From the NCBI GenBank assembly GCA_002733135.1, contig NVUJ01000009.1, forward strand, positions 7,518-71,517: a stretch of 64,000 nt of DNA. Reading direction: 5' to 3'. The stretch comes from Cycloclasticus sp. (GTDB lineage Bacteria; Pseudomonadota; Gammaproteobacteria; Methylococcales; Cycloclasticaceae). Positions 1-64,000 of the stretch are shown piece by piece; position 1 is the first letter of the stretch, and every line of letters begins with the position of its first letter. The notes below the pieces were generated by a model. That model worked only from the letters and a program-made list of their open reading frames with translations, made no database searches and was not told where the DNA came from. The position numbers were made by a program, and so were the translations under genes.

Positions 1-46
1 CCTCTCTGACCAAATAATCAGTTACCGCTTTTTCACAACAATTCAT
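1..46 (-). CDS. 5' end of a small cassette ORF (MNCCEKAVTDYLVRE...), runs off window
   Basis: ATG at 46 preceded by AAGGA SD; same position relative to the attC-like site as neighbouring cassette genes. Confidence 0.55.
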   Translation of the reverse strand, partial: MNCCEKAVTDYLVRE

Positions 47-77
47 ATTTAATTCCTTCAATAGTTTCAGTATCGCA

Positions 78-138
78 ACATAACAAGCTCTATCAAGCCG
101 ACTCGCTGCGCTCTCGGCTTATTTCGTAAGGGTTATGT
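78..138 (+). repeat. attC-like recombination site 1 (61 bp)
   Basis: R'' ACATAAC, spacer AAGCTC, L'' TAT[C]AAGC, central stem CGACTCGCTGCGCTCTCG, L' GCTTATT, spacer TCGTAAGG, R' GTTATGT; strongly resembles aadA-type attC layout. Confidence 0.85.
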
Positions 139-139
139 G

Positions 140-325
140 CTATTCCCAGTCCTTGAGCATCTTTCCTTTTTTACCTTTCTTTTGTCGCTGCTCAAGCAGT
201 GGTGCGCTAGGTTTACGGCTGGCTAACTTGTAATAAATGGTTTCAAAGCAAAAATCTTTTACGCTTGCTGTACCCCTATCGCTGTAGTCTATATGCCCTT
301 TAGTACCTACGTTAACTAAGCTCAT
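140..325 (-). CDS. Cassette ORF, 61 aa, N-terminal EF-Tu G1-like motif VNVGTKGHID, basic C-terminus
   Basis: Fills interval between attC 1 and 2; ATG lies in R'' box of site 2, GGAG SD in its L'' box. Confidence 0.65.
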   Translation of the reverse strand: MSLVNVGTKGHIDYSDRGTASVKDFCFETIYYKLASRKPSAPLLEQRQKKGKKGKMLKDWE

Positions 326-424
326 AACAAATCTCTCCGGTTGACAAATAACCGTTTTGGCATTTGTCGTTAAAAATTAGTTTATCGCAGCGGTTATTTG
401 CCGCTGAGTTCTAAAGGGTTATGC
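322..424 (+). repeat. attC-like recombination site 2 (103 bp)
   Basis: R'' TCATAAC, spacer AAATC, L'' TCT[C]CGGT, stem CAAATAACCG/CGGTTATTTG, L' GCTGAGT, spacer TCTAAAGG, R' GTTATGC. Confidence 0.8.
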
Positions 425-658
425 TTCAGTATCAACATCAAAGCATAGCTTCATAAATCGACTTGCCGCATCGTTACCTATTTCTCGCGCTTCAAATGAG
501 GTTAGCGGTAAATCGCTCTTATTGTCTTTAATAGCGTCATAACACATCATTGCTATATTGCAATGCCAAGAATGGGCGTAACCACCTTGCTCAGCTGCAC
601 CATCATCAATCATTGCCTGCTTTAATACTGCAAAGGCTTCTTGTACTTTATCTGTCAT
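419..658 (-). CDS. Cassette ORF, 79 aa phage-type hypothetical protein (YAHSWHCNIAM motif)
   Basis: ATG at 658 with AGGAG SD (preferred over 688); TAA stop inside R' box of site 2. Confidence 0.8.
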   Translation of the reverse strand: MTDKVQEAFAVLKQAMIDDGAAEQGGYAHSWHCNIAMMCYDAIKDNKSDLPLTSFEAREIGNDAASRFMKLCFDVDTEA

Positions 659-679
659 TTCAAAACTCCTACCAAAATG

Positions 680-746
680 GCATAACAAGTAAATTAAGTC
701 TGACCGCGCAAAGAGCCGCGCGTCAGCTTATTAAAAATCGTTATGT
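680..746 (+). repeat. attC-like recombination site 3 (67 bp)
   Basis: R'' GCATAAC, spacer AAGTA, AAT[T]AAG[T]CTGAC pairs with GTCAGCTTATT, spacer AAAAATC, R' GTTATGT. Confidence 0.85.
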
Positions 747-923
747 TGCCAGTACGCCAACTTCGCCCTTGTTATCACCGTCTAGATATTTATCAACAAG
801 CCGCGTTTCCTCAGCTTCGCTTGGAACAATAGTGCCATTTCTATATTTTTCAGTGTCACTAAAATCAAACTCAAACTGAAGAAGTATTTTTGATATGGGT
901 TTGCCCAACTCTATAATTTTCAT
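741..923 (-). CDS. Cassette ORF, 60 aa acidic hypothetical protein
   Basis: GAGGA SD upstream; TAA stop inside R' of site 3. Confidence 0.7.
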   Translation of the reverse strand: MKIIELGKPISKILLQFEFDFSDTEKYRNGTIVPSEAEETRLVDKYLDGDNKGEVGVLAT

Positions 924-945
924 TCTCTTTCCTCGTTTAATTCAC

Positions 946-1008
946 ACATAACATATCTTTCAAGTACGACGCACATAAAACGTGCGCGTCTTAACTTTTG
1001 CGTTATTC
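946..1008 (+). repeat. attC-like recombination site 4 (63 bp)
   Basis: R'' ACATAAC, spacer ATATC, TTT[C]AAG[T]ACG[A]CGCAC pairs with GTGCGCGTCTTAAC, spacer TTTTGC, R' GTTATTC. Confidence 0.85.
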
Positions 1009-1239
1009 GTCATACACCCTTCTGCTAATCGTAATCATGTTCTTTATAAATTCGATAAATGCGAAAAGTGCAAATCCAAAAACCAGACTCATCCATCCCC
1101 ACAAAAAACCTATTAACATTTCTACAGCAATTACGACTAGCCAAAATAAAATTACAACTATCGAGCTTGCCAGCCAATTTTTACTAAAGCGAATAACATC
1201 TCGCTCAACCTGATTCGTCTCTTCACTCGCTTTGCTCAT
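1003..1239 (-). CDS. Cassette ORF, 78 aa membrane protein (about 2 TM helices)
   Basis: GAGGA SD; long hydrophobic stretch; TAA stop inside R' of site 4. Confidence 0.75.
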   Translation of the reverse strand: MSKASEETNQVERDVIRFSKNWLASSIVVILFWLVVIAVEMLIGFLWGWMSLVFGFALFAFIEFIKNMITISRRVYDE

Positions 1240-1252
1240 TTCGTTCCTCTCA

Positions 1253-1274
1253 TGTTAGCTCCAAAAGGTTAGGT
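1253..1274 (+). repeat. Right half of an attC-like site (left arm deleted)
   Basis: L' TGTTAGC, 8-nt spacer TCCAAAAG, R' GTTAGGT containing the stop codon of ORF 1269-1496; no R''/L'' arm upstream. Confidence 0.55.
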
Positions 1275-1496
1275 TTCAAAACGTATCCGCGCTATTCGTG
1301 CCTTAAAATAACTACCGTGTTTATTAACCTCGCAATTTTTACAGCTACAAGTTTCGCTTTTTACTGAATAAGCCAAAACATGAAATCTTGCGCCATCACA
1401 AACAATATGTTTTTCCGTACCATCGGGGTTAAACTCGGGTAGGTAATTATGCAAATCTTGGATTGTTGTTAAAGCTTTATGTTGTATTACACCCAT
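1269..1496 (-). CDS. Cassette ORF, 75 aa Cys/His-containing hypothetical protein
   Basis: AAGGTG SD; HIVC...FHV...CSCKNCE possible metal site; stop inside GTTAGGT box. Confidence 0.7.
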   Translation of the reverse strand: MGVIQHKALTTIQDLHNYLPEFNPDGTEKHIVCDGARFHVLAYSVKSETCSCKNCEVNKHGSYFKARIARIRFET

Positions 1497-1516
1497 AAAT
1501 CACCTTTGAAATAAAA

Positions 1517-1572
1517 ATATAACCATTCGGAGCTACGCATACAGACAGACTTTGTAGTTGCTCACATTACCC
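1517..1572 (+). repeat. Degenerate attC-like site at the portal junction
   Basis: ATATAAC-CATTC R''+spacer; CTAC/GTAG stem; ATT instead of GTT at the R' position, coinciding with the portal stop codon. Confidence 0.35.
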
Positions 1573-2928
1573 GCTCACACTTGTCATACTTTCACCCTTT
1601 GGGCTATTGCCTGGTGTAATGCTGATTTTAGGCGGTCCTGTTTCTCCCTCCCCGTCTACAGTCGGGTAAGGGTCGTCGCTGTTTTCCTGGTCTTTTCTTG
1701 CAGCGAGTACGGCGCTGGCATCTAATCCAGCGGCTTTCCAAACCAGTTTAGGCGGCACACCAATGGCTTGGTGCTTCAACGCTAGGTCGGCTCGTTGGTT
1801 TGGCGTGTCTGTTCTGCGTTCTGCAAATTTTACGGTAAATTCTGCATCTTCTGGGTTGATGCCTTGCAGTAGTAGATCCAGCTTGAAGCCGTGCTCGTAG
1901 GCTTCGGCTTGGGTGTCTTGCATGGCGTCTATTTCTTCGTAGTAGTCTTTTTTCAGGTCTTCGAGTATGTCTCGGTTTATATCGCCCACGTATCCGAACA
2001 GGCCTTTTGGGGCGGGGCTTCCTGCAAAGAAGGTGTCTAGCAAATACGATACATCGGCTATTTGGTCCAGGTTGGCATCGCCCTGTATGGGGGTTACGCC
2101 GCCTTTTTTATTGGCAAAGTAGTCAGTGGTGATGTCTTGTTGGTCATTTTCTACGCTATCCTTGTAATCTTGCAGCTCATCGGCTGTTGCGCCCTCTAGC
2201 ACGTGGGATGTTCTTAGCGGTGCGCGTTGTCTTCTGCGGATGACGAGGTCTTCTTCTGTCATGCGCAGTTGTTGCCATGTGCTGCGTGTTGCGTCTAAGT
2301 AGGGGCGGCCTAGCGACCCTTCGTCGTCGTAATTATCGGGTGTTAGGCGTACTAGGCTTAGTTGCCATTTGGCAAAGCTGGCGATTTCTTTGCCTGCTGT
2401 TATGTCTATTTGCGAGTAGGCTTTGTTTACATCGTCAAACGTGCCGTTTTCGCCTACATTTGGGCGTATTGTTTCGGTGGGCATACGGATAGCTTGAACA
2501 ATGCGGTTTTGATTGTTGAGCACCCATTGAAGGGGTAGGTTGCCTTCCATCACCAGCCCACGAGCATCGGATTCTAGTTTTTGGATTTTATTGAGCTTTA
2601 GCCGCTTAACAAATTGCTTAAAAGCGCTGACAATGCGGTCATCTTCTACCTGCATTTCTAGCATGAGGCCGCCTTTTACGGCTGATCGCGCCATGCGGGT
2701 ATGTATTTTTTTGACGCGGCCATCGACGGTATCCATGCGGCGTACGTCGAGTATGCGTTGATGTATTTCTGGGTCTACCCACATCATGCGGTATAGGTGG
2801 CGTATTTGATTCTCGGGCGTGGTGCGGTTGCCTTGCTCGGTTGTGGTCTTGTCTTTTTGGCCTGTTAGGTCGTCGGCTGTGCTGGCAACCGGTATGGGCT
2901 TGCGTCTAAAAATTCTGAGTAAATCCAT
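1567..2928 (-). CDS. Phage portal protein
   Basis: About 450 aa immediately after terL; ATG at 2928 overlaps terL stop (TAATG); GRPYLD motif typical of portals. Confidence 0.75.
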   Translation of the reverse strand: MDLLRIFRRKPIPVASTADDLTGQKDKTTTEQGNRTTPENQIRHLYRMMWVDPEIHQRILDVRRMDTVDGRVKKIHTRMARSAVKGGLMLEMQVEDDRIVSAFKQFVKRLKLNKIQKLESDARGLVMEGNLPLQWVLNNQNRIVQAIRMPTETIRPNVGENGTFDDVNKAYSQIDITAGKEIASFAKWQLSLVRLTPDNYDDEGSLGRPYLDATRSTWQQLRMTEEDLVIRRRQRAPLRTSHVLEGATADELQDYKDSVENDQQDITTDYFANKKGGVTPIQGDANLDQIADVSYLLDTFFAGSPAPKGLFGYVGDINRDILEDLKKDYYEEIDAMQDTQAEAYEHGFKLDLLLQGINPEDAEFTVKFAERRTDTPNQRADLALKHQAIGVPPKLVWKAAGLDASAVLAARKDQENSDDPYPTVDGEGETGPPKISITPGNSPKGESMTSVSG

Positions 2929-4496
2929 TAAGCCGCTCCCATTAGTTGCTGGCGTGTTTTTGTGTTGGTTAGTACGGTGGTTTGTACGGCGCATGCGCCG
3001 CGTGTTGCTAGTGCCCATACGGCTGCCATGGCGGCATCGAACAAATCATCACCAATTTTTGTGTTGGCTTGTTTGTAGCTGGCGTAGGTTGTTTTGGTGG
3101 CAACCGGTACGATGTTGGCCAGTTGTCCGATGAAGGTTCTAAAATCTATTATTTCTGGGTCGGTCATGTTTTGATCGTCAAAATACGGGATGGCCGCTTG
3201 GCGGTTGTGAAATAGCGATTTGATTGATTGCGCCATCGAGTGTTTGGTCATGCCTTCAAAGCGAATGGGTGAAAACGGCCACTCTGGCCATGTGCTGGCG
3301 GTGCTGTCTCCATCGCCTATTGCGCGGCGGTCTATGTGGGTTAGCCCTTTGTCGTATAGGTCGTCATTGAGCGAGGTGAGCATGCCTACGCCGTACGCAT
3401 CGCCCATTGCATAATCTGGGTTGAAGTATTCCCATAATCCCAGCAAGTCCTTTTTCACCATGTTGTCGTCTGCACCTGGGGTCCATGTTCGTACGTAGGG
3501 GAAGGTGGTGAAGTTGCCAATTTGCTCGGTTACAACCAGCGCGTGTTTTGAACTGGTTGGGTTTTCGCCGTGGCCACCTGCATCGTAACCGAAGCTGATG
3601 AGACCGCGTTTTTTGTAATGTTCACCGGGTAATGGGCTGGCTATTTGCAAGCTGGCCTCTAAACCCACCTGCATGGATCGCCTGATGTATTTTTCCCATA
3701 TTAAATTTCGTGAGCTGATATTTTTGCACAGCATTTGGCGTATGTATTCGTCTGGCGCCAGCTGTTTTCGCATTTGCATCATGAAGTTTTCGTCGATGAT
3801 GCCCATTTCCATACCCAGGTAGCAGTCGATAGTAGGTAGCACGTGATAGCCTTCGCTGCTTATCATGTCGCTTAGGGTGTCGGCGCCTTTGAACACGCCG
3901 GTTACGCGTATTTCAGGGTTATTTTTGCTATCTAGGTCTGCGCCTAACCGCCTGTTTGAACCCATCATCATTAGGAAGTTAGAGTACAAGCGGTCACGTG
4001 GCATGTCGTCAACTTCTTCCAGTGATGCGGCAGTTAAATCACCCCCATCCATTTGCGACATAATGCCATAGGCTCTCGTCTTGGAGCGGTTGGCGAATTC
4101 GTAGTATGTATCAGCCAGTTGTTTGCGGCCAGATTTTACCGCTATCCATGCATCAAGTATGGGAGAGCGCCTAATCGCATCAAGATGGTAACCTAAATTC
4201 ACCAATGCTTGAGCTTCACGCGGAGCAACTATTCCCAGCTCTTGATCGGGCTGGGTGGCGTTTTGCTTGTTCTGGTAAAGCTCTTTGATTGCGGTTTTTC
4301 CAGTTCGTCGGCAGGAGAAGTCAATCGTATTCGGGTTCTGGTCCATCTCAATGCATTTCAAAATTTGCATTGGGTCTAGCTCAACGTTGTGGATGTGTTT
4401 GTGCCATAGCGAATGATCGTTTTTATACCGCATTACCTCAATTTCTGCACGATTGCGTAGTTTTATGCGTTTGGCGCTGCTGATACGTTCAGCCAT
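2928..4496 (-). CDS. Terminase large subunit
   Basis: Walker A CRRTGKT, Walker B SLEEVDD, RNase H-like GYDAG and C-terminal DDLFDA acidic residues. Confidence 0.85.
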   Translation of the reverse strand: MAERISSAKRIKLRNRAEIEVMRYKNDHSLWHKHIHNVELDPMQILKCIEMDQNPNTIDFSCRRTGKTAIKELYQNKQNATQPDQELGIVAPREAQALVNLGYHLDAIRRSPILDAWIAVKSGRKQLADTYYEFANRSKTRAYGIMSQMDGGDLTAASLEEVDDMPRDRLYSNFLMMMGSNRRLGADLDSKNNPEIRVTGVFKGADTLSDMISSEGYHVLPTIDCYLGMEMGIIDENFMMQMRKQLAPDEYIRQMLCKNISSRNLIWEKYIRRSMQVGLEASLQIASPLPGEHYKKRGLISFGYDAGGHGENPTSSKHALVVTEQIGNFTTFPYVRTWTPGADDNMVKKDLLGLWEYFNPDYAMGDAYGVGMLTSLNDDLYDKGLTHIDRRAIGDGDSTASTWPEWPFSPIRFEGMTKHSMAQSIKSLFHNRQAAIPYFDDQNMTDPEIIDFRTFIGQLANIVPVATKTTYASYKQANTKIGDDLFDAAMAAVWALATRGACAVQTTVLTNTKTRQQLMGAA

Positions 4497-5464
4497 TATT
4501 GCGACCCGTGCTCGATGAGGATGGGGTCGCTGTCTGATCGCTTCTTGCTGTTTTCAATCATGGCTTTTAGGCCTTCTAGCGCATCGGCTTGGCGGCGCTG
4601 ATAGCCTAGTAGCTCATCGCCTTTTTGCTCTGCACCACTGAGCTTGCCTTGCAGCTCTTCTTCATCTTCGCGTAGCTTGGGCGTCATACCTTGGTCTGCC
4701 ATGGTGAGGCTGTTTTTTGACACGAAGTCCATGAGGGTTTTTAGCAAAGGGTGGGCTGAATAGTCCATGGACAAATGCACTTCGCCATCGCCGTCAAGGT
4801 ACGTCTCGGGAATAAACTTACCGGCCTTTTGGTCGTAGGTGCCGCGAGGGTTTTTTAATTCCACTCCCGTGTTGACCAGCGACAGCATCACGTTATCCAT
4901 GATCGACTGGATGCGAGATTGATTGTTGGCCTGAATGTCGCGAAGCTGGTCGGGGTTGTTCTCAGAAAACGCAATTTGGTAACGCATGGCCCGGTCGGCC
5001 TCTTTCGCGCAAATTATGTTTTCACGGCATACATCGTGAGCAATTTGACAACCTTTGCATTGCAGGTATTGCCCAGGGCGTGCAGGGAAGAACTCAAGGG
5101 TTTGTGCATACATGCCGTGCTTCAAGCCGTTAAATCGCACTCGCTTGCGCTGTTCAGCCGTTGGGTAGCCCTCAAGGTTCTTTTTCGAGTTAGCCTTACC
5201 TTCCTCGGTTTTTGGCCCCGTGTGTTTGCCGTAACTCGACATCAACGCTATTTCCCATACCTGCTGCTTGCACTCTTTGCCGCAACGCGGGCAATCAGCA
5301 AAATAAGCCCACGGGTGCGTTGTTTTTTCTGGCACATCTTCAATTCTGGACGGATCAGCAACAAAACCCGGCTCACTCACCCCGTTTTTTTTGCACGGGC
5401 GACAAATAAAACTCACCTCATCGAGGGGGTTTGTTGGGTCGCATTGTCGAGATTTATTCAACAT
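4496..5464 (-). CDS. Putative terminase small subunit with Cys clusters
   Basis: Coupled to terL (TAATG); CxxC..CxxC N-terminus, TGPKTEEGK...NGLKHG motif, C-terminal coiled coil. Confidence 0.55.
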   Translation of the reverse strand: MLNKSRQCDPTNPLDEVSFICRPCKKNGVSEPGFVADPSRIEDVPEKTTHPWAYFADCPRCGKECKQQVWEIALMSSYGKHTGPKTEEGKANSKKNLEGYPTAEQRKRVRFNGLKHGMYAQTLEFFPARPGQYLQCKGCQIAHDVCRENIICAKEADRAMRYQIAFSENNPDQLRDIQANNQSRIQSIMDNVMLSLVNTGVELKNPRGTYDQKAGKFIPETYLDGDGEVHLSMDYSAHPLLKTLMDFVSKNSLTMADQGMTPKLREDEEELQGKLSGAEQKGDELLGYQRRQADALEGLKAMIENSKKRSDSDPILIEHGSQ

Positions 5465-5532
5465 TGCGAGAATCTATCACCAAAGTCCGGTGCAAAAACA
5501 CCCTAAATTCTGCTACGTTTTGCATATTCATC

Positions 5533-5958
5533 TCATTTTTTCAAAGCAACAATGCGTTTAATATGTGAAACACTCACTCTCTCACCTAAATCTACTTTTA
5601 TTTGATCCTGGATGTCAGAATAACTAAAACCAGATGACCGCAAAGAAATTATTACACGGTTGCGCTGGTACTTTATCCACCCAGCAAACCTCGGCACGTA
5701 AATACTGCACTTGCTAGATCGCGTATCGTCATGGTCACTTAGCTTCTGCCAAACGACGATAAACGAATCGAAGCCGATGGATTCCGCAATATCAACCCAG
5801 TGACGAGATAAACCCATTTCTCTTAATTCCGAAATCCTAGGGTCATCAAAAAAACTTTTTTTCAAATAACCAGAATTAGTGCAGTTATCTAAGTACCCTG
5901 CTACCCCCACAGGTGTTTTTGTTTCTTTATGCCGACCCCCCACCCCTACCTTGATCAT
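5533..5958 (-). CDS. Mor/C-like late transcription activator
   Basis: SIYVP..QRNRVI.. followed by C-terminal HTH; placed before packaging genes. Confidence 0.6.
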   Translation of the reverse strand: MIKVGVGGRHKETKTPVGVAGYLDNCTNSGYLKKSFFDDPRISELREMGLSRHWVDIAESIGFDSFIVVWQKLSDHDDTRSSKCSIYVPRFAGWIKYQRNRVIISLRSSGFSYSDIQDQIKVDLGERVSVSHIKRIVALKK

Positions 5959-6049
5959 CCCTTAACCTCAATTCCATCACGTGAGTTGCGGTTTGCAATA
6001 TGTACACAGTCGCGGCAACCCTTGGTAACACTGAAACTACGTATCATCC

Positions 6050-6078
6050 AGTTGCGCTTTATCAAATAACGCGCAATT
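6050..6078. other. Palindromic 11-7-11 site, candidate tyrosine-recombinase core site
   Basis: AGTTGCGCTTT-ATCAAAT-AACGCGCAATT, about 170 bp downstream of the Xer-like recombinase. Confidence 0.45.
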
Positions 6079-6244
6079 GAGTTCCAAGCGTCATACATGC
6101 TTTTACTTAGACTTAGTCTAAATTTGCCAATCACATACAAATATCTCAAAACATCGGCAATACAAGGGAAACAAACAATCAACTGGTTAAGCCTATAGCT
6201 GTTCCAAGTGTTTTTTAGGCGTAAAAAGAAGATGTTTAACAATC

Positions 6245-7258
6245 TCATTTATTCAACTCCCTCATAAGCTGGGTCACCGGTGTGTTTATTTTTCCAAGCG
6301 GGTTACCTTTTGCGCTCTCTGCCCTCAGTCTTCTTAACGCAGTGTGATTGTATATATCAACCGTGTCGGTTTTTACGTGGCCCAACAAAGCCTTCATGTG
6401 CAATATGTTTACATTTGCTTCAGCCAGCTCAGTGCCATACAAATGCCTAAGTGAATGTGCGTGGACAACTTTAGGATCTATACCCGCCCGTTTGCCATAT
6501 TTCTTCAGCATGTCGTCAATTGTCTTGGTTGATAATCGTCGGGCTTCGCCATAATAATTATACGAAGGTACGTTGTAGTTCCTTGTGGAAACAAACAACA
6601 CTTTGTCACCATCATCTAGGTCTCTAACCACCGGGGCTAATTCAGGATGCCCCATATATGCGCGAATTAATAATCTAACTTCATCTGGGGCGGGGACCAT
6701 CCGTTGCTTCTTCCCTTTCTCTTCGACCTTGATAATCAACACCTCGCGGTTTAGTTCATCTTCTGTCCATATCAAACTTGATTCATTCAGGTTTGTAACA
6801 CCACTCATCCTAAACCCACAACCGATAAAAGTAGCAATGATAGCCGCATCTCTTACCCCAATAAGTGTGGTTAAGTCTGGTTGCTGCAACAATCTCTCGG
6901 CATCCCTAAGTTGCATAATGTTTGGGAAATGAGATGGAACCTTTGGCGCAACGACGTGTTTAGCTGGATTATCCAAACGTATATTATTTCTCTGGGCCCA
7001 GGCGAAAAAACCTTTTACACATGAGATGACAGGCTTTCTGCCAGCGGGTCTTAAGCCCTGCATTATTAAATGCATACCAGTAAACTCATCAAGGCTAGCC
7101 TGGTCAGCCGTTTCGTGGTTTTGTTTTTTTGTTACCAGAAATTTTTTCAGCCGAGCAAGGTAGCCCTGGTATTTATGCACTGTATTGTCCGACCTGCCTA
7201 AATTACCACCTAAAAATTCGGCATACCTAGCTATCGCATTATCAAAATCATCGATCAT
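6245..7258 (-). CDS. XerC/D-like tyrosine recombinase (core-binding + catalytic domains)
   Basis: RDAAI..GFR, KGKKQR, HSLRH, LLGH, DIY catalytic set; N-terminal SAM-like domain. Confidence 0.92.
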   Translation of the reverse strand: MIDDFDNAIARYAEFLGGNLGRSDNTVHKYQGYLARLKKFLVTKKQNHETADQASLDEFTGMHLIMQGLRPAGRKPVISCVKGFFAWAQRNNIRLDNPAKHVVAPKVPSHFPNIMQLRDAERLLQQPDLTTLIGVRDAAIIATFIGCGFRMSGVTNLNESSLIWTEDELNREVLIIKVEEKGKKQRMVPAPDEVRLLIRAYMGHPELAPVVRDLDDGDKVLFVSTRNYNVPSYNYYGEARRLSTKTIDDMLKKYGKRAGIDPKVVHAHSLRHLYGTELAEANVNILHMKALLGHVKTDTVDIYNHTALRRLRAESAKGNPLGKINTPVTQLMRELNK

Positions 7259-7905
7259 CTAAGAGACCTCGATACTCGGTTGAGAAAAGCGCTCACATCT
7301 TCTTTTTTAACCGGCTCACCACAATTAGCAAACCTTGTTTTTCTTGGTGATTTAGGTAGCGCAACAAATAGTTTTTCGCCACGCGTAACCTGCAAACAGA
7401 ACGCCTCATAATTTTTCTTGAACCTTGCAAACGTTAGCCGTTCTGGTGCCCGCCTAAGCTCAAACCGCCCGGTTGCATTAGCCGCCAAAAAAACAGCGGC
7501 GTGCGACCAGTTGTGCGTCGAACCAGCGCAAGCCGCCTCTTTGTACGCAGTGTCAACATCAGGTAAGCCAAATTCTTCTGGGGTCGGTGTGCACCATGAA
7601 ACAAACTGACCAACGCTTGGCAAAAAAGCCGAGTTTAGGGTTCTAGCGTGTTTTAACCCTCGGTTAAGCTGAGCCGTTGAGTTGATGCCGTTTTCCAAAA
7701 AACTCAATGTCCACGCTCGTTTGGCTTCTTTAAGCTCTCCTAGTGTTTTAAGCGACTGCCGCCAAGCAGGAAAGGTCCGCCTTAGTTCAGCAAAGAGAGT
7801 ATTCACAATTTTAACCGTATTTTTGGTTACTGTTTTTTTGTCGATTTCGTGATCATCTAAACCTAAACCCTTACCTACATCCATGCTGTTAATGTGCTTC
7901 AACAT
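7255..7905 (-). CDS. Lambda P-family replication protein
   Basis: LF..L...FPAW, AKRAW..SF.ENGI, FLPSVGQFVSWC, FGLP motifs; follows initiator gene. Confidence 0.8.
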   Translation of the reverse strand: MLKHINSMDVGKGLGLDDHEIDKKTVTKNTVKIVNTLFAELRRTFPAWRQSLKTLGELKEAKRAWTLSFLENGINSTAQLNRGLKHARTLNSAFLPSVGQFVSWCTPTPEEFGLPDVDTAYKEAACAGSTHNWSHAAVFLAANATGRFELRRAPERLTFARFKKNYEAFCLQVTRGEKLFVALPKSPRKTRFANCGEPVKKEDVSAFLNRVSRSLR

Positions 7906-8644
7906 CTAAACCTCCAGGGCCATCAGCCCAACTCATGTCGTTATCTTCAGGTTTAAAATCACGCCCATCGGTTGTAACGTGGCCAGCTCTGCGGTTACTC
8001 CATGCTCTAGCTAATTTCCTCCAATCAACAATAGGCTCCCTGTCACCTCCTTTCCCAACATGCCAATCATTGTTGTTGTAATGGACAAAAAACCCCTCCA
8101 AATCCAAACTTAACTTTTTTTCAAATATCTCCACCTGAAGAAATGAAGGGGGGCTATTGGGGGGTTTATTATCTAGTTCTAGTTCTGGTTCTGGTTCTGG
8201 TATGGCATATGTTTCGGATTGCGAAATAGATGCGACCGCATCATTACTTTTGTTGATTTTATTAGGTTTTTTAATAGTTTCTTTAGCGACATCTAAAGGT
8301 TGTTTACCCCACCGTTGCTCCGCGTTTTGTTTATTTTTTTCCTTTTTTTGGCTAAAAAGTTCAACTTCTTCGAGTAAACGCGAATTAAATAAGGTTGAGT
8401 TCTTAACCAAAACAACCCCCAAATCATCTACTAAAACCCGTCTGATTTTTCTCCAAGTGGCTGGTTTGCAACGCAGTAAATTGCAGCACCAATTTTCTTT
8501 ATCAGGAATAAATCCAGCTCTTTTCCACATAGCGGACAACAAGCGAATATAAGCCCCTTCACATTCCAAGCCCATATCAAAAATGCGTTCGCTATCCAAC
8601 CAATCGGTTGGGTAAAAAAGAAAATAAGGTGCTTTTTTACTCAT
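7889..8644 (-). CDS. Phage replication initiator (YdaU/DUF1376-like)
   Basis: PYFLFYPTDWL..EGAYIRLL N-terminus, PEPEPE linker, C-terminal FF.HY..NDW..DWRK domain. Confidence 0.75.
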   Translation of the reverse strand: MSKKAPYFLFYPTDWLDSERIFDMGLECEGAYIRLLSAMWKRAGFIPDKENWCCNLLRCKPATWRKIRRVLVDDLGVVLVKNSTLFNSRLLEEVELFSQKKEKNKQNAEQRWGKQPLDVAKETIKKPNKINKSNDAVASISQSETYAIPEPEPELELDNKPPNSPPSFLQVEIFEKKLSLDLEGFFVHYNNNDWHVGKGGDREPIVDWRKLARAWSNRRAGHVTTDGRDFKPEDNDMSWADGPGGLDVEAH

Positions 8645-8721
8645 AAACCCACCCTATCCACATCGCCACCTTTGGTGCTTTTAAATACCACTCTTTATTG
8701 CTTTCTATCATCAACCAACCC

Positions 8722-8871
8722 CTAAAACGGCCTAAGCGTCACCACAGCAGTTAAACCCGCTGCCAGCAACCAATACGCCGCATCGTTATAATTACCCTTG
8801 TATGCAAACACAGCGCTAGCGCCAAGGCTCTCAACCAGCATCAACGCCGGTAAAAACACCTCAATCCTCAT
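8722..8871 (-). CDS. Small hydrophobic phage protein (probable start MRIEVFLP)
   Basis: Hydrophobic; GAGGA SD before internal ATG; coupled to upstream ORF. Confidence 0.5.
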   Translation of the reverse strand: MRIEVFLPALMLVESLGASAVFAYKGNYNDAAYWLLAAGLTAVVTLRPF

Positions 8872-9058
8872 GTGATTCCTCAAGGTTCCTTTCCCATGTA
8901 TCAACCAAATCCAGCCGAATACCACGGCTTTTAAGCTCACGCGCCATACAGCTTCCCGCCATTTCAGCTATATCTTTACGCCGCTGAGAAGCATCATCTT
9001 TTGAAAAATAGGACTCGGTTCGAATCCTAACTAGGGACTCGGTTCGATTCCCACTCAC
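8861..9058 (-). CDS. Hypothetical phage protein, 65 aa
   Basis: Start overlaps recombinase stop (GTGA); co-oriented. Confidence 0.5.
   Translation of the reverse strand: MSGNRTESLVRIRTESYFSKDDASQRRKDIAEMAGSCMARELKSRGIRLDLVDTWERNLEESHED
9011..9051 (+). repeat. Tandem 17-bp repeat GGACTCGGTTCGA(A/T)TCC, 24-bp period
   Basis: Copies at 9011-9027 and 9035-9051. Confidence 0.7.
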
Positions 9059-9687
9059 GACACACCCTCAAGCGACCGCTCAATATCTTCCCGATCAGGC
9101 AACGTATAAACCGTCGTAGACACCACACTGCTATGCCCAAGCACAGCACACACATGCCCACGCGGATCAGCCGCCTCGCTGCTCTTCATTAACCGCTTAG
9201 CCAACGTATGCCGCCACCAATGGGGCGATGCCACCACCCTAAGCCCAGCCACACGGCTCCAATGCTGCATACGCTGTTGAAAACTACGAACAGCCAGCCC
9301 GCCGTGATGCCTACTCAAAATAAAAGGAGAATCCGGTGCAGTAGGTGCGCCCATCTCCTTGCGAATCCTCAGCAACCGCTTAAGCGCCAGCGTAGCCGTT
9401 TTATTCAAATACACTTTATAGCCGCGCTCACCCTTCGCAATCTCATCGCGCAGTACCAAATAACCCGACGTACGCGCCAACAAAGCATCATCCAGCGTTA
9501 ACAAAGCCAACGACCCAACCCTAATGCCCGTATGCCTAAGTAAAAGCATCCAAGCATGGTCACGCCTAGCCAGCACACTGCCAAACGACTTAACCGACTT
9601 AAACAACACACTCTCTTCCTTCTCACTTAAATAACGCTCAAACACCTGGCGTTGTCCGTATTTCTTCACTTTTTTATTCGTGTTCAT
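9055..9687 (-). CDS. Tyrosine recombinase, catalytic domain only (FimB/FimE-sized, 210 aa)
   Basis: RDH..TGIR, AKG, HWWRH, LGH, TTVY all present; no N-terminal core-binding domain. Confidence 0.88.
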   Translation of the reverse strand: MNTNKKVKKYGQRQVFERYLSEKEESVLFKSVKSFGSVLARRDHAWMLLLRHTGIRVGSLALLTLDDALLARTSGYLVLRDEIAKGERGYKVYLNKTATLALKRLLRIRKEMGAPTAPDSPFILSRHHGGLAVRSFQQRMQHWSRVAGLRVVASPHWWRHTLAKRLMKSSEAADPRGHVCAVLGHSSVVSTTVYTLPDREDIERSLEGVS

Positions 9688-9705
9688 AAAAACTCCTGGT
9701 TCCGA

Positions 9706-10206
9706 TTATTGCGGTGTTAATTTGCCCGCAGCTTGCTCGTGCTTCATAAAGCAAATCCAGTGGGTGTTTGCGCGCTTACCTGATATGTGTCCGAACAATG
9801 GCTTCCTCTCGGTTAATGCCAGTATTTCGCCTGTTTTAATTTGTGTTTCGTTCCATTTGAAAATTAAAATTCCGTTGTTTTCCAAAACCCTGAAACACTC
9901 GGAAAAGCCTTTTCTTAAATCATTTTTCCAATTGTTTCCTAATGTTCCATATTTCTTGCCCATCCAGCTGTTTTTTCCAGCTACATTTAAGTGTGGTGGG
10001 TCAAACACGACTAATTTAAACGATCCATCATCAAACTGCATATTTGTATAGTCAGTTAATTCGTCGGGGTTAATATGCAACTCTCTACCATCACATAGAA
10101 TGTGGCTTTCTTTGCGGATGTCTCCGAAAAACACATGAGGGTTTTTACTGTCAAACCAAAACATTTTGCTACCACAGCACGGGTCTAAAACTGTTTGTTG
10201 CATCAT
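9706..10206 (-). CDS. Phage class I SAM-dependent methyltransferase
   Basis: LDPCCGS SAM-binding motif and FDPPH catalytic motif. Confidence 0.85.
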   Translation of the reverse strand: MMQQTVLDPCCGSKMFWFDSKNPHVFFGDIRKESHILCDGRELHINPDELTDYTNMQFDDGSFKLVVFDPPHLNVAGKNSWMGKKYGTLGNNWKNDLRKGFSECFRVLENNGILIFKWNETQIKTGEILALTERKPLFGHISGKRANTHWICFMKHEQAAGKLTPQ

Positions 10207-10214
10207 AAAATCTC

Positions 10215-10400
10215 CTAAACCCTAAAATCTTCAATCAATGCTTCAAGTTTTTGTTTAAAAGCACGGAGCCTTTTACCGTCCACCCAAAACAACCCATTAA
10301 GCTCAACCAGCGACTCAGTGCCGCCCTCCTCGTCATCGTACGTATGCGTTTCAAGCGTCAATTCATCACCAATGGGCCACATTTCATCCACTTTTTTCAT
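10215..10400 (-). CDS. Hypothetical phage protein, 61 aa
   Basis: ATGA coupling with upstream ORF. Confidence 0.6.
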   Translation of the reverse strand: MKKVDEMWPIGDELTLETHTYDDEEGGTESLVELNGLFWVDGKRLRAFKQKLEALIEDFRV

Positions 10401-10996
10401 GACGTAAGCCCCATAATCAAGCCATAGTCGTCACCCGATCTAAACGCCAGCATCTTCTTCTCAATATCTGCAAATACCTCTAAATTTGGCGCATCAATAA
10501 TTAACCTTAAATAATTAGCATTAACTTTTACCCCCAGCACAACCGGAGCATCTCTCCAACCGTAAATCACCCCCTCCCCTCGGCATTTAAAACAATCCTC
10601 ATCCGTACTTTGGCAATAATTAAAACCGTCACCACCGCAAGAATCGCACTCGCACTCGTAATTATTGAAACCATTATAAAAATAAACATCGCCCTCGCCT
10701 ACGCATTCTTCGCAGTCCTTTTTTGATGATTTTCCCGCGCCGGCACAAATAAAACATTCAGTAGGGTCCGGTAAAGTTATTTTCGGCATGGGTCCAAATT
10801 GCTTACCGTCAAGGCCCGACAAAATAGACCTGATCCGTTTAGCCTGCTCATCTCCTGCCCCGTCGTATTGCTTGTTTAGCGCTGCAGACATTAAAATATG
10901 TCCATTCGATGCAATCGTTCTACCGTCAACAATAAAAGGCTTTCTTAGATCAGGCCTACGCTCGTCCGCGTCATAAAAATCTTCAATATTCATCAT
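10397..10996 (-). CDS. Protein with four DnaJ-type CxxCxGxG zinc motifs inside a beta-clamp-like domain
   Basis: CFICAGAG, CEECVGEG, CDSCGGDG, CFKCRGEG; flanking ASNGHIL and NANYL..GLIMG motifs. Confidence 0.65.
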   Translation of the reverse strand: MMNIEDFYDADERRPDLRKPFIVDGRTIASNGHILMSAALNKQYDGAGDEQAKRIRSILSGLDGKQFGPMPKITLPDPTECFICAGAGKSSKKDCEECVGEGDVYFYNGFNNYECECDSCGGDGFNYCQSTDEDCFKCRGEGVIYGWRDAPVVLGVKVNANYLRLIIDAPNLEVFADIEKKMLAFRSGDDYGLIMGLTS

Positions 10997-11006
10997 TACT
11001 CCTTTT

Positions 11007-11252
11007 TCAACTATCTAACGTCCAGTCATTGCCGTGCCGATACTTCCAAGCCCAATTTGCCGTCACATATCCAATAATTGACGGTTCATCTTCAGTTGGC
11101 GGTAAATCTCGCAACACAATCGCTTGGCATTCACAGCAAAAAAGACCGCCAGGCACTACCGAATTGGTATGAAACCCATCGTTATGCAGGCAACCACCAA
11201 CAACTGGGTTAATCGGTTTTTTATATGCAAATAATTCCAGCTGCTGCATCAA
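11007..11252 (-). CDS. Hypothetical phage protein with Cys cluster
   Basis: Co-oriented, tight spacing; CLH..CCECQ. Confidence 0.55.
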   Translation of the reverse strand: MMQQLELFAYKKPINPVVGGCLHNDGFHTNSVVPGGLFCCECQAIVLRDLPPTEDEPSIIGYVTANWAWKYRHGNDWTLDS

Positions 11253-11254
11253 AA

Positions 11255-11527
11255 TTATTCAAAAATAAACAAATCAGAAAACCGCACCACCTCTTCCGCC
11301 TTCCAAAGCATCGCCCCGCCCCTGTCACTATCAAACGAACGGCGGCGGCCTTTTGGAAAATGCTCATGCTTGCGAAGCCTATCCACCGTATCGACAGAAC
11401 AATTAAAATATTCAGCCAACTTCTCACGGCCCCACAAAACCTTATTAAAAGGAATAGGCGAACCCAGTGACGACACCACTCGCGTCAACTCATTAATCTG
11501 CTTCATTAACTGCGCAATCTCACTCAT
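11255..11527 (-). CDS. Xis/AlpA-like winged-HTH protein
   Basis: LAEYFNCSVDTVDRL..FPKG..LW...EV pattern. Confidence 0.7.
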   Translation of the reverse strand: MSEIAQLMKQINELTRVVSSLGSPIPFNKVLWGREKLAEYFNCSVDTVDRLRKHEHFPKGRRRSFDSDRGGAMLWKAEEVVRFSDLFIFE

Positions 11528-11910
11528 GCCCCGTCCCCCGTGTGCGGCTTAACAATAGGTTGGGCGCCCTTCTTAGCCGCATAATGCTCACTAATCCACA
11601 CATCAACCAGCAACTTTTCAGGCCGTTCATTCTCACCAAACGTAATAGCCCTGGGGAAAAGCACCACGGGCACGCCAAAACTCACCAAATTAATGCCGGG
11701 GCCAACCCCCACTCGGCTAATCAATCGGCCATCAACCGTATAAACCACCAAAAAAACCGTCGTAACGCCATCGTTAACCTCATATTCAGGCATCAACACC
11801 ACCCGTCCAGCCACACAAGCCGCATCCCCCATCCAAACAGACACCCGTTCGCGCTCGTCTTTATCCGGCGTAAAATCGTGATGAAGTATTTTTACCAAGC
11901 AACCCATCAC
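11524..11910 (-). CDS. Hypothetical phage protein, 128 aa
   Basis: Overlap-coupled on both sides within the early operon. Confidence 0.55.
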   Translation of the reverse strand: MMGCLVKILHHDFTPDKDERERVSVWMGDAACVAGRVVLMPEYEVNDGVTTVFLVVYTVDGRLISRVGVGPGINLVSFGVPVVLFPRAITFGENERPEKLLVDVWISEHYAAKKGAQPIVKPHTGDGA

Positions 11911-12359
11911 AAATCCTCCTCAACCAAACCATCCAACCGCTCAATAAGCGCAAGCCCGGCTTGAACAGCCTCAAAAAATTCTTTGCGCACAGCATTAACG
12001 TGCTGCTTTGTCACAGCCCTCACCTCAAGCGTTCGGCAAATCTCGGCCGCCATATCGCCAATCTCCTTGTGATAACGCGCATAAGCATCCAGCAGTTCAA
12101 CATCCGACGCTCCCGAATAATCACCCAGCGGAATGCACGCATGGCCAAGCGCCGCCGCTTCCGCATAAAGCACGTCATAACGTTTTCGTGTGTTTTGGAT
12201 TAAAACGGCCTCTTTAACCGTCAAGTGATGGTTTTCCATCGAAAAACTGGCTTTATTACTCAACGTGCCAGCGTTCATATTAGTAAGCGACGCCAGCCTT
12301 GCAGCCGTCGTGCCTTCGTGAATCAAATCATAGATTGATTGATCGATAGGATCATGCAT
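11907..12359 (-). CDS. Phage regulatory protein, CII (phage 186-type) family
   Basis: N-terminal HTH with TLSNK..HHLTV.EA motif; helical C-terminus; GGAG SD. Confidence 0.7.
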   Translation of the reverse strand: MHDPIDQSIYDLIHEGTTAARLASLTNMNAGTLSNKASFSMENHHLTVKEAVLIQNTRKRYDVLYAEAAALGHACIPLGDYSGASDVELLDAYARYHKEIGDMAAEICRTLEVRAVTKQHVNAVRKEFFEAVQAGLALIERLDGLVEEDL

Positions 12360-12529
12360 GTATAAACTCCATTTCTTTCAACATTGAAAAAACAGAGGTC
12401 ACTGGTGCAAACTATCATTACAATAGCAAGCGAGGTGCAACTAAGGTGTATACTAAAACCAGTGCCTCAACCGGCCTGTGGGGTGCTAGTAACACCTTGC
12501 AGGCCATCCTTATAAAACTACGCCATACA

Positions 12530-12566
12530 AAAAAGCCCTATCCGTTTACAACGGATGGGGCTTTTT
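12530..12566. terminator. Bidirectional intrinsic terminator-like hairpin at the arc gene 3' end
   Basis: AAAAAGCCCTATCCGTT-TAC-AACGGATGGGGCTTTTT. Confidence 0.7.
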
Positions 12567-12720
12567 CTGTTACACCGTCGTTTGCCATAGAATCCCTTAA
12601 CCTAACAATCATCTCAGAGTTCCGAGACCTGCAATTCTTTCTTGCCTCTATATCAAGCATCTCAAGCATATGTTTAGGCATTCTCAGCCCTGCGTTTTTA
12701 TTAATTCTTTTGCCATTCAT
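12538..12720 (-). CDS. Arc-family ribbon-helix-helix repressor (Cro-equivalent)
   Basis: GLRMP..M...LD.EARKNCRSRNSEMIVRL matches the Arc consensus. Confidence 0.85.
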   Translation of the reverse strand: MNGKRINKNAGLRMPKHMLEMLDIEARKNCRSRNSEMIVRLRDSMANDGVTEKAPSVVNG

Positions 12721-12740
12721 TCTGCGTTTCCTTTATATGT

Positions 12741-12800
12741 AACGTATGTACACTTTACATACGTTCCTTATTGAAGTCAACAGCATAAACCTAAGATAAT
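12741..12800. promoter_or_regulatory. Divergent promoters with palindromic operator
   Basis: Perfect IR AACGTATGTA-CACTT-TACATACGTT (12741-12765); leftward TTGACT-N17-TAAAGT; rightward TTGAAG-N18-GATAAT ending 7 nt before ATG 12807. Confidence 0.7.
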
Positions 12801-12806
12801 GAAATA

Positions 12807-13346
12807 ATGACAGGGATCAGATCGACAACATTTCAATTAAGACTCCGCGAACCCTTTAAAAAGGTGCTTGAAACCCTAGCGTGGAACAACAAGCACAGCA
12901 TGGCCGCAGAGATCATCCAACGCATCACAGATCATAATCTATCCGATACAATTGAATTTGCCGTACCACCCGCAACGCTTATTCAAGGTGAAAAAATAAT
13001 ATTTGGCTTCAGAATGCCAAACACATTAAAAGAAGAAATAGCCGAATGCGCAAACACCAGGGGGACAGGCATGACCGCCGAAATACTCAGGCGCCTATTC
13101 CTAACCAACCCGCTGGTGGACTACAAAGTTATTGAGGCAAAAGAAAAAGCCGCCGCATTCACCTACCCCACTCAAAAGCTAGGCAGAGGCTTAGCCGTAA
13201 ACGAAACACAAGGACTGTGGACGCAAACGGAGGGCGAGCGGATCATGCTAGAAAAATACCGCGCAATGTCCGACGTGCAGCGTACACAGATGCAAGCAAT
13301 TAGCGATACGATTTATGAACCAAAAAAAATTGGAATGAAAAAATAA
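12807..13346 (+). CDS. Repressor with two tandem Arc-like RHH domains (CI-equivalent)
   Basis: FQLRL...SMAAEIIQRI and FGFRMP...GMTAEILRRL repeats; C-terminal ERIMLEKYRAMS helix as in many phage repressors; no S24 peptidase domain. Confidence 0.7.
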   Translation: MTGIRSTTFQLRLREPFKKVLETLAWNNKHSMAAEIIQRITDHNLSDTIEFAVPPATLIQGEKIIFGFRMPNTLKEEIAECANTRGTGMTAEILRRLFLTNPLVDYKVIEAKEKAAAFTYPTQKLGRGLAVNETQGLWTQTEGERIMLEKYRAMSDVQRTQMQAISDTIYEPKKIGMKK

Positions 13347-13370
13347 GGTATAAAATATAAGGAAGCACAA

Positions 13371-14177
13371 AAAAGGGATTTTTATGGAATATACGGCATG
13401 CCCATCTTGTGGGCACGAAAAAAAAGCAGGTGAATTTGGTGTGAAAGACGAGTGTAATAAATGCGGGGCGTCGTTAAATGATCAAATTTCATCCACTCCT
13501 AGATCAGACGAAGTTGACTTTAAAAAGTTGGCGGAAATAAGGCGAAAAACAAGGCAGGTTTACACCCCTAAATTTCAGCATGAAGCCGATGAAGAAAATC
13601 AGCATACGGCAATAAATCAACGTCTGGCTTTAATTGCTGCCTGCATGTTGCTGTTTGGCGTTTTTACACCACTATTAAGTGTGCCTTTATCCGGTGGAAC
13701 AACCTTGCTTTCAAGCTCACCATTGGATGCTTGGGGGGTCTTAATTGTTGCCGCCATATCCGTTTTCTACACTACAAAAAGAAAGTATAAATTCCATTTT
13801 TATGCAGGTTTAGTTGTTTTAGCCGACTTGGTTTTCTCAATAATTCGAACGTACATGAAAATCAAAGATGCTAAAGAAACAATGATGAGTGATCTAGCAG
13901 GGAATCCGTTCAAAGGCGTCGCTGAAGCAGCGCTAAGCAATGTACAAATTCAGTGGGGTTGGGGTGTTCTCCTAGTTGGAGCCGCTTTACTCGTAGCCGC
14001 TGATTGCTACCGAGAAAAAGACTGAACAATAGAAATATTCACCACCCTAGACCAACGCAGCGACTGTATAAAAAAGGAATTTTTATGGAACATACGGCAT
14101 GCCCATCTTGTGGCTATATAAAAAAGCCAGGCGAATTTGGTGCGGAAGGTGAATGTAGTAAATGCGGCGCATCATTA
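13371..14177 (+). repeat. Diverged ~105-bp direct repeat covering SD and zinc-ribbon coding sequence (13371-13476; 14072-14177)
   Basis: TTTTATGGAA(T/C)ATACGGCATGCCCATCTTGTGG...GAATTTGGTG...AAATGCGG shared. Confidence 0.85.
13384..14025 (+). CDS. Zinc-ribbon membrane protein (about 4 TM)
   Basis: CPSCG..CNKCG N-terminus; hydrophobic helices; QWGWGVLLVG end. Confidence 0.75.
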   Translation: MEYTACPSCGHEKKAGEFGVKDECNKCGASLNDQISSTPRSDEVDFKKLAEIRRKTRQVYTPKFQHEADEENQHTAINQRLALIAACMLLFGVFTPLLSVPLSGGTTLLSSSPLDAWGVLIVAAISVFYTTKRKYKFHFYAGLVVLADLVFSIIRTYMKIKDAKETMMSDLAGNPFKGVAEAALSNVQIQWGWGVLLVGAALLVAADCYREKD

Positions 14178-14543
14178 CTGTTAAAAGCAAAAAAAACACC
14201 CGCCGATATTTTGCAAAAAAGAAAGGAATCAAACCGAAAAAGAGCCGCTTCCAAAACCGCTATAAGAGTTAATAACAAAGAAATAAAAACGATGTTTATT
14301 GCAGCCATCGCACTCGCAATACTCACTTTGGGCTTGTATTTATTTAACCCACCCCAAAAAACAATTATAGACGAACAAGCAAACACCCAGCAAGCCCAAG
14401 AAATAACCGCTTACATGAAAGAGCAGTTCGCCCAACCCGGCTACACCGCCAGCTGGTACAACGAAATAGACGATATACAAATAAATCAAACCAAAAAACA
14501 AAGAACAATAGAAATATTCACCACCCTGGACCAACGCAGCGAC
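14024..14543 (+). repeat. 41-bp direct repeat, 1 mismatch (14024-14064 intergenic; 14503-14543 coding)
   Basis: GAACAATAGAAATATTCACCACCCT(A/G)GACCAACGCAGCGAC. Confidence 0.9.
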
Positions 14544-14681
14544 CCCACAGGCAACAATATATGTAACGCCGTCAGCAATTACTGGCAAAACCATAAAAAC
14601 AGCTTCACCGGCCTTAGAGTAATTGGAATGGGTGGAAAAATAACAAATTATAGGTATTCGCTAGGTAGCCGTTGCAATTAA
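14085..14681 (+). CDS. Zinc-ribbon, single-TM protein with extracytoplasmic C-terminal domain
   Basis: Start at 14085 (AAGGA SD, paralogous to 13384); CPSCG..CSKCG; one TM helix. Confidence 0.75.
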   Translation: MEHTACPSCGYIKKPGEFGAEGECSKCGASLLLKAKKTPADILQKRKESNRKRAASKTAIRVNNKEIKTMFIAAIALAILTLGLYLFNPPQKTIIDEQANTQQAQEITAYMKEQFAQPGYTASWYNEIDDIQINQTKKQRTIEIFTTLDQRSDPTGNNICNAVSNYWQNHKNSFTGLRVIGMGGKITNYRYSLGSRCN

Positions 14682-14791
14682 GCGTAAAATCAATGGTGAT
14701 AAAAAGATTAAAAGCCTTATCAAAGAAAATAAACACGCTGTTTTTACGATGCGGCACACCTAGCTATTTGATTTAACAGTAAATGTTGTTA

Positions 14792-14807
14792 CCGGCCCTC
14801 GGTACCA
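14792..14807 (+). other. Prophage att site: duplicated tRNA 3' end (probably tRNA-Leu)
   Basis: CCGGCCCTCGGTACCA = T-stem 3' strand + acceptor strand + CCA with no tRNA 5' part; IHF-like TAGCTATTTGATT at 14761-14773; followed by terminator. Confidence 0.75.
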
Positions 14808-14814
14808 AACACTT

Positions 14815-14846
14815 AAACCTACAGATTTTTCTTGTGGGTTTTTTTT
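14815..14846 (+). terminator. Intrinsic terminator (probably the original tRNA terminator)
   Basis: AAACCTACA...TGTGGGTTT stem followed by T-run. Confidence 0.65.
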
Positions 14847-14959
14847 GTAATGGAGTATTCGCCAATATCAATGCTTGCAGGTGCGACAATTTGCCGAAGA
14901 GCAAGGCCTTAAAACTTCATTATAACTAAGGGATTATTACAATAACCCAATTAATTAAA

Positions 14960-15973
14960 ATGTTAATAAATATGAATAATCAAAAAACACTCGTTTTTTC
15001 ACTCATTCTTTGTAGCAACCTCGCCCTAGCTGATCACCCAACAGTGGCTTTTGGACTGGAATCGGCTGGTCCTATTAACACCATGTCGGGCACAACAGCC
15101 CCGGACGGTGTGTTTGCGTTTGGTTTAAGAACAGAGGTTTTAAATAACGAGCAATTTACAACGTCAGAACTTGAAGCCTATGGAGCTGATGGATTAGAAG
15201 GCATTCACAGTGTTGATGAGATTAGGAATACTTCTCTATCTGCAGCCTTTGGTGTAACAAAGGATTTAACGTTGAGTGCCCGCCTGCCATACATTGAGCG
15301 TAAAAATATTCGAGAAAGCGAAGAGCACGAGCCCGGTGAAGGTGAAGCGCATACACACGGTGACTCCTCGGGATTTGGTGACCTTTTATTGATGGGTAGT
15401 TATCGATTCTTTAATTCAAATGATACAGATGCCTCGATTTTAGTTGGCGTCAAAGCGCCTACAGGCGAAACACGTGAAAAAGATAATGACGGTGTTCGTT
15501 TTGAAGCTGAATTTCAACCAGGAACTGGTTCTTGGGATTATTTACTGGGTACCGCCATCAGCCATTCAAATGGCGCTATTGGTTATCACGCTAACATTTT
15601 ATATAACAAAACAAGTGAAGGTGCTCAACATACCGAAGTCGGTGATGCTCTTTCTTATAATGCAGCTGTTACGTATAGACTTAGTAGCCATGACCACGCA
15701 AGCCACGGACATCACCATACAGACACATCAAACGAAATTAAATGGGATATTTCGCTTGAAGCCAATGGTGAAACGCGCCGTGAAAATAGAATTTACGGGC
15801 ATTTAGAAGAAAACTCGGGTGGCACGACTGTTTACCTTTCACCCGGTATCAAAGTGTCAGCGGGCGGCTTTGGCGGCTTTATTTCTATCGGCGTTCCCAT
15901 TATTGAAAATACAAAAGGCATACAAACTGACGTCAATACAAGAATTGTTGCTGGGCTTTCATTCGCCCTCTAA
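14960..15973 (+). CDS. Outer-membrane beta-barrel 'transporter' family protein with His-rich loops
   Basis: Signal peptide; GFGDL, KAPTG, QPGTGS, VYLSPG motifs; HDHASHGHHH loop; start may be 14972. Confidence 0.7.
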   Translation: MLINMNNQKTLVFSLILCSNLALADHPTVAFGLESAGPINTMSGTTAPDGVFAFGLRTEVLNNEQFTTSELEAYGADGLEGIHSVDEIRNTSLSAAFGVTKDLTLSARLPYIERKNIRESEEHEPGEGEAHTHGDSSGFGDLLLMGSYRFFNSNDTDASILVGVKAPTGETREKDNDGVRFEAEFQPGTGSWDYLLGTAISHSNGAIGYHANILYNKTSEGAQHTEVGDALSYNAAVTYRLSSHDHASHGHHHTDTSNEIKWDISLEANGETRRENRIYGHLEENSGGTTVYLSPGIKVSAGGFGGFISIGVPIIENTKGIQTDVNTRIVAGLSFAL

Positions 15974-16081
15974 CAGGTGTAAAGCGTGTGTTTATTTACT
16001 AAACACTATCTTATTGCATAGCTTAAAACATCGGCGTATATATAACGTTGTCTACATCGTCAAAAAACCGAGGATAAAACC

Positions 16082-16408
16082 ATGTCTCAAATGCAATGGA
16101 CAGAGCTACAAAACGCGCCAAGTACTGAATTATTCCCTGGAATACGTATACGAACACTGATGGAAGATGAACTGGGTGTTCGCGCAATGCTCGTAGAAAT
16201 TGATCCCGGCGCCTGTTGGCAAGGTGGTGACGACGTTCATGAATCTAGTTCTGAAGAAGTTTATATAGTTTCTGGTGTTTTTAATGATGGTATTCGTGAT
16301 TACCCTGCTGGCACCTACATTCACATGCCTAAAGGCTCAGCTCACGTACCTCAATCAAAAACTGGTTGTACCGTCTTTGTTTATTACCCAGACGGAAGGC
16401 CGCTTTAG
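16082..16408 (+). CDS. ChrR-like cupin protein
   Basis: H...EEVYIVSG and YPAGTYIHMP.GS.H.P.S..GC cupin motifs. Confidence 0.8.
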   Translation: MSQMQWTELQNAPSTELFPGIRIRTLMEDELGVRAMLVEIDPGACWQGGDDVHESSSEEVYIVSGVFNDGIRDYPAGTYIHMPKGSAHVPQSKTGCTVFVYYPDGRPL

Positions 16409-16499
16409 AATAATAGCTTTTTTAAGGCTATAGCAATTAGATTCACTATGGAGACAAGTTGGCAATGGCCTAGTTAGATATGGCTATGTTGCTTGTGAG

Positions 16500-17270
16500 C
16501 TATAACACGTAGACATCATATCGCGTATTAACACTACCCACTGTATAACTCGGTTTGGTGTTATTGAGTGGCGAGGCTGATTTAGGTCGTTTTACGACTA
16601 CTCTATGCTTCGCTACTTTTAATGCTGTTTCAAATAACTGGGCTTCTTCCCCAGAATGCCCCACTAGAGTTTGCAGAACGTGCATTTCTTTTTTAATTTT
16701 GGCTGATTTTTTTCTCTCTGGATACATAGGGTCTATATAGATAACATCTGGAGCCGAAGAATCAGACTTATTAATATTTTCTAAGAACTCAATTGAGTCA
16801 TGGTTTTTAAGAGTCATACACTGAACAATAGATGCGGCCTCTTTGTCATTTTGTGCGCGGTATTTAGCATCTTCTAAGAGAGCATATAACGCTGGATGTT
16901 GTTCACAAAGGGTCACTTGTGAACCCAAACTGGCCAAAACGAAGCTGTCTTTGCCTAAGCCTGCCGTTGCATCGAAAATCGTCCACCCCGGGTGTTTATC
17001 TACACCACACGCTTTTGGCAAAGGCTGGTTTTTTCCACCACCATATAACCTACGGTGTTTTGCTTTACCCAAAGCGAAGTCGATTGAAATTGATAAAGGA
17101 TCTTTGTTGGAATTAAGAACAAGCGTTAATGCTTTATTTTGATAGGCCAAATAAACAGATGACGTATCTATATTTACAAGATTAAGTTTAGATTGATCAA
17201 TCAAACCAAGAATATTTTGGCATGGTTCGTCTATTGTATTTAAGACAATAGGGAAATGAGTAAAATTCAA
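16500..17270 (-). CDS. rsmJ: 16S rRNA m2G1516 methyltransferase
   Basis: DATAGLGKDSFVLA, YIDPMYP, RVVVKRP, RYDVY. Confidence 0.9.
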   Translation of the reverse strand: MNFTHFPIVLNTIDEPCQNILGLIDQSKLNLVNIDTSSVYLAYQNKALTLVLNSNKDPLSISIDFALGKAKHRRLYGGGKNQPLPKACGVDKHPGWTIFDATAGLGKDSFVLASLGSQVTLCEQHPALYALLEDAKYRAQNDKEAASIVQCMTLKNHDSIEFLENINKSDSSAPDVIYIDPMYPERKKSAKIKKEMHVLQTLVGHSGEEAQLFETALKVAKHRVVVKRPKSASPLNNTKPSYTVGSVNTRYDVYVL

Positions 17271-17334
17271 ACTAAGCCACGGTAACTAATGCAGAGTGTC
17301 TTATTCTAAAGAACTTAACAGAAAAGATAAAAAA

Positions 17335-17598
17335 TTAATGACCTTTTTCTCTATCTGATAATTCCCAAATCCAAAAACCAATCGCAATTATTCCGACCAA
17401 CGCGAAGGGCACTTGAAACAAACGCGCATAGGGGCTTTCTTCAACGAAAATTAGTTCTAGTGACCAGAAAATTAATACAACCATCACAACTTGAGCTGTG
17501 ATTTTTTTCTTAACGACAACTATTAATTTTTCAGCTATTTGGTCCGCGCTTAACACAACAGCCCTCTCCTTAAAGTTATTATTAATAGCATAGACCAT
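17335..17598 (-). CDS. Hypothetical 2-TM membrane protein
   Basis: Two hydrophobic segments; start uncertain. Confidence 0.45.
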   Translation of the reverse strand: MVYAINNNFKERAVVLSADQIAEKLIVVVKKKITAQVVMVVLIFWSLELIFVEESPYARLFQVPFALVGIIAIGFWIWELSDREKGH

Positions 17599-17702
17599 TA
17601 TTTAAGATGACAGTTCGAATAATTACTTACTTAGGTAGGTAGTGCTAAACTTTAATGGATAGATGCTACCTGACTACGGTAGGTAAAAGTTTAAATCGAC
17701 AA

Positions 17703-17779
17703 TGGGGTGGATGAAGGGACTCGAACCCTCGACAACCTGAGTCACAGTCAGGGGCTCTACCAACTGAGCTACACCCACC
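17703..17779 (-). tRNA. tRNA-His(GTG)
   Basis: Cloverleaf, CCTGA-CTGTGAC-TCAGG anticodon arm, G-1, CCA end. Confidence 0.95.
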
Positions 17780-17802
17780 ATAGTCGTTTGTGTCGTACAG
17801 AG

Positions 17803-17879
17803 TGGCGCGCTTGGCAGGACTCGAACCTGCTACCCTCGGCTTAGAAGGCCGATGCTCTATCCAGATGAGCTACAAGCGC
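17803..17879 (-). tRNA. tRNA-Arg(TCT)
   Basis: TCGGC-CTTCTAA-GCCGA anticodon arm, GGTTCGAGTCC, CCA. Confidence 0.95.
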
Positions 17880-17919
17880 TTCATCAAAAAGCACACACGT
17901 ATCAAACATTAATTAAAAG

Positions 17920-17996
17920 TGGTCGGGGTGGAGAGATTCGAACTCCCGACCCACTGCTCCCAAAGCAGTTGCGCTACCAGGCTGCGCTACACCCCG
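17920..17996 (-). tRNA. tRNA-Pro(TGG)
   Basis: ACTGC-TTTGGGA-GCAGT anticodon arm, CCA. Confidence 0.95.
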
Positions 17997-18029
17997 ACTA
18001 TAAGTGACTTTTGCTCCTGCGTCGTTCAC

Positions 18030-18051
18030 TTACCTACATCCATGTAGGTAA
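18030..18051. repeat. Perfect palindrome, REP-like
   Basis: TTACCTACAT-CC-ATGTAGGTAA in the tRNA leader. Confidence 0.55.
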
Positions 18052-18091
18052 AACCAATGCATAAATGATGCAATAACTCTGTAGGTGGGCG

Positions 18092-18120
18092 ATAATACGG
18101 CACAGTGGAATTTTGGTCAA
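18092..18120 (-). promoter_or_regulatory. Sigma70 promoter of tRNA operon
   Basis: TTGACC-N17-TATTAT followed by GC-rich discriminator CGCCCACC. Confidence 0.7.
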
Positions 18121-18164
18121 CGCTTCTTTAAAAAAGAACCTCAAAAAAGTTAAAAAATACCCCT

Positions 18165-19019
18165 ATGACATGTCAAAAAATTGATGGAAAAAAAATAGCT
18201 GAAGAACTGCGCGCTGCCATTAAAAAACGCACAGAAGCTAGAATTGCACGCGGTCAATCTAAACCAGGTTTAGCTGTCATATTAGTGGGCGAAAATCCTG
18301 CGTCTGAGGTATATGTTCGAAACAAATGCAACGCTTGCGATGAAGTTGGTTTTTATTCACTATCGAAGTCATTTCCCTATGGTGTGACTGAAGAAGAACT
18401 ACTCACACTGATAGATGATCTAAATAAGAATTCAGCCATCAACGGCATTCTTGTGCAACTGCCATTACCTGACCATATCGATGAAGAAAAAATCATTGAA
18501 GCCATAGATCCTTTAAAAGATGTGGATGGGTTTCACCCGTACAATATTGGTCGTTTAGCCCTTCGCATGCCCGTTTTAAGGTCATGCACACCCAAAGGCA
18601 TCATGACCTTACTAAAAAGCACTAATATTGCTCTAGAGGGAAAAGAAGCCGTTGTGATAGGCGTATCTAACATCGTAGGTCGGCCTGTCTCTTTAGAATT
18701 ATTAATGGCTAAGTGTACCGTGACAACTTGCCATAGTCGGACTGTTGACGTGGAAGCTCATGTAAAACGTGCAGACATTGTTATCGCTGCTGTTGGTATA
18801 CCTGGTTTTGTTAAAGGCAGCTGGATAAAACCTGGCGCTATTGTGATTGATGTTGGTATCAATCGTTTAGACACCGGAAAATTAGCGGGTGACGTTGATT
18901 ACGAAGCCGCTTCTAAAAATGCTAGTTGGATAACACCCGTACCGGGTGGTGTTGGGCCCATGACCATTGCCTCATTACTTGAGAATACACTTCAAGCGGC
19001 TGAATTACAAAATCATTAA
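18165..19019 (+). CDS. folD: Methylene-THF dehydrogenase/cyclohydrolase
   Basis: [19 protein letters not shown]. Confidence 0.97.
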
Positions 19020-20485
19020 TTTTTTTGTTTTTTGGTGTCGCCCGAAGTAGCCGTTGCTGTAATGCTTATAGTTGGAAACCTTAAATTTGCTGTGTTAGCT
19101 CTTCGCCAAGTGGTTTCTTGGCCTTTATCTTCAACAATAACGCCCTGTTCTTTTAGCTCATCACGAATTTGATCTGCTAGGCCCCAGTCTTTATTTGCCT
19201 TTGCGTCTAAGCGTTGGGATATTTTGGCCTTTATATCATCATGACTAATCGCTTCGTCTGACCCAGTTGTCGATTGTAGAAACTCATCAGGGTTTTGATA
19301 TAACAAGCCAAGTGGTTCCGCCATCATCAGTAAATCGCTGGCCGTTTTAGCGGCTAATTCCGGGTTTGCAGTCTTTAATTTGTTAATATCATTAGCGCAT
19401 TCAAACATCACTGATATGGCCTTAGCTGAATTGAAGTCATCATTCATAGCCGCTTCAAATTGTTCAACATAGTCAGACTTAACCTCATTCGCAATAGGTG
19501 TTACTCCGCGTAAGGCGGTATACAACCGTTCAAGTGCTGAACGAGATTCGTTTAGTTGCTCATCAGAATAATTCAGTGGACTGCGATAATGGCTAGATAA
19601 CACAAAGAAACGAATTTCTTCACCACGGTATTTTTTTAGAACCTCACGAACCGTAAAAAAGTTGCCTAACGATTTGGACATCTTTTCATCATCAATGCGA
19701 ACAAAACCGTTGTGCATCCACGTGTTCACATAATGCTCACCAGTAGCAGCTTCTGATTGCGCTATTTCATTTTCATGGTGCGGGAATTGTAAGTCCATCC
19801 CACCACCGTGAATGTCAAAGTGATTACCTAAACAACAGGTTGCCATGGCTGAACATTCAATGTGCCAACCCGGCCGGCCATTACCCCAATGTGAGTACCA
19901 AGATGGCTCGCCTGGTTTAGCAGACTTCCATAAGACAAAGTCAAACGGGTTACGCTTATTTTCGTCCACCTCTACACGTTCACCGGCGTTCATATCATCA
20001 AGCTTTCGTCCTGATAATTGGCCGTAGTTATCAAATGACTCAACCGCGTAATACACATCTCCATTTGTACCAACGTACGCATTTTCTTTCGCAATCAGTG
20101 TGTCAATCATATCAACGATACCGTTAATAGTATTAGTCGCCAACGGTTCTTCGTTTGGCTGTTGGACATTTAACGACGCTTCATCTTGATGCATTTCAGC
20201 AATAAAGCGTTTAGTCAGGACGGTGAAGTCTTCACCAGACTCGGCTGCTCGGGCAATAATTTTGTCGTCAATATCCGTAATATTGCGGACGTATTTAACC
20301 TCGTACCCCAAGTATTTAAAGTAACGGGCGACCACGTCAAAAACCACCATCACCCGAGCATGACCAATATGGCAATAATCGTAAACGGTCATACCGCAAA
20401 CGTATAAACCCACTTTCCCTTCTTCGATTGGCACAAACTGTTGCTTTTCTCGATGAAGCGTATTGAAGATTTTAAGTTGACTCAT
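19016..20485 (-). CDS. cysS: Cysteinyl-tRNA synthetase
   Basis: HIGH and KMSKS motifs; [12 protein letters not shown]. Confidence 0.97.
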
Positions 20486-20621
20486 AAGTTAGTACATGGA
20501 TATTAAAATAAGAACGGCATCATAACCGAATAACCAAGGGCAATAAAGCTGAGCCAAACTGCTTTATAATTTATTCTAAAACAGATAATATGCTTGCTCT
20601 TTCAGCATTAGAGATAAATAA

Positions 20622-21215
20622 ATGATTAATAAAACTCTTTTACTACGTACGGCTGCTTTTTTTGCAGTACTTCTTTCATCAACCTTACTTTACGCAACGG
20701 ATACTTCAAACATGACCATTATTAAATTTACTACTAACCAAGGTGAAATCACTTTAGAGCTAGATGCTGAGAAAGCGCCTAAAACAGTCGCTAACTTCGT
20801 CGCTTATATTGAAGACGGTTTCTTTAGCGGCACTATTTTTCATCGCATCATTCCTAACTTTATGGCTCAAGGCGGCGGGTTCACATCTGAATTTCAACAA
20901 AAGCCAACGAAAGATCCCGTCGAAAACGAAGCGGACAATGGCCTAAAGAATGACCGTGGCACGATTGCAATGGCAAGAACAGGCGACCCGCATTCTGCTA
21001 CAGGCCAATTCTTTATCAATCTTAAAGACAATGACTTTTTAAACCACAGCTCTAAAACACAACAAGGTTGGGGTTATGCTGTATTTGGTAAAGTGACTGA
21101 TGGTATGGATACTATCGATAAGATGGCAGCTATCCCTACAGGATCTGGTGGCACGTTCCCTACCGATGTACCGCAAGAAGAAGTGATTATCGAAAAAGCG
21201 GAAGTCGTTAAATAA
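20622..21215 (+). CDS. ppiB: Cyclophilin-type PPIase (signal-peptide-like N-terminus; alternative start 20712)
   Basis: FHRIIPNFMAQGGG, AMART.DPHSATGQFFIN; cysS-ppi-lpxH synteny. Confidence 0.85.
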   Translation: MINKTLLLRTAAFFAVLLSSTLLYATDTSNMTIIKFTTNQGEITLELDAEKAPKTVANFVAYIEDGFFSGTIFHRIIPNFMAQGGGFTSEFQQKPTKDPVENEADNGLKNDRGTIAMARTGDPHSATGQFFINLKDNDFLNHSSKTQQGWGYAVFGKVTDGMDTIDKMAAIPTGSGGTFPTDVPQEEVIIEKAEVVK

Positions 21216-21216
21216 G

Positions 21217-21942
21217 TTGACTCAACACGTCCACTTTATTTCCGACTTACACCTAACGAAAGATAGGCCAGATATAACACAACGTTTTCTGGCCTATCTT
21301 ACTTCGTTGGATACACACGTATCCGACGTGTATATTTTAGGTGATTTGTTTGACGTTTGGGTTGGTGACGATGACGTTACCGAGCCTAATGAGGCCGTCA
21401 AATCAGCCCTTAAAAACACCGTCTCTAAAGGCATCAATGTTTCATTTATTGCAGGCAATCGTGATTTCTTAATCGGTCAACAATTTTTCGCCGACACCGG
21501 CATCTTCTGTTTAGAAGACACCCATATTATTGATTTATTTGGCACCCCTACTCTGCTTATGCACGGTGATTTATTGTGTACAGATGACGTGGAGTACCAA
21601 CAGTTCAGGCAATTAACCCATACAACGGCGTGGCAAGACGACATGTTATCCAAACCGTTAACCGAAAGATTGGCTATTGCTCAACACTACCGTAACGAAA
21701 GCGTCAAAAACAAGGCTGAAAAGTCGATGGATATTATGGATGTTTGTCAAGAAACCGTGGCGTCTAATATGCAACAATATAATGTTACACAACTCATTCA
21801 TGGCCACACGCATAGACCGAATGTACATTCCTTTGACTTGGACGGTAAGCCCGCCACACGAATAGTGCTCGCCGAATGGGATAACGATGGCAGCGTGTTA
21901 GACTGGTGCGAAGAAGGTTACCAAATTACTCGACTACCTTGA
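21217..21942 (+). CDS. lpxH: UDP-2,3-diacylglucosamine hydrolase
   Basis: ISDLHL, GNRDFL, HGD, HGHTHRP. Confidence 0.93.
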   Translation: MTQHVHFISDLHLTKDRPDITQRFLAYLTSLDTHVSDVYILGDLFDVWVGDDDVTEPNEAVKSALKNTVSKGINVSFIAGNRDFLIGQQFFADTGIFCLEDTHIIDLFGTPTLLMHGDLLCTDDVEYQQFRQLTHTTAWQDDMLSKPLTERLAIAQHYRNESVKNKAEKSMDIMDVCQETVASNMQQYNVTQLIHGHTHRPNVHSFDLDGKPATRIVLAEWDNDGSVLDWCEEGYQITRLP

Positions 21943-22740
21943 AGACCGTTTATCTAGGCGTTCTAATTCAGCCAATTCATTTTCTGTAAAACCGGCTCTT
22001 ATTCTTAAAGGGCGATTAAAAGGGCCTAATATTTGGCCTTTTAAATAATGCTCTATATTCTCAAAGAACACATTCTCTCTCTGCAAGCCATTTTCCGCAC
22101 ACACATAATCTAACCACTTGGTTCCGTATTCTACGTGCGTTACTTCATCTTCAAGAATAATCTCTAGAATTGCCGCAGATGCCGTGTCATTTTGTGCAGT
22201 CAACTTTTTTAACATGCCGGGTGTAACATCAAGCCCTCGTGCTTCAAGGTATCGTGGCACAAGAGACAAGCGCGCTAATAAATCATTTTCTGTCTTAACC
22301 GCCATGCTCCACAAACCGTCATGCGAAGGAATATCGCCATACGCGCAATCATAATTTTCTAAGCGACGGCAAAGCATTTCAAAGTGTTTACATTCATCAT
22401 TAGCAACATACAGCCAATCGATATAAAACTGCTCTGGCAACCCTTTGAAGCGATACGCGATGTCAAGGGCTAGCTTGATTGCATTAAACTCAATATGAGC
22501 AATAGCATGGATAAAAGAGCGCTTACCCGCTTCTGAGCCTAAGCGCCTACGGGGCAGATCAAGAGGGTGAACGCATATAGGCTTGGCAGGAAAAGAGACC
22601 TTATCAATTGGCAAAATCGTTCTAAGTTCATTCTTAGCCATAAAGTTTGCGCATTCTACTGAATTAAAAGCCTCACGCGTTTTCTCCAATGTTTCTTCCA
22701 CACATGTAGAAATCAGTGCTTTTTCAATTAACTCAAACAA
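21934..22740 (-). CDS. Ferritin-like DUF455 protein
   Basis: HAIAHIEFNAI, LEARGLDV, DEVTHV. Confidence 0.85.
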   Translation of the reverse strand: MFELIEKALISTCVEETLEKTREAFNSVECANFMAKNELRTILPIDKVSFPAKPICVHPLDLPRRRLGSEAGKRSFIHAIAHIEFNAIKLALDIAYRFKGLPEQFYIDWLYVANDECKHFEMLCRRLENYDCAYGDIPSHDGLWSMAVKTENDLLARLSLVPRYLEARGLDVTPGMLKKLTAQNDTASAAILEIILEDEVTHVEYGTKWLDYVCAENGLQRENVFFENIEHYLKGQILGPFNRPLRIRAGFTENELAELERLDKRSSR

Positions 22741-22832
22741 TTTTGATCCATTTACAAGTTTCTGTAAGTTAGATTTTATCGTATCTGTTGTATACTTTCC
22801 TCCTTGTTAAAAATAATAATGGAACCTAAGTA

Positions 22833-24245
22833 ATGAGCGAATACGATTATGATTTGATAGTAATTGGCACTGGTCCCGGTGGTGAGGGTGCATCAATGAA
22901 GGCCTGCAAAGAAGGCAAAAAAGTCGCCATTATTGAAAAATATCAAGACGTAGGCGGTGGCTGTACCCATTGGGGAACCATTCCTTCTAAGGCATTACGT
23001 CAAGCCGTTCAGCGCGTCATACAGTTCAACCGTAACCGATGGTTTAAAGAAGCCTGTGGCGGCCCTATAAACCTAACCTTTCCGCAATTACTCAGTTCAG
23101 CGACCGAGGTTATCAGCAAACAGGTCAATATGCGCAGCAGCTTTTACGAAAGAAATAATACTGACTTAATTTTTGGTACTGCAACGTTTATTGACGATAA
23201 TACGATGTCTATCAAGCCCCTTTCGGGTAAAAAGATCAAAAAAATTACCGCCGAAAAGTTTGTGCTAGCCCCTGGTTCACATCCCTATCGACCAGCTGAT
23301 GTAGATTTCAACGCGCAGAATATTTTCGACAGCGATACTATCCTCAATTTAGATTTCACACCTCGTTCAATCACTATTTATGGCGCAGGCGTTATTGGCT
23401 CTGAATATGCCTCTATCTTCCAAGGTTTAGGCGTTAAGGTTAACCTGATTAATACCCAGCCTGCCCTTCTAGCCTTTTTAGATGAAGAAATCGTTCACGC
23501 ACTCAGCCATGACATGCGTAAACAAGGTGTGGTTATTCGCTCCAACGAAGAGTATGAATCTATCACATCAGATGAAAAGAGCGTAACAACGAAACTTGTT
23601 TCAGGTAAAAAAATTAAAACTGATATTTTTTTATGGGCGAACGGTCGGACCGGTAATTTTGCAGATTTAGCACTGGATAAAGTGGGCATTAACCCTAATT
23701 CTCGCGGACAAATTAACGTCAATGAAAATTATCAGGTTGAAGGCAAGGAGCATATTTATGCCGTTGGTGATTTTATAGGCTACCCAAGTTTAGCCAGTGC
23801 AGCGTACGATCAAGGCCGTTTTGCCGCTACACACCTAATTGATGGTGCTTGTGATGCAACATTGGTTAAAGACATTCCTACCGGTATTTATACCAACCCA
23901 GAAATCAGCTCTGTGGGTTACACCGAAAAAGAACTCACTGAACAAAAAGTCCCTTATGAGACAGGATATTCGCGCTTTGATTCGCTTGCAAGAGCACAGA
24001 TATCCGGTGAAACACAGGGCTTATTAAAAATAATCTTCCATTCAGAAACCTTACAAATTTTAGGCGTACACTGTTTTGGTGATCAGGCCGCGGAGATTAT
24101 TCATATTGGCCAAGCTATTATGGTTCAACCAGGTGACGCCAACACTATGCTGTACTTCACGAATACAACGTTTAATTACCCAACAATGGCTGAAGCCTAC
24201 CGAGTTGCCGCCTTAAATGGCTTGAATCGTTTAGAAAACCACTGA
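22833..24245 (+). CDS. sthA: Soluble pyridine nucleotide transhydrogenase
   Basis: [16 protein letters not shown]; [20 protein letters not shown]. Confidence 0.95.
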
Positions 24246-24317
24246 TTGTTATATCAGAGTTAAGTTGATGTTCATATTGAGGGCCTATAATTTCTCAATC
24301 ACTAATTGGAGAATAAT

Positions 24318-25007
24318 ATGAAAACATTAATCTTACTTATCAGCTTGAGCTTTTTCTTAACACCCGCTTTTGCACACGAAACGCAATTAGAAGGCATTGT
24401 TAATCTACAGGCTTCAGCAAACATAGAAATTGAAACCGACACCATGCAGGCAACTATTGCGGTCGAAGCCGAAAATTACGATCCTGCCATTCTTGCGAAA
24501 AAAATAAATGAAAAAATGGCTTGGGCATTAAAAATATCAAAACCCTTTAAAGACGTAAACGTTAAGGGCGGGCAATATACGTCCCATCAACTCTATAACA
24601 AGCGCATTTTCAAGGCATGGCGTGGTACACAAAGTATTACCCTAGAAAGTAAAAATACCGAACAATTGGGTCAACTAATTGGCATACTTCAAAAAAAGCT
24701 ATTAGTTAAATCACTTCGTTACCATGTCTCTAAAGAGAAATTGCAAGCCGTTAATAAAGCACTCACAATACGAGCAATAGAAAACTTTAAGGAACAGGCT
24801 AAGTTGATAACCAAAGGATTTGATAAAAACAAATACGTTATCCATCAAATTCACGTAAATACAAATAATCAACATCGCCCCGTGTATTATGCCAAATCAC
24901 GAATTATGGCTGATAGTATGATGGCTAAATCAGCCCCTGCTAATCTGCAGCAAAACACATCAAATATACAAGTTAACATTAATGGTTCAATTAGGTTGAT
25001 TAAGTAA
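24318..25007 (+). CDS. SIMPL (DUF541) periplasmic protein
   Basis: Signal peptide after GGAG SD; SIMPL-like pattern. Confidence 0.7.
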   Translation: MKTLILLISLSFFLTPAFAHETQLEGIVNLQASANIEIETDTMQATIAVEAENYDPAILAKKINEKMAWALKISKPFKDVNVKGGQYTSHQLYNKRIFKAWRGTQSITLESKNTEQLGQLIGILQKKLLVKSLRYHVSKEKLQAVNKALTIRAIENFKEQAKLITKGFDKNKYVIHQIHVNTNNQHRPVYYAKSRIMADSMMAKSAPANLQQNTSNIQVNINGSIRLIK

Positions 25008-25059
25008 TATTAACTTTTATTCCTGCTAACAAAGGCCATTTAAATTAAGTCTAAATGGC

Positions 25060-25635
25060 TTATACATAGCTATCAGCCCTTATTTTGATTAGGGCGTCAA
25101 TATACTCTAACCTTTGAATAACTCTTTGATGCAACGGGTAAATTTTCATTACGCCTTGCAATGCCCATCTAGATTCTTTAAGCCTACCTTGGCTAGCAAG
25201 CATATCGCCCTTTCCAATCATTGCACCAAAATGCCGAGGTTCAAGAGCTAACGTTTTTTCTACACTTTCTAGCGACTCTTTATAGCGCCCCATAAAAAAT
25301 AAAATGGTAGCTTGTAGGTTCCAACCTTCCGAGAATTGAGGCATCTCCTGTGTAATAGTAGTCACAATATCAAGCGCCTTTTCAAACGATCTTTCGCGCA
25401 TCGCTGTATCACTCAAATTCATGCGTTGGTCGATATCTTTATTACCCGAGAAATTCCAGATACGCATAATCTCAACTTCAACAGCCCTTGCTTGTCTGAT
25501 ACTGTTTGTTTGGTGTAATTTATTAAACAATGAGTTTAAAAGTGGGTTATTTTGATCCGCTTGTAAACTGCTCGATACGAATAATAAAAATAAAAATATG
25601 GTGATTGAACCATTAAACCTTGCGGAAACTTTCAT
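25060..25635 (-). CDS. TPR-containing protein
   Basis: P.FSEGWN..AT, LALEPRHFGA TPR motifs; start uncertain. Confidence 0.75.
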   Translation of the reverse strand: MKVSARFNGSITIFLFLLFVSSSLQADQNNPLLNSLFNKLHQTNSIRQARAVEVEIMRIWNFSGNKDIDQRMNLSDTAMRERSFEKALDIVTTITQEMPQFSEGWNLQATILFFMGRYKESLESVEKTLALEPRHFGAMIGKGDMLASQGRLKESRWALQGVMKIYPLHQRVIQRLEYIDALIKIRADSYV

Positions 25636-25763
25636 AATAGTAAGTCCTAATTTTTCTAGTCTTAATTTATAAAGACCCATCAAAAATAAATAATATTACA
25701 CCAACGTTGAATTACTAAAAAATTTAATACCCAAAGAGACGTTCTCAACATTATGATTGGCAC

Positions 25764-25794
25764 AAAAAAGGCGCTGTGATTACAGCGCCTTTTT
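25764..25794 (-). terminator. acnB terminator
   Basis: AAAAAAGGCGCTGT-GATT-ACAGCGCCTTTTT. Confidence 0.8.
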
Positions 25795-25811
25795 ATTGCA
25801 ATACAATTTAG

Positions 25812-28409
25812 TTAACCGTTAACAGCAATCTCTACAGTATCAGCAATCTTTTGATAATCATCGATTTGGTCAAAGTTTAAATAGCGATAAGTTTCAGCTG
25901 CCATCGTGTCAATTTTATTTGCGTATTCCATGTATTCTTCCTTATTTGGAATCCTACCCAATATGGCAGCAATTGCTGAAAGTTCTGCAGATGCTAAAAA
26001 TACATACGCCCCATTACCTAAACGATTTGGGAAATTACGTGTTGATGTTGATACGACTGTAGACTCTTCTGCCACACGCGCTTGATTACCCATACATAAT
26101 GAACAACCTGGCATTTCGGTACGCGCACCTGAGGTACCATAAATGTTGTAATAACCTTCAGCGGTTAGTTGAGCGGCATCCATTTTTGTCGGTGGAACAA
26201 CCCATAGGCGTGTTGGCAATACGCCACCATATTCTTTTAGTAAGTTACCCGCTGCACGAAAGTGTCCAATATTTGTCATGCACGAGCCAATAAACACTTC
26301 ATCAATTTTCGTGCCCGCGACCTCGGATAACGTTTTAACGTCATCTGGGTCATTAGGGCAGGCAAGAATAGGTTCATGAATCTCGCTCATATTGATTTCG
26401 ATAACTTCTACGTACTCAGCATCCGCATCGGCTTCCATTAACTCTGGCTTAGCTAACCATTCTTGCATGCCAATAATACGACGCTCAATGGTTCTTACAT
26501 CACCATAACCTTCGGCAATCATCCATTTAAGCATGGTGATGTTTGAATTCAAATATTCAATGATAGGTTCTTTATTTAGCTTAATGGTGCAACCTGCAGC
26601 GGATCGTTCTGCAGACGCATCTGATAATTCAAACGCTTGCTCTACTTTAAGGTCTGGTAGGCCTTCAATTTCAAGCACTCGGCCAGAGAACTCATTGATT
26701 TTTCCTTCTTTTGCGACGGTCAATAAACCTTTGTTTATAGCCGCTAATGGAATAGCGTTCACCATGTCACGTAATGTGATGCCTGGTTGCATCTCACCTG
26801 TGAAGCGCACCAAGATAGATTCTGGCATATCTAACGGCATAACGCCGGTTGCAGCGGCAAACGCCACTAAACCTGAACCCGCTGGAAATGAAATACCTAG
26901 TGGGAAACGTGTATGTGAATCGCCACCTGTACCAACGGTATCAGGTAATAACATGCGATTTAACCAAGAATGGATAATACCGTCACCTGGGCGCAAAGAA
27001 ACACCACCACGGTTCATAATGAAATCTGGAAGCGTATGGTGCGTATCAACGTCTACAGGTTTAGGATAAGCCGCTGTGTGACAAAATGATTGCATCACTA
27101 AGTCTGCTGAAAAACCTAAACACGCTAAATCTTTAAGTTCATCACGAGTCATTGGACCCGTTGTGTCTTGCGAACCCACTGTTGTCATATGCGGCTCACA
27201 GTAAACACCGGCGCGAACGCCCTCTACACCACAAGCTTTACCCACCATTTTCTGGGCCAAGGTATACCCTTTACCACTATCGGCGCGAGACTCAGGCGTT
27301 CTAAACACATCTGATGTACCTAGATCTAATGCCGTACGAGCCCGTGATGTTAAACCACGACCAATAATTAGTGGAATACGGCCACCCGCTTGAACTTCAT
27401 CAAGAAGTACGTTGGATTTTAATTCAAAATTAGCCAGTATTTCATCACTTCCACTTTTTGTAACTTTGCCTTCGTATGGATAAATATCAATAACATCATT
27501 CATGTTGAAATTTGATACATCCATTTCAATAGGTAATGCACCCGAATCTTCCATTGTATTGAAGAAAATGGGTGCAATTTTGCCACCAATACACACACCA
27601 CCACCGCGCTTATTTGGAATATAGGGAATATCGTCACCCATAAACCATAAAACAGAGTTAGTGGCCGACTTTCGGGATGAACCTGTTCCTACAACGTCGC
27701 CAACATAGGCCAATGGAATGCCATCTTTTTCCATTTCATCAATTTGAACGATAGGGCCTTTCTCACCCGGCACATCAGGATTTATGCCTTCACGCGGCAT
27801 TTTAAGCATGGCCAAGGCGTGTAATGGAATATCAGGACGTGACCATGCATCAGGTGCAGGCGACAAGTCATCTGTGTTCGTTTCGCCGGTTACTTCAAAT
27901 ACTTTAACCGTTAGCTTTTCAGCCAATGCAGGTTTGCTTGTAAACCACTCCGCATCTGCCCATGATTGCATAACGCGTTTTGCAGCTGCATTACCTGCCT
28001 CTGCTTTTTCTTTAATGTCGTGGAATGCATCAAATACCAATAAAATGTGTGACAACTGATCCGCTGCCGTTTCCGCGAGGTCCGCATTATCTAGTAAATT
28101 AACAAGCGGCATAATGTTATAGCCACCTAACATGGTACCCAATAATTCAGTCGCTCTTTTTGCATCAATCAATGATGAAGAGGCTTCACCTGTTGTTATC
28201 GCTGCAAGAAAGCCAGCTTTTACATAAGCCGCTTCATCAACACCCGCCGGCACGCGATTCGTAATTAGGTCAAGCAAGAAGTCTTCTTCACCTTGTGGTG
28301 GAGTTTTTAATAATTCAACTAAACCAGCAACTTGATCAGCATTTAGTGGCTTAGGGACGATACCTAAAGCGGCACGTTCTTCTACATGACTGCGGTATTC
28401 TTGTAACAC
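25812..28409 (-). CDS. acnB: Aconitate hydratase B
   Basis: [43 protein letters not shown]. Confidence 0.98.
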
Positions 28410-28565
28410 GATTGACTCCTTAGATTGAAATTGAGTGCCTAGTTAATCAGCAAGCACAACACGATATTTAGGTTGTAATAATAACATTTTAGGGTAGATA
28501 TTGACAGGTGAAACCAGACCGTGTTTTATAAACATAATGATTCATAAAACTATCTATATAGCCAT

Positions 28566-29339
28566 ATGTGCTTAATCCTTCTCGCCCACGAGTACTCAGC
28601 ACAATACAAATTTATATTGCTCTCGAACCGTGACGAATACCACCAACGGCCAACCAAACAAGCTGGCTTTTGGCCAGCTAACTCACCTATTTTTGGCGGT
28701 ATTGATGAGTTTGCAGGCGGTAGCTGGTTAAGCGTCGACAACACAGGGCGCTTAGCTGCTATCACAAATGTACGTAAACCACCGTTCAATGATACGAATA
28801 AGAAATCCCGCGGCCTAATCGTCAAAGACTTTTTAAGCTGCCAATTATCATCAAGAGAGTTTATTTCCAACTTAAAAACACGTGATGCAAATATCGGGCT
28901 GTTTAACCTGTTATTACGTGATAAAAATGAGTTAATTTATTACACAAATGATACACAACGAATCTCCTCAATAGAGCCAGGTATCCATGGGATCAGCAAT
29001 GCATCTTTAGACACCGCTTGGCCAAAGTTAACGCGTGGATGCGAACTGTTTAAATCTACGCTAAACCGGGCCACTGTGGGCAACTCAGATTATTTAAAAA
29101 TTTTGCAATCTCAACAAAGGCCTGTTGATAAACACTTGCCCCAAACAGGTATTAGTCTTGAGTTCGAACGACTGTTATCGTCAATATTTATTCAAAGCGA
29201 TGATTATGGGACGCGCTGTTCAACTATCATCACGATTGATTACGACAACCTACTAAACTTCACTGAGGTTTCATACGACTCTAGTGGCCAAATAACAGGC
29301 AAAGTAAATCAAGCTATTTTGCTGGGCAATTCTAGATAA
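28566..29339 (+). CDS. NRDE/TANGO2 family protein
   Basis: MCL..NRDE, SRG, YGTRCST. Confidence 0.9.
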   Translation: MCLILLAHEYSAQYKFILLSNRDEYHQRPTKQAGFWPANSPIFGGIDEFAGGSWLSVDNTGRLAAITNVRKPPFNDTNKKSRGLIVKDFLSCQLSSREFISNLKTRDANIGLFNLLLRDKNELIYYTNDTQRISSIEPGIHGISNASLDTAWPKLTRGCELFKSTLNRATVGNSDYLKILQSQQRPVDKHLPQTGISLEFERLLSSIFIQSDDYGTRCSTIITIDYDNLLNFTEVSYDSSGQITGKVNQAILLGNSR

Positions 29340-29345
29340 AATACG

Positions 29346-29603
29346 TTATCTGAACAGCAACATACCTATGGCTAACAGTAAAACAGGCACTAAGATATAC
29401 ATTAACCGCGCAACAAACCTTTGGATACCTGCGGCTTTGTCTTGTAGCTCTTCTGCTTTTTTATTGATACTTTCAGCGCGTTCAAACTGAACAGATTGCA
29501 TAGCTAATGCTTTAGTTTGATTGTCTAACGCTTCTTTTTGTTGCTGTAACTGGGTCTCTTGATTGGCAATTATTTTTTTAAGTAACACTGTTTGTTCATC
29601 CAT
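29346..29603 (-). CDS. Coiled-coil protein with C-terminal TM
   Basis: GGAG SD; Q-rich helix then hydrophobic tail. Confidence 0.65.
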   Translation of the reverse strand: MDEQTVLLKKIIANQETQLQQQKEALDNQTKALAMQSVQFERAESINKKAEELQDKAAGIQRFVARLMYILVPVLLLAIGMLLFR

Positions 29604-29618
29604 TGAGTTTCTCCGGAT

Positions 29619-30809
29619 TTACAATGCGTTTAGGCCTCTTGCTAAGTCATCTGTAATATCTTCAACATTTTCTAATCCGACTGATAACCTCAACAAATTA
29701 TCAGTTATTCCACCTGCAGCACGTTCTTCATCTGATAAACGACCATGTGTGGTTGTTTCAGGGTGTGTAATCATCGTTTTTACATCACCTAGGTTAGCTG
29801 TTATAGATATCATTTGCGTTGAATCAATGACTGACCACGCATTCTCTTGGCCACCTTTTACAGTAAAACTAAGAATGCCGCCAAACCCTGTTTGTTGCTG
29901 TTTTGCCAGTCCGTGTTGAGGGTGGCTTGTTAAACCTGTGTAATAAACTTTTTCAACGGTTGGTTGCTGCTCTAACCATTGAGCTACTTCCATTGCATTT
30001 TGGCAATGTTTCTCCATACGTAAAGACAAGGTTTCCAAACCTTTATGAAACACCCATGCATTAAACGGACTCATCGTTGGGCCTGTTGTTTTTAAAATAG
30101 GTAATAATTTTTCAATAATTAAGGCTTTATCGCCAACAATAGCGCCACCAACACATCGGCCTTGGCCATCTAAATATTTAGTAGCAGAGTGTACAACTAG
30201 GTCCGCGCCCAAATTGAGTGGTTTTTGTAAAACCGGCGTGCAATAAACATTGTCTACTATCAGCAATGCATTATGTTGGTGTGCTAAATCGGCCAGTTTT
30301 TTAATGTCGGCCAGCGTACCCAATGGGTTAGACGGCGTTTCAATAAATAAAAACGTTGTGTTGTCTTGGATGGCCGATTGCCAAGCATCGATATCATCTA
30401 GGTCAACAAACGTCGTTTCAACAGCAAAGCGCTGCATGATGTTCTTAAAGGTTAAGGTGGTATTGCCGAACACATTACGCGAGCAAACCACGTGACTCCC
30501 CGCTTTTAGCAGCCCTAAACACACGGTGTTAATGGCAGCCATGCCAGATGATGTGGCTAAGGCGTATTCAGCGCCCTCCATTGCGGCAAGCCGCTGCTCA
30601 AAGGCTCGAACTGTTGGGTTAGTAAAGCGCGAATAGATATTGCCTTCTATACGTCCAGAAAAACGATCTGCCGCTTCCTCTGCGTTTTTGAATACATAAC
30701 TGGAGGTAGGGAAAATCGCGTCACTATGCTCACCTTCTGGCGTCCTGTGTTGGCCAGCACGTATGCCTTGAGTTTCTATCGAGTAATCTTGCCAATCTTT
30801 ATCTGACAT
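29619..30809 (-). CDS. metZ: O-succinylhomoserine sulfhydrylase
   Basis: YSRFTNPT, HSATKYLDGQGR; downstream of purF. Confidence 0.92.
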   Translation of the reverse strand: MSDKDWQDYSIETQGIRAGQHRTPEGEHSDAIFPTSSYVFKNAEEAADRFSGRIEGNIYSRFTNPTVRAFEQRLAAMEGAEYALATSSGMAAINTVCLGLLKAGSHVVCSRNVFGNTTLTFKNIMQRFAVETTFVDLDDIDAWQSAIQDNTTFLFIETPSNPLGTLADIKKLADLAHQHNALLIVDNVYCTPVLQKPLNLGADLVVHSATKYLDGQGRCVGGAIVGDKALIIEKLLPILKTTGPTMSPFNAWVFHKGLETLSLRMEKHCQNAMEVAQWLEQQPTVEKVYYTGLTSHPQHGLAKQQQTGFGGILSFTVKGGQENAWSVIDSTQMISITANLGDVKTMITHPETTTHGRLSDEERAAGGITDNLLRLSVGLENVEDITDDLARGLNAL

Positions 30810-30828
30810 TTTAAAAGACCTTTTGACG

Positions 30829-32337
30829 TTAATTCGTATTATGTAGTTCTATAACCGTTTGATCTAAATCATTTTGAGTTTTCTGATCATCAGATCGACT
30901 CAACCCTTGTTTATAGAGATATTGCGCGCTGACAGTGCCCGTAACATATTTTTGGTTGAAACAAGCGGCATCAAAATCAAGCATCTCCGGATTGCGCTTC
31001 CTCACAGATTCAAATAAATCATCAAGATCTTGGTAAAGTAACCAGTCTGCGCCGATTTCCTTTTGAATTTCTTCTATCGTTCGATTATGTGCAACCAACT
31101 CTTTAACAGCGGGCATATCAATGCCATACACATTTGGGTAACGAACTGGGGGTGCGGCAGACGCGAAGTAAACTTTATTTGCTCCAGCTTCTCTAGCTAG
31201 TTTAATTATTTGACCGGACGTCGTTCCTCGCACTATGGAGTCATCGACTAAAAGAACATTTTTGCCTTTAAACTCAAGCTCAATGGCGTTGAGTTTACGG
31301 CGTACTGAGTTTTTTCTTTCTTGCTGGCCAGGCATGATAAATGTTCTACCAATATATCGGTTTTTGATAAAGCCTTCTCTATACTTAACGTCCAGTATAT
31401 TAGCTAATTGCAAAGCCGATGTTCTACTTGTATCAGGGATTGGAATAACTACATCTATATCGTGATCTGGCTTAAGACGCATAATTTTTTCAGCTAACTT
31501 CTCGCCCATACGTAAACGCGACTTGTAGACTGACACATTATCGATAATAGAATCGGGTCTTGCCAGATACACATATTCAAAAATACAGGGTGTAAGCACT
31601 GGGTTCTCCGCGCATTGTTGAGTGTGAATAACCCCACCTTTCATTATGAAAATAGCTTCACCAGGGGCAATATCTCTCACCAATTTAAACTCTTGCGCAT
31701 CCAAGGCGACTGACTCAGATGCAATCATGTATTCATTGCCTTGATCGGTCTCACGTAAGCCAAAACAAATCGGGCGAATGCCATTTGGATCACGAAACCC
31801 AACGACACCAAACCCAGTAATCATCGCGACAACGGCATATGCGCCTTCACAACGTCTATGTACAGCGGATACCGCTTTGAATACGTCATCTGTATTGAGT
31901 TTTAATTTACCTAATTGTTGGAGTTCATGGGCAAATATATTAAGCAATATTTCGGAATCAGAGTTGGTATTAATGTGGCGCTGATCGTGTACAAATAATT
32001 CTTCTTTTAACTGTTCGGCATTCGTTAAATTACCGTTATGTGCCAAGGTAACACCAAAAGGAGAGTTGACATAAAAAGGTTGTGCTTCTGCAGAACTGGA
32101 ACAGCCTGCTGTTGGATAACGAACATGTGCAATACCCATATTTCCAGTAAGCTCAAGCATATGACTTGTTCTAAAAACATCGCGAACTAAACCGTTAGCT
32201 TTTCGAAGGTGTAATTGACTACCTTCGCAAGTGACTATACCTGCAGCATCTTGACCTCGATGTTGAAGAACAGTTAATGCTTCATAAAGTTCTTGATTAA
32301 CATTTTGATGGGCTACAACACCAGCGATTCCGCACAT
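30829..32337 (-). CDS. purF: Amidophosphoribosyltransferase
   Basis: MCG N-terminus, [19 protein letters not shown]. Confidence 0.97.
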
Positions 32338-32361
32338 ATCTAATTCTACCTTTTTATTAAT

Positions 32362-32871
32362 TTAATATGAAAAGTATCCAGAAACACCTTCTGGTATTTG
32401 TTCTCTTAACCATACGGATAAGTTTTGAAAAGGGCCAATTAATGTTGACTCAACCCACCATGGGTCCTGAGGTAGCGGCGTTAAACCTGCCAACAACACT
32501 AGCACAGACATAACGACCATGCCACGCGCTATACCAAATAAAAACCCTGCAAACCTATCGGTACCAGACAACCCCGTTTTATCCACTATTTGGCTTACAA
32601 GGTACGACAGCATTGCACCTAAAATTAAAGTTAGAAGTAAGAGGACAATAAACGCCGCAGCAATTCTCACAGAAGGGACTTCAATATAATCGGTTAAATA
32701 AATAGAAAACTGTTGGCTAAACCGAATAGCAACAATAATGGATACAATCCAAGTACCCAGTGAAAAAGCTTCTTTAACAAAGCCACGAAATAAGCCAATA
32801 ATCGCCGATAAGAAGATAATGCCTAGGATGGCATAATCAATCCAAATTAAATTTATGCTCTCAATAGTCAA
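32362..32871 (-). CDS. cvpA: CvpA family membrane protein
   Basis: RGFVKEAFSL, GLSGTDR; synteny. Confidence 0.9.
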   Translation of the reverse strand: MTIESINLIWIDYAILGIIFLSAIIGLFRGFVKEAFSLGTWIVSIIVAIRFSQQFSIYLTDYIEVPSVRIAAAFIVLLLLTLILGAMLSYLVSQIVDKTGLSGTDRFAGFLFGIARGMVVMSVLVLLAGLTPLPQDPWWVESTLIGPFQNLSVWLREQIPEGVSGYFSY

Positions 32872-32882
32872 CGTGATTAGCT

Positions 32883-33398
32883 CTAAGGGTATTTAACAAC
32901 GATGGCGTTTTTTAATTGATGTCCTGTGTGCAAGGTTAGCTTCATCGCATCGGCTTTTTCTTTACTCAATTCAGGTCCAATTCTAACGCGATAAACATCA
33001 CCACTTTTACCGGCCATTTGCTCAACAAATGCGCTAAATCCTGCTGACTTCAATTTTGTAGACAACGCATCCGCATTTTTTTGATCTGAAAAGCTACCTA
33101 CTTGCACAACCCAAGCAGTTAAACCTTCAACTGACTTTTTAGGTGGTGGGGCTGGAATTGTTGGTTTTTTTATTTCTACAACTGCATCTTTACTAATTGA
33201 AACTTCTGCCAGTTCTTCTTTTTCTTGTTCTGGTAAAACCAAAATACGAGAATCAATATTTTTTGGTGGCTCAGGAATTTCAATTGAAAAAGGTTGAGAG
33301 CTATTTGGTTTGTTACCAATGAGCATAGGCACAAATATAACAGCGAGTGAAATGAGTATAACTGCGCCAATCAAACGTTGTTTTAGAGGTTGTTCCAT
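32883..33398 (-). CDS. dedD: SPOR-domain division protein
   Basis: LKQRLIGA TM; WVVQVGSF..YRVRIGP. Confidence 0.85.
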   Translation of the reverse strand: MEQPLKQRLIGAVILISLAVIFVPMLIGNKPNSSQPFSIEIPEPPKNIDSRILVLPEQEKEELAEVSISKDAVVEIKKPTIPAPPPKKSVEGLTAWVVQVGSFSDQKNADALSTKLKSAGFSAFVEQMAGKSGDVYRVRIGPELSKEKADAMKLTLHTGHQLKNAIVVKYP

Positions 33399-33440
33399 AG
33401 CAATCCTAAATAAACTCTTTATGATGAAAAGTTGATCGCA

Positions 33441-34757
33441 TTATAACGCTTCTAAACACGCTTCGACCACATAAAAAGAACCAAAACAAACGACTAAATC
33501 TTCATCACCCGCTATAGAGCGCGCTTCATTTAAAGCAGCCTTTATTGAAGCATAAGTTTTATATTTTTTTACGCCCTGTTTCTTCAACAAGTTAGACATA
33601 TGCTCGATAGATTCCGCCCTATGCACATCAAGGAGTGCAATATGCCATTGGTTAACAAGGCCAACAAACGGTGATGTCACATGAGTAACATCCTTGCCAG
33701 CCAAAATTGAGAAGACAGCATGAATGGTTTTATTGCTATAGCAAGAACGAATATACTCTGCTAGCGCAACAGCAGACTCAGGGTTATGAGCAACATCCAA
33801 TATAATAGTTGGCTTCATGTCTATCACTTGAACCCTACCCATCAACGTTGTTTCTTGTAAGCCTTTATTAAGACTGGCTTTCGAAACAGGGATGTCCTTG
33901 TGTATTGAAGCTAATAGGGTGATAACAGCGGCGGCATTTTGTATTTGATGCGCCCCATTCAATGAAGGCATGGGATAAAAAGCAGCAAATAAATGTTCAG
34001 CCATTAATTGCCACTCATCCGTATGCATTTGAATATCAAAATCACGACCCGCAAGCTGTAGTTGAATATTTAATGTGTTTGCGTAATCAAGCAAACTTTT
34101 TGGTACTGTTCTATCGCCGCAAACTGCTACTTGATTATTTCTAAATATGCCTGCTTTCTCTACAGCAATTTTAAAAATATCATCCCCTAACCAATCCACA
34201 TGGTCTATATCTATGCTGGTGATAAGTGCGGCATCAGCGTCGATGATGTTAACAGCATCCAAGCGCCCACCTAGCCCAACTTCAAGAATTTGAATATCTA
34301 CTTGTTGCTCAGCAAAAATATCTAGTGCTGCCAAGGTGCCAAATTCAAAATAACTTAAACTAACGTGCTCTCTAACTGAGTTAATTTTCGCAAATGAATG
34401 AGTAATAAGCGGGTCTGATACAGGCTTACCATTCAAGCGAATTCGTTCGTTATAGGCTAATAAATGTGGCGTACTATAAACGCCAACCTTATAACCCGCT
34501 GTCACAAGAATTGATTCTAAGTAAGCAACACAGGAACCCTTACCATTGGTACCTGCTACGGTAATGGTATAAACAGATTTAACCGATTGCTTTTCGGGCG
34601 GTTTAGTACTGTAATTTTGCTGTTTTAAGAGATTATAAACGGCCGATACACGATCCAAGCCTAGGTCTATTTCTTTTACGTGATATTGCTCTTGCCAACT
34701 CAGCCAATCATTTAGTGGTGTTTGCGCCGTTAATGCTGATGGCTGATTAATGCTGAT
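33441..34757 (-). CDS. folC: Dihydrofolate/folylpolyglutamate synthase; start non-canonical and uncertain (34757, 34751 or 34730)
   Basis: GTNGKGS, EVGLGGRLDA, DVAHNP; conserved N-terminus PLNDWLSWQE..H..IDLGL lies in frame upstream of the first TTG. Confidence 0.9.
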   Translation of the reverse strand: MSINQPSALTAQTPLNDWLSWQEQYHVKEIDLGLDRVSAVYNLLKQQNYSTKPPEKQSVKSVYTITVAGTNGKGSCVAYLESILVTAGYKVGVYSTPHLLAYNERIRLNGKPVSDPLITHSFAKINSVREHVSLSYFEFGTLAALDIFAEQQVDIQILEVGLGGRLDAVNIIDADAALITSIDIDHVDWLGDDIFKIAVEKAGIFRNNQVAVCGDRTVPKSLLDYANTLNIQLQLAGRDFDIQMHTDEWQLMAEHLFAAFYPMPSLNGAHQIQNAAAVITLLASIHKDIPVSKASLNKGLQETTLMGRVQVIDMKPTIILDVAHNPESAVALAEYIRSCYSNKTIHAVFSILAGKDVTHVTSPFVGLVNQWHIALLDVHRAESIEHMSNLLKKQGVKKYKTYASIKAALNEARSIAGDEDLVVCFGSFYVVEACLEAL

Positions 34758-35659
34758 TACTCTTTAACGAAGTCTGCGATTGGGGCGTCTAACTTTTCTA
34801 GAGCATGATGGCCTGCGTGCAATAGAGATAAGATTTCTGCCACTTTCGAACGCATGTCTCGTCGATCAACAATCATATCAATCGCACCATGCTCCAATAA
34901 AAACTCAGCACGTTGGAAACCCTCTGGAAGTTTTTCACTCACTGTTTGTTCAATAACACGCTGCCCTGCAAAACCAATCAATGCATTAGGTTCAGCGATA
35001 TGAACATCACCTAACATGGCAAGACTAGCCGACACACCACCCATAGTTGGGTCTGTCATCACGGAAATAAAAGGTATTTTGTTGTCCGCCAATTTTGTTA
35101 ACGCCGCACTTGTTTTTGCCATTTGAAACAATGAGAATAAAGACTCTTGCATCCTTGCACCACCACTGGCAGAAAAGCAAACTAGTGGAATTTTAGATTT
35201 AACACACTCGTTGACGGCTTGCACAAAACGCTCGCCAACAACAGAGCCCATAGAACCGCCCATAAAGGAGAAGTCGAATGCTGCGGTGACAAGGTCTAAA
35301 TCTAATACTTTGCCTTTCATAACGATCATTGCATCTGTTTCACCTGTGGATTTCACAGCTGCGGCATGGCGGTCTTTATATTTTTTACTGTCTTTAAATT
35401 TAAGCGGGTCTAGTGATCCAATATTAGAACCAATTTCTTCCCTACCACCTTCATCTAAAAAAGATTCAAGTCGTTGACGACCTGTTACACGTTGATGATA
35501 GTCACATTTAGGACAAACGTATTGATTGCTTTCTAAATCAGTTTTGTAAAGTACACTATGGCAGCCATCACACTTGCACCAGATACCTTCAGGCACAGAA
35601 CCTTTCCTTGCACCTTTTAGCTTAATCCCAGAGGGTATTAATTTTTCAAACCAACTCAT
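34757..35659 (-). CDS. accD: Acetyl-CoA carboxyltransferase beta
   Basis: Zn finger, [18 protein letters not shown]. Confidence 0.97.
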
Positions 35660-35681
35660 AAATCACCTAAGCATTAAATTG

Positions 35682-36491
35682 TTAAGTTACTGCATCCATT
35701 GCTTCTCGCATGCTGTTCAATAAATCTGAAATAGCTTGCTGTCCTGCGCTTTCATTACCAGTGTGACTGGTAATACATTCAATCAGAGCACTGCCAACGA
35801 CAACGCCATCACCTATTTTAGCAATGTTAGAGGCAATATCGGCATTTTTCACACCAAATCCAATCGCGATAGGCAAGGAGGTATGTTGTTTAATTTCCGC
35901 CACTTTATCCTGAACAGGCCCCAGCTCGAGGTGCCCTGCACCAGTTACGCCTTTTATAGAGACATAATAAATATAGCCCTTAGCCACGGACACAATTTTT
36001 TTAATGCGTCCTTCATGACTGGTTGGAGACAATAAGAAGATTGGAGCCAAGTCGTATTTATCATACGCTGCAATCAAGTCTTTGCTTTCTTCAGGCGGAA
36101 TATCAACCGTCAGCACACCGTCTACACCGGCCTCAGCGGCCTTTTGTACGAAAGCTTCATACCCCATAAATTCGATGGGGTTTAAATAGCCCATCAAAAT
36201 AACGGGCGTTATCTTGTCACGTTCTCTAAAACGACTAACAATCTCTATAACACCCCTTAAAGACATGCCATTATCCAACGCACGCTCGCTGGCTTTTTGA
36301 ATAACTGGCCCATCAGCCATCGGATCTGAGAAAGGCACGCCTAATTCAATAATGTTGGCACCCGCTTTAACCATTTCGTACATGCAAGCTAAAGTAAACT
36401 CAGCGTTAGGATCGCCCGCTGTTACAAACGGTATTAATGCTTTTTTATTAGCATCTTTAAGCGCTTTAAAACATTGCTCTAAACGGCTCAC
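35682..36491 (-). CDS. trpA: Tryptophan synthase alpha
   Basis: [17 protein letters not shown]. Confidence 0.97.
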
Positions 36492-37720
36492 AGCTCAATC
36501 CCCTCAATTTTTGCGATGGTGAAAATATCTTTATCGCCACGACCAGATAGGTTTACTAGTATGGTTTGATCTTTATCCATCGTTTTGGCTAATTTTGTTG
36601 CGTAAGCTACCGCATGACTCGATTCTAATGCCGGAATAATACCTTCAACACGGGTTAATTGGTGGAAAGCCTCTAACGCCTCATCATCATTAATATTTAC
36701 GTATTCAGCGCGGCCAATATCTTTTAACCAAGAGTGTTCTGGTCCAACCCCTGGATAATCTAAACCGGCAGAGATAGAGTGTGTTTCAAGAATTTCACCA
36801 TCTTCATCTGCCATTAAGTAGGTTCTATTTCCGTGTAAAACACCGGGTTTACCAGCACACAGGGGTGCTGAATGTTTGCCTGTTTCAACTCCCAAACCTG
36901 CGGCTTCTACGCCATATATAGCCACCTCTTCGTCTTCAATAAATGGGTGGAATAAGCCAATCGCATTAGAGCCACCGCCGACACACGCCACTAAAGCATC
37001 GGGTAAGCGTCCAGTTTTTTCCAGCATTTGTTCGCGTGACTCACGACCAATGATGGTTTGAAAATCACGCACCATGGCGGGATAAGGGTGCGGCCCGGCA
37101 ACCGTGCCGATAATGTAGTATGTGTTATCTATGTTAGTCACCCAGTCTCTAAGGGCTTCGTTTAACGCATCTTTCAACGTTTGTGAGCCTGAGGTAACGG
37201 GAACAACTTCCGCGCCCAACAATCGCATACGATACACATTGGGAGATTGGCGTTGGATATCTTCAGCACCCATGTAAACAACACACTCAAGGCCCAACCT
37301 AGCCGCCACCGTTGCTGTGGCGACACCGTGCTGGCCCGCACCAGTTTCAGCAATAATACGAGTTTTACCCATACGTTTAGCTAAAAGAGCTTGGCCGATT
37401 GTATTATTTACTTTGTGAGCACCCGTATGGTTCAAGTCTTCCCGTTTTAAATAAATTTGCGCGCCACCCGTTTCATCACTGAGCCGCTTGGCGTGATAAA
37501 CCGGAGATGGACGACCCACATAGTCGTGTAAATCGGTATCTAATTCAGCTAAAAACTCAGGATCTTGCATGTATTTTTGATATGCCTCATTCAGCTCTTC
37601 AATAGACCCCATCAATGTCTCAGCAACGAAAGTACCGCCGTAAGGGCCGAAATGACCTTGCTCATCAGGCAAGTTGTAATCAGTTACTTTTGATTGTTTT
37701 TGGGGCTTATTGGTCGGCAC
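36488..37720 (-). CDS. trpB: Tryptophan synthase beta
   Basis: [22 protein letters not shown]. Confidence 0.98.
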
Positions 37721-38330
37721 GTTTTACCTCTTGCATAAATTGTTGTATTAACGAGTGTTCTTTAACACCCTTACTTTTTTCAACACCACTGCTAACATCG
37801 ACAGCGTATGGATTTGTTTGTTTAATCGCATCGTAGACATTTTGGCTATTAAGGCCGCCTGCTAAAATGAGAGGTAATGAGGCATCTTGTGGCAGTAAGT
37901 TCCAGTCAAATGTTTGCCCTGTACCACCGTATTGAGTACTATCATAAGCATCGATAAGCAGGCCAGACGCTGAGCCGTACTGCGAAGCCACGTCCTTTAA
38001 ATCAGTCGTAGGCCGGATTCTTACAGCTTTTAGGTAAGGCGTATTAAATGATTTACAAAAAGCCTCATCTTCATCTCCATGAAATTGTAAGACATCAATA
38101 GGCAATGTATTGACAGCTTCCATAACATATTCATAACTAGGATTAACAAAAAGAGCTATCTTATTGATAAATGGCGTTATTTCATTAAATATTTTCTTCG
38201 CTTTAAGGATATCTAAATACCGTGGGCTTTTATCATAAAACACGAAACCCAATGCATCAGCACCCGCTTCGATAGCAGCTAAGGCATCGTTAGTTTGGGT
38301 AATACCACAAATTTTTACACGTGTTCTCAA
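37707..38330 (-). CDS. trpF: Phosphoribosylanthranilate isomerase
   Basis: [27 protein letters not shown]. Confidence 0.95.
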
Positions 38331-38342
38331 TTTATTATTTTC

Positions 38343-39149
38343 TTAACCTGTTCTATGTTCAATAGCGTGACTAAATGGACTGAATGCTTCTAAACTCTTT
38401 AATCCAAATTTTTCAGGATAATAAACACCCATAAAAAACAAACCATTTGGGTGAGCTGTCACGCCTGCCACTTTTCTATCTCGTTTCATCAAAACATCTT
38501 CAACCCATTCTGGCGGCATTTCAGCACGACCTACGGGTATTAATGTCCCAACTATATTTCTCACCATATGGTGTAGAAACGCATTAGCAATAATATCTAA
38601 GGTGATTTTATCATTACTGCGTGTGATTGATATTGAATGAATATGCTTAATTGGCGATTTAGCTTGGCAACCCTGTGCTTGAAACGATGAAAAATCATGC
38701 TGCCCTACCAAGTACTTAGCACCTTGTTGCATCAGACCCTCGTCCAAAGTCTGAAATATAGTCGTCACATGATCCCTATATATCGCTGATTTAACCCATC
38801 TGTTCAATATTTCATAGCGATAATAACGAGCCGCGGCAGAAAAACGCGCATGGAAATCATCTGCAACGTGTTGTAACCAAACTATTCTAATATCCCGTGG
38901 CAAATTTGTATTAATACCTAACACCCATTGATGCATATCACGTTGTTTATCAGTTTCAAAATGAACCACTTGTTGGTAAGCATGAACACCTGCGTCTGTT
39001 CTACCCGCACAGGTAATGCTAACGGTGTGATTAGTCAGTTTTGCTATAGCATCTTCAACCTGCTCTTGTACGGTCAGTGTTAAGGTTTTCTGGCGCTGCC
39101 AACCATGGTATCTAGTACCATCGTATTCAACACCCAGCGCAATTTTCAC
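38343..39149 (-). CDS. truA: tRNA pseudouridine synthase A
   Basis: AGRTDAGVHA, FLHHMVR. Confidence 0.96.
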   Translation of the reverse strand: MKIALGVEYDGTRYHGWQRQKTLTLTVQEQVEDAIAKLTNHTVSITCAGRTDAGVHAYQQVVHFETDKQRDMHQWVLGINTNLPRDIRIVWLQHVADDFHARFSAAARYYRYEILNRWVKSAIYRDHVTTIFQTLDEGLMQQGAKYLVGQHDFSSFQAQGCQAKSPIKHIHSISITRSNDKITLDIIANAFLHHMVRNIVGTLIPVGRAEMPPEWVEDVLMKRDRKVAGVTAHPNGLFFMGVYYPEKFGLKSLEAFSPFSHAIEHRTG

Positions 39150-39160
39150 AGAATGGCCGT

Positions 39161-39901
39161 TTAACCCTGACGGACATCGCGCATGAGTTTTTTCATGTCA
39201 CGCACAGCTAAATCTAGCCCACTCATCAATGCTCTGGCGATAATCGAGTGACCAATATTTAATTCAATAATTTCGGGGATTTTAGCAATCGGTTCAACGT
39301 TATGATAATGCAGTCCATGCCCTGCATTTACTTGCAAACCTAAGTTGCTAGCATAACGAGCCGCTTCTTTAAGTCGCTCTAACTCCAACATCTGCTCACG
39401 TTCGCTTACAGCATCAGCATAACAACCAGTGTGCAACTCAAGCATCGTTGCCCCTGCTTGTTTTACCGCGTCTATTTGCTCAGAATCTGGGTCTATAAAG
39501 GGGGAGATTATAATACCCGCTGACTGCAACGTAGAACACGCGTTGTCTAATTTATTAAAATTAGCTACAACATCTAAACCACCTTCGGTTGTTAGCTCTT
39601 CACGCTTTTCAGGCACTAAGCAACAAGATACAGGTTTAATGTCGCACGCTATATCAATCATTTCTGATGTTACCGCCAATTCAAGATTTAATCGCGTATG
39701 AATATTGTTCGCAATATCTCTCACGTCCTGGTCCTTTATATGGCGACGATCTTCGCGTAAATGGATGGTTATGCCATCGGCACCTGCTCTTTCAGCTAGA
39801 AAAGCCGCATCGAGCGGTGATGGGTAGTCTGTACCACGTGCATTTCTTAAGGTGGCGACGTGATCAATATTCACCCCTAATAAAATAGTTTTTTTATGCA
39901 T
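39161..39901 (-). CDS. pdxJ: Pyridoxine 5'-phosphate synthase
   Basis: [18 protein letters not shown]. Confidence 0.96.
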
Positions 39902-39919
39902 GATGCTGGTGTTTGTTAA

Positions 39920-40615
39920 TTAAACAAAGAGCTCTCGGCTTTTAAGTATTTTACCATCCAATTGCGCATCAATTAGCTTTCGCATTAGTCGTTTTGCTTG
40001 ATTAAGCTCATTCTTGTCATGTAATTGATTGCGACGCAGATTAATTAAAGTACTGCCTAATATAGCGTCAGTATGATGAATATCATTTGTTACTACGGCA
40101 CCATACCCGACTCTATAGATATAATATTTGTCCGGTTGAATGTTTACCCTTGTTTCAATCTCCTGTTCGAGCATCAAGCCATAGCCAATTTGATCAAATA
40201 AAACTTTCTCGAATTGGCGAAGATTTGCTTCTAAATGCTCATCTTTTGACAATTGAAAAAATGTTTTTTTAAACATTTCAAATAAAGCTGTGTGGGCATC
40301 ATGCTTATGCAACAGATTCAATATCAGCTCGTTAACATAGAAACCACAATATAAAGAACGGCCTTTGAGTTGAGCCGTATTAGAACCTTCTTCAACTGAC
40401 GTAAGCGTTTTAAGGTCACTTTTGCCAACCCATGAAAATAACAACAATCGAAAAGGCTGTAATAAGCTCCCGTGCTTTGAGTTTTTTGCCCTAGAGCCCT
40501 TTGAAATAATTGATATAACGCCGTAATCACGTGTAAACACCTGATGTATGAGACTCGTTTCCTTAAATGGCTGACTTTTTAATATGAAGCCAGCTTGTTG
40601 GTTCACTCGATTCAT
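39920..40615 (-). CDS. recO: DNA repair protein RecO
   Basis: ETSL, LQPF, GFYVNEL, LKSRELF; synteny. Confidence 0.9.
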   Translation of the reverse strand: MNRVNQQAGFILKSQPFKETSLIHQVFTRDYGVISIISKGSRAKNSKHGSLLQPFRLLLFSWVGKSDLKTLTSVEEGSNTAQLKGRSLYCGFYVNELILNLLHKHDAHTALFEMFKKTFFQLSKDEHLEANLRQFEKVLFDQIGYGLMLEQEIETRVNIQPDKYYIYRVGYGAVVTNDIHHTDAILGSTLINLRRNQLHDKNELNQAKRLMRKLIDAQLDGKILKSRELFV

Positions 40616-40662
40616 AAGCCAATAGTTATGGGTGACACAGGGTAAATTAAAACTGCTTAGGA

Positions 40663-41565
40663 CTACTCAATTCCTCGATAGCCCAAGCTAATTAAATCAC
40701 GTTCGCTATCGGACCAATTCTTTTTAACCTTGACCCATAAGTTTAGATAGACCTTAGTATCTAACAGCTTCTCAAGATCCAACCGTGCCTGAGTACCAAT
40801 GTCTTTAAGGCCAGCACCTTTATCGCCAATAACAATATTCTTTTGTCCTTCGCGTTCCACCCAAATCACGGCGTAAATTTTTGTGATATTTTTTTCAACG
40901 TTGAATTGGTCAATACTGATGCTCAATGAGTGAGGGATCTCTTGCCCTAACCGTCGTATTAATTTCTCACGAATGATTTCCGTCGTCATAAAACGTTCCG
41001 AGCTATCCGTGACTTGATCTTTAGGAAACATCAAATCGCCCTCTGGCAGCAGGTCTAGCAATAAGGCTTCGAATTCCACAAGTTGCTTTCCAGTTAGGGC
41101 GGAAATAGGAATGATTGATTTGAAGTCATGTTCTAAACTGATTTTTTGGATAAACGGTAATAATGTCTCTTTTTTATCAATCTTATCAATCTTGTTAATC
41201 GCCAGCACTACAGGAGCGCCTTCATTTTTGAGCTTTTCAAGAATAGAAATATCGTTATCATCCCAGTGCATGTCATCCTTCACCCAAACAATAACATCTA
41301 CACCCATTAAGCTAGTATCCGCGGTTTTATTCAGGTATTTATTTAGTGCCTTTTTGCCACCTAGGTGCATACCCGGCGTGTCAACATAAACAACTTGAGA
41401 ATGTTCAGTTGTTTTAATACCCAAAATTCTATGCCGGGTTGTTTGTGGTCGCCTAGATGTAATGCTAATCTTTTGACCTAATATATTGTTTAAGAGCGTA
41501 GATTTACCCGCATTTGGCGCACCAATTAATGCAACAAAACCCGTTTTTAATGGGGCATTATTCAT
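40663..41565 (-). CDS. era: GTPase Era
   Basis: GAPNAGKST, QTTR, DTPG, NKID, KH domain. Confidence 0.96.
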   Translation of the reverse strand: MNNAPLKTGFVALIGAPNAGKSTLLNNILGQKISITSRRPQTTRHRILGIKTTEHSQVVYVDTPGMHLGGKKALNKYLNKTADTSLMGVDVIVWVKDDMHWDDNDISILEKLKNEGAPVVLAINKIDKIDKKETLLPFIQKISLEHDFKSIIPISALTGKQLVEFEALLLDLLPEGDLMFPKDQVTDSSERFMTTEIIREKLIRRLGQEIPHSLSISIDQFNVEKNITKIYAVIWVEREGQKNIVIGDKGAGLKDIGTQARLDLEKLLDTKVYLNLWVKVKKNWSDSERDLISLGYRGIE

Positions 41566-42232
41566 GATTAAGTACCTTTAAAACTTTTTCGGCTGTTTTT
41601 TGCTCTGCTTTTTTTCGAGAACTAGCCGTTGAAGAAATGACTTCAACTCCTTCAACATAACACTCAACTTTAAATAATTGGTTGTGCGCTAATCCTTTGG
41701 TTGAAACGACTGTATATTTAGGTACAGGTTTCCCACATGATTGCAGATATTCTTGTAATTGTGTCTTAGGATCTTTTGTTGCTGTATCCAAAGTTAACGA
41801 CTTTAATTGCTCATCAAACACGGATAACACCCATGCTCTTGTTTCTACAAGACCTTTATCTTTATACATAGCGCCAATAATAGCTTCTACGGCATCTGAA
41901 AGTATAGATGAGCGATGTTTCCCACCACTTTTCATCTCACCCTGTCCAAGAATTAATTCATCGCTTAAATCTAGCTTCTTTGCAACAACAGCAAGAGAAT
42001 CCCTGTTGACTAAGTGCGCTCGTAAACGACTCATTATACCTTCGTCAATATTTGGAAAGTGAGTGAAAATTTCGTCAGCCACGATAAAGCCAAGAATGGA
42101 ATCGCCCAAAAACTCTAAGCGCTCGTTGTTATTTTGACCAATACTACGATGCGTAACGGCTTGTTCTAATAATGACGTATCAACGAATTTGGCATTAATT
42201 TTTTTTTGCAGCCTCTTAATATCAAAATTCAA
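41558..42232 (-). CDS. rnc: Ribonuclease III
   Basis: NERLEFLGDS; dsRBD. Confidence 0.96.
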   Translation of the reverse strand: MNFDIKRLQKKINAKFVDTSLLEQAVTHRSIGQNNNERLEFLGDSILGFIVADEIFTHFPNIDEGIMSRLRAHLVNRDSLAVVAKKLDLSDELILGQGEMKSGGKHRSSILSDAVEAIIGAMYKDKGLVETRAWVLSVFDEQLKSLTLDTATKDPKTQLQEYLQSCGKPVPKYTVVSTKGLAHNQLFKVECYVEGVEVISSTASSRKKAEQKTAEKVLKVLNHE

Positions 42233-42249
42233 TATATAGCTCGCACTGT

Positions 42250-42618
42250 CTATAATGGAACTTCAAATTCATCACTGAAAGACAAGATTATGTCAACATT
42301 ACCGATATAATCCTTACGTACTTCATATTCAACTTTAAACGTTATTTCACCGATTGTTCTATTAATCTTGGCGTCTTTTGCAGCAACACTCGTTACCTGA
42401 TTAATATCTAATTTTTTCTCGAGTAAACGCCTCATTTGAGAAACTGACATGGTTTTAATCTCTGGGTCTACCTCAATGGCTTCCATCGCTGTTTGGACGG
42501 ATAAGTGTTCCATATAAACAGGGAATACTTTCAAAATACTCAGTGTAAAGATACCAATTAGTGCCAGTACTATTACTACCGCAATAAACGTAATCCCTTT
42601 TTGTTTAGCTGCATACAT
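42250..42618 (-). CDS. DUF4845-family protein
   Basis: Pilin-like KQKGITF N-terminus; lepB-rnc position. Confidence 0.75.
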   Translation of the reverse strand: MYAAKQKGITFIAVVIVLALIGIFTLSILKVFPVYMEHLSVQTAMEAIEVDPEIKTMSVSQMRRLLEKKLDINQVTSVAAKDAKINRTIGEITFKVEYEVRKDYIGNVDIILSFSDEFEVPL

Positions 42619-42648
42619 AGACGTTCTCCTTTGCCATTAAGATAAAAA

Positions 42649-43422
42649 TCAATTTATTGTGGACCCTAACCTTTCAAAATCAATACCATTATTACTAGAA
42701 TCCCAGTTCATCCATATCATGACAGCTTTACCAACAATGTTTTCTTCTGGCACAGTTCCCCAGTAGCGACTGTCATTACTGTTATCTCGGTTGTCACCCA
42801 TCATGAAATAATGCCCTTGTGGGACGACTATCTCACCTTCAATGGACGGTCTTTCTTCCATTACCAATATATCGTGCTCTTGCACAGGAAGTAATTCATG
42901 TATCAACGATGCATTTGACATGTTAGCACCTTGCCCCACGCCTTCATACAAACCCTTTGGCTGTAGTTTAACTCGTTCACCATTGAGATAAAGTTGTTTA
43001 TTAAAATAACCCACTCTATCACCCGGTAAACCAATCACTCGTTTAATATAATCTAACGAAGGGTTCTTGGGGTAGCGAAATACCATGACATCACCGCGTT
43101 CAGGCTTCCCAATTTCTATTATTTTGGTATCTAGCACTGGTAAACGAATACCATAAGTGAATTTATTAACCAAAATAAAGTCGCCAATTAAAAGCGTTGG
43201 CATCATAGAGCTAGACGGAATTCTAAAAGGTTCAAAAATGAATGATCGTAGCACTAGAACAAACAATAAAACAGGAAAAAATGATTTCGAGTACTCAACT
43301 AAAATCGGCTCTTTACTTTCCCCAAGATTATCTTTGTTTCGTTGCGTTAACCAATAAATTCCGGCGATAATACCGGTTATAAGCGTGGCCAGCGTTAGCG
43401 CAGCAGAAAAATCAAAATGCAT
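42649..43422 (-). CDS. lepB: Signal peptidase I
   Basis: IPSSSMMPTL, YIKRVIG, GDNRDNSNDSR. Confidence 0.96.
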   Translation of the reverse strand: MHFDFSAALTLATLITGIIAGIYWLTQRNKDNLGESKEPILVEYSKSFFPVLLFVLVLRSFIFEPFRIPSSSMMPTLLIGDFILVNKFTYGIRLPVLDTKIIEIGKPERGDVMVFRYPKNPSLDYIKRVIGLPGDRVGYFNKQLYLNGERVKLQPKGLYEGVGQGANMSNASLIHELLPVQEHDILVMEERPSIEGEIVVPQGHYFMMGDNRDNSNDSRYWGTVPEENIVGKAVMIWMNWDSSNNGIDFERLGSTIN

Positions 43423-45236
43423 CAGTCATTCCCTAGTTTAAGCACCGCAAGGAAGGCATCTTGTGGAATTTCCACATTACCCACTCGTTTCATACGCTTC
43501 TTACCCGCTTTTTGTTTTTCTAACAATTTACGTTTACGTGAAATATCACCACCATAGCATTTTGCCGTTACGTTTTTCCTTAAGGCCTTAACGGAAGACC
43601 GAGCAATAATTTTGGCACCAATCGCTGCTTGAATCGCAATCTCGAACATCTGGCGAGGAATCAGCTCTTTCATTTTCTCGACCAATTCACGACCACGGTT
43701 TTGGCTGATATCTTTGTGCACAATTAAAGATAAAGCATCCACCCTATCCCCGTTAATAAGCACGTCTAATTTAACCAACGGCTCGGCTTGAAAACGCTTA
43801 AATTCATATTCAAACGAGGCATAGCCCCGACTAACAGACTTTAATCGATCAAAAAAGTCCAACACCACTTCACTCATCGGCATTTCATAACTCAGTGAAA
43901 CCTGCTTGCCCATGTACTGCATTTTTGTTTGCACGCCACGTTTATCAATACACAAGGTAATAACACTACCAAGGTACTCTTGAGGCACCAAGATATGTGC
44001 TTCGATAATGGGTTCACGTATTTCATTGACCGTCGAAATATCCGGTAATTTAGCGGGGTTATCAACTTCCAACACATCGCCATTGTGAAGAAGCACTTCA
44101 TACACTACGGTTGGTGCTGTTGTAATTAAATCTAAGTCGTATTCGCGTTCAAGACGCTCTTGAATAATCTCCATGTGCAACATGCCGAGGAAGCCACAGC
44201 GGAACCCAAAACCCAGTGCGTCTGATGTTTCTGGTTCGTAATCCAAGGAAGCATCGTTAAGTTTTAGCTTATTTAATGCTTCACGCAGGTTTTCATAATC
44301 ATTTGAACTAGTAGGAAACAAGCCGGCAAAAACTCGGGCTTGAACCTTTTTAAATCCAGGTAAAGAACAGTCAGCTGGGTTATTGGCAAAGGTTATCGTG
44401 TCACCAACCGGTGCGCCGTAAATATCTTTAATGCCGGCCACCATAAAACCTACGTCGCCAGGATATAGGGCGTCTAGAACTTCTCTTTTTGGCGTAAACA
44501 CACCAACTTGATCAACCAAATGAATATCATTCGATGACATCATTTTTATTTTTTGCTTCTTTTTAATTATACCATTTACCACACGAATGAGCGATACAAC
44601 ACCCAAGTAATTATCAAACCATGAGTCAATAATCAGTGCTTGTAATGGTGCGTTTGCGTCACCTTTTGGCGCAGGTACATGCTCAATAATTTGCTCTAAC
44701 ACTTGGTCAATACCCAAACCTGTCTTAGCACTAATATGAGGCGCTTCTATCGCTTCGATACCAATAATCTCTTCAATTTCTTCCGCTACACGGTCTGGTT
44801 CAGCAGACGGCAAATCAATCTTATTAAGTATCGGCAACACTTCCAAACCAAGCTCAATAGCCGTGTAACAATTAGCTACACTCTGCGCTTCCACGCCTTG
44901 TGCGGCGTCCACTACTAATAACGCGCCTTCACACGCAGCTAGAGAGCGCGACACCTCATATGAGAAATCTACGTGCCCTGGTGTGTCAATAAAGTTTAGT
45001 TTATAGATTTTGTTATCTGCAGATTTATAGTGCAAAGTAACGCTTTGAGCCTTAATAGTAATGCCACGTTCACGCTCAATGTCCATAGAGTCTAGTACTT
45101 GTTCTTCCATCTCACGTTCACTCAAGCCGCCGCACATATGTATTAACCGATCAGCTAGTGTCGACTTGCCATGGTCAATATGGGCAATGATAGAAAAATT
45201 TCTAGTTAACGTTATATCAGGCACACTTTTACTCAT
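43422..45236 (-). CDS. lepA: Elongation factor 4
   Basis: [27 protein letters not shown]. Confidence 0.98.
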
Positions 45237-45302
45237 TTTTTATGGCTATAAGCCAAATATTTGCTTGGATCAAGGATTTAACCCTGCCCCATTAGATTGA
45301 TT

Positions 45303-45328
45303 AAAAAAACGCCTCAATTGAGGCGCTT
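45303..45328 (-). terminator. Terminator after mucD/degP
   Basis: CGCCTCAATTGAGGCG palindrome with T-run on minus strand. Confidence 0.6.
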
Positions 45329-45353
45329 AATCTTATTGACACTATTGTACCTA

Positions 45354-46748
45354 TTATTTTTTTAAAGCGAGAAAAATTGGGTTGCCTTGACGGTTGATTA
45401 AAATTGAGATGAATTTGTTATCGGGTAGCTCACCGATCAAGTTTTTAAAATATTTTACACTTTTTATATCGTTTCCATCGATTTGCATAATAACATCACC
45501 TGAACGAATACCCGCTTTAGATGCAGCCCCATCATGGACTAACTTAACCAAAACACCATGCTCTTTTATATCCATTTTTTTACGCATATCCTTAGTTAAA
45601 TCGACAATTGCAATACCAAGAACAGTTTTTTCCTTAGGCTTAATATCAACATCAAGTTCAGCCTGTTCACTTTCAGGCAGGTTTTCCAATCTAACTTTAA
45701 TAGTTTTTGATTTTTTATTACGAATCACTTTAACCTGGGCTATTTCTTGTATGTTTGCAGAACCGACTAAAGGCGGTAAAGACGAAGAACGGTCTACTTT
45801 TTGACCATTAAAAGCCACGATAACATCACCTACTTTAATGCCCGCTTTTTCTGCAGGGCTCTCAGCCACCACATCTGACACTAAAGCACCTTGTGGTTTT
45901 TTCATGTCAAAAGATTCAGCCAACTCACGTGTAACGTCTTGAATACGTACACCTAACCATCCCCGATTAACGTGCCCTGTGCTTTTCAACTGGCCACTAA
46001 CATTCATAGCTACATCAATAGGTATGGCAAAAGACAATCCCATAAACCCACCAGACCTGCTATAGATTTGGGAGTTAATACCCACCACTTCGCCATCTAA
46101 ATTAAACAAGGGCCCCCCCGAATTTCCTGGGTTAATCGCGACATCTGTCTGAATAAATGGCACATAGTTTTCGTTTGGAAGACTGCGCCCTTTTGCACTG
46201 ACGATGCCTGCGGTCACAGAGCTGTCGAAACCAAACGGTGAACCAATTGCAAATACCCATTCACCAACTTTCAGGTCTTTTGATGATCCAAACTTAACAA
46301 CTGGTAGATTTGAAGCATCGACTTTTAGTAGCGCAACATCAGTTCGCTCGTCACTACCAACTAAAGTGGCTTTTAATTCGCGACGGTCTTGTAACCTCAC
46401 AATAATTTCATCTGCATTTTTTACAACGTGATGATTCGTTAGTAAATAACCATCCTTAGAAATAATAAAACCAGAACCGAGTGACCGTGTTTCACGTTGA
46501 GGGCGACGTTGGCCATGCGGATCAAAGAAATGTTTAAACAGGTCGTTATAGGGTGAGTTTTCCGGGAGATTAAAACCTTTGGGCATGCCGCTCTGCCTAA
46601 TCTCAGGTTCCAAAGTAACACTTATATTAACGACTGCACTACTGTTTTGCTCAACTAAGGTTGTAAAATCAGGAAGAGAGTTTGCAAATGAATGACCAAG
46701 TGATGCGACTAATAACAGTGTAAAAAACAATATTCGACTAACAAGCAT
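45354..46748 (-). CDS. mucD: DegP/MucD serine endoprotease
   Basis: TNHHV, GNSGGPL, two PDZ domains; follows rse genes. Confidence 0.88.
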   Translation of the reverse strand: MLVSRILFFTLLLVASLGHSFANSLPDFTTLVEQNSSAVVNISVTLEPEIRQSGMPKGFNLPENSPYNDLFKHFFDPHGQRRPQRETRSLGSGFIISKDGYLLTNHHVVKNADEIIVRLQDRRELKATLVGSDERTDVALLKVDASNLPVVKFGSSKDLKVGEWVFAIGSPFGFDSSVTAGIVSAKGRSLPNENYVPFIQTDVAINPGNSGGPLFNLDGEVVGINSQIYSRSGGFMGLSFAIPIDVAMNVSGQLKSTGHVNRGWLGVRIQDVTRELAESFDMKKPQGALVSDVVAESPAEKAGIKVGDVIVAFNGQKVDRSSSLPPLVGSANIQEIAQVKVIRNKKSKTIKVRLENLPESEQAELDVDIKPKEKTVLGIAIVDLTKDMRKKMDIKEHGVLVKLVHDGAASKAGIRSGDVIMQIDGNDIKSVKYFKNLIGELPDNKFISILINRQGNPIFLALKK

Positions 46749-46795
46749 TGTTATATAACTCCTTAATGTATGGCGATAACTGTGATATTGGGGCT

Positions 46796-47242
46796 TTATG
46801 AAAGTTTTTTCAATATAACTGGGTTTATTTTTTGTGGGTCAAAATAAAATTTGATTAAATAACGTATTAAATAGTAACTACCAACGAAACCAAACAACGC
46901 TAGTAATACCGTAGGTAATTCATTATTTATATTAAAAAAACCCCCAATTAACTGACCCAATATAGCGAAAAACAATAAGGCACAAAGTGGTAAAAAGTAC
47001 ATCAAAAAAGTAAGCCCCATAAACGTCTTTTCTTCTATACCCAACACCACCCTATCACCAGACTTCAATAATAAATTTGATTGCAAGCGTAATGAGATTT
47101 CCTTCTCACCAAAAAATTTAGATAAAATAGACGTTGAACAAGAATCAGCTTCATTACATTGCTGGCAGCCGGATGATTGAGTCGTCAACACATCAACCCA
47201 TTGATCCTCAATACTTTGAACAATCGCAGTTTCTTCAATCAT
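46796..47242 (-). CDS. rseC: RseC/MucC
   Basis: CxxC..C motif plus 2 TM; synteny. Confidence 0.85.
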   Translation of the reverse strand: MIEETAIVQSIEDQWVDVLTTQSSGCQQCNEADSCSTSILSKFFGEKEISLRLQSNLLLKSGDRVVLGIEEKTFMGLTFLMYFLPLCALLFFAILGQLIGGFFNINNELPTVLLALFGFVGSYYLIRYLIKFYFDPQKINPVILKKLS

Positions 47243-48180
47243 AGTTGAAAATTAGATCCTACCTTTTTTAAAACCCCATATGGCATTTGGCCTTCTACAG
47301 TAAATGTATGGGTTTTAGAAACACCTTTATAAACATGAAAAGCATCTAACTGTTGACCTCGTGTCATTCTTGCCTCGTGCCCCACTTCAGCCGTAAAAAT
47401 TTCTATAAAGGCAAACCCATCTGTATAAATAATACGCTCATAAGAACCTTTATTATTCGCTTTTGCAATAGATTCTATTGAGTGAAGTGAAAATTCTGGC
47501 GGTAACCAGCCAATAACTGGGGCTTGAGATATAGATTTCTTTGCATAGTTGTACTTTAAAGTCTTTAACTCTGCTATATCGATTTTATGCGTACTCTCAT
47601 CAGATTTTATTTCATTTAGCGACAAAGAGGTGAAAACCATTCGTTCTATTAATTCTCCATTCTCATCGAGAACATCGTGTCTGAGAATTATCTGGCTTTC
47701 TAAATCAACCCAATAAATATAGCTGTATCGATCGTTAGTATTCGAAATAATTGACAGTCTAACACTCTGCCGCCCAGCGACTTGATGATATCCTTTACTG
47801 ATAAATAATTGATACGATTTTAACCCCCTAGATTGATGCGCCTGAAAGAACTTCAGGGGTTGAAATCGAATTTTACCTTTATGCTTTTGCTTGCTTCGAT
47901 TCGCAGAATAAATTTTAATTTCATCGCCGTTTGTGTGAATGACTTGAAGCTCCGAGTCATTACTGGATGTGATACGCTCAAAACCTTTGCTATATTCAAT
48001 ATCAATGGCTTCCATACCCGATGGGCGAATATAAACAGCGGTCGCTTTATAAGAATTATTATTTAGTCCCGCTACCACTTTCTTTAAAAGTGACGCAGCA
48101 GATTGCTCATCCGCCAACGCCGTATTGGAGAAAAGAAAGGGGACTAAAAGGAATAATTTGACTAAGCGCTTAAATTTCAA
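47239..48180 (-). CDS. rseB: RseB/MucB
   Basis: VAGR, DRYSY.YWVD, YTDG; synteny. Confidence 0.8.
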   Translation of the reverse strand: MKFKRLVKLFLLVPFLFSNTALADEQSAASLLKKVVAGLNNNSYKATAVYIRPSGMEAIDIEYSKGFERITSSNDSELQVIHTNGDEIKIYSANRSKQKHKGKIRFQPLKFFQAHQSRGLKSYQLFISKGYHQVAGRQSVRLSIISNTNDRYSYIYWVDLESQIILRHDVLDENGELIERMVFTSLSLNEIKSDESTHKIDIAELKTLKYNYAKKSISQAPVIGWLPPEFSLHSIESIAKANNKGSYERIIYTDGFAFIEIFTAEVGHEARMTRGQQLDAFHVYKGVSKTHTFTVEGQMPYGVLKKVGSNFQL

Positions 48181-48236
48181 TAATAAAAATAAATACTTCG
48201 GGAGTTAATAGAATTATATAACTAATATCGTACCAG

Positions 48237-48710
48237 TTATTTTTCGAATCCTACCAATTGCGTATCAGGGGTCAAGTCGTGTTGAACTAATTCTTCGTCC
48301 TGAAGTAATTCCTCTTGAGCTAATACTGTGTTCTGTTCTGCTTCAATCGCTGCAACTGAATCTAATGATGATTGTCCATTGGTAAACAAACCTACATCGA
48401 AGATAACGACAGTAAAGATCGCTAATGATGCAGCTAACGCAACAGCAACATAGCTTTTGTTTTCAGGTTTTCTACGGCTTGGTGTTAACACAGTTGGTTC
48501 AACCGCTAAAGCGTCTTGAACCCTCTTTAAAAAGGACTCCTGGTAAACAACAACATCTTCATTTAACGCATCACGAATAAGAGCATATCGATCAATTTGA
48601 TTGCTTAAGCCTTGGTCGCTTTCAATGGCTTTTATCAACTCACTCGTTTCAGAGTAATCTAGCTCATTATCAAGTAGAGATGATAATTGTTCTTCGTGTG
48701 TATTTTTCAT
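48237..48710 (-). CDS. rseA: Anti-sigma factor RseA/MucA
   Basis: EQLSSLLDNE, RYALIRDAL, TM ALAAS. Confidence 0.85.
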   Translation of the reverse strand: MKNTHEEQLSSLLDNELDYSETSELIKAIESDQGLSNQIDRYALIRDALNEDVVVYQESFLKRVQDALAVEPTVLTPSRRKPENKSYVAVALAASLAIFTVVIFDVGLFTNGQSSLDSVAAIEAEQNTVLAQEELLQDEELVQHDLTPDTQLVGFEK

Positions 48711-48731
48711 TTCTTAATCTCTATCAAAAAT

Positions 48732-49304
48732 TTAATCAAGTAAGGGTTTTAGAATTTTGTCTATGGCTTCACGTGCTCGAAAGATACGAGATCTAACAGT
48801 ACCAACTGGACAGTCCATCTTATGTGCGATTTCTTCATAATTCATACCTTCAAGCTCTCGATACCGGATAGCTTTTTTCAATTCTTCTGGCAATGATTCG
48901 ATTGCTTGTTGAACCGTTTGCCTAATTTCCTCACTTAACGCCAAATGTTCTGGCGTGTCGTTCTCTTTGAGTTGAAAAGCCCCTTCATAATTCTCAGCAT
49001 CATTGACGTCTACTTCTTTATCAGATGACCTTCTGGCTCTAGCGACTAAATAATTCTTCGCTGTGTTAACAGATATTCGGTAAAGCCATGTATAAAAAGC
49101 ACTTTCTCCTCTAAAATTTGGTAGCGCCTTATAGGCTTTAATAAAAGCTTCTTGCGCCACGTCTTGCGCCTCACTGGGGTCCCTTACATACCTTGCAACT
49201 AACTGAAGAATCCGTTGCTGATATTTTATAACCAATTTGTCAAACGCGCTTTTACTGCCTTGTTTGACGAGTTCCACCAATAATTGATCATCTTGATCAG
49301 ACAT
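48732..49304 (-). CDS. rpoE: ECF sigma factor RpoE/AlgU
   Basis: DVAQEAFIKAY, FYTWLYRI, CPVGTVRSRIFRAR; probable start MSDQ at 49304. Confidence 0.95.
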   Translation of the reverse strand: MSDQDDQLLVELVKQGSKSAFDKLVIKYQQRILQLVARYVRDPSEAQDVAQEAFIKAYKALPNFRGESAFYTWLYRISVNTAKNYLVARARRSSDKEVDVNDAENYEGAFQLKENDTPEHLALSEEIRQTVQQAIESLPEELKKAIRYRELEGMNYEEIAHKMDCPVGTVRSRIFRAREAIDKILKPLLD

Positions 49305-49478
49305 TCTCAACACCCGCCATCCAATCAAATAATCGTACGCCTTGTTGTAAAGACAACAATATCCATGAGTAGTTCAATAGTTGAAGATAAAAAGGCAATT
49401 TACAATTTAATCAGTATAATTTATGCATATATATTAGTACATTATCGCCTGTGCAACCTTATCTATCAAATTCTTATT

Positions 49479-51098
49479 ATGTCTAATAACTTATTTTGCT
49501 TTGATGTCATTATTGTCGGAAGTGGAGCTGCAGGGTTAGGTTTGGCTTTATCTTTACCAAGCCATATAAACATCGCAATTCTCTCAAAATTGAGCATGTC
49601 CGAAGGTAGTACCTATTATGCGCAAGGTGGGATCTCAGCCGTTTTGGATGACTTAGACACTTTAGGTTCTCATCACGACGACACGATTAAATCTGGCGCT
49701 GGATTGTGTCATGAAGAGATCGTTGAGCTGGTTGTCTCTAAAGGTAAAGATAGCATTGATTGGCTGATGGAAAATAATGTTGAGTTTTCAACAACCAATA
49801 AATCTTTTCCCAACAGCAAGCTTCATTTAACAAAAGAAGGCGGCCACTCTCATCGCCGAGTCGTTCACGCTGATGATTCAACAGGGCGAGCCGTCCAAAC
49901 AGCGCTAAGTGATCAAGTCGTCGGCGCATCGAATATTAAAATTTTTGAACACCATAATGTTATTGATTTAATCACCAACGTTGATAAAACCACATCCACT
50001 AAAACAATCGCTGGTTGTTATGTTTTAGATACAAAAAAAGACGCCGTATTTAGCATGATGGCGCCATGCATCACGTTAGCCACAGGTGGTGCCAGCAAAG
50101 TATACCTATACACAAGCAACCCAGATGTTTCAACGGGTGATGGTATCGCAATGGCATGGCGAGCTGGTTGCCGTGTTGCAAATATGGAGTTCATGCAATT
50201 CCATCCAACTTGTTTATTTCACCCAAAAGCAAAATCTTTTTTAATAAGCGAAGCCGTTAGAGGTGAAGGTGGTCTATTACTGCTACCTGATGGTACTCGT
50301 TTTATGCCTAATTTTGACAACCGAGCTGAATTAGCACCTCGTGATATTGTCGCGAGAGCCATTGATCATGAAATGAAGCGTTTAGGTATCTCTTCCGTTT
50401 TTTTGGATATCAGTCATCGAACAGCAAAGTTTACAAAATCTCACTTTCCAATGCTTCATGAAAGATGTCTTGGATTTGGATTTGACCTGACTAAAGACCC
50501 ATTACCCGTCGTCCCTGCCGCACATTACACCTGCGGTGGAGTGATGACTAATATAAACGGGCTAACGGATATTATTGGCCTGTACGCCATCGGAGAAACT
50601 GCCTTTACTGGACTGCACGGCGCCAACCGATTAGCCAGTAACTCAATTCTTGAATGCCTAGTTTTTGCTAAACAAGCAAGTAACAATATTACAGAATTTC
50701 TTCAGCAATCACCCAAAACTTCAACCATCAAAAACTGGGATAATTCCCAAGTAATCAATTCTGATGAAGCCATCGTTGTATCTCATAACTGGGCTGAATT
50801 ACGACAATTTATGTGGGATTACGTCGGCATTGTTAGAACAACTAAAAGGCTACAACGTGCAAAGCATCGCATTACTCTTCTTAAGCAAGAAATCGAAGAT
50901 TATTATGCTAAATTTCATGTCACTAGTGACTTCCTGGAATTAAGAAACCTCGTTACAGCAGCAGAATTAATTATTGACAGCGCATTACTTCGCAAGGAAA
51001 GTAGAGGCTTACATTACACATTAGACTTCCCAGAATTAGATGACAGGCACTTTAAAAAAGACACTGTTCTTACGCCCAAAGGGCATGAGTTTCATTGA
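49479..51098 (+). CDS. nadB: L-aspartate oxidase
   Basis: GSGAAG, AQGGI, GLHGANRLASNS; probable start at 49479. Confidence 0.95.
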   Translation: MSNNLFCFDVIIVGSGAAGLGLALSLPSHINIAILSKLSMSEGSTYYAQGGISAVLDDLDTLGSHHDDTIKSGAGLCHEEIVELVVSKGKDSIDWLMENNVEFSTTNKSFPNSKLHLTKEGGHSHRRVVHADDSTGRAVQTALSDQVVGASNIKIFEHHNVIDLITNVDKTTSTKTIAGCYVLDTKKDAVFSMMAPCITLATGGASKVYLYTSNPDVSTGDGIAMAWRAGCRVANMEFMQFHPTCLFHPKAKSFLISEAVRGEGGLLLLPDGTRFMPNFDNRAELAPRDIVARAIDHEMKRLGISSVFLDISHRTAKFTKSHFPMLHERCLGFGFDLTKDPLPVVPAAHYTCGGVMTNINGLTDIIGLYAIGETAFTGLHGANRLASNSILECLVFAKQASNNITEFLQQSPKTSTIKNWDNSQVINSDEAIVVSHNWAELRQFMWDYVGIVRTTKRLQRAKHRITLLKQEIEDYYAKFHVTSDFLELRNLVTAAELIIDSALLRKESRGLHYTLDFPELDDRHFKKDTVLTPKGHEFH

Positions 51099-51124
51099 AG
51101 CAAAACACCTGATTCAATTCAGCT

Positions 51125-51571
51125 TTAAAGCTTAGCTTCTTTTAGTTGCTTACCATACACCTTCAAAGTAACGCGTAGGCACCTCTGCTCCTCTATAGAC
51201 ATAGAATCATTTGCCAAAACAATGTTAATGGTTTCTTTTTTAGAGCGAAAATGAAGAAAATACAAAACACCTAAAACAGAACTAGTCCCAGCTAATTTGC
51301 ACACCGTCGTTTGGTTCTTATTATCGACCAGCCTCCAATAACCATCTGACATGCACTGGATTTTTTCAATGCCCGTGTTATTAATAACGTCTGTGTTAAA
51401 AATCAAATAACACGAAAGGATTACGCCCACAGATAATAATATTTGAATTGGAAAACCAAATCCATTTAGCCAACAAGATGCAAAGGCTAAGATGATGACT
51501 AAGCCATACAAGTATTGCAGCCTAGCTGACTTATATACGATTATTTCAAATGCCGGTATGGATTTTTTCAA
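51125..51571 (-). CDS. YgfX-like membrane protein
   Basis: 2 TM then DS..E.R.LRV; follows sdhE; start uncertain. Confidence 0.6.
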   Translation of the reverse strand: MKKSIPAFEIIVYKSARLQYLYGLVIILAFASCWLNGFGFPIQILLSVGVILSCYLIFNTDVINNTGIEKIQCMSDGYWRLVDNKNQTTVCKLAGTSSVLGVLYFLHFRSKKETINIVLANDSMSIEEQRCLRVTLKVYGKQLKEAKL

Positions 51572-51782
51572 CGATCTTCGCCACGTCCGCATCATCAGGA
51601 ATTATGTTGTGAAGCATAAAACCAAGAATCTCGGGGTCTTCAATTTCAAGAAGTTTATCGAAAGCTTTTTTCTCACTGTCTGATAAATTATCGTATGACG
51701 ACTCTACAAACCGAGTAAATAAAACATCAAGCTCCTTTACGCCACGTCGGCAACGCCAAAGGAGCTTTGATTTTTCAGACAT
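51546..51782 (-). CDS. sdhE: Succinate dehydrogenase flavinylation factor
   Basis: WRCRRGVKELD. Confidence 0.92.
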   Translation of the reverse strand: MSEKSKLLWRCRRGVKELDVLFTRFVESSYDNLSDSEKKAFDKLLEIEDPEILGFMLHNIIPDDADVAKIVEKIHTGI

Positions 51783-52567
51783 TAGGCTATTTTACGCTCA
51801 ACCAATAGCTTTTTGATTTCAGCAATCGCTTTAGCTGGGTTCAAGCCTTTTGGACACGTTTCTGTACAGTTCATAATGGTATGACAACGGTACAATTTAA
51901 AAGGGTCTTCTAGTTCGTCTAAACGCTCACCGGCATTTTCATCACGTGAATCTGCTAACCAACGGTACGCTTGTAATAAAATAGCAGGTCCTAGGTAACG
52001 GTCACCATTCCACCAGTAACTTGGGCAGGATGTTGAACAACAAGCGCAAAGAATACACTCGTACAAGCCATCTAATTGAGCACGGTCTTCTTTAGATTGA
52101 AGACGTTCTCTATCAGGTGGCGGTGGTGTTGTTGATTGAATCCAAGGTTTAATGGATGTGTATTGTGCATAAAAGTGCGTCAAGTCAGGCACAATATCTT
52201 TAACCACAGGCAAATGCGGCAATGGGTAAATTTTAATTGGGCCATCAATATCGCCAATATCTTTGGTACAAGCCAATGTATTACGGCCATTGATATTCAT
52301 TGAACAAGAACCACAAATACCTTCGCGGCATGAACGACGGAAGGTTAAGGTTGAGTCGATTTCATCTTTAATTTTAATGATGGCATCTAATACCATCGGC
52401 CCACAGGTATCTAGGTCAATATTATAAATATCCATGCGTGGGTTATCGCCGCTATCAGGGTCCCAGCGATACACGTGAACTTCTTGAACATTGGTGATGC
52501 CTTCTGCTGCTGGGTAAGTTTTACCCTCTTGAACCACAGAGTTTTTTGGAAGTGTAAATTCAGCCAT
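51782..52567 (-). CDS. sdhB: Succinate dehydrogenase Fe-S subunit
   Basis: [24 protein letters not shown]. Confidence 0.97.
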
Positions 52568-52585
52568 GTCTATCTCTCCTTTAGC

Positions 52586-54379
52586 CTAGTAAACGCGCTT
52601 TTTAGGCGGCACCACATCAACGTCATCCGACAATGTGTACATATGCACAGGGCGGTACTTAATTTTCACTTTATTCTTTTCGTCAAACCACATAATAGAG
52701 TGTTTATGCCATTTGTCATCATCACGATCCGGGAAATCTTCCCGCGCGTGGCCACCACGGCTTTCTTCTCTATTCAACGCGCCTTCAATGGTCACGGCTG
52801 CTTGAGACAACAAGTTATCTAACTCCATGGTTTCAATTAAATCGGTGTTCCAGATTAATGAACGATCAGAGACCGACACATCTTCAAATGACTTGATGAC
52901 CTTTCTCAATTTCTTAACACCCTCTTTCATCGACTCGCCTGTTCTAAACACAGCCGCGTGAGTTTGCATGGTTTTTTGCATGTCCAATCGAATTTCAGAT
53001 GTTTTCTTAGAACCATCAGCATTTCTAAACTTATCTAAACGCGTCAACGCTTTATCACAAACTGTTTCAGCCAAATCTGGATGATTAGTGCCTGGCGTTA
53101 CAATCTCTGCAGCTCTAATAGCAGCTGAGCGACCAAATACAACCAAATCAAGCAGTGAGTTTGAACCCAACCTATTCGCGCCGTGTACAGATACACAAGC
53201 CGCTTCACCAATCGCCATCAAACCTTCGACAATCGTGTCAGGATCTTTGCCTTTTAGCGTCACCACTTCACCTTTATAGTTAGTTGGAATACCGCCCATG
53301 TTGTAGTGAACCGTTGGTAATACAGGTATTGGCTCTTTGCTGACATCAACGCCAGCAAAAATCTTAGCGCTTTCAGCAATGCCAGGTAAGCGCTCGTCAA
53401 TCACTTCAGGGCCTAAATGCTCTAAATGAAGGTGAATATGATCACCATTTGGGCCAACACCGCGTCCTTCGTTAATTTCAACCGTCATTGAGCGACTAAC
53501 AACGTCACGTGATGCTAAATCTTTAGCATTCGGTGCATAACGTTCCATAAAGCGTTCGCCTTTAGAGTTCGTTAAGTAACCGCCCTCGCCTCGTACACCT
53601 TCAGTTATTAAACAGCCTGAACCGTAAATACCGGTTGGATGGAATTGCACAAATTCCATGTCTTGTAGTGGCAACCCAGCACGTAATGCCATCGCATTAC
53701 CATCACCCGTACACGTATGTGCAGAAGTACATGAGAAGTATGAACGGCCATAACCGCCCGTTGCCATCACCGCCATGTGTGAGCGGAACAAATGTAATGT
53801 GCCATCGTCCATTTTTAGTGCTAATACACCACGGCAAACGCCGTCGTCATCCATAATTAAATCAAGCGCGAAATATTCAATAAAGAATTCAGCATCGTGC
53901 TTTAAAGATTGTTGATATAAGGTGTGAAGAATCGCGTGGCCCGTTCTATCAGCCGCGGCGCAAGTACGTTGCGCTGTGCCTTCACCGTAATTAGTCGTCA
54001 TGCCACCGAAGGGACGTTGGTAAATTTTACCTTCTTCTGTACGTGAGAAAGGCACACCGTAATGCTCCAATTCTACAATCGCAGGGATTGCTTCACGACA
54101 CATGTATTCAATTGCATCTTGGTCACCCAGCCAGTCAGACCCTTTGACGGTGTCGTACATATGCCAGCGCCAATCGTCTTTACCCATATTGCCTAGAGCC
54201 GCACTGATGCCACCTTGCGCAGCAACCGTGTGGCTACGTGTTGGGAAGACCTTAGTAATACACGCGGTTTTTAGGCCTTTTTGAGCCATACCAAACGTAG
54301 CGCGTAAACCAGCACCGCCTGCTCCAACGACAACCACATCGTATTTATGCTCGGTTATTTTATAATCTGAAATACTCAT
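52586..54379 (-). CDS. sdhA: Succinate dehydrogenase flavoprotein
   Basis: [21 protein letters not shown]. Confidence 0.98.
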
Positions 54380-54385
54380 AAAACT

Positions 54386-54766
54386 CTAGCCTCCCAGGGC
54401 AATACGTACCATTGCGATAATCGCAGCAGCAGCTAGTAAAAACATTAATAAATTAGTACCCATGATAGCGGCGATACGAATGCCTTTATGACTCACGTAG
54501 TCTTCGTAAATAACCTGCATACCTAGGGCCGCATGATAAAAAGCAGCGACGATTAAAGACACAATCAATGCGGCTGACCAGGGTGAGCCGATAGACTCAA
54601 GCACCGTCTGATAATCAGACATACTAAGAATGGCAACTTTAAATGCAAACCAAACGGTAAGAGGAATAAGCGCAATAGCAGTCACTCGTTGTGCCCACCA
54701 ATGGTGTAAACCTTCTTTTGCTGAACCAAGTCCTTTTGCTTGGCCAAGTGGTGATCTTAAGCTCAT
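54386..54766 (-). CDS. sdhD: Succinate dehydrogenase membrane anchor
   Basis: HWWAQRVTA, H..LGMQV..EDY. Confidence 0.93.
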   Translation of the reverse strand: MSLRSPLGQAKGLGSAKEGLHHWWAQRVTAIALIPLTVWFAFKVAILSMSDYQTVLESIGSPWSAALIVSLIVAAFYHAALGMQVIYEDYVSHKGIRIAAIMGTNLLMFLLAAAAIIAMVRIALGG

Positions 54767-54767
54767 G

Positions 54768-55163
54768 TTAAACCCCTATATCTAATGAAAACGCGAGTAT
54801 CCAAACAAAAAACGTCAAAACCCCTGCAACCCCTAGTACCGCAAATGAAGATTTCTCCACGGTGCCTATTTCAAAACCATAGCCGGCATCCCAAATCAAA
54901 TGTCTTACTCCGTTGCACAAATGAAAAAACAGTGCGAATGACCATCCAAATAAAATAAGCCGGCCAAAAAAACTACCCATAAAAGACTGGGCGGACATAA
55001 AAGCTTCTTCGCCACCAGCCAATGCCATTAACCACCAGACTAATACAATAGTACCTAGCGTAAGAAATGCGCCAGTTCCTCGGTGCACAATTGACAACAA
55101 AGCTGATAATGGCAACCGGTAAACATCTAAATGCGGTGATAGTGGACGGTTATTACTACTCAT
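54768..55163 (-). CDS. sdhC: Succinate dehydrogenase cytochrome b556
   Basis: RPLSPHL, SIVHR.TG, NGVRHL.WD. Confidence 0.94.
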   Translation of the reverse strand: MSSNNRPLSPHLDVYRLPLSALLSIVHRGTGAFLTLGTIVLVWWLMALAGGEEAFMSAQSFMGSFFGRLILFGWSFALFFHLCNGVRHLIWDAGYGFEIGTVEKSSFAVLGVAGVLTFFVWILAFSLDIGV

Positions 55164-55490
55164 ATAAAACCCCTTTAACGAAATTCATATTAAAATTAAA
55201 AATCTATACAACGGCCATTTTTTTCCCAATCACCAAATCGTGTAGGTTCAAGACCCGAGCGGCCATTTATTTCTTTTAATGTTTTAGGCAGTGTTTCTTT
55301 TAATTTTTTCGTGAGAACTTGCTCAGAAACGTGCTCTTTTTTCTTATCAGTCATTAAATAAACAGCCTAAATTCAAGACCCGATACACTAATACAATGCC
55401 CATCCACAATCAAGTTGCATTGCAATATAAAACCTCCATAATCAAATAAAAAAGTTATAATTATTTTTAATTAACTAGCCATCATTTAAT

Positions 55491-56354
55491 ATGTTAAAAA
55501 ACCAACTATTCGATTTAAGCAACGACGAAAGCCTTATTTCAATATCAGGTAAAGACGCTAGCACCTTTTTACAAGGTCAAATTACGTGTGACATCAACAG
55601 TTTAACTGAAGAAAACCATCTTTATGGCAGCCTGTGTAATCCAAAAGGTCGCGTTATTTCTTTATTCTATATCTTCAAACGTTTGGATGTTTTTTTTGTA
55701 GTCGTTCCTAAGAGCCTTTCTGACGTATTAGTAAAACGATTAAAAATGTTCGTTTTCAGATCCAAGGTTGAGATACAAGACGTTAATGACAATTTTATCA
55801 TTTATGGCGATATAAGCACTGCTGACAACGCATTCTCTAATTCGTTTAAAATCCTAACCCATTCAACAAATCAAAAAAATTCTTTAATAATTTTTGAACA
55901 AAAATATCTTAAAAGTTTTAAAATTGAGGTATTCGCAACGATTTCAAATGGGACATCAGCTTTTTACCTTCAGCTTATTGAGGCTGGCGTTCCTAGAATT
56001 ACGAGCCTTACGAGCGAATTATTTATTCCCCAAACATTAAACCTAGACCTATTAGATGGCATTAGTTTTACAAAAGGGTGTTATACCGGACAAGAAATCA
56101 TAGCCCGTCTGCATTATAAAGGCTCGGTAAAGCGACGAATGTATTACTTCGAGGCTACCAATATGATTCAGCCAGGGACGGATTTATTTATTAGTGGAGA
56201 AAGTAATAGTTTAGGAACTATTGTTGATTGCCAACCAACGTCTAATCAAAGCTACGCAGGAACTGCTGTCATTAAAGATAATTACTCAACGCATACCTCC
56301 ATTAATTGTGACGAATTTGGCAAGATTACAATAAAACCAATCAAATACTCATGA
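55491..56354 (+). CDS. ygfZ: Folate-binding protein YgfZ
   Basis: FLQGQ, KGCYTGQE. Confidence 0.92.
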   Translation: MLKNQLFDLSNDESLISISGKDASTFLQGQITCDINSLTEENHLYGSLCNPKGRVISLFYIFKRLDVFFVVVPKSLSDVLVKRLKMFVFRSKVEIQDVNDNFIIYGDISTADNAFSNSFKILTHSTNQKNSLIIFEQKYLKSFKIEVFATISNGTSAFYLQLIEAGVPRITSLTSELFIPQTLNLDLLDGISFTKGCYTGQEIIARLHYKGSVKRRMYYFEATNMIQPGTDLFISGESNSLGTIVDCQPTSNQSYAGTAVIKDNYSTHTSINCDEFGKITIKPIKYS

Positions 56355-56438
56355 TTTTCATAAAAAGTCTACATAAAGCATAAAACACCACTATTTTATG
56401 TGTGTGGGAATCAACTTTAGGTATATTTTTTTAAATTA

Positions 56439-56651
56439 TTGGGGAAATTTATGGAACATGTAGAACAGAATGAATCAACAAGCAACAGCGGTCCGGTTTT
56501 TGTAGCGATAGTTGGTATCGTTTTATTATTAACTGCCGCTGTAACAATCGTCTTAAATTCTGACGGCTTTCTTTTAATGATGATTGGCGTACCTTTTTGT
56601 TTAATTACTTCTATCGGTCTTGGTTTTTGGGCCTCAACTGCGAACAAGTAA
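56439..56651 (+). CDS. Small 2-TM membrane protein
   Basis: Two hydrophobic helices; followed by terminator. Confidence 0.55.
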   Translation: MGKFMEHVEQNESTSNSGPVFVAIVGIVLLLTAAVTIVLNSDGFLLMMIGVPFCLITSIGLGFWASTANK

Positions 56652-56676
56652 GTCTTAAAAGCTTCTAAAGAAAACT

Positions 56677-56713
56677 AAAAAACCTCAATGCTAGCTAGCA
56701 CTGAGGTTTTTTT
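56677..56713. terminator. Bidirectional terminator
   Basis: AAAAAACCTCA..TGAGGTTTTTTT between convergent genes. Confidence 0.75.
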
Positions 56714-56734
56714 ATACCCATAGAATATACATTC

Positions 56735-57316
56735 CTATTTAGCCAGCAACACGATTAAGTCTTTGTAAATATCGTCGGTTGGTGTGGATTGTGTTGCTAA
56801 TAAACGCGCTTCGCCATGCTTGTCAAAAACAAACACGGCCCCACTGTGTGATACTTCATAATTGCCTTCCGTATCTTTATCACCGTAGCCAAACGTAACA
56901 CGATAGCGTTTGGTCATTTCTTTAATGACAGCAATATCACCACGTAAACCGATAAACGAAGGGCCAAAGGTATCCGTATAATTTTTAAGTTTCTCGGCTG
57001 AATCCCTTTCCGGATCAACCGAAATAAATAACACTTTGACTGATCTAGCAGGCTCACCTATCTTTTTAAGAATACTGGACCACTGATGCATAGTAGTTGG
57101 GCAGACTTCAGGGCAAGAAGTGAAGCCAAAAAAGATAGCTATTGGTGAACCTAAATAATCTTTAGCTGTCACCGGTTTGTTATTCTCATCTGTTAATTCA
57201 AACTCTAAATCAGCTATTAAACCCGTTACATCAGTTAAACGCGTTGGTTGTTTTTCTGCGCACGCAAACAGCGTTAAACAAATCAACACTGCTGGTAATG
57301 CTTTAACTATTCTCAT
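56735..57316 (-). CDS. SCO-family copper chaperone lipoprotein
   Basis: LFAC lipobox, FGFTSCPEVCP, ISVDPERD, conserved His. Confidence 0.92.
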   Translation of the reverse strand: MRIVKALPAVLICLTLFACAEKQPTRLTDVTGLIADLEFELTDENNKPVTAKDYLGSPIAIFFGFTSCPEVCPTTMHQWSSILKKIGEPARSVKVLFISVDPERDSAEKLKNYTDTFGPSFIGLRGDIAVIKEMTKRYRVTFGYGDKDTEGNYEVSHSGAVFVFDKHGEARLLATQSTPTDDIYKDLIVLLAK

Positions 57317-58133
57317 TGTTTATTCTCTTTTGGTAATTTAATCGGCGGCGTAGCACTAAAACTAAACCTAAAACACTCATCATACTGGCGGGAATCCACG
57401 TTATGATGCCACCGTAGATTTGATCAGCCATTGGGCTGATAGGCCACGCTCTGCCACACACATCATACACATCGTATATCACTGAGCCACTCAGTGTTAA
57501 ATACGCGCCTAATAGCTGCTGCGGTACTACCACAACTAACATCATGACAATACGAACACTGAACCCCTTACCTTCGCCTTTCCAATCAGGGCCTAAAATC
57601 AGCCACCAGAATAACAGCCCATCGATAAGCATTGACCAGTTCATTATGTAGTAAAGCTTTTGACTTAGCATCGCGGCAAAGTGAATGTCGGGAATTAGCC
57701 ATAGATAAATTAAACCGACAAAAACAACCGGCGCAATGACCGGGTGTTGAATGAATCGATAAGACCATTCGAACGGTAAGCGAATAACCGCTGGTAACGC
57801 AGACCAGTTTACTAACCATGTCGGTAAGCTTTTGCGAATAATCTCGACGCCACCTAGAATGATGAGCATTGGCGCTAGATGATGTAATACGAGGTGCTGA
57901 AAACGGTGCACCCAAAACATGTACTGCGATAAATAATCTAAGTAGGTGTGTGAGACGACGTAAATGGACGTTAAAGCGATATAAAACGATGTCGCTTGCC
58001 AATAATACTTAGCGGTTTTATCGGCGTTGTCCGTGACACACATGCCCAAGTAATAAAAAACCCCGAGCCCAATAACGAACACCACCAAAGCAGGTGAAAA
58101 CTCCCACGGTGTTAGGAACTCAATTATCGACAT
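57303..58133 (-). CDS. Cytochrome c oxidase assembly factor (caa3 CtaG-type)
   Basis: HRFQHLVL..LAP, DQ..GG.I.W; multi-TM; next to SCO. Confidence 0.8.
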   Translation of the reverse strand: MSIIEFLTPWEFSPALVVFVIGLGVFYYLGMCVTDNADKTAKYYWQATSFYIALTSIYVVSHTYLDYLSQYMFWVHRFQHLVLHHLAPMLIILGGVEIIRKSLPTWLVNWSALPAVIRLPFEWSYRFIQHPVIAPVVFVGLIYLWLIPDIHFAAMLSQKLYYIMNWSMLIDGLLFWWLILGPDWKGEGKGFSVRIVMMLVVVVPQQLLGAYLTLSGSVIYDVYDVCGRAWPISPMADQIYGGIITWIPASMMSVLGLVLVLRRRLNYQKRINNENS

Positions 58134-58155
58134 TTGCTACTAGAGAAGACCGGCG

Positions 58156-59661
58156 TTAATTTTCAGGACGCATATGCGGGAACAAAATAACGTCACGAAT
58201 TGACGTGGAATCGGTTAAAAACATCACTAAACGATCAATACCAATGCCTTCGCCCGCTGTTGGCGGTAAGCCAATCTCTAACGCACGAATGTAGTCTGCA
58301 TCGTAATGCATGGCTTCATCGTCACCGGCTTCTTTATCTTCCACCTGTTGCTTAAAGCGTTCCGCTTGGTCTTCTGAATCGTTTAACTCGGAGAAACCAT
58401 TTGCTACTTCACGACCGCCTACGAAGAACTCAAAACGGTCAGTTACAAATGGGTCCGTATCACTTCTACGCGCTAACGGTGATACTTCTGTTGGGTATTC
58501 GGTAATAAAGGTTGGTTCGTGGAGTTTTTCTTCCACTGTTTTTTCAAATATTTCAATTTGAATTTTGCCTAAGCCGTAGCTCTCTTCAAGCGGAATATGT
58601 AAACGTTCAGCAACTTCAATTGCCGCCTCTTTTGTCGCCAAGTTTGCTTTTGTGATATCGGCGTTGTAATGCAAAATAGACTCAATCACACTCATGCGCC
58701 TAAACGGCTGCGCCAAATCGTAGTCTTGGCCTTGGTAATGCACGGTGGTTGTTCCCAATACCGATTGCGCTAAAGTACGCAGCATATCTTCAGTTAAATC
58801 CATTAAATCTTTGTAATCTGCATACGCTTGGTAAAATTCAAGCATGGTGAATTCTGGGTTATGACGCGTGGATAAGCCTTCGTTTCTAAAGCTACGGTTT
58901 ATTTCAAACACGCGCTCAAAACCACCAACAACAAGGCGTTTAAGGTAAAGTTCGGGCGCTATGCGCAGGAACAGCTCCATGTCTAAGGCGTTATGGTGCG
59001 TAACAAAAGGTTTCGCCATTGCGCCACCAGGGATGACGTGCATCATCGGTGTTTCCACTTCCATAAAGTTGTTATCCACCAGATAGTTACGAATATAACT
59101 AACGACCTTGCTACGAATTTGGAATACCTTACGTGACTCGTCGTTCATGATTAAATCTACATAACGCTGGCGGTAACGTTGTTCTTGGTCAGTTAAACCA
59201 TGAAATTTCTCAGGCAAAGGTTGTAGTGATTTAGTCAATAAATTAATGGATGACACGCGAACAGACAACTCATCTGTTTTAGTCTTAAACAAAACACCTT
59301 CTACAGAGATAATGTCGCCAATATCCCAACCTTTAAAGGTTTGGTAATGGCCTTCTGGCAAGGTGTCGCGCTGCACGAACAACTGCATGCGCCCAGTCAT
59401 GTCTTGCACGTGTGCAAAACTCGCTTTACCCATCACCCGTTTCGCCATTAAACGACCCGCCATGGACACGTGAACCGCCTTTTTTTCTAATGTTTCTTTA
59501 TCAAATTGATCATATTCTGCGTGCAAGGCTTCTGAAAAATGCTCACGTCTAAAGTCATTCGGGTAAGCATTGCCCAATTTCTTAATATCAGCCAGCTTCT
59601 CACGGCGAACGGCTATTAGTTTATTTTCATCTTGCGCTGGTTGTTGTTTTTGTTCATTCAT
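58156..59661 (-). CDS. lysS: Lysyl-tRNA synthetase class II
   Basis: [24 protein letters not shown]. Confidence 0.98.
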
Positions 59662-59666
59662 AACGT

Positions 59667-59810
59667 TAGGGGGTCTCTATTCATTAGGATTTTTGTTTGA
59701 GTTTTAGGCGGGTAGTTTTTGAGAACCGCAGTGCATAGTGATGCATGAGGCTCGCAAAAAATCATCCAACGCCGAAACCGGAGAAAAAGACAATTAATAG
59801 AGATACCCTC
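59667..59810. mobile_element. ~144-bp palindromic element (RPE/MITE-like)
   Basis: Imperfect terminal IRs GGGTCTCTATTCATT / AATTAATAGAGATACCC; core ACCGCAG-TGCAT-AGTG-ATGCA-TGAGG. Confidence 0.6.
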
Positions 59811-60907
59811 AAATTCCACTTTTTAGACTGGCCTCTATAAATTGATCCAATGCTCCATCGAGCACCGCTTGTGTATTGCCGGTTTCAACACCGGTTCGTA
59901 AATCTTTGATACGTGATTGATCGAGCACATATGAACGGATTTGGCTGCCCCAGCCAATATCCGACTTATTATCTTCTTGTACTTGCTGATCTGCCATTTT
60001 TTTCTGTACTTCCAGCTCATATAACTTAGCTTTAAGTTGCTTCATCGCTGTCGCTCTATTTTTATGTTGCGAACGATCATTTTGACACTGCACCACGGTA
60101 TTGGTTGGTATGTGTGTGATACGCACAGCAGATTCAGTTTTGTTCACGTGCTGCCCTCCGGCACCACTGGCACGGTATACATCAGTTCTTAAATCGGCTG
60201 GATTAATGTCTATTTCAATATCATCGTTAATCTCTGGTGAAACAAACACCGCGGCAAACGAGGTATGACGACGATTACCCGAATCGAACGGTGATTTACG
60301 CACTAAACGGTGTACGCCAATTTCGGTTCTTAACCAACCGTACACATAGTCGCCCTGAATAGAAACCGTCGCACTTTTAATACCAGCCACATCACCTGCA
60401 GACACTTCGATTAGCTCCGTTTTAAAACCATGTTGTTCAGCCCAACGTAAATACATACGTAAAATCATCTCAGCCCAGTCTTGTGCCTCTGTTCCGCCTG
60501 AGCCTGATTGAATATCAAGAAACGCGCTATTGGCATCCATCTCGCCAGAAAACATCCTTTGAAACTCTAATCGACCTACTTTTTTCTCATAAGTACTAAG
60601 GTCAGCTTCGACAGAATCAATTGTATCGTCATCACTATCTTCGACAGCCATTTCCAACAAGTCAGCAGAATCTTCCAAACCACTGGTCAACTCAGTAATT
60701 GTATTAACGACTAATTCAAGCTGGCCGCGCTCTTTCCCAAGTGCTTGTGCTCGTGCAGGGTCATTCCACACATCAGGGTCTTCTAGCTCGCGTAAAACCT
60801 CTGTTAACTGTTCGTATTTCGTTTCAAAGTCAAAGGTACCCCCTAAGCGAATGGGTACGCTCTTTTAAATCAGCAATTTTATTGGTGATGGGGTTTAACT
60901 CACGCAT
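59809..60907 (-). CDS. prfB: Peptide chain release factor 2 with programmed +1 frameshift
   Basis: ATG 60907; AGGGGG-TAC-CTT-TGA-C at 60844-60829; SPF and GGQ motifs. Confidence 0.97.
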
Positions 60908-60913
60908 CGAAAA

Positions 60914-61360
60914 CTACTCAGTTGTAACGGGTTCTTCAACGCCTTTTAGCAAAGCGTCAAGTGTATGCCACGGCAAGGTTGCGCACTTAACACGCGCAGG
61001 GTATTCACAAACACCCGCTAATACAGCCAACTTGCCTAACTCGTCCATTTCTACGTGCTCACCCGTTGCCATTTTGTGAAATAGCGAAAACAAATGTTGT
61101 GCTTCTTGCTCAGTTTGGCCTTTAACAATATCCGTCATTAATGAAGCAGATGCCGTTGAAATAGCACAACCTTGGCCTTGGAAACTGGCATCGGCAATTT
61201 TATCGCCATCAAGTTTTATAAATAACGTTAAGCGATCGCCACATAATGGATTAAAGCCATCTATTTGACGGTCTGCGTCGTCCATTACTCGGAAATTTCT
61301 TGGGTTTCTATTGTGATCAAAAATTACTTCTTGATACAGGTCTCTTAAATCATCAAGCAT
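60914..61360 (-). CDS. sufU: SufU-type Fe-S sulfur-transfer protein
   Basis: LYQEVI.DH, NPLCGD, GCAIS, RVKCA.L.W. Confidence 0.9.
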   Translation of the reverse strand: MLDDLRDLYQEVIFDHNRNPRNFRVMDDADRQIDGFNPLCGDRLTLFIKLDGDKIADASFQGQGCAISTASASLMTDIVKGQTEQEAQHLFSLFHKMATGEHVEMDELGKLAVLAGVCEYPARVKCATLPWHTLDALLKGVEEPVTTE

Positions 61361-62607
61361 TAGCCAAACATCTCTATTAGGTTTTCAATTCCCGCCATTA
61401 ACGCGTCTACTTCTTCATATGTGTTATACATGGCAAACGATGCACGCGCGGTTGCTGGCACGCCAAAGAAATCCATCACTGGCATCGCGCAATGATGCCC
61501 CGCTCTAACCGCAATACCTTGATGATCCATCATAGTACCAATATCGTGTGGGTGAATACCATCCAATACGAAAGATAGTATCGCGCCTTTATTATCAGCT
61601 GTGCCAATAATACGTAGCTTATCAATCTTGTGAGACAGGTCTGTCGCGTATTCAAGCAAGCTATTTTCATGTGCGGCAATCGCATCAATACCGACGCTGT
61701 TTATATAATCAATCGCAGCACCTAAACCAATCGTTCCAGCAATATTGGGTGTACCCGCTTCGAACTTGTACGGCACTTTGTTGTACGCCGTATTCTCAAA
61801 CGTCACGATACTGATCATATCGCCGCCACCTTGGTACGGCGCCATGTGCTCAAGTTGTTCCATTTTTCCGTACAAAGCACCAATACCTGTTGGTGCGTAC
61901 AGTTTATGGCCGGAAAACACGTAAAACTCACAATCTAGCGCCTGAACATCAACAGCTATGTGTGGAATCGCTTGCGCGCCATCAATCAGAACAGGCACAT
62001 CAAACTGATGCAACACATCAATCATCTGTTTAATCGGGTTAATGGTACCTAGTGCATTCGACATATGTGACACAGCGGCAAATTTAGTTTTGTTACTCAC
62101 TAATGCTTCAAACGCGTCCCAAATCAACTCGCCTTTATCGTTGATCGGTGCCACTTTAAGTACTGCGCCGGTTTTCTCACACAGCATTTGCCACGGCACG
62201 ATATTAGAATGGTGCTCCATTGCCGTAATTAATACCTCGTCACCCGCTTTAAGCTTTTGGGCAAAAGCATTCGCCACCAAGTTTATGGCTTCAGTTGCGC
62301 CACGCGCGAAGACGATTTCTTTTTCAGACGCCGCATTCATAAATGACGCTACCTTTTTACGTGCGTTTTCGTAAGACAAGGTCGCGCGTTCGCTTAAGGT
62401 ATGTACGCCACGGTGAATATTGGCGTTATCGTTTTCGTAATAATGCACAATGCTATCTATAACAGCTTTAGGTTTTTGGCTAGTTGCCGCATTATCTAGA
62501 TACACCAATTGTTTGCCACGAACCTGTTGATTAAGCACAGGGAAGTCCTGGCGAATGCGCTCTACGTCATAGCCTTCAATGTTGCTTAGCACTGGGTTTA
62601 TAGCCAT
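61360..62607 (-). CDS. sufS: Cysteine desulfurase SufS
   Basis: YLDNAAT, SGHK, RAGHHCA. Confidence 0.94.
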   Translation of the reverse strand: MAINPVLSNIEGYDVERIRQDFPVLNQQVRGKQLVYLDNAATSQKPKAVIDSIVHYYENDNANIHRGVHTLSERATLSYENARKKVASFMNAASEKEIVFARGATEAINLVANAFAQKLKAGDEVLITAMEHHSNIVPWQMLCEKTGAVLKVAPINDKGELIWDAFEALVSNKTKFAAVSHMSNALGTINPIKQMIDVLHQFDVPVLIDGAQAIPHIAVDVQALDCEFYVFSGHKLYAPTGIGALYGKMEQLEHMAPYQGGGDMISIVTFENTAYNKVPYKFEAGTPNIAGTIGLGAAIDYINSVGIDAIAAHENSLLEYATDLSHKIDKLRIIGTADNKGAILSFVLDGIHPHDIGTMMDHQGIAVRAGHHCAMPVMDFFGVPATARASFAMYNTYEEVDALMAGIENLIEMFG

Positions 62608-63929
62608 TCTAACTTCATCCCAGGTTGAGGAAAGCGTTTGACTAACTGCTCTAATACCTTGATTCTTAAAGGATTGAAAGAAATACGCTCAACCATTTCA
62701 TTAGCAAAAGCAAACGTCAGCATATTTTTTGCCATTTGCTCATCTGCACCACGTGTTCGTAAATAGAAAATCGCCGCATCGTCAAGTTGACCCACGGTAA
62801 CACCGTGCGCACACTTAACATCATCTGCATAAATTTCTAATTGCGGTTTGGTATCTGCTTCCGCGTGGTCTGATAACAATAAGTTACGATTGTTCATTTT
62901 GGCATCTGTCTTTTGCGCGTCTTGAGCGACGATAATGCGCCCTTGAAACACACCACGTGAACGATCATTCATGATGCCTTTGTAGGTTTCATTACTGATT
63001 GAATGCGGGTGCAAGTGATTTAATCGCGTATGGTTATCTATCAACTGATGGCCTTCAGCGATATACAGCCCGTCTAAGCAGCAATCAGAGGCCTCACCTA
63101 ATTCCGCGTGAATTTCTGCACGTGATATCACTGCACCGAAGGTATAATTATTTTGATTAAAAATCGCATTCTTCTCTAAACGAGAATATACACCACCTAT
63201 GTGGTAAGCCTTTAATGACTCTGCCTGTAGGCGGTTATGTGTTAAGTTTGCATTCGGTTCTACCACCACTTCAGTGATCACATTCGTCAAATAGCAGCTA
63301 TCATCAACGCTATTATAGGTTTCGATAACCGTTGCCTTAGATGAAGCTTTGGCAAGAATCACGTTCCTGCAATTCGATATACTTAACGCGCCTTCTTTAG
63401 ACGATACAAACGCGACTTGAATGGGTTGTTCGACCGTCGTGTTTTCTTCAATTGAAATAACAGCGCCATCGGTAAACAAGGCGGTATTAAAGTTAATGAA
63501 ACCTAAGGCTGGCGTTTCTACCACTGAATCCAATAAAGATTTAACCAATGATTCGTAATCATTCAAACTATTACTGATGGGTGAAACAACAACGCCTTCA
63601 GGCAAGCCATCAATTGATGACAGTTCAGCTTGATAAAAGCCATCAACAAACACTAAATGGTGGCAACCTTCTATCAGAACGCTGCTTAAAAATGCTGAAT
63701 TGACACTGCCCGCTTGTTTAGATAAAGCAAACTGGCTTTTTTCAATCGGTGAGATATTGGTATAACGCCATTCCTCTTCACGTGGTGATGGAAAACCAAC
63801 ACCTGTAAATTCTTCAGATGCTTTTTTACGCAAGCTGTTTAGCCAGTCAATATCACCACCAATCAGGTGATTATTGTCACTAGCGATTAAGTCGCTGTAA
63901 TGCGCATTAGGTAAATGTGTAACAGACAT
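62598..63929 (-). CDS. sufD: Fe-S assembly protein SufD
   Basis: EEWRYT, KPQLEIYADDVKCAHG. Confidence 0.93.
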   Translation of the reverse strand: MSVTHLPNAHYSDLIASDNNHLIGGDIDWLNSLRKKASEEFTGVGFPSPREEEWRYTNISPIEKSQFALSKQAGSVNSAFLSSVLIEGCHHLVFVDGFYQAELSSIDGLPEGVVVSPISNSLNDYESLVKSLLDSVVETPALGFINFNTALFTDGAVISIEENTTVEQPIQVAFVSSKEGALSISNCRNVILAKASSKATVIETYNSVDDSCYLTNVITEVVVEPNANLTHNRLQAESLKAYHIGGVYSRLEKNAIFNQNNYTFGAVISRAEIHAELGEASDCCLDGLYIAEGHQLIDNHTRLNHLHPHSISNETYKGIMNDRSRGVFQGRIIVAQDAQKTDAKMNNRNLLLSDHAEADTKPQLEIYADDVKCAHGVTVGQLDDAAIFYLRTRGADEQMAKNMLTFAFANEMVERISFNPLRIKVLEQLVKRFPQPGMKLEWL

Positions 63930-63932
63930 AAT

Positions 63933-64000
63933 TTAACTCGCTAATTTCTCTTCAACCCAAGCATAACCATGCTTTTCAAGCTCCAAAGCCAACTCAGGAC
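63933..64000 (-). CDS. sufC: 3' end of SufC ATPase (partial)
   Basis: PELALELEKHGYAW..* C-terminus directly upstream of sufD. Confidence 0.8.
   Translation of the reverse strand, partial: PELALELEKHGYAWVEEKLAS

Follow-up and report, generated by a model that had tools for sequence, protein, structure and literature searches.

A prophage of Cycloclasticus sp. carries, between its portal gene and its head-morphogenesis gene, an array of integron cassettes whose genes all run antisense to their own attC sites. The stretch of DNA analysed here, called the window, is 64,000 nucleotides long (positions 7518-71517 of contig C22 of the host genome G000; contig coordinate = window coordinate + 7517). 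The array fills the whole gap between the two head genes of this tRNA-integrated prophage and comprises, when the flanking contig sequence is included, seven attC sites that bound six cassettes. Seven attC sites lie within 3.3 kb, and the sole match above the TIGR02249 cut-off is found on another contig, so that by its sequence the array is classed as a CALIN and not as a complete integron. We consider it likely that this array is a reversed, integrase-less satellite of the host integron, which would be shuffled by the host IntI and expressed from the late operon of the phage. The features to which the text refers are the following, in window coordinates unless C22 is named.

1567-2931, minus strand: portal gene (PF07230 on its cluster), whose stop codon bounds the array upstream
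1269-1496, minus strand: ORF1, 75 aa, without an intact attC in front and without Pfam, PHROG or GenBank phage match
1191-1274, plus strand: attC Z, degenerate, weak fold
1003-1239, minus strand: cassette gene 2, 78 aa, hydrophobic, from the ORF list, without Pfam or PHROG name
946-1008, plus strand (canonical top strand): attC A, whose recombinogenic-type strand is the coding (minus) strand
741-923, minus strand: cassette gene 3, 60 aa, of a small unnamed family
680-746, plus strand: attC B, from hairpin layout and polarity score
419-658, minus strand: cassette gene 4, 79 aa, phage-type, with ordinary phage genes as homologues
322-424, plus strand: attC C, long type, also in G061, from layout and polarity score
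140-325, minus strand: cassette gene 5, 61 aa, from the ORF list, without Pfam or PHROG name
78-138, plus strand: attC D, from hairpin layout and polarity score
1-46 (5' end; whole gene at C22 7366-7563), minus strand: cassette gene 6, 65 aa, crossing the window edge
C22 7281-7371, plus-strand layout: attC E, beyond the window edge
C22 5600-7223, minus strand: two-gene cassette, C5 cytosine methyltransferase (PF00145, PADLOC) and 244-aa probable restriction nuclease
C22 5524-5582, plus-strand layout: terminal attC F, conserved in G061 and L202, at the place of the host-type attI in L011 and L208
C22 4402-5511: head-morphogenesis gene (phrog_1657), downstream border of the array
6245-7258, minus strand: rec1, Xer-like tyrosine recombinase, family-wide, not IntI
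9055-9687, minus strand: rec2, short tyrosine recombinase, family-wide, not IntI
9693-9722, plus strand: possible eroded attI-like site in front of rec2 (9-10/20, ungapped)
14792-14808: prophage att repeat of 17 nt, tRNA-Leu 3' end, right end of the prophage in the window

The early and packaging genes of the prophage occupy the first 14.8 kb of the window. The partner copy of the att repeat was found on contig C11 together with the integrase, tail and capsid genes, so the prophage is apparently complete across the two contigs. Elsewhere in the window, Rfam places three tRNA genes at 17706-17996 on the minus strand, and a peptide release factor 2-like ORF at 59809-60771 is without its N-terminus, presumably because of the usual programmed frameshift. 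An 8.8-kb contig of the same assembly (C12; 34% G+C, repetitive ORFs) is unlike the rest and possibly foreign.

The initial annotation had described four attC-like hairpins, A to D, and these are confirmed as real attC sites: all four are present where it had placed them and the three R''/R' pairs that it quoted are correct. A fifth site in the window, Z, had been overlooked. The small ORFs reported between the sites (61, 79, 60, 78 and 75 aa) are indeed there, all on the minus strand, and the array adjoins the portal stop (1567) and runs past the window edge as proposed, attC E and F being found there. AAC...GTT core triplets are present at both ends in 7/7 sites, while the strict RYYYAAC consensus is relaxed, likewise in the host's own attC sites. 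The R box at the start of a cassette agrees with the one at its end in 40 of 42 positions, a value equalled by 6 of 720 permutations. In all sites the L boxes pair and the spacers stay unpaired, and the extrahelical base is a G in Z, A, C, D and E, an A in B and a C in F, always on the coding strand. Fold z-scores reach about -3 to -4 for B, E and F and only -1.4 to -2.1 for A, C and D; the fold of Z is marginal, and its inner part matches an attC-flanked contig in sequencing run X3.

Several sites thus fold weakly, and the array is richer in A+T (38% G+C) than its flanks (about 50%), which would fit hairpins that serve as terminators or in RNA processing, or palindromes arisen by chance in a moron cluster rich in A+T. 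That explanation is nevertheless highly improbable. The detector returned five sites in the 3.6-kb interval, whereas 200 dinucleotide shuffles of it gave none in 186 cases and one in 14, and the same model detects the attC sites of host integrons. Moreover, a terminator scan overlapped one site only, on the non-coding strand, and an Rfam search of the window returned tRNAs and nothing in the array.

The R''-L''...L'-R' layout reads on the plus strand and all array genes lie on the minus strand, which makes the genes antisense to their attC sites. In a canonical attC the strand cut by IntI is the bottom one, with the extrahelical bases on the arm opposite the cleaved AAC, according to the available text of Nivina et al. 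2016 (PMC5027507). Bottom-strand geometry was scored higher on the coding strand in all 15 phage sites considered (six here and nine from related phages), with an extrahelical G on that strand in 11 of them; attC Z behaves likewise. On the contrary, the host's own arrays (contigs C16 and C23), used as a control, are canonical, and sites from the host genus (n = 45) were divided into 33 canonical, three reversed and nine unclear. Two of these three reversed sites belong to a Mu-like prophage of genome G011 (G011:C1:1660105-1660431, locus L238), which is unrelated to the present phage and carries them in its early region. A tally by longest ORF gave 20 canonical and four reversed calls in host arrays against three and 24 in phage arrays; the loci are related and partly redundant and thus not independent, and the three canonical phage calls, kept in the count, resemble shadow ORFs. 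Both the polarity score and the ORF calls are heuristics of our own.

Since the extrahelical base lies on the 3' arm of the coding strand, each cassette is organized as attC first, then gene, and the cut point TAA|C falls at or just after the stop of the upstream gene. In a complete integron the genes would be transcribed from Pc and lie on the top strand of their attC, and an intI with the IntI-specific insertion would be present in cis; here every gene is antisense and no such intI accompanies the array. A promoter scan remained at chance level (nine found, 10.9 expected). Reversed polarity also leads to the prediction that crossovers occur at TAA|C and that the attC body stays with the downstream gene.

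Cassette content was compared at the post-portal spot in related prophages. Arrays were found in G061, L011, L202, L203 and L208, a clade defined by a portal identity of at least 76% (76-87%), and these share almost no cassette. Locus L206 matches G061 and stops short of its next site. Capture and shuffling on a phage, as the initial annotation had it, is therefore supported, the cassettes of relatives being almost wholly different and the junctions lying at the IntI cut point. Site F is the last attC before the morphogenesis gene in this phage and in G061 and L202, and the gene ahead of it is different in all three; G061 and L202 have 54 of 56 bases in common after the TAA|C of F and 12 of 40 before the TAA. 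In the same way, L011 and L203 share their first gene, with 303 of 306 identical bases as far as AA|C and only 21 of 58 beyond it. The methylase-nuclease unit was recovered in contigs of three studies. The G|TT of F is the exact starting point of the unit in runs X1 and X3, where site E is part of it; judged by eye, the sequence next to it in X3 is similar to a host-genus attC. The contigs of runs X1, X3 and X6 covered neither the morphogenesis gene nor the portal end, and the single joint listed for run contigs lies inside the methylase-nuclease genes and not at an attC. As far as sequence can speak to them, none of the outcomes named in the initial annotation as contrary to its reading, such as an identical gene order after the portal in all relatives, was found.

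Both border genes were located in 160 loci of the phage family, and in 88 of these the gap does not exceed 60 bp; of the 72 longer gaps, only that of L011 holds an array, and one other has a single weak match. Vibrio prophages are among the empty-gap loci, and Vibrio hosts commonly carry integrons, so a host IntI is not sufficient for an array to form. A site model, R1, gave no match in 80 bacterial-genome loci of the phage family, and in 87 mostly viral sources it returned, besides its training sites, only site E and two isolated ones; this model is tuned to the short attC family, and long types would escape it. The portal gene was not found in those searched among 60 relatives of the host, and the cassettes of this array were not found in 21 host-genus genomes, which gave only two attC-sized matches.

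The host genus, on the other hand, provides both the enzyme and the site types. The search of the genome for intI and attI that had been suggested yielded a partial IntI, truncated by the end of its contig, that scores above the TIGR02249 cut-off, and IntI is present in 18 of 22 genus genomes. Of 21 other genomes of the genus, 17 gave attC-like sites with a model built from ten phage sites, and the phage sites belong to the host-genus attC family. With the integrons of G001 and G007 as the reference for host attI, the array end agrees at 19 of 20 positions in L011 and at 16 of 20 in L208; at the end of the present array an attI is not recognisable (10-11/20). An exact scan for the attI motif found 12 stretches in ten viral contigs. 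In nine of the ten the motif lies at the stop or end of a gene, mostly behind a reversed attC, and the one match inside a gene is probably due to chance. By our estimate a few matches would arise by chance in a collection of that size, and the context of the matches is accordingly taken as evidence, not their count. No intI, rec1 or rec2 was found in the 3-kb flanks of the nine attI-motif loci tested. Copies of a host-type attI were also observed away from intI in the host chromosome (G000:C14:133261 and G000:C3:195), the former at the head of a short canonical array.

A gene is shared between phage and host integron. Cassette 3 of L202 and the first cassette at the attI of an integron of G001 (contig C72) are 99.3% identical over 288 nt, and the gene lies antisense at this attI. 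The attC body of the common gene differs between phage and host, which indicates that the body and the downstream gene are not always transferred together. The same host integron contains one more reversed cassette, which is methylase-like (G001:C72:4050-4700, locus L346).

The exchange of an attC body between L202 and G001 would also fit recombination within repeats, and the array could be a decaying relic of a single capture, altered since then by homologous or illegitimate recombination between attC repeats and not by IntI; such routes were proposed by Qi et al. (PMC9892861). The end of the present array is without attI, Z is degenerate, and truncated sites are present in L208 and G061, all of which agree with decay. 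The contig end of G061, where the portal tail is duplicated, appears to join sequence from two strains, for which reason the cassette order of G061 near the portal is not relied on. However, junctions lie at or a few bases from AA|C in several comparisons, the R boxes within a cassette match 7/7 in most units of the window and the relatives, as expected after passage through circles, and a gene with 99% identity is located at the attI of a host integron. We therefore regard the relic as unlikely.

Another view is that one of the phage's own tyrosine recombinases, rec2 or rec1, recombines the sites, which would make the system a self-contained phage analogue of the integron. Two Xer-like recombinases are found in this phage family in addition to the integrase, and the sequence of rec2 shows the usual catalytic residues of tyrosine recombinases. 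An attI-like site directly before rec2 is clear in L202 and G061 and weak here; it reproduces the attI-intI geometry of locus L245 and keeps this alternative alive. This second docking point (window 9693-9722; L202 17-61; L019 9165-9455) gives rec2 its likely ribosome site; it holds one reversed cassette in G061 and is eroded here behind a methylase-like gene (9706-10206). Against a phage recombinase, rec1 and rec2 are devoid of the IntI insertion motif and score 50.6 and 24.5 on TIGR02249, for a cut-off of 265. Site clusters occur at only two of 75 rec2 loci, L245 and L252, with a single site in G061, and rec1 is common in relatives whose gap is empty. Furthermore, no tyrosine recombinase gene (PF00589) was found inside the Mu-like prophage that bears reversed sites, an identical attI motif precedes unrelated genes in other phages, and the sites of the array are of the host's attC family. 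We hold a phage recombinase to be quite unlikely, and of the two drivers offered in the initial annotation, a phage recombinase or a host IntI, the latter is favoured. As markers of arrays, rec1 and rec2 were rejected, both being family-wide and present without arrays.

Reversed arrays exist in other phages of the collection. L245 (14740-18631), of the same broad family, has six reversed attC sites with a short attI-like end, and just downstream, at the attI end, it carries its own co-oriented intI; from its sequence this locus is interpreted as a complete reversed integron. Further reversed arrays were found in L252 (15170-17556) and L326 (1811-2800).

The cargo of the array is mostly small phage-type genes plus a methylase and probable nuclease pair. 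The six small ORFs are without a name in Pfam and PHROGs, and one weak partial match is all that PADLOC gave. The family of gene 3 counts ten representatives at E<=0.001, itself included. Homologues of gene 4 were found in 11 viral loci, of which only one, L326, is a clear reversed array, and gene 4 corresponds to a hypothetical gene in three GenBank phages. The likely ribosome-binding site and ATG of gene 2 are held by attC Z and those of gene 5 by attC C, so both genes appear to start inside their attC. The last cassette is predicted to be a restriction-modification pair. Its methyltransferase is well supported (PF00145, E 2e-94; PADLOC MTase_II, E 2e-111). The 244-aa candidate nuclease has no Pfam, PHROG, NCBIfam or PADLOC match; its nearest named atlas clusters are restriction enzymes (0.85-0.86), and methylase-like ORFs lie beside its homologues in two of four loci examined. 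These homologues, found in four of 400 genomes of the class, were not accompanied by an attC array. A GroES-like gene, recognized by eye, was noted in the phage array of L208 (1301-1588), and the gene before it has a similar N-terminus.

Taken as a satellite of the host integron, the array could have been built as follows. A host-type attI would have come to lie just before the head-morphogenesis gene, facing against transcription, an arrangement that L011 and L208 still show. In the present phage, as in G061 and L202, the fixed attC F would hold the place of the attI and serve as acceptor by attC x attC recombination. The integrase of the host integron would act in trans to build and shuffle the array. 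Inserted cassettes would be read by the late transcript only when their genes are antisense to attC, and reversed cassettes would therefore accumulate, a proposal in which selection is inferred. Placed in a host integron, these cassettes would point towards Pc and stay silent unless they carry a promoter of their own. The methylase and probable nuclease pair would likely exclude competing phages in the lysogen. Set against a role of the host IntI are the missing attI at the end of this array, the swapped attC on the gene of L202 and G001, the weak folds of Z, A, C and D, and the attI-like site before rec2 in L202 and G061.

That attC arrays are normally chromosomal or borne by plasmids and transposons, as the initial annotation stated, has to be corrected, as phage-borne arrays were already published. 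Qi et al. 2023 (PMC9892861) described 17 phage CALINs and found IntI1 active on sites of phages PH101 and TJE1. As in the present case, their arrays are attC clusters without intI and with methyltransferase cargo, and the sites described here are built like attC1/2 of PH101, which IntI1 recombined. In this Pseudoalteromonas phage the strands that recombine best with IntI1 (Table S3 of the same study) are the coding strands. TJE1 appears canonical, so that reversal is not universal in phages. The main text of that study is silent on antisense genes, and its figures and Dryad annotation may show the strand. Beyond those CALINs, the cassettes of the present clade occupy one fixed place in the late operon, where the set changes from relative to relative; moreover, relatives carry a host-type attI, and one gene also occurs in a host integron.

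The array resembles sedentary chromosomal integrons in its attC anatomy, in the R''/R' complementarity within a cassette and in the cut in the AAC triplet, and its attC and attI families are those of the sedentary integrons of the host genus. It differs from them by the lack of intI in cis, by genes that are all antisense to attC, by an expression predicted from a phage operon instead of Pc, and by a small phage-type cargo of which two genes start inside attC. SALINs and attG sites were also considered: in the part of the preprint of Loot et al. available (bioRxiv 10.1101/2022.09.11.507474), IntI acting in trans off its platform can seed isolated cassettes and small clusters. Unlike what that part describes, cassettes in relatives have as their docking point a recognisable host attI or an attC of constant position, and the orientation is uniformly reversed. 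The comparison in print also took in the accessible part of Darracq et al. (10.1101/2024.07.02.601686). No description of the reversed layout was found by a literature search conducted largely outside subscription papers. Phage CALINs are thus already known, and the new part is the reversed polarity tied to a documented host integron and the host-type attI, neither of which figured in the initial annotation.

A broader proposal, which we advance tentatively and consider somewhat doubtful, is that phages hold a mirror-image pool of cassettes and are a cradle of integron cassettes, IntI trading them with the host integron as in a single two-way bank. A host-type attC would land before ordinary phage genes, sometimes providing a ribosome site and a start codon, and thereby give rise to reversed cassettes. 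The host IntI would then carry these cassettes back and forth between the host integron, as a silent store, and attI sites borne by phages, and orientation would decide whether host or phage expresses the gene.

Integrons are viewed as bacterial platforms and lately as stores of anti-phage genes, and the origin of their cassettes is a long-standing open question. If phages dock reversed cassettes via the host IntI, the same machinery diversifies the phage too, and functionally unassigned antisense cassettes in bacterial integrons may be parked phage genes. The present clade makes the origin of cassettes testable, given that members of one gene family are plain phage genes in some loci and cassettes in others; also in hand are a near-identical gene in a phage and at a host attI, together with a host IntI, a host attI and a complete prophage.
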